A stretch of 20,564 nt of DNA from Peribolospora baueri (lineage: Eukaryota): assembly GCA_029717555.1 (NCBI GenBank), contig JAMDHS010000035.1, forward strand, positions 186,001 through 206,564, read 5' to 3'. Of this stretch, positions 1-20,564 are shown one piece after another. Under the pieces are notes generated by a model that saw nothing but the letters and a program-made list of their open reading frames with translations, had not been told where the DNA came from and did no database searches. Both the position numbers and the translations under genes were made by a program. Positions within the stretch are counted from its first letter, which is position 1; each line of letters starts with the position of its first letter.

Positions 1-36
1 GCGAGACGCGAGGTCAACAAAAGACGTGCGACTCAC
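1..36 (-). other. Start of a further kinase intron running off the window
   Basis: GTGAGT donor immediately after ...ICHA; TTGAC branch-like site at 17-13. Confidence 0.75.
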
Positions 37-3000
37 AGCGTGGCAGATCAGCCCGCACTCTTCACAGAGTACCGCGTGCCTCTTCACCGGCTGGCGACAG
101 AGCTTGCACTCGACGGCTGCAGATCGAAAAAGGCCATGGTCAACAACACATCATCGGCCTCCGCCTTCCGGGTCGAGCGAGGGCCGAAGCTCACCTTTGC
201 TGAACGTGCTCTTGACGAATGCGTGCGTCATCCTTTCCTCGCCGCTGGAAGACAAGTCGCCTTCTGCCGAGAGCGGTGAGGGCAGCTGCCCAGCCGAGAC
301 GCCCTCGTAGCCAGCGTTCGTGTCGGCGGCGGCCTGCCTATCGAGGCTGAACGAAACCCTGGGAAGAACGTTGGACGGCCTCGAGTCACTCGCGGAGGCA
401 GGCAGCAGCATAGGCGAGGGCTGGGCGGAGGAAGGCGAGTTGGGAGACGACACCGAGTCGCGAGTCGTATGCGCTGCGCCATTGCGAAGGGCGATGGTGG
501 CGGCCGGCGACGAAGACGAACGCTCCATCTTGTGCTTGCTCTCGCTCGGGCCCGGGTCGGCAAAGACTTTAGGGTCGAGCTTGCGATTGAAATCAGCGCT
601 GATGCGGCGGAGGAAAGGCACGCTGTCCTGCGCCCGAAGCTCCTTGTGGCCGCCCCAAACGGTACAGAGCCAGTGGTGCTCGAAGAGCATCTCGGCGCTC
701 GGGCGGTACGCAGGGTCCTTGTTAAAGCATTGCTTGAGGAAGTCGACCAGCTCGGGCGAGCACTTGTCCGGGATGGGAGGGCAGTCGTCCTCGACGATGC
801 GGTACATGGCCGACATGGCCTGGATGTCGCCGTACGGAGGCTTGCCCGTCATGAGCTCGATGATGGTGCAGGCGAGCGACCAGATGTCAGCTGCCGTCGA
901 GGCACCCTTCAACTCGATCACTTCTGGCGCCATCCAGTTTGGCGTGCCCACGGCGTCATTCTTGATCTTCTCCATCGCCTTGAGGTTGAGCGAGACGCCA
1001 AAGTCGGAGAGCTTGACGTTGCCGTTCTTTGTGGTAAGAATGTTGGCCGCCTTCAGGTCGCAGTGAACGACCTTCTGCGAGTGCAGGTAGTGCAGGCCCT
1101 CGAGGATCTTGACGACGTAGCTCGACACGAGCTTTTCAGGGAAGTGTCCGAAAGCTTTGAGGGTGTGCAGGAGAGAGCCATTTTCGACGTACCTGAGAAG
1201 CGAGTGAGATACAGAGCGCGTGTGAGTGAGTGAGAGGATGGGAGGAAGCGGCGGCCCGCACGGCATTTCCGCTCCGTCGTCCACGCCGCCGCGACACTCA
1301 CTCCAAGATGATGCTGACGACGTCCGGGCCTCTTACGAGACCCTCGTACTTGACCACGCTCGGGTGAGCCAAGCTCTTGAGGAGGTCGACCTCGTTCATG
1401 AGCTGCGTCACTTCCTCCTCGCTCTTTCCCTCCAGCTTGATCCTCTTGACGGCCACCATCTGGCCGGACTGCAAGTTGAGCGCACGGTACACGCTGCCAA
1501 ACTGGCCCCGTCCGATGCAGTTGCCGAGTTGGAACGTCGTGCTTGGCTTGCCCTCCTCGGTGACGACCAGCTTGTGCTTGGAAATGGGAGAGCGCGAGAG
1601 CCGCGATCCCACCGCGGATGCGCCCTCATCGTGTGTGGTGCTGCCGAGGGTGTTGGTGTAGATCGAGCCGATCTCGGTGTCGTACCGCGATCGGAAGCCG
1701 AGGGCCGAACGTTCGTCACCAGACGTCTCGGAGCGGTAGCCGCCAAAGCCGGTCATCCCGAAGGACCGGCGGGCGGCAGAGAGATGGAGATCGGAGGAGT
1801 AGCGCATGTGCCGGTAGGCCGACCTCGGCCCGGCGGCGGCGCCATGGAGCGGAGGAGGCGCCGCAGACACGGACGAGGACGTGGGAGACACGGACGAAGG
1901 CTGGGCGAGGGACGCGGTGCTGAGGGACAGCTGGCGTTGGACTCGACCAGCCCTGAGGGCGGGGAACTCGAGCGCGTTGGGCGAAGAAGGAGTGGAAGGG
2001 GAGCGAGGGAAGGGGACGCGCGGAGGCGACTGGCTGAGATTGCTCAACGGCGAGACTCTGTTGGGGCTCGTCGACAGGCTCGCGAGGCCGGGACCGGGCT
2101 GGGAGCGGTAGCTGGGCCTCCTGGCGGGCGATCGACCGATGGCCAGCGGCGAAGGGCTGCCGGCAGGGGAAGGGAAAGCATACTCGTCCAGACTCGGTCC
2201 GGCTGAGTTGCGAGGATGGCCGTACTCGCCGCTGGACCTCCGCGTCGATGAGCGCCTCTTCGTAGGCGTCTCCTGTAGTAGCGACGGCTCGCCGCCATGC
2301 AACATCAACGAGGCCGGACCGTCCGCCGCGTCGTCCTTGGACGGCGACGACGACAACATGGGCGAGAGAGGTCTGCGCGGGGTAGTCTGCAGGGACAGCT
2401 CCTCAATTTCCTCAGCCACGCCGGAAAGGCTCTGAGCCGACTCGCTGAGCTTGCGATCGCGATAGGGCATGGAAGAAATTCTGCCCGCCGTCGTAGACGA
2501 TTCGCCCGTCTCGCTCGGCGGCTTCTGTTCGGCAAAGGTGATCGAAGGTGGTTTGACGGTACCGCTAGAAGAAGCGACCGTGCTCGCTCCGTCGTACGTC
2601 CTTCGCCGGCGCGCTTTCACCGCCACCGCCTGCTCAGCGTTCCAAGCCGAAGGAGGCGACGATGGGCGCTCGATCTCGGCCTCCGCCTGCCTCGAAGCCA
2701 CGTTCGACCGCCTGGGACTCTTCTCGGGGCGGTTGGGAGAGGCGCCGGGCGAAGGCCTCGATCCGACCGAGCTGGGGAACGGCACATCGGAGGAGGAAGG
2801 AGGCCTGTCTGGCGGTTCGACCGATGGCGGAGGCGTGAGGGGTGTGGAGAGGGACGTGGAAGGCGAGGAGGAGCGGCAGTTATGCGAAGGGGGCCTGATG
2901 GCGGATGGGGACAAGATACCGAGGGCGGATTGTCCGGTGCGACCATCGAGGGCGACCCGCTTGATAGCGAGGATGGTGTGCACGACGCGCTGGAGGCCGT

Positions 3001-4798
3001 CGGCGGTGCCGTCGGTGAGATCGAGGGTCTGGAAGAGGTCCTTGCTCCTCAGCTTGAGGTGATCCCTCGCAGCGCGGAGGAAGCGAGAGATGTTGTCCGC
3101 CCTGACAAAGTCAACGTCTCTTCGATCGATCTTCTCGATCGCGCCCAGTCTGAGCTTGTTGACGAGCAAGCAGAGCAAGACGCCGTCGCGGATGCTCTCC
3201 CAAAAGTCCGGCACCTCGCGCGCCGGATCGAGGAACTCGCCGAGTGCCTCCGCCTCTTTCTCCCTCGCGAACCATGCCAGTCGCCAAAGCCGCTCGTCGT
3301 CCTCGTTGGTCTGAGCGCCGGCGTCGGCGACCTGCATGAGGAGGAACGCCCTGGCGGCGCGTAGGCGCTTCGTGGCCTCCTCCGATTCGGCCGCGCTGGC
3401 GCTCATGCCGTCGATCCCCAGCGTCGTGTCCGTCCGTCCGGCCATGCTACGCCCAGAGTGGGTGGCCGCGGTGGCTGTGGTGGTGAAAGCGGTCGTCCCC
3501 GTGCCGGCGGTCGCCGAGCTGGTGGTGGTCAAGCCAGTGGTCGCTTGGCTCACCGTACTGGCCGGCGTGGTGGCCGCGGTGGCGCTCCAGCGCCTATTCC
3601 TCCTGAACCACGTCCCAGGAGAAAAAGCGTTAGGAGGGCGACGCTCCGGCTGTCCACCTTCCCGTCCCGCGGCAGCACCGATGACGGACGAAGGGCGAGC
3701 GTTTCTCGAGTCGGACGTGGTGGTCACGGCCGTGAACGGTGACGTCCCGCTGGAGCCGGAAGCCAAGGAAGGCAAAGGCGTCAGGGTTGGGGCGGGAGAG
3801 ACGCTACCGGGGCGAACGGTGGCGTTGCTGCGTTTGCGCTCTCGCTTCGACACACGCTCTTGCTTGACGTGGCGGGTGGTGGGCGAAGGCGGACCCGCGC
3901 CCATGAGCATCTCGATACTGTCCTGCGGTTCGGCGACGGTCGTGCGGGATCTCGAAGGAGGCCCGGGGACGGAAACGCCTGCGCCGCTGACGACGACCAG
4001 CGTGCCGTCATCGCGCTGCTCGTAAATGGGCTCCTGCGTATCGAGCATGGGGTCCGAGGAGAGGTGCAGCTCCGGCGTCGACAGCCACGCCAGCTCAAGG
4101 TTGCGGTAGCTCAGACGCTGCGGCTCGCCGAGGCTGAACTGCTGGGCATGGTGGTGGTGGTGGTGGCCTCCTGAGGCCTGCATCGCAGCGCCAACCTTTT
4201 GGAGCCGCTTGGCCCTGCGCTCACCCGACGTTTCCCCGGCGACCTCGGCCCCTTTTCCCTTCTTGTCCCTCTTTCCCGCTTTGCTCTCCTTTCGCGCCAT
4301 TCGATACTCAACCTGGCTGGCTGACTGTGACGGGGTGATGGAGGAGAATGTCATCTCCGTCGCGCCGTCGTCCACGCGTGAGGCCGACTCGCTCGGCCGT
4401 AAGGACGAGCTGCGATCGGAGGGCGTGAGGACGACAGTGGAGGGAGCAGGCGGGGGTGGTCGTGAGGGCCGCTTGGCCTTGGCAGACGGCGAAATGGGCG
4501 GCGCCTCCGGCGGCGAAGAGGACAGCCGCCCGCCGCGGGAGGCGACTGGGACTTTGGAAGAGAGCGCCGAGAGGGGCGAGGCCGTCTCGAGGTGGACATG
4601 CATTCCGGCCTCCTGCCAGTAAGAGGGGACGGGCAGCGGAGGCTCGGAAGGGTCGGAGTGGGAAGCCTGCGCGCGGTGCTGCACCGAGCTCGACCTGCGA
4701 TGAGGCCGGGGCGCGGGCGAGAGGCCGTTGGAAGCCATGGTCAGCGGCTGGTGGACCATGAGCGGCGGTGAAGCGATGGACTGGGTGGTCGCGCTCAT
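37..4798 (-). CDS. Cdc15/SepH/Cdc7-type STE-family Ser/Thr kinase with N-terminal CH domain and C-terminal C1 domain; exons 4798-1302, 1192-195, 116-37; 3' end lies outside the window
   Basis: Splicing GTGAGT..CAG (1301-1193) joins ORF 1298..5044 to ORF 151..1284, giving FQLGNCIGRGQFGSVY..VAVKRI..IILE/YVENGSL..HCDLKAANIL..VKLSDFG..GTPNWMAPE..DIWSL. CH-like segment ESIRDGVLLCLLVNKL..DNISRFLRAA..DLF..DL..VVHTILAI at about 2960-3210. A second intron (194-117) gives HAFVKSTFSKAVECKLCRQPVKRHAVLCEECGLICHA, the C1 pattern H-x12-C-x2-C..C-x2-C-x4-H. First in-frame ATG is 4798. Confidence 0.9.
117..194 (-). other. Spliceosomal intron (78 nt) inside the C1 domain of the kinase gene
   Basis: GTGAGC donor, TTGAC branch-like site, TGCAG acceptor; removal restores C1 His/Cys spacing. 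Confidence 0.88.
1193..1301 (-). other. Spliceosomal intron (109 nt) in kinase gene
   Basis: GTGAGT donor, CTCAG acceptor; removal restores ...IILE-YVENGSL in frame. Confidence 0.92.
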
Positions 4799-4827
4799 CT
4801 CCGACGAGAGACAGATCGGCGAGACCC

Positions 4828-4915
4828 CTGGAAGGAGGGCATGGAAAAGGGAGTAAGGGCAACGGGGTGGGCTACTGCAAACGAGACCGGCAGCGCGCGA
4901 ACGGCCAACGCTTAC
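4828..4915 (-). other. Probable 5'-UTR intron (88 nt) of the kinase gene
   Basis: GTAAGC donor at 4915, pyrimidine tract and CCAG acceptor at 4828, 29 nt upstream of ATG 4798. Confidence 0.6.
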
Positions 4916-6926
4916 GAGCGGTTCCAAGACGAGTGCCCCCTTTAAGACGAGGGGAGGGCTCTCACCCCCACTTGGCGCAAGTCGGGGAGGGGGGGGCGCG
5001 GGGAGAAGCCGGTCGCTGTGCGAGTCCCAGCGGGACGCACACAAGTTCGGGGCGAGGTGGAGGGATGAAGAGGTTACGGCGAAGGCGAAGGGGGTATGAT
5101 GACGACGGCCAGTTGACCGGGCGAGGGACGAGAGAAGAGTCGAGCGATCCGGGGCACGTCCAGAGCGAAGGGAGGGTCGGTTCGTTTAGAGAGCGAGGGC
5201 GACGGAGACGGAAAGGGGCGAGGAGGAAGAGGCGATGCAAGCCGAGTAGGGGTAAGTCGGGATCCAGCGATGCGAGAAACCAGTGCGACGAGCGGGATTA
5301 TCATGCAGAGAGAGAAGGGAGGCAAAAGCGAGAGGCCGAGGGGGTCGTGGACCATGAGCGGGCCCGATATGGGCAGGGGAGGGGCGAGGGAGGGCCGAGG
5401 AGGGAGAGGGCGGGGCAATCATACGCAACGCATCGGGCGTGACGCGGAGGGAGGAGGAGAAAGGGAAAGGAGGGAGGAGGAGGAGGAGCGAAGAAGAGAG
5501 AGAGGGAAGAGCGTCGGATGGAGATGGAGATGGAAGTGAAGTGTTGGCGATGGTGGTGAATAGCCAGCCGACAGACAAGGCGACGAACGCGGGCGGCGGC
5601 GATCGTACGGTTCGAGGGCGGAGCCAACGCCACGTGGATTCGGACGCACGTGGAGAAGGCGGCGGCGCGAAAGGATCAAGACGCACGGGGCGAAGGGAGA
5701 AGGGACAGACAGGAAAGGTAGGAGGAGGCGAAGGGAAGCACAGGAGCGACGGAAGGAGGAGGGATGGATGGAAGTGGAAAGGAGCAATGCAATGGAAGTG
5801 GAGGAACGAGCGATGCGAGCCGACGATCGGCGGAGGTTCGGGCCGAGCGGATTGGCACGCATGCAATTTCGGCCGAGCGATATGACGACGGAAGGAGATG
5901 GATAGATAGCGGCGACAGAGGCGCAGAGAGGGAGGGAGGGAGGGAGGGAGAGAAAAGACGAGAAAGGACGGTCAGCGTCGGTTCCCAAGGAAAGGAGCGC
6001 ATCGGCGACAAGAAAGAAGGAGAACAAGGAAGAGGAAGAGGAAGCAGATACGAGGTGATATGGCGAGCCGTGTCCAGGACGCGGCTCCGAGCGTCCCTCG
6101 CTCGGGGCGCACCGGGAGGAGCGAAGCACGACGACGACGACGACGAGCATGAGCACCGACCTTCGATGGCGACGTACTACCCACGGCGCCGCGGCGAGAA
6201 GGAACGGAGCGGGAAGGAAAGGAAAGGAAAACGTGCGTAGAACGGAGGAGCGAGCCCGGCGTCCGAAGCGGATCGCGACGGCGCTCGGCGGGGCGCAACA
6301 GGAAGCGGCCGTCAGGAACGCACATGCCACGATATAGAGACAGAATGCAAAGACAGGGCGGGCCAAGGTAGGCGTCGAGGACACCCATTGTTCCTGCGCC
6401 GTCCCCTAACGCCGTTCAAAGAACGAACATGGTGCAGAAACGGCTCGCGAGGAACGGGCAGGGAGGGCGAGGCGATGGCAAGGTAGAGCGCAAAGAAGGA
6501 AGGGCAGCGAGAAGGAGGACAGGTGAGGAGGTACGTAGCCACTCACGTTAGACCCGATCGCCTAAGCGAAGACAGGCTGAGCTCGGCAAACTGATCGACA
6601 AGCTCGGGTGACGGAGGAGGCGGAGGGAGACGAGAGGAAGGCGGATGGGGCGGAGGAAAGTCCGGTCTGGCCGGGATGGTGAGGACGAAGGAGGTTTGGA
6701 AAAGACTAGACGGGCAGATGGGCGAATGTGACGGTAGCGAGTGATGAGGAGGGTCGAGTCGGAAAAGGGAAAGTGGTGGTGTGATGTGATCAAGGGGAGC
6801 GAAAGCGACCACGAGGGGTGAACCAAGAGGGGGGACGAATAAATAGGGGCGACGATGGAAGGAGAGAGAGCGAAGAGGGTCACGTAGGTCGCGTCGAACG
6901 GCGAGCAGGGGCGAGAGCAGAGGTGA

Positions 6927-6959
6927 AGGCAAGGCGAGGCAAGGCGAGGCAAGGCGAGG
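6927..6959. repeat. Pentanucleotide microsatellite (AGGCA/AGGCG)n
   Basis: aggcaaggcgaggcaaggcgaggcaaggcgagg read directly. Confidence 0.85.
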
Positions 6960-7965
6960 AGAAGGAAGGGGACAAACAGAAACACGAAAAGAGGCGAACG
7001 CGGGACGCCGGCAAGCAAGCAGCAGGGAGAGGCAAGGCGAGGGTGTGAGTAGAAGAGCGCGCGGGCGGCAAGGTCGAGATAAGCGCGCGGGCGATGGCAA
7101 GCGAGGCAAGAGGAGTGCGGAGGTGACGAGAGGCGAGGGCGGGGGAAGAAGGCGATGATGCGATGGAGGATGTTGGCGAGGTCGCGACGCCATCGAGATG
7201 CGCAACACGATGAAGTGCAGCGTTCATGTGGCGTGGGCGGTGCCGGCCATCGGAAGCAAGCCGTCGATGTCGGCCGGCGAGGGCGGGGTTGTGGGGAGGA
7301 GAGGTGAGACGAGACGAGTGACAGCAAGCAAGCAAGAAGCAAGCAAGTAAGCGCACGAGGCAGAGAGAAGAGGGGCGAGGGCGGGCAGCGGGAGTGGACG
7401 AAGAAAGGGGCGACAAGATGAGGGCACGACAGAAGGAGGAGCGTCGGACGACGAAGGGTTACGAGATAGGTGGGAAAATGAAAACAGCCACGAAAGTAAA
7501 GTTTGCGGAGGCAGGCCAGCGTACGGCGGCAAGTCGAGCCGGATGCCGGCGAGGAGGCCGATCAAGGTCGTACGGGATTACGGGATGATATACGAGCGAG
7601 AGGAGAGCAAAGTGGGAAGCGACGAGGTCAGCGAGCGATGCTCAGGCCAGCCGTCGACGGCATCGACGACATCACCACGTCGGGTGACGGGACGGGAAGG
7701 AAGGACGCACGGACCGACCCGATGCGCGGCCACAAACTCCAAACACGTCATCCTCCAAACGCCAAGCCAAGGCCGGGGACAAAAAAGGGAGGCAAGCTCG
7801 AGCAAGCGTGGAAAAAGCGAACCATGTGCGAACCGACGAGCGTCGACGGAGGGAATGGTGGGTGGCGAGGAAAGGACGGCTATCCAGCCATCACCAATGC
7901 TCGCTCGGATAAGCGACCCAGCGGGCACGATGATACGACACCGCCGATCAAGCCCGACACTGGCA

Positions 7966-8014
7966 CGACGAGACACGAGACGCGACAAGACGAGACGAGA
8001 CGAGACGAGACGAG
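7966..8014. repeat. Pentanucleotide microsatellite (GAGAC)n, partly degenerate
   Basis: cgagacgagacgagacgagacgag preceded by degenerate copies. Confidence 0.85.
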
Positions 8015-9192
8015 GAGGAAACTCAGCCAGTTGGCGATACGATATCGTCATCAGGCGTACCAGTCTGCACAGCACGCTTGACCGAGCCTCGCGCACACAG
8101 GCTCCCGGAGACAAGGCCGTGCCACGCTAAGCGCAGGTCGAGGACCGAAGCGTAAACGGGAAAAGAGCGAGGAACGAGGCGGTGCTGTCCTGCTGCCAAC
8201 GCGGCAAGGCGAAAGATCCCGAATGCGAACGAAACGACGTGGACATGACGAGGCTACAGAAGGAACAAGGCGCGAGGAGGGAGGAGACAGAGGAGTGGGT
8301 ATCACTCACGTAATCCCCGAAGAGCGAGCTGGCCGCCGGAGCGACGTCGGCGCCGTCGTGTCAAAGCCGCCACACGACCTGGCGAACGCGAGCGCGAAAA
8401 GGCGAAAGAAAGTGCACGAGAAGCAAGAAAGGGGGCCGGACGCTGGCGGTGGCGGTGGTGGTAGCAGGCGGATAGGCTACCTATAAGAGCAGGGCGCTCA
8501 TGAGGAATGGTGGCGGAGAGGGACGAGGATGGAGGTCGTGTCGTCGTCGTCGTCGTTCTCGTCGTCGTCGTCGGCTCCGACCTCGGTCCGTCGCCCACGA
8601 GCCTGGGAGCGCAAAGGGAGGAGGAGGAGGAAGGAAGGAAAGAGGAGATGGTCGGTCGAAGGGAGAGGGGAAGGGGATGCGAGAGGCAGGAAAAGATGGC
8701 GGCGGCGGAAGAGGGAGGGGTACGACAGGCGTTGATGCGAGAGTCGGTCGAGACGAGACGAGGCGATCGGAGACGACGAGGCAAGGAGTGAGAGTGGGAG
8801 TGGGAGGCGAGGGCGGGAGGCGAGCAGGCGGGGAAGCCAGGAAGGCGAGGGCGAGGGAGAGGAGTGAGTGGACGAGTGGAACGACGAGCTGGCTGCTGGC
8901 TGCTGGGAGCTGGCTGGCGTGAGCGGGGCCAGGCATGTTGAACACCAACGCGAACGCGACCGGGTCGGCGCGGCGGGTGCTCTGAAGACGGTGTACGGCA
9001 GCCGGTGTGGGATGGATGGGTGTGAGTGGTCCGTCAGTCAGTCAGCGCTAGGTGCGGAGCGCGTGCTAGTGGACGTCGTTAGCGGACGTTGCACAGAGAT
9101 GGACACAGCTCGGCCCCACGATTCGTTCGTTCGGTCGGTCAGGTCGGCCGGCAGGTAGGAGGCGGTCATGTCCTGGCTTGCGTTGACAGCCT

Positions 9193-9257
9193 GTTCGTTC
9201 GTTCGTTCGTTTGTTCGTTCGCTCGCTCGTTCGTTCGTTCGTTCCGTCCGTCCGTTC
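9193..9257. repeat. Tetranucleotide microsatellite (GTTC/GCTC/GTCC)n
   Basis: gttcgttcgttcgttc...gctcgctcgttcgttcgttcgttccgtccgtccg. Confidence 0.9.
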
Positions 9258-9967
9258 AGCAACTTGGCGGCAGCGACGTCGTCTCGCGGTGGCCGTGGAA
9301 GTAGGAGGGGTGCAAATTTTGAATCCGTCCGTCCGTCCATCCGTCGTTGGTCACCTGGGCTTTCGCCCGGCCGGGCCCTCTTTCGCGGCATTTTCCCGCT
9401 CGGCCGGCTGACATCTACTTAACCTACACTAGCTCGAGCGGGGAAGGACGCGGCGGTCGGCCAACTTGCTGCTAAACGCCCGCCGCGCGCGGTGTTGCTG
9501 CCCGGCACCGGTGGCCACTTTCACTCTCACTCTCACGGCGGCGGGGATCGGGCGTTGATTTGGCTCGACGGGCGGGTGACGGGTATGAGTGACGACGGAT
9601 CGGACGGACGGACAACACGGACTGACAACGGACGGCCTGACTGACGGACTGACCGACACAGACAGGACGACGAGCCGACCGGACTTGCTCGACGACGACG
9701 GTGATCGCCAGTCTGCTAGCAACCTCGGCAGTCCGCGCCATCGTTAGCACCCCCCTCTCCCATCCCATCGTCCCAACCGACCGAGCGGACGGAGCAGATA
9801 GATTCCCGCGCCAAGATGGCGCCGGTGCGGAAGAGAATGTGCACTCCGACTTGGTCTCATTCCTCCTCCTCCTCCTCCATTCCTCCTCTTCGTGGCGCCG
9901 CATCGGCTTTGTCCAAATCCGCTCGATGCAAACGTTTCCGCTGCCTCCGTCTGAACGCGACGGCCGT

Positions 9968-9995
9968 GACAGACAGACAGACAGACAGACAGACA
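9968..9995. repeat. (GACA)7 microsatellite
   Basis: Seven perfect GACA units. Confidence 0.95.
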
Positions 9996-10380
9996 GTCGC
10001 GCCCGGAAGAGACGGTGAGCGCCGCACGACGACGTCGTCTCTCATTTCCTGCGCATATGCACCCAACGCCATCCAATGTCTGCGCGCTGACGCACGCACG
10101 CACCGTGTGCCCTTCGACACGGCTCGCAGCCGACGCGCCGCAGTCGGAACTCACGTGCCATCACGTGCACATGGCCCGTGCGCACGGTGATCAAACCCAA
10201 GCAGAGGCTGCGCATGAAAGAACGAGACATACACAGCGCCGTCGACACCATCTTCGCTCTCCCTGGTGGCCCAGGACGGAACCCTTCCCACTGACGTGCG
10301 CGTTCGCTCGGACTTGGAGCTCTCTATTCCCGTAACGGGAGCGGAAAGGCGCTGACAAATATTCCTACGCCTGAAAAGCC

Positions 10381-11052
10381 TCAACCATCGTACGAGCCCG
10401 GCTCACATGTCAGCACGGGTGGAGTCAACGACCGGTCGACGGCCTTTAAGCCTAGAACACGGTAATCGATGGCGTCGAGCAGGCTCATTGCCCCGGTCCA
10501 GAAGCGGAGACAGTCAAAGGAGAATTGAAGGTGAGCCAGTACATGCGTCTTGACGCGCGTCTCGAGTCTCGGGATTTCGGGATGGCTGATGCTGGGGTTG
10601 CCAATCTCGCAGACGTCGCGATGAAGGTGATGCTTCATGACGACGAAACGATGGATGACGAGAGCTCGGTTCTGCTCAGCAATGTGGATAAAGAACCTCG
10701 CGTCCTGAGAGCGAGCCTCGTTGGTGAGAAAGTTGACGAACGAAGGGTAGGTGATATCCATTTCGCCTTCCACCGATGACGTCGCGACTGCCACGGACAT
10801 GCAAGATGGATCCAAGCAGAGAGACATCCTTCCTGGCATCGAGACGGATCATCGAATTTGGCCTTCGCCGACGGACAAGAGTGTTGAACGCCTCGTAGTC
10901 GAGCGGTCGACGACGAAGCGTGACGATGGCCCCCACGACCCGCCGGAGGGCGGGCAGAAGCTGGACGGGCACCCGCTGTCAAAGATATGATCGAGGACCG
11001 TCCGATACAATTGATCGAGAGCCGCCTCAACAGAAGACGCCTTCGCCCCATC
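10381..11052 (-). pseudogene. Fragment of a fungal NLR (NACHT / HET-E-like NWD protein), post-NACHT winged-helix/helical region
   Basis: Across two frames: ALDQLYRTVLDHIF / LRRVVGAIVTLRRRPLDYEAFNTLV..VSLLGSILHV / ITYPSFVNFLTNEARSQDARFFI..VMKHHLHRDVCEIGNPSISHPEIPRLETRVKTHVLAHLQF..RFW. This follows the fungal NWD consensus (LDxLY; VGxIV..PL; HPSFxDFL..RFFI; LxxDICxIxxPS..L.Y.CxxW). Two frameshifts (about 10970 and 10785); no P-loop or repeat domain in the window. Confidence 0.8.
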
Positions 11053-11404
11053 TGTCGGGAACCGTACCTCGACTGACGCTGGTTCTGGTTCGGGTTGGCT
11101 CGGTGTGCGACCGGTCTGCTGTACGAGTCGATCCTAAGTGCACATGAAGCAGTTCTGTCCTGTTACACGTATGAGTTCCACCAGGGGAAAACACGCCCCG
11201 GGCGGAGACTAGTCCTTTATATATACACGAACCAGGTCGGCGCGCGGACCTCAGCGGAATCCGGAGCCTCCCGAATCCCTGTGACTCTCCGCAGCGCACG
11301 GGCGTTCTTCCCACGAGCTTCCGTGCGCGCTTCGCCGCTTCGGCCGCTCGCGACGGCAGCTGCGCCCAGCATCGGCGACCGTTCCGTTGGCCCGGGGCCT
11401 TACA
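11053..11404 (-). mobile_element. Probable 3' LTR (about 352 bp) of a Ty3/Gypsy chromovirus
   Basis: Starts TGTAAGG directly after a polypurine tract and ends CCCGACA (TG..CA, imperfect inverted ends); internal TATATAAA at about 11222-11215. NLR homology begins just beyond the CA end. The left boundary is less certain (alternative 11161). Confidence 0.65.
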
Positions 11405-11421
11405 TCACCCCGTCTCTTCCC
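11405..11421 (-). promoter_or_regulatory. Polypurine tract (PPT) of LTR retrotransposon
   Basis: Minus strand GGGAAGAGACGGGGTGA immediately followed by TGTAAGG, downstream of the chromodomain stop. Confidence 0.7.
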
Positions 11422-11874
11422 AGGTGCGGCGTCCTCGTGGCACATCCTCGGCGAACTCTCGTCCCGTACCCGCGCTTCGTCCCAGCTCCGCCATCCGCGA
11501 CTCGCCGTAAGTGTAGGAACGCCGTGGGGCCCCGCGACCGCTTGCGCGGGGACCCGGAGGCGGCGCTCGTGCACCCGCGCGTCAAGAATCGCGCGGCGTG
11601 TACGTACCGCAGCGCCCCTCGTTCCTTCGATTCTTGCTGATCTGATTACGGCGGACTTGACGTGGAGGCGAATATTGACGAAGTGGCGGGGGTGTCTTCG
11701 GATGGAGGTGAGTCGGTTCGTGGGTGTTGGCCGTGGGGTTGGGGATCTGCGCGGCGAGCTCGCGACCCACCACCGTGCGGTGGTTCGTTCCTTGCGAGGC
11801 TCGCCTCTCCCCTGCAGTCGCTGCTGGACTCACTTCGCGAGCTCGAAGCCGAATCGTGTATGTTCTTGTCTTGG

Positions 11875-12042
11875 TCAACTTCGTCGAGCCCGTTTGCCCT
11901 TGGGCTCAAACTTGTCACCAGGCTTGGGCTTCTGCGGGTACTGTGCGTGAAACTCGTCCGCCAGGTCCTCACTTCGCTCGAGGTGCTCTGACGGCTCCCA
12001 CGTCGTTTCCTCCGCGCCCTGGTATCCCATCCACTTGACCTT
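11875..12042 (-). mobile_element. 3' end of chromovirus pol: integrase C-terminal chromodomain (5'-truncated)
   Basis: Not in the ORF track; translates KVKWMGYQGAEETTWEPSEHLERSEDLADEFHAQYPQKPKPGDKFEPKGKRARRS*, matching VKWxGY..TWEP..L..FH..YP.KP of Ty3/Gypsy chromodomains; followed by PPT and LTR. Confidence 0.88.
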
Positions 12043-12043
12043 G

Positions 12044-13255
12044 CGTCTCCAAGAGGAGGAGCCAAAGGCGGTGATTCAACTGCCGATCGACCTCAGAAAT
12101 GGGCTCAGCGTCAACCGGGCGTTCGATCTCCTCATCCGTACGGCCCAGCTCGCCGGACTCTCGTTTCCTGAGCCCCTCACGTGGGAGGCGGCAGAGGTGC
12201 TTCAGAGCATTTGGCGTATTTTTGACGAGCGAGAGGGACTTTGGTTTACCTTTAAGCTTTCCATTGACGATGGAAAAGTGAGGGTGTGAGTGCTGTCTTT
12301 GATCTTATCCACGTCTGCCCTGCATGCAATGCCGATGCCGATGTCACTTTCTATCCGCATAGGTTGGACCCACACCTTGAGTTCGACACTTTTGCCCTGC
12401 ATCGCCAGCCCAACTTGAAGGAGATTTACGACAAGCGAAACCGCAACGCAAACGCTGCCCTGGCCGAAGGTGGTAGCCTTTTTTACATCAAGCTGAACAA
12501 CGGTAAGCGTCTCGCGCGTGTGGCGCAGTACTATTATGCAGTCCCGCACAATATTGGCACCATGAACTTTTCCTTCTAGACTCTGATCACGCTTTCCTCA
12601 TCTTCGACCAATTATTGGTCTAAACAGGCGGAAATGTGGGCTGCTTCGGTTATGGTGCAGGCAATGCAATGGCAACAATGGACGGCCTAAGCCTAGCAGG
12701 CGGCAAGATGAGCTCCCTAACCTCTCTTCCTCACCCTCTTCTTTCGGGCGCTGGCGGTCGAAACGCTCAATCGAAACCCTGATGTGAAGGCGATTTTCAT
12801 CAACAGTGCGTCGCCCCTGCTGCGTCGACGCTGCGCCGTTGCTCAATTATCTAACTATCTGACCGAATCTCTGCGCAGCTTTCGGCGGAATCACTCACAC
12901 GAAGTGAGTCGCAACAATGCAGCGCTGATATCGCATGGAAGCATTAGCTTATCACCACTCCTCGTAATGCCTCGCCAGTGTTGTGGCCCAGGGCATCACT
13001 GAGGCTGTGCGCGAGAACAACATGAAGCAGCCCATCGTGGCGCGGATGAAGGGAACGGGAGCAGAGGAGGCCAAGAGATTGGTACGCGCCGGTCGCCTCC
13101 CGAAAACATGAGAACAGTACGCATGTCCGCTGACTGGGCGTGTTCTGGACTTGATATGACAGTTGCAAGATTCCAGGCTGCCCATTGCGACTTACGACGA
13201 TTTCAAGGAGGCAGCAGCTCATGCTGTTCAAGCAGCGCAGACTGGCAGGTTGTAA
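12044..13255 (+). pseudogene. Divergent succinyl-CoA ligase beta-subunit-like pseudogene, 5'-truncated, 7 exon pieces
   Basis: Spliced translation: PKAVIQLPIDLRNGLS..EAAEVLQSIWRIFDEREG..DGKVRV|LDPHLEFDTFALHRQP..LFYIKLNNG|GNVGCFGYGAGNAMATMDGLSLAGGK|..LAVETLNRNPDVKAIFIN|TFGGITHTN|VVAQGITEAV..PIVARMKGTGAEEAKRL|LQDSRLPIATYDDFKEAAAHAVQAAQTGRL*. Introns 12286-12362, 12503-12627, 12806-12878, 12904-12978, 13082-13162. Donor at 12708 reads ATGAGC (GT lost) and the PANFLD-GGGA segment is missing at about 12745. Confidence 0.88.
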
Positions 13256-13777
13256 ACGCGCACTGAGGTCGTCGCTGCACGCCACATGCGCGCACGACTT
13301 TAAGGTAGACATTCCTTTACAACTTTGATCTTAAATCCATATCTTTCAACACAGCTTCCAGCTGTAGCCTTCAAAACTGACTTACTTCAACTCACTCAAC
13401 ACGAGCACCGCTTGGAGACACGTGTGCAAAAAGAAATAGGTTTAGTGATATGCAAGCGACGAGGGAGCAGTGTCGCACGACGGGAGGGACCGGCGATGAC
13501 CGACCGGTGGCGACGACGCGTCTCTCGACTACGGGCTGTCGGACCTAGCTCCGAGTGGCCCGTGCCCGACTCCTATGGCCCGTGCGCAACCCTAACCTGC
13601 GCCCACGGCGCCCTCACTGATACGGAAAAGGAAGGGGGACGGGGCGAAGAATGACGGGCGATTAAATGAGAAAGCGGACGTATAGATGGATGGAAGGAAT
13701 TTTGGGTTACGTGTGAAGGTTAGACGTACGAGTGTCCATATGGGTAAAAGTATGAGCTTCAATCGGCACATTTCCGT

Positions 13778-14006
13778 ACCTGGTATTTCTCTATCAAAGC
13801 TGTGCAGAATGTCGCCGGTGACGAGGAGGATGAGGGAACAAAGATGTCGCTGGGGAGAGAGGAAAAGGTATAAATGGCAGAGTACACCTCTCCGCTACGC
13901 ACCCCTCCATCTCGTCCAACGCTCTTCTCCCAGCAATTTTTGAAGCCGAAAGCTTTCTGTTGGATCTTCAGCATGTTCTTCACCAAGCATAGCACGACGA
14001 AAGCTG
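13778..14006 (-). pseudogene. Possible spliced gene relic, product unrecognised
   Basis: Minus-strand pattern CTTCTCAG|exon|GTGCGT...CTCCCCAG|exon|GTACGG; no recognisable motif and frame uncertain. Confidence 0.25.
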
Positions 14007-15002
14007 AGAAGGGTAACGAGGTGAGCAGCACGCCCACTGTATCTCTTCCAACGGCCGACATCGCCCGGCGTAGTCATCAGGATGGAGCCGAGGATCACGA
14101 CACCCTTCCAAGGAGAGCCGGAGCGACACGCCTCGTAACGCACGGCGGCCGAAGGGAGCGTTTCTGGCTGTAGTGCCAAAAAGGCTCTCAGCGGATCTAA
14201 CGTGTGCTCGATTGTTCGTTTATTTGCAGATGAGAGCTCGATTCAGGCTTGCGAAAGAGAACCAGGACTGTCGTAAGAAGGCTGCTTCTATGAACAGAAA
14301 GGAAGACCGTAATTATTGTGCATCTGTTGTTCTACATACAAGAAAGGGAGAAGGCGATCGTCGTCTATGTATGGCGCGTCGGAAGGATATTCAGGGAAGC
14401 AGGACTTGGCAAAGCTTTCAGCTATGAGCTGTCATTGCTATTTGTGTAAATATTACGGCGACTTCCACTGTTACCTTACCTTTTATCTACAAGCTTTCAG
14501 GCTTTCACTTGTTTGAGGTCAAACCCTACTTCCATTGTTTTTCATTAATTCAGAGATCCTGCCTTGGGATACGCCTCTCGGCTCGAAAAGCTCGACATCA
14601 GCAGACACCACGCGCTCAGGTGACGCCAATATGCAAAACGCGGTTTGGCAGTTGAGCCGAAATATTAAATATTTAGTTTGACTCTGCACGCCGTTCAGAG
14701 TGAGTTCGTCCCCCCAGGCTCGAGCCCCACCCCACATGGTAAATAACAGGCTTCGGCCAATTCATTTGGAGGGACGCGTGGAACAAAGTCCTCAAGTCCC
14801 GTGCCACTCTTCCTTGGCCCCTCTTCTTCCTTTTCTCTTCTCCTTCTCCTTTCTCTTCTCCACCGCTACCACGAGCACCACCCTGCCTCGCTCCACCGTA
14901 AGTCTGCTACGTTCATCACATCGCTCAATATATCCTCCTCGTACTATCTCGCCGCCTCTTTCCTCTTTTTGGTCTCCGTTCCATATATAGACTTGTTCAG
15001 CC

Positions 15003-15879
15003 ATGCCTTCCTCTCCGGAGCCAGAACTTCCAAGTCAGAGCCCAACAACCGAGTCTAGCGGCACCTGGCCATCCGAACTGAGCCCCGGCGAGGAGGTTTA
15101 CAAAAACTTCAAGACAAGGAGCGTTTCCCTTGTCGACGGTCAGATTTTACGAGTGCAGGATTTAGTCCGCAGCGAAACCGCAGACTTTCACTTACAGTCT
15201 CACGAAAACTACGCCGGAGCCGTACGATTCGTCAAGGCGAATACGACCATTCCCGTACCCGAGGTAAACCGCCTTGGAACAGTCGGTCCCTATGAATTCA
15301 TGTACCTGGAGAAGATGGAAGGAACTCCTCTGCCGGATGACGACGACGCAGTGATCGAGGACAACCTGGTGGCCCAAATACTAGCTTTTCGGGAGCAGCT
15401 ACGGTCAATCAAAAGCGACGTGATCCGAGGCTTTGGACGGGACCAGAAGCTTACGGACCCGCGGCTCACCAAAATGGACATCCCTCTGTTACTGTAACCG
15501 TGTGGATCGGTTCTCGAGTACCTCATTCGCCGTCTTCGCGCCCTCGAAAGACCGCACATCGAATCGCTGGATCGCCTGATTTCCCATTTGGAATCGGGCG
15601 CCATTCAGATCGAGCCGTGCGACATCGTTCTCTGTCACGGCGACTTGTCGGCGTGCAACATTCTCGCCAAGGACGGCAAAGTGACCGCGTTGTTGGACTG
15701 GGAATACGCTGGCTTCTACCCGGAGTATCACGAAGACTATTACCCCCACAAGAACGAGCCTCTGCATTACTTGGTATAGCGACGCTTGGATGGACAAGTT
15801 TCCGACCATAGCCAAGATTGAAAGATGCATCGCGATGGCAGGCAATAGGAAGGAAAGGGACATTTGTCCGAGTTCATAG
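15003..15879 (+). pseudogene. APH / choline-kinase-family phosphotransferase (atypical kinase fold), disrupted
   Basis: FVKANTTIPVPEV..MYLEKMEGTPL..QLRSI then VLCHGDLSACNIL..VTALLDWEYAGFYPEYHE. ORFs 15003..15497 and 15588..15779 share one frame, separated by a single TAA at 15495-15497. A probable frameshift near 15770 would extend the C-terminus to TAG 15877-15879. No introns seen. Confidence 0.85.
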
Positions 15880-16889
15880 AGTCTAATTTCGTCCTCTGAT
15901 CCGTCCTTCCGTCTTAGGGCCGAGACAGTCGGCATGTACTTCAGTATTAATAGCTGATGCCAACGCCAGGAATCCTACCGGTCTGTCGCCCCTGCTCCCC
16001 GCAGTCTCGATACCCCTCCTTCCTGGCCCTCGTCCTGCGAGCTTTCTCCGAGTCGTTTCCCTTGCCCCGCAGGGAAACCCCTGTATACGATGAGCGTTCG
16101 CACGATCCCTTAGAGGGGACATATGCCGACGCTTTGCAGGCAGCGAGAGCCAAGAAGAGAGTTATGCACCAGAGTTCCATCTCCTCTACTTGACGTCCAT
16201 ACAGTTAGCGTGACAAAGAGGACAATTCATTTGAATAGCGGACCTTAAGAGGATTCCAATTCGGTGACACCCTTTTCCACTACCCCTCTTTCCTCACCTT
16301 TTGTCGCTTTCGTTCTTCTTTCATTCTTTTACCTCAACCACTACCACCTCCAACTCCAAACCATGTCCCACTCCTCCGACACCCCTCGGCAGTTAGCCGC
16401 CCTCGCCAATCTTCGCGCACGAGTCCATCTCCCCGCACTTCGTAAGCACCCATTTGCCTACCTGCCGCCAACGCGATCAAGCAAAACACGAACATCGAAG
16501 TGCACGCCGGCAGACTCCCTGGTGTTTATGCTCGGCGGGGCTCTGCCATGCGAGAATGGCCGGGGTCGGTGACGACCATGCTGAGCAATCGTGTGAATGT
16601 TATCCAACCCTGAATATGTGCCGATGACGGGTGCCGACCAGTTCTGCATTCGCCAACGACGACCTAAGCTACTGTATGGCAAGCGCTTTGCGTGGCGCGT
16701 CGGAGTAGAAGCACGATAAGAACGAGGGGAGCCGCCGGATCGCATGAGTCCCAGCGGGCTAGACCGTCATGACCGCGTCGTCTCCCCGTCCAACCATCTG
16801 CCCTGTTAGACCCCGAGTGGCAGGCAGCGTTGCAGATTCGCCTCCCAAACCTCTCCATCAGGGCCCGCGTCCGTCGAGACCCACCGACA

Positions 16890-17500
16890 CGCCTATCTCG
16901 GCCTCGTCGCAGCCTTCTGCGCCCCCGCCTGTGCCCCCTTGAAGAGAAGGTCGAATTTCGTGATGAAAAGGTCGACGTCAGTGACGGGGAAAGGGTGGCT
17001 TCAGGGTGAGCGCATGCGGGTCGGAAGGTCGAGGTGAGAAAAAGAAAGACGTAGGACACAATACAGGGTGGCAGACTCACCGGCGGATGCGTTCTCTTGT
17101 TCAAGCAGGTCTCTTAGCTTCATCCGCCGACAAGCTCACATGTCTCGCCTAGCGCATCGTCAGTAGCGAGCGCCTTCAGAAAACGTCTATGGTGACGGTG
17201 GAAGAGTCTCGTGGGCGTCTCTGGGGCGGAGGAGTACCTCTTGGATCACTCCGTGTTGTGGAAGGAGTTCACGTCCGCCGTGGTGAAGCACATAACGGAG
17301 AAGATTCTCATGGGGAAGGAGGCGTGGACGCTCATGATTTTTTGCAGGGCGCTGACGCGGTGAAGGCGCCGTAGGATTCTAGGGTCAGAAGCGGTGCACT
17401 TCTATCGGTCCTTTGTGCCCTCGTTTCCTTTTGTTCTCTATGCTGACTCACATCACAAGGGTATTGTGCGTGCAAACTTCTCCATACATATGGACTGCAC
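16890..17500 (-). pseudogene. Degenerate multi-exon gene relic, product unrecognised
   Basis: GTGAGT donors at about 17451 and 17080, CTGAC..TAG branch/acceptor pairs near 17380 and 17149; joined frame ILRRLHRVSALQKIMSV..NTE*SKR|RDM*ACRRMKLRDLLEQENASA|HPFPVTDVDLFITKFDLLFKG with internal TGA stops. Confidence 0.35.
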
Positions 17501-17834
17501 GAGGTAGGGTTCTGTGTCTTGTTCCCAAGTATAAATGAGGGGCATCTGCTCAGCTTCGGCGTTGCCCACCTACCTCTTAACACTCATCATCTCGCCGCAT
17601 CGTCTCTCTTTCAGTACGTCCCGCTAACCTAAACCCGAAATCTAACTCCACAGTCTTCTCACTACGCTTGCGGGTAGTAGTCATCTTGCCTTCATACAGG
17701 TGGCGCTAGACTGAAGACCACACCTCCTATCTTTGCTCTGCACCCCAATTTAATTGCCCATTCAAGCGTCAATCACCTCCTCCGTTGGCTTGCCTGCCAT
17801 TCGCCACATTCTGATCAATCTTCGTATCAGAGTC

Positions 17835-19010
17835 ATGGGTGGAGCAGCCAGCAAATTCCTGCCCAGCGTTTGCCTGGGCTCGTCCGATTTATCCGCAAAA
17901 CAGGAAGAGCCGGCGCGACAGGCAGGATATCAAATTGACCACGACAATGTCGTGCATCACCCGCTCGGAGCTGGATCCTACATTTTCCGAGAAGGGCTTA
18001 TCCAACACCTAAACAATCATTGCACCAAGGGTCGCATCATCCTACATATCGGTTCGCAACCGAACAGCTCTCCACACATGGGCACCATCGTCAACTTCGC
18101 GGTCGCATTCTTCCTAGCATCCAAGCTGTATCACGATCACGATCGCCCGGTCCTGGTCTCCCTCGATATCGTCGACACGGCTCCATCGGAGCAGCTTACC
18201 ATAGACGGGATTCGCTATCAACGCAGCCAGCGCTTCACGCGTGAGATGGATGGGTATATGGGAGACTTTATATCCGTACTTGAAGCCCTACGTCCCCGCA
18301 CCGGCGTTGAATACAGGATCAGGACCCAAGCAGAATTCCTGTCCGATCCCTTGATGCCGGCGGCGCTCAGTGAAGTCATACGTGACCGAGACGTGCTCGG
18401 CCCCTCGTTCTCCCCAAAGACCCGCAAGCTAGCCATCCGCGCTGCGTGTCCTCACGTCGATTGCGGACTGGCAGACAAGGATGGGGTGCGGAACGTGTAC
18501 GAAGACAACGTCATCACGTTCTCGTGCCCTCACCACGGATCGTACATCATCAATGTGTCGGATCCCCGGGATATACAAAGGCTAGAATTCAACACGCCCC
18601 TTCGTAATATCCTGCGGGCCAAGGTTTTTACTCGAGACCCGGATGCGTCCTGGATCCATGTCCCCGGAGCAGACTATGCGGGCTATTACCAAGAGCAGTT
18701 GCTCTGGCGTCACATAGACCAGCCGCTCTTGACCTTTTACTCCCCGCTGATCGTCGACTGGTCGGGCGCGAAGCTGTCGAAGAGCCTGTACGTCAGAAGC
18801 GGGGCGTACCAGTACCTCAAGGACGCGGGCATGGACTATCTGGTATCGTTTGCGAAGTTCAAGGAGCAGGGAAAGGACCTGGACGTGGTTTTTGATGAAG
18901 TGGCGGATTGTGTTGACCACCCGTATAAACTGTTCCGGTCATACAGTGTGGCGTACATCGACTCGCTGTTCAAAGGGGATACGCCGCACCAGGGAGAGAT
19001 CGGTAAATAG
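17835..19010 (+). CDS. Stand-alone class I aminoacyl-tRNA-synthetase-like catalytic domain (class I LysRS / class Ib-like HUP fold), 391 aa, intronless, no anticodon-binding domain
   Basis: HIGH-equivalent IGSQPNSSPHMGT (HMGT at 18075-18086), KMSKS-equivalent PLIVDWSGAKLSKS (18771-18785), Cys/His insert CPHVDCG..CPHHG, HVPGADYAG before the KMSKS loop; only about 75 aa follow KLSKS. First ATG gives MGGAASK. Confidence 0.85.
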   Translation: MGGAASKFLPSVCLGSSDLSAKQEEPARQAGYQIDHDNVVHHPLGAGSYIFREGLIQHLNNHCTKGRIILHIGSQPNSSPHMGTIVNFAVAFFLASKLYHDHDRPVLVSLDIVDTAPSEQLTIDGIRYQRSQRFTREMDGYMGDFISVLEALRPRTGVEYRIRTQAEFLSDPLMPAALSEVIRDRDVLGPSFSPKTRKLAIRAACPHVDCGLADKDGVRNVYEDNVITFSCPHHGSYIINVSDPRDIQRLEFNTPLRNILRAKVFTRDPDASWIHVPGADYAGYYQEQLLWRHIDQPLLTFYSPLIVDWSGAKLSKSLYVRSGAYQYLKDAGMDYLVSFAKFKEQGKDLDVVFDEVADCVDHPYKLFRSYSVAYIDSLFKGDTPHQGEIGK

Positions 19011-19135
19011 ATCTTCGTGTGAGGAGTGTTTATCTGAAGAATACATAGTATCGAGCGAAAGTGGCCTGCAATGAATGGGTTTGAATGTTCAAGTAGATCA
19101 AAACGGTTAAACGGGACTCACGGACACGAGACGAG

Positions 19136-19730
19136 TCAAAACAAGCGGATTTGATCCTCGACCACGATATCCTTCACCATGCTCTCCGTCACATAAGCGA
19201 AACGCTGCGGGAAGGTCACCCCGTACTTTTCCTGCATCTCCGCCAAGGGCAATGGATGTCGAAGCTGGTAAAGTTCCTTGATCTCGTATGCGTACGCGGC
19301 CACGGCCTTCTTCAGCCCAGCGTTGAAATCCGCATTCCCCATTCCATCCTCAACCTCGATCTCGCCCGGAGATTTGCCATCACTGATGACGGCGATGTAT
19401 CGTAGCGTCTGGTCTGGGCTGGAGGCATATAGCCTGCGGAGCGAAGTCATTAGAATAGCGCCAACGAGGGTTCATGAGTGAACTGAAGGATTGCTATAAC
19501 ACTCACCACATCCTCTTGACCGAGTTGGAGATGAGATACTTGCGAAACTCGTGGTTCTTCGTACGTGCGACAATATAGTCCATATAGACAGGCTTGATGG
19601 AAATCAGAATGTCCGCTTTGGACGTGGTCTCCTTCGACGCGGACGGGGCAGTTCGACGGCGAGATCCTGAGGACAGCTCGGACACGGCGGCTTGCCGTTT
19701 TCGCTTTGTCGAGGCTGTCTCCTCCTTCAT
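19136..19730 (-). CDS. ASCH / PUA-like domain protein, 173 aa; exons 19730-19507 and 19433-19136
   Basis: 73-nt intron (GTGAGT..CTAAT..GCAG, 19506-19434) joins ORFs 19503..19730 and 19136..19450: ILISIKPVYMDYIVARTKNHEFRKY..MW|LYASSPDQTLRYIA..AYAYEIKELYQLRHPLPLAEM..PQRFAYV, the ASCH-type pattern ISIKP.Y...I....K..E.R / YxSxP / PQxFxY. Confidence 0.85.
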
Positions 19731-20202
19731 GACCAGATAGCGACTGAGTTTCAGGGGTAGCTTCGGCAGTGAACGACAACAACGTCGGATCGTAATTAGC
19801 GAGGGAAAGATTCTGGGGGAAAAACCCGGCTACGTACACGGCGAGGCTCCGTATAAAGGGAAAACGTCTCCAGAGATGAGCGGCGTTGCGCGGGTTCAGC
19901 GGGGAGGCGAAGACGCGACTCGTCCAAGATTCGCGACGTTGATGCTTACACGTGACCGTGGAAAGAGGCTGAGCGCGTAATTGGCGCGTAAACATCACGC
20001 AGAGACAACGCAGAGAGATGTTGCCTTTCTGGGTTGCTTTACGCTCCTTCTACACCGTTGTCTCCGAGACGCAGACCTCCAAGAGAGGATACTCTATTAA
20101 GGTCTGCACCTCAACGCGCCCCTGGCACCGGACCACGACCTTCGACTTCCGAGTATGTATCCGTCGCGAGGACGACACCCAAGCTCGTGAGCTTTGTGGG
20201 TA

Positions 20203-20466
20203 GGCCGAGAGATCGGGCGCCAACGGCGTGGTGAAAGACTTTCACTGGGTGAGTACCCGGCGCTCGCCGACGAGCAAGACTCATGCGTGACCCTCTTTTG
20301 TCCTCCCGAGCGGTCTGCAGCTTCTTTAAGATGGCTTGAGGACGTTGTCGACGAAGCTTGACGACACCGCACTGTTCTACGTCTTGATGTGAGCGCTCCG
20401 CGCCGCCGGCGCTTGAGCTGGTTTGCGATAAGCTTGACCGCTTGAAGGGCCGGAAACATTGGAAGC
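20203..20466 (+). pseudogene. Spliced gene relic ending at the telomere junction
   Basis: Intron-like segments GTGAGT..TGCAG (20249-20320) and GTGAGC..TTGAC..AAG (20389-20447); each of two candidate frames carries one stop; product unrecognised. Confidence 0.4.
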
Positions 20467-20564
20467 TTAGGGTTAGGGTTAGGGTTAGGGTTAGGGTTAG
20501 GGTTAGGGTTAGGGTTAGGGTTAGGGTTAGGGTTAGGGTTAGGGTTAGGGTTAGGGTTAGGGTT
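20467..20564 (+). repeat. Telomeric repeat array (TTAGGG)16 plus TT; chromosome end
   Basis: Perfect TTAGGG units to the end of the window, G-rich strand running 5'->3' toward the end. Confidence 0.99.

What the first reader, a model, noticed from the sequence alone, without database searches (positions are those of the whole stretch)
17835..19730. Telomere-proximal convergent pair: truncated class I aaRS-like ligase plus ASCH-domain protein, a candidate writer / reader-eraser or toxin-antidote module
Seen: these are the only two apparently intact genes in about 10 kb of decayed subtelomere, tail to tail with 125 bp between stop codons and within 3 kb of the telomere. Known: aaRS catalytic-domain paralogues lacking anticodon domains are reused as ATP-dependent amino-acid ligases (YadB/GluQ glutamylates queuosine on tRNA; MshC; EpmA). 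ASCH/PUA-like domains bind RNA or modified bases, and E. coli YqfB (ASCH) is an N4-acylcytidine amidohydrolase. Inference: the ligase could aminoacylate a nucleobase, RNA or small molecule, and the ASCH protein could read or remove the adduct, forming a mobile two-gene conflict or modification system. I know of no described fungal system with this pairing. Caveat: the predicted localisation signals differ (myristoylation vs NLS) and adjacency may be chance.
Basis: partly seen in the sequence, partly recalled or inferred. Interest (0 to 1): 0.85.

Follow-up and report, generated by a model that had tools for sequence, protein, structure and literature searches.

The report
Synthetase-like ligase plus ASCH partner
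Two neighbouring genes at a fungal chromosome end, a shortened relative of the lysine tRNA-charging enzyme and a small ASCH-fold protein, form a conserved and mobile pair that also sits side by side or fused in archaea, bacteria, plasmids and phages, which points to an undescribed chemistry on nucleotide or RNA bases.

Summary
Window 17835-19010 (+) encodes an intact 391-aa class I LysRS-like catalytic core without an anticodon-binding domain. Window 19730-19136 (-) encodes a ~172-aa ASCH-fold protein with one intron. The stops are 125 bp apart and the telomere repeats start 737 bp beyond the ASCH gene.

The adjacency is not chance. The ASCH orthologue ("ASCH1") lies next to the ligase in 4 of 4 fungal DNA loci. 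The two proteins have consecutive accessions in 3 of 4 named fungal genomes. ASCH1 is adjacent in 48 of 53 prokaryote genome loci, as an overlapping operon that often carries a second ASCH gene. The two are fused in Mollicutes (ligase-ASCH1) and in Streptomyces plasmids (ligase-ASCH2 type). Distances between cognate pairs correlate (Mantel r = 0.92). The module also sits on plasmids and in temperate phages.

Both ASCH types keep the K-x-x-E-x-R motif that two preprints report as essential for N4-acylcytidine hydrolysis. Prokaryotic neighbours are rich in nucleotide and nucleoside enzymes, exporters and ATP-grasp ligases, or in integrases and defence genes.

My best reading is an ATP-dependent acyl/aminoacyl ligase working with ASCH on a cytosine-type base of a free nucleotide or RNA. 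The chemistry is untested, and a toxin-antidote role stays open. An ASCH1-like phage protein is annotated "GevA antitoxin".

This scan had already noted the prokaryotic pairing on other DNA (e1-1240831). The fungal occurrence is new here.

The parts
17835..19010 (+). Ligase gene: 391-aa class I LysRS-like catalytic core. HIGH-type motif PHMGT with H81. KMSKS-type motif KLSKS at 313-317. Zn-knuckle-like C205/C210/C231/H234. No anticodon-binding domain.
   Evidence: ORF and translation. Invariant residues across 62 homologues. Profile match to 1irx and to the GluRS KLSKR region. AF2 pLDDT 91. 1irx Foldseek E 6e-9 and VIA Z 19.6.
19011..19135 (.). 125-bp spacer between the two convergent stop codons
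   Evidence: Read directly.
19136..19433 (-). ASCH1 gene, exon 2 (with stop codon). Carries the family-specific loop GMGNADFNAGLK and the PQRF motif.
19434..19506 (-). Spliceosomal intron of the ASCH1 gene: 73 nt, GTGAGT...CTAAT...CAG, phase 2, splitting a Trp codon.
   Evidence: Same position in 4 of 4 fungal loci.
19507..19730 (-). ASCH1 gene, exon 1. Disordered basic/Ser-rich tail, then the first ASCH strands with the motif K-N-H-E-F-R (the K-x-x-E-x-R part of the ASCH octapeptide).
   Evidence: Motif significance.
20467..20564 (.). Telomere repeats (TTAGGG)n at the window's end. Context only, not part of the module.

Best explanation
The two genes are the fungal form of a conserved, horizontally mobile module.

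Ligase (inferred). It is a class I LysRS-derived adenylate-forming enzyme that has kept the ATP-binding HIGH and KMSKS motifs and the Zn knuckle but lost the anticodon reader. It would activate a carboxylate, either an amino acid or a small acid, as an acyl-AMP.

ASCH partner (inferred). It has a base-binding pocket with the K-x-x-E-x-R motif of N4-acylcytidine amidohydrolases. It would hold a cytosine-type base whose exocyclic amine receives the acyl group, or from which the group is later trimmed.

Target (inferred). From the prokaryotic neighbourhoods, the target is more likely a free nucleotide or nucleoside, giving a modified nucleotide or peptidyl-nucleoside-type metabolite, than the 3' end of tRNA-Lys.

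Shown: fold, motifs, conserved adjacency, fusions, co-inheritance, mobility, purifying selection.
Inferred: adenylation, the acyl acceptor, and the role of ASCH.

Origin in fungi. The operon became two convergent genes with their own promoters. ASCH1 gained an intron and a basic tail. The second ASCH gene is absent.
For: 1. Fold and motifs.
- H81, G83, C205, C210, C231, H234, D308, G311 are invariant, and K313, S315, K316 are conserved in at least 90% of 62 homologues.
- H81 aligns with the His of the 1irx HVGN motif, and KLSKS aligns with GluRS KLSKR.
- 1irx scores Z 19.6 over its catalytic residues 4-330 only. BshC scores Z 17.1. MshC, CysRS and GluRS score about 13.

2. ASCH.
- Foldseek best hit is ZmASCH, E 3e-6.
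- K59, E62, F63, R64 are invariant in 35 ASCH1 sequences from fungi and prokaryotes.
- ASCH2 keeps G-x-K-x-x-E-x-R in 30 sequences.
- A preprint reports Lys and Glu of this motif as essential for ac4C hydrolysis (section read).

3. Linkage.
- ASCH1 is adjacent in 4 of 4 fungal DNA loci.
- Accessions are consecutive in Galerina, Flagelloscypha and Mycena vulgaris.
- ASCH1 is adjacent in 48 of 53 genome loci. Three of the five misses are cut by contig ends.
- Prokaryotic genes overlap or are closely spaced.
- ASCH2 is present in 33 of 53 loci.

4. Fusions.
- Ligase-ASCH1 is one 501-aa ORF in a Mollicutes MAG. A second locus gives the same fusion if TGA is read as Trp.
- Ligase fused to an ASCH2-type domain is a 478-aa ORF on a Streptomyces plasmid.

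5. Co-inheritance. Mantel r = 0.915 with 0 of 2000 permutations reaching it, over 44 pairs, and the same clades appear in both trees.

6. Constraint. For L001-L003, dN/dS is 0.15 (ligase) and 0.17 (ASCH1). Between the window and its relatives dS is saturated and dN is 0.13-0.30.

7. Context pointing to free nucleotides or small molecules (one search examined 126 neighbour ORFs from 24 loci).
- Nucleoside phosphorylases PNP_UDP_1 and PyNP (L005), a dCMP/cytidine deaminase (L007), NUDIX (2 loci), NTPase_I-T, nucleoside deoxyribosyltransferase and SLOG.
- Pantoea plasmid operon: MTase, ligase, LOG, DMT transporter, non-canonical NTP pyrophosphatase.
- Macrococcus plasmids: MFS transporter with two ATP-grasp ligases, the ligase and ASCH1.

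8. Precedents.
- TmcAL is described as an aaRS-type enzyme that makes ac4C from acetate (introduction read).
- YqfB-TmcA operons and ASCH-NAT10 fusions are reported (passages read).
Against: - There is no biochemical datum. The acyl donor and acceptor are guesses.
- The neighbour themes are mixed. Many Firmicute loci sit by integrases, serine recombinases, type III R-M, Abi_2 or HicB rather than by nucleotide enzymes. That fits a defence or conflict role as well.
- A writer and a hydrolase for the same bond in one operon, or in one polypeptide, could be a futile cycle unless ASCH acts as transferase, proofreader or processing step.
- Fungal ligase homologues (Aspergillus, Onygenales, Orbilia, Rhizophagus) appear in the lists without an ASCH1 from the same taxa among the 120 of 190 hits shown. 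In Sphaerobolus the copies I saw lie on different scaffolds. Two prokaryote loci lack ASCH altogether (L024, L032). ASCH is therefore not always needed.
- In a closely related organism's contigs the ligase carries H81Y at the invariant HIGH histidine and a rearranged 3' end. So in this lineage the module may be dispensable.
- Pfam does not recognise fungal ASCH1. Pfam scores the ligase below the LysRS cut-off.
Confidence: 0.45

Rival explanations
1. Toxin-antidote or anti-phage conflict module. The ligase makes a harmful adduct on tRNA or on nucleotides, and the ASCH amidohydrolase removes it (writer/eraser, as in DarT/DarG). This stabilises the mobile element or aborts infection.
For: - The distribution is patchy and spans domains: DPANN, CPR, Firmicutes, Bacteroidota, fungi.
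- The module sits on small mobilizable plasmids and next to the integrase of temperate Streptomyces phages.
- Neighbours include integrases, recombinases, type III R-M, Abi_2 and HicB.
- ASCH1 matches PADLOC candidate defence protein PDC-M11B at E 9e-17.
- An ASCH1-like protein in Escherichia phage PhiR47_2 (hhalign prob 98.2, E 3.9e-14) is annotated by its depositor as 'GevA antitoxin', beside a 357-aa 'GevT toxin', between cI and kil.
- In the related organism the ligase is hit (H81Y, rearrangement) while ASCH1 has only T5I and one synonymous change.
Against: - GevT is not a homologue of the ligase (hhalign prob 0.4). The ligase has no PADLOC hit.
- The two activities are fused in one polypeptide in two independent ways.
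- Ligases occur without ASCH in 2 assessable prokaryote loci and apparently in many fungi. That would be hard to sustain for a toxin.
- Several loci are embedded in biosynthesis-like or salvage-like operons.
- I found no paper on GevAT, so 'antitoxin' rests on an annotation only.
Confidence: 0.2
2. RNA (tRNA) base modification system. The ligase acylates a cytidine or another base in tRNA, as GluQRS does on queuosine or TmcAL on C34. ASCH1 and ASCH2 act as the RNA-binding adaptor and as eraser or proofreader.
For: - GluQRS is a catalytic-core-only aaRS paralogue that acts on an anticodon base (passages in PMC9437257). TmcAL is described as an aaRS-type enzyme making ac4C34.
- All 19 ASCH proteins tested in one preprint removed ac4C from tRNA (abstract).
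- The Zn knuckle and the stem-contact-like C-terminal helices of class I synthetases are retained.
- Fungal ASCH1 has a basic tail.
Against: - No tRNA-related gene is a conserved neighbour among the 126 neighbour ORFs examined.
- The contexts with LOG, NTP pyrophosphatase, nucleoside phosphorylases, exporters and ATP-grasp ligases point to small molecules.
- A true TmcAL coexists in 2 of 5 cassette-bearing genomes, so the ligase is not simply its substitute.
- A mobile, patchy module is unusual for a housekeeping tRNA modification.
Confidence: 0.2
3. Salvage of modified nucleosides. The ASCH proteins strip N4-acyl groups from scavenged cytidines, as YqfB and EOLA1 do, and the ligase recycles the released acid or a related intermediate.
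For: - Hosts have small genomes: DPANN, CPR, Mollicutes.
- Neighbours include PNP, PyNP, cytidine/dCMP deaminase, NUDIX and NTPase.
- YqfB and EOLA1 act on free ac4C.
- No TmcA-type writer was found in 5 of 5 genomes checked, and no TmcAL in 3 of 5. These are incomplete MAGs.
Against: - Salvage gives no obvious task to an ATP-dependent adenylating enzyme that is the best-conserved member of the module.
- Fungal loci have no salvage neighbours.
- Exporters and ATP-grasp ligases in the plasmid operons fit synthesis, not salvage.
Confidence: 0.1
4. Chance neighbours or decaying relics with no joint function in this fungus.
For: - The location is subtelomeric, beside about 13 kb without recognisable genes.
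- The related organism's ligase copy looks damaged.
- No RNA data were available.
Against: - Both window genes are intact and keep every invariant residue.
- Adjacency recurs across fungi, bacteria and archaea, with fusions.
- Both genes are under long-term purifying selection.
Confidence: 0.03

Closest known systems
Class I lysyl-tRNA synthetase (LysK; Pyrococcus horikoshii 1irx; Pfam PF01921)
   Same: Closest fold: VIA Z 19.6 with 278 residues aligned, Foldseek E 6e-9. The HIGH histidine aligns. Zn-binding Cys/His insertion and KMSKS-type loop are present.
   Different: Sequence identity is only about 10-12%. The Pfam score is 10.6 bits against a cut-off of 27. The C-terminal anticodon-binding half (1irx residues ~330-523) has no counterpart. 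The protein is always partnered with ASCH genes, which LysK is not known to be (recalled).
GluQRS/YadB and TmcAL (aaRS-type catalytic cores that acylate a tRNA base)
   Same: Both are catalytic cores without an anticodon domain that use an acyl-adenylate to modify a nucleobase instead of the tRNA 3' end (passages). GluQRS 4a91 is among the Foldseek hits at E 1.4e-5.
   Different: The ligase belongs to neither family. It has no PF05636 hit at E up to 1. It is closest to LysRS-I, not to GluRS. A true TmcAL coexists in 2 of 5 genomes. Neither enzyme is described with an ASCH partner in the texts I read.
ASCH amidohydrolases (E. coli YqfB, T. thermophilus TthASCH 2dp9, human EOLA1/TRIP4-ASCH) and their operons with TmcA/NAT10
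   Same: PUA-like beta-barrel. K-x-x-E-x-R of the 'GKER' octapeptide subgroup. Precedent for a cytidine-N4 writer encoded beside or fused to an ASCH protein.
   Different: The partner here is an ATP-dependent synthetase-like ligase, not an acetyl-CoA GNAT. ASCH1 has its own invariant loop G-x-G-N-x-D-F-N-x-G-x-K. It falls below Pfam's ASCH cut-off. Its activity is untested.
MshC and BshC (synthetase-like Cys ligases of mycothiol and bacillithiol synthesis)
   Same: Class I synthetase-like cores that ligate an amino acid to a small-molecule amine. BshC 4wbd is the second-best structural match at Z 17.1, and MshC scores Z 13.
   Different: The operon partners differ (GT4/deacetylase there; recalled). 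No thiol-pathway genes lie beside this ligase.
GevAT of Escherichia phage PhiR47_2 and PADLOC candidate PDC-M11
   Same: GevA, annotated as antitoxin, is an ASCH1-like protein (hhalign prob 98.2; Pfam ASCH 35 bits). ASCH1 matches PDC-M11B at E 9e-17. Both are two-gene units in which a ~360-aa gene overlaps a ~125-aa ASCH gene.
   Different: GevT is unrelated to the ligase. GevA lacks the G-x-G-N-x-D-F-N loop in the aligned stretch. I found no publication.
   Same: Same pairing and the same general reading.
   Different: That note concerns a prokaryotic genome. Added here: a fungal, intron-bearing, convergent form at a chromosome end, two kinds of fusion, and plasmid and phage carriers.

Membership tests
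Class I lysyl-tRNA synthetase (PF01921 / LysK) | Sequence membership: Pfam PF01921 at or above its gathering score | tested here: not met
   P0001 scores 10.6 bits, E 0.26, against a cut-off of 27. The best relative, the Macrococcoides plasmid protein, scores 23.8 bits. NCBIfam gives no hit.
Class I lysyl-tRNA synthetase (PF01921 / LysK) | Rossmann-fold catalytic domain with HIGH and KMSKS motifs | tested here: met
   PHMGT (H81, G83 invariant) and KLSKS (K313, S315, K316 conserved in at least 90%). Alignment to 1irx and GluRS motifs. 1irx Z 19.6.
Class I lysyl-tRNA synthetase (PF01921 / LysK) | C-terminal alpha-helical anticodon-binding domain | tested here: not met
   The model aligns only to chain residues 4-330 of 1irx. 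The protein ends at 391 aa, about 25 residues after the last aligned helix.
Class I lysyl-tRNA synthetase (PF01921 / LysK) | Charges tRNA-Lys with lysine | not testable with these tools
   Needs an aminoacylation assay.
TmcAL (PF05636, HIGH_NTase1) | Sequence membership in PF05636 | tested here: not met
   No PF05636 hit at E up to 1. Separate PF05636 genes exist in 2 of 5 cassette-bearing genomes.
GluQRS (YadB) | GluRS-type catalytic core as the closest relative | tested here: not met
   LysRS-I scores Z 19.6 against GluRS at about 13. 4a91 gives Foldseek E 1.4e-5 at rank 22.
ASCH superfamily (PF04266; PUA-like) | Sequence membership in PF04266 at its gathering score (21.2 bits) | tested here: not met
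   0 of 8 fungal ASCH1 homologues hit ASCH at E up to 1. Prokaryotic ASCH1 scores 14-19 bits. The operon's second gene, ASCH2, does pass at 24-30 bits.
ASCH superfamily (PF04266; PUA-like) | ASCH beta-barrel fold | tested here: met
   Model of orthologue P0125, pLDDT 75. ZmASCH 5gus/5y6c E 3e-6 to 4e-6 with TM 0.58-0.60 normalised to the target. Further ASCH, EVE and YTH hits follow. The profile hit to 5gus is weak, E 0.25. The window's own spliced protein was not folded.
ASCH superfamily (PF04266; PUA-like) | Octapeptide motif G-x-K-x-x-E/T-x-R (catalytic Lys and Glu) | tested here: met
   K59, E62, R64 are invariant in 35 sequences. The window reads T-K-N-H-E-F-R, with Gly replaced in the fungal sequences. 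Role of the residues.
ASCH superfamily (PF04266; PUA-like) | N4-acylcytidine amidohydrolase activity | not testable with these tools
   Needs an enzyme assay.
PADLOC candidate system PDC-M11 | Both genes A and B of the candidate system present | tested here: not met
   The B model is matched by ASCH1 (E 9e-17). The ligase matches no PADLOC model at E up to 0.1.
Type II-like toxin-antitoxin pair | Toxicity of one product, neutralised by the other | not testable with these tools
   The only lead is indirect: the GevA/GevT annotation. The complex prediction gave no verdict (see Tried and rejected).

The most novel reading that the evidence does not exclude
An inter-domain mobile module installs, and with its ASCH partner controls, a previously unknown aminoacyl or acyl mark on the exocyclic amine of cytosine-type bases, in nucleotides or in RNA. 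ASCH acts as the acyl-transfer or hydrolase half of a two-part enzyme. Fungi acquired the operon from prokaryotes once and split it into two genes. It has since moved between fungal lineages, here into a subtelomere of a host whose own genes are much more GC-rich.
Probability: 0.3. Interest if true: 0.85.

Novelty: new variant of a known kind. Interest (0 to 1): 0.74.

Why it matters
Synthetase paralogues that lost tRNA charging have repeatedly revealed new chemistry (GluQRS, TmcAL, MshC, PoxA). In the passages I read, a 2022 review of such paralogues lists none derived from class I LysRS.

ASCH proteins have only just been proposed as ac4C erasers. A ligase that is locked to ASCH genes in archaea, CPR bacteria, Firmicutes, plasmids, phages and fungi, and fused to them twice, gives a directly testable lead to a new nucleobase acylation. 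It also suggests what ASCH domains do when paired with a writer.

The module is also a clear case of an operon shared between prokaryotes and fungi. The cultured Macrococcus plasmids and Streptomyces phages offer ready experimental systems.

Tried and rejected
- Complex prediction of ligase (residues 30-391) with ASCH1 (Galerina orthologue, residues 38-172): no verdict, score 0.00, and my alignments were not used. This is no evidence either way.
- Sequencing runs: no RNA holder listed, so expression and splicing could not be checked.
- Whole genome of the window: not held. Paralogues and host taxon are therefore unknown. A protein-atlas look-up of the window's kinase gave no usable taxon.
- Genome scan with the 62-sequence alignment A1 failed because no stretch was conserved enough. 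A smaller alignment, A3, was used instead.
- Pfam on 16 long or distant ligase homologues: no informative extra domains, except AdoMet_dc on P0283 and a GDSL lipase on P0275.
- TmcAL is absent from the 50 rows shown by Foldseek and by VIA. This does not show that the folds differ.
- Literature. Searches for 'class I lysyl-tRNA synthetase' with paralog or truncated, 'ASCH domain' with aminoacyl-tRNA synthetase, ASCH/PUA-like/synthetase-like/gene neighborhood, ASCH with lysyl-tRNA synthetase, PDC-M11 and GevT/GevA found no description of this ligase family or of its ASCH pairing. Supplements of the two bioRxiv preprints are closed. Figure S1a of the EOLA1 preprint maps ASCH gene contexts and might show this one. 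Its main text has 0 occurrences of 'synthetase'.
- Myristoylation and NLS signals were rejected as conserved features.
- Direction of transfer. The quick tree leaves the fungal clade in a polytomy with prokaryote clades (the careful search did not finish). Prokaryote-to-fungus transfer is therefore inferred only from breadth and operon structure.
Full report
WHAT IS IN THE WINDOW

The window ends in 16 TTAGGG repeats at 20467-20564. Window 17835-19010 (+) is a single 391-aa ORF, kept as P0001.

On the minus strand a second gene runs from 19730 to 19136. It has one 73-nt intron at 19506-19434 with GTGAGT, a CTAAT branch site and CAG. Full-length homologues read ...KRMW|LY... across the junction. 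The same phase-2 position holds an intron of 62-73 nt in 4 of 4 fungal loci.

The stops are 125 bp apart. Between 4.8 and 17.8 kb, none of 10 ATG ORFs or 16 stop-to-stop frames has a Pfam family. A CH-domain/protein-kinase gene fills 151-4798 (-).

THE TWO PROTEINS

The ligase.
- Pfam gives P0001 only a sub-threshold class I LysRS hit of 10.6 bits, against a cut-off of 27.
- A profile of 62 homologues finds 1irx (class I LysRS) at E 0.0058, aligning H81 with the HIGH histidine. It also finds the GluRS KLSKR region opposite KLSKS.
- The AF2 model has pLDDT 91. It matches 1irx best, with Foldseek E 6e-9 and VIA Z 19.6 over 278 residues.
- Only the catalytic residues 4-330 of 1irx are covered. 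BshC follows at Z 17.1, and CysRS, GluRS and MshC at about 13.
- H81, G83, the Zn-knuckle-like C205/C210/C231/H234, D308 and G311 are invariant. K313, S315 and K316 are nearly so.

The ASCH partner.
- Neither its exons nor 8 full-length fungal homologues hit Pfam ASCH.
- The model of an 83%-identical orthologue has pLDDT 75. It matches the Zymomonas ASCH protein at E 3e-6, and then other ASCH, EVE and YTH folds.
- Across 35 fungal and prokaryotic members, K59, E62, F63 and R64 are invariant. So is a family-specific loop G-x-G-N-x-D-F-N-x-G-x-K.
- K-x-x-E-x-R is the core of the 'GKER' ASCH octapeptide. A 2026 preprint reports its Lys and Glu as essential for removing ac4C (section read).

THE PAIR IS A CONSERVED MODULE

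Fungi.
- The ligase and ASCH proteins have consecutive GenBank accessions on one scaffold in Galerina marginata, Flagelloscypha sp. and Mycena vulgaris.
- In Sphaerobolus stellatus the copies I saw are on different scaffolds.
- Three fungal-type metagenome contigs (64-73% identity) show the same convergent arrangement as the window.

Prokaryotes.
- In 9 of 11 prokaryote-type metagenome loci, and in 48 of 53 loci from one-genome-per-species contigs, an ASCH1 orthologue (35-50% identical to the fungal one) lies directly beside the ligase. It usually overlaps the ligase stop.
- The five misses in the genome set are three contig ends and two real absences. Some loci are duplicates of one organism: L005, L006 and L015 are identical.
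- A second, Pfam-positive ASCH gene (ASCH2) follows in 33 of 53 loci and is doubled in five. It is absent from all 4 fungal loci.
- Carriers are Woesearchaeota, Nanoarchaeia and Pacearchaeota; Saccharibacteria, WWE3 and Peribacteria; gut Bacilli/Mollicutes and Clostridia; Muribaculaceae, Gastranaerophilales and Thermoactinomycetaceae.

Fusions, co-inheritance and constraint.
- A Mollicutes MAG encodes ligase and ASCH1 as one 501-aa ORF. A second locus does so if its one TGA is read as Trp.
- A Streptomyces plasmid encodes a 478-aa ligase fused to an ASCH2-type domain.
- Distances among 44 cognate pairs correlate, with Mantel r 0.915 and 0 of 2000 permutations reaching it. Both trees recover the same clades.
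- Relatedness alone inflates such a correlation. However, the clades mix phyla, which argues for joint transfer.
- dN/dS is 0.15 (ligase) and 0.17 (ASCH1) for the one unsaturated pair. For the window against its relatives, dN is 0.13-0.30 with saturated dS.

MOBILITY AND CONTEXT

Plasmids.
- Two mobilizable Macrococcus/Macrococcoides plasmids carry: HTH, MFS transporter, HTH | ATP-grasp, ATP-grasp, ligase, ASCH1 | tyrosine recombinase.
- A Pantoea plasmid has SAM-methyltransferase, ligase (hhalign E 2e-75), LOG-family protein, DMT transporter and non-canonical NTP pyrophosphatase.

Phages. Streptomyces phages Mojorita and Picard carry a family member annotated 'tRNA synthetase' (hhalign E 1.7e-50). 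An overlapping ASCH gene lies next to it, beside the serine integrase.

Neighbour ORFs. I examined 126 neighbour ORFs from 24 prokaryote loci.
- Recurring nucleotide themes are PNP_UDP_1, pyrimidine nucleoside phosphorylase, dCMP/cytidine deaminase, NUDIX (2 loci), NTPase_I-T, nucleoside deoxyribosyltransferase and SLOG.
- Recurring mobile or defence themes are a phage integrase, two serine recombinases, two type III R-M systems, Abi_2 and HicB.

Fungal loci. The neighbours are ordinary genes: a GEN1-like nuclease, an alpha/beta hydrolase, a histidine phosphatase and a UCH peptidase.

FUNCTIONAL READING

Two preprints supply the closest logic.
- TmcAL is described as a synthetase-type enzyme that makes N4-acetylcytidine from acetate and ATP. 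ASCH proteins hydrolyse N4-acylcytidine, either free or in tRNA.
- YqfB-type ASCH genes sit in operons with TmcA, and ASCH domains are fused to NAT10-like acetyltransferases (passages).

By analogy, I infer that the LysRS-derived ligase forms an acyl- or aminoacyl-adenylate. I further infer that an ASCH pocket presents a cytosine-type amine as acceptor, or trims the product.

The two independent fusions favour a joint enzyme or consecutive steps over a pure antagonism. The LOG, NTP-pyrophosphatase, phosphorylase, exporter and ATP-grasp contexts favour a free nucleotide or nucleoside over tRNA. None of this chemistry is shown.

The ligase is not a TmcAL. It has no PF05636 hit, and true TmcAL genes coexist in 2 of 5 carrier genomes. 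TmcA-type GNATs were found in 0 of 5, but these are incomplete MAGs.

THE CONFLICT-SYSTEM RIVAL

For it:
- ASCH1 matches PADLOC's candidate PDC-M11B at E 9e-17. The ligase matches nothing in PADLOC.
- In Escherichia phage PhiR47_2, an ASCH1-like protein (hhalign prob 98.2) is annotated 'GevA antitoxin'. It follows a 357-aa 'GevT toxin' between cI and kil.
- In contigs of a closely related organism the pair is present at about 99.4% identity. There the ligase carries H81Y at the invariant HIGH histidine and an opposite-strand joint at 18843-18940. ASCH1 has only T5I and one synonymous change. That fits loss of a costly or dispensable ligase.

Against it:
- GevT is unrelated to the ligase (prob 0.4).
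- I found no paper on GevAT.
- The organism-B comparison is only two strains' worth of data.

FUNGAL HISTORY

All 18 named fungal ligases, plus 5 unnamed representatives, form one clade (SH-aLRT 99) in a quick ML tree of 75 rows. Partial sequences and proteins outside 330-420 aa were left out. The window's protein nests among Agaricales.

Fungal ASCH1 was listed from many Agaricomycetes, one Dacrymycete and one Pezizales species. It was not listed from Aspergillus or Onygenales among the 120 of 190 hits shown.

The window's ligase has GC3 of 0.67 against 0.80 for the kinase gene in the same window. The related fungal contigs have 45-49% GC. Later fungus-to-fungus transfer into this subtelomere is therefore possible but unproven, because the host taxon could not be determined.

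EARLIER NOTES OF THIS SCAN

Note e1-1240831 describes the same ligase-ASCH pairing in a prokaryote. Note e1-4346799 describes a ligase-ASCH fusion in a three-gene actinobacterial cassette. I re-derived both points independently. These notes are not independent evidence.

VERDICT

Its 'writer/eraser or toxin-antidote' mechanism remains open. The module is an undescribed LysRS-I-derived ligase family bound to ASCH partners. I class it as a new variant of the known kind 'synthetase paralogue that acylates something other than tRNA's 3' end'.

Noticed in passing
window 151-4798 (-): Large gene with a CH (calponin-homology/CDC24-type) domain and a protein kinase domain, split by a short intron near 1267-1297. 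It is very GC-rich (GC3 0.80), unlike the ligase (GC3 0.67).
   Followed up: partly
window 4500-9000: About 4 kb with a strongly purine-rich plus strand (GC skew 0.3-0.46, AT skew about 0.5). It holds several microsatellites and has no Pfam-recognisable ORF. Unexplained.
   Followed up: no
window 15000-16400: Contig depth in the organism's own and the related organism's runs is about 10 times that of the gene pair, with many variant copies. This is probably a dispersed or subtelomeric repeat.
   Followed up: no
window 18075 and 18843-18940 (related organism's contigs X3, X4): The related organism has H81Y at the invariant HIGH histidine and an opposite-strand joint inside the ligase's 3' end. 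Its ASCH gene is nearly unchanged. The joint could also be an assembly artefact of the contigs.
   Followed up: partly
L008 4058-5924 and L024 7959-9825 (Pacearchaeota-type): Here the ligase is followed by an overlapping class I SAM methyltransferase instead of ASCH genes. The Pantoea plasmid homologue also has a methyltransferase beside it.
   Followed up: partly
L011 11488-12314 and L017: ASCH2 is reduced to a frame-broken remnant and is followed by a Rieske [2Fe-2S] protein.
   Followed up: no
L038, L049, L051, L062, L066 (downstream of ASCH1): ASCH2 is a 232-233-aa protein with two ASCH domains in tandem. These operons therefore encode three ASCH domains.
   Followed up: partly
proteins P0232-P0307, P0275, P0283: A distant clade of ~360-aa ligase relatives (25-35% identity) forms the outgroup in the tree. 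One member is fused to an AdoMet decarboxylase-type domain and one to a GDSL lipase domain. Their partners were not examined.
   Followed up: no
proteins P0167, P0168, P0169, P0179: Long homologues of 793-981 aa (39-41% identity), whose extra regions have no Pfam family. They may be fusions or gene-model artefacts.
   Followed up: no
L070 2395-5314 (Streptomyces plasmid): The fused ligase-ASCH gene is preceded by a hypothetical protein and a 188-aa P-loop 'ATP-binding protein'. This matches the three-gene cassette of scan note e1-4346799.
   Followed up: partly
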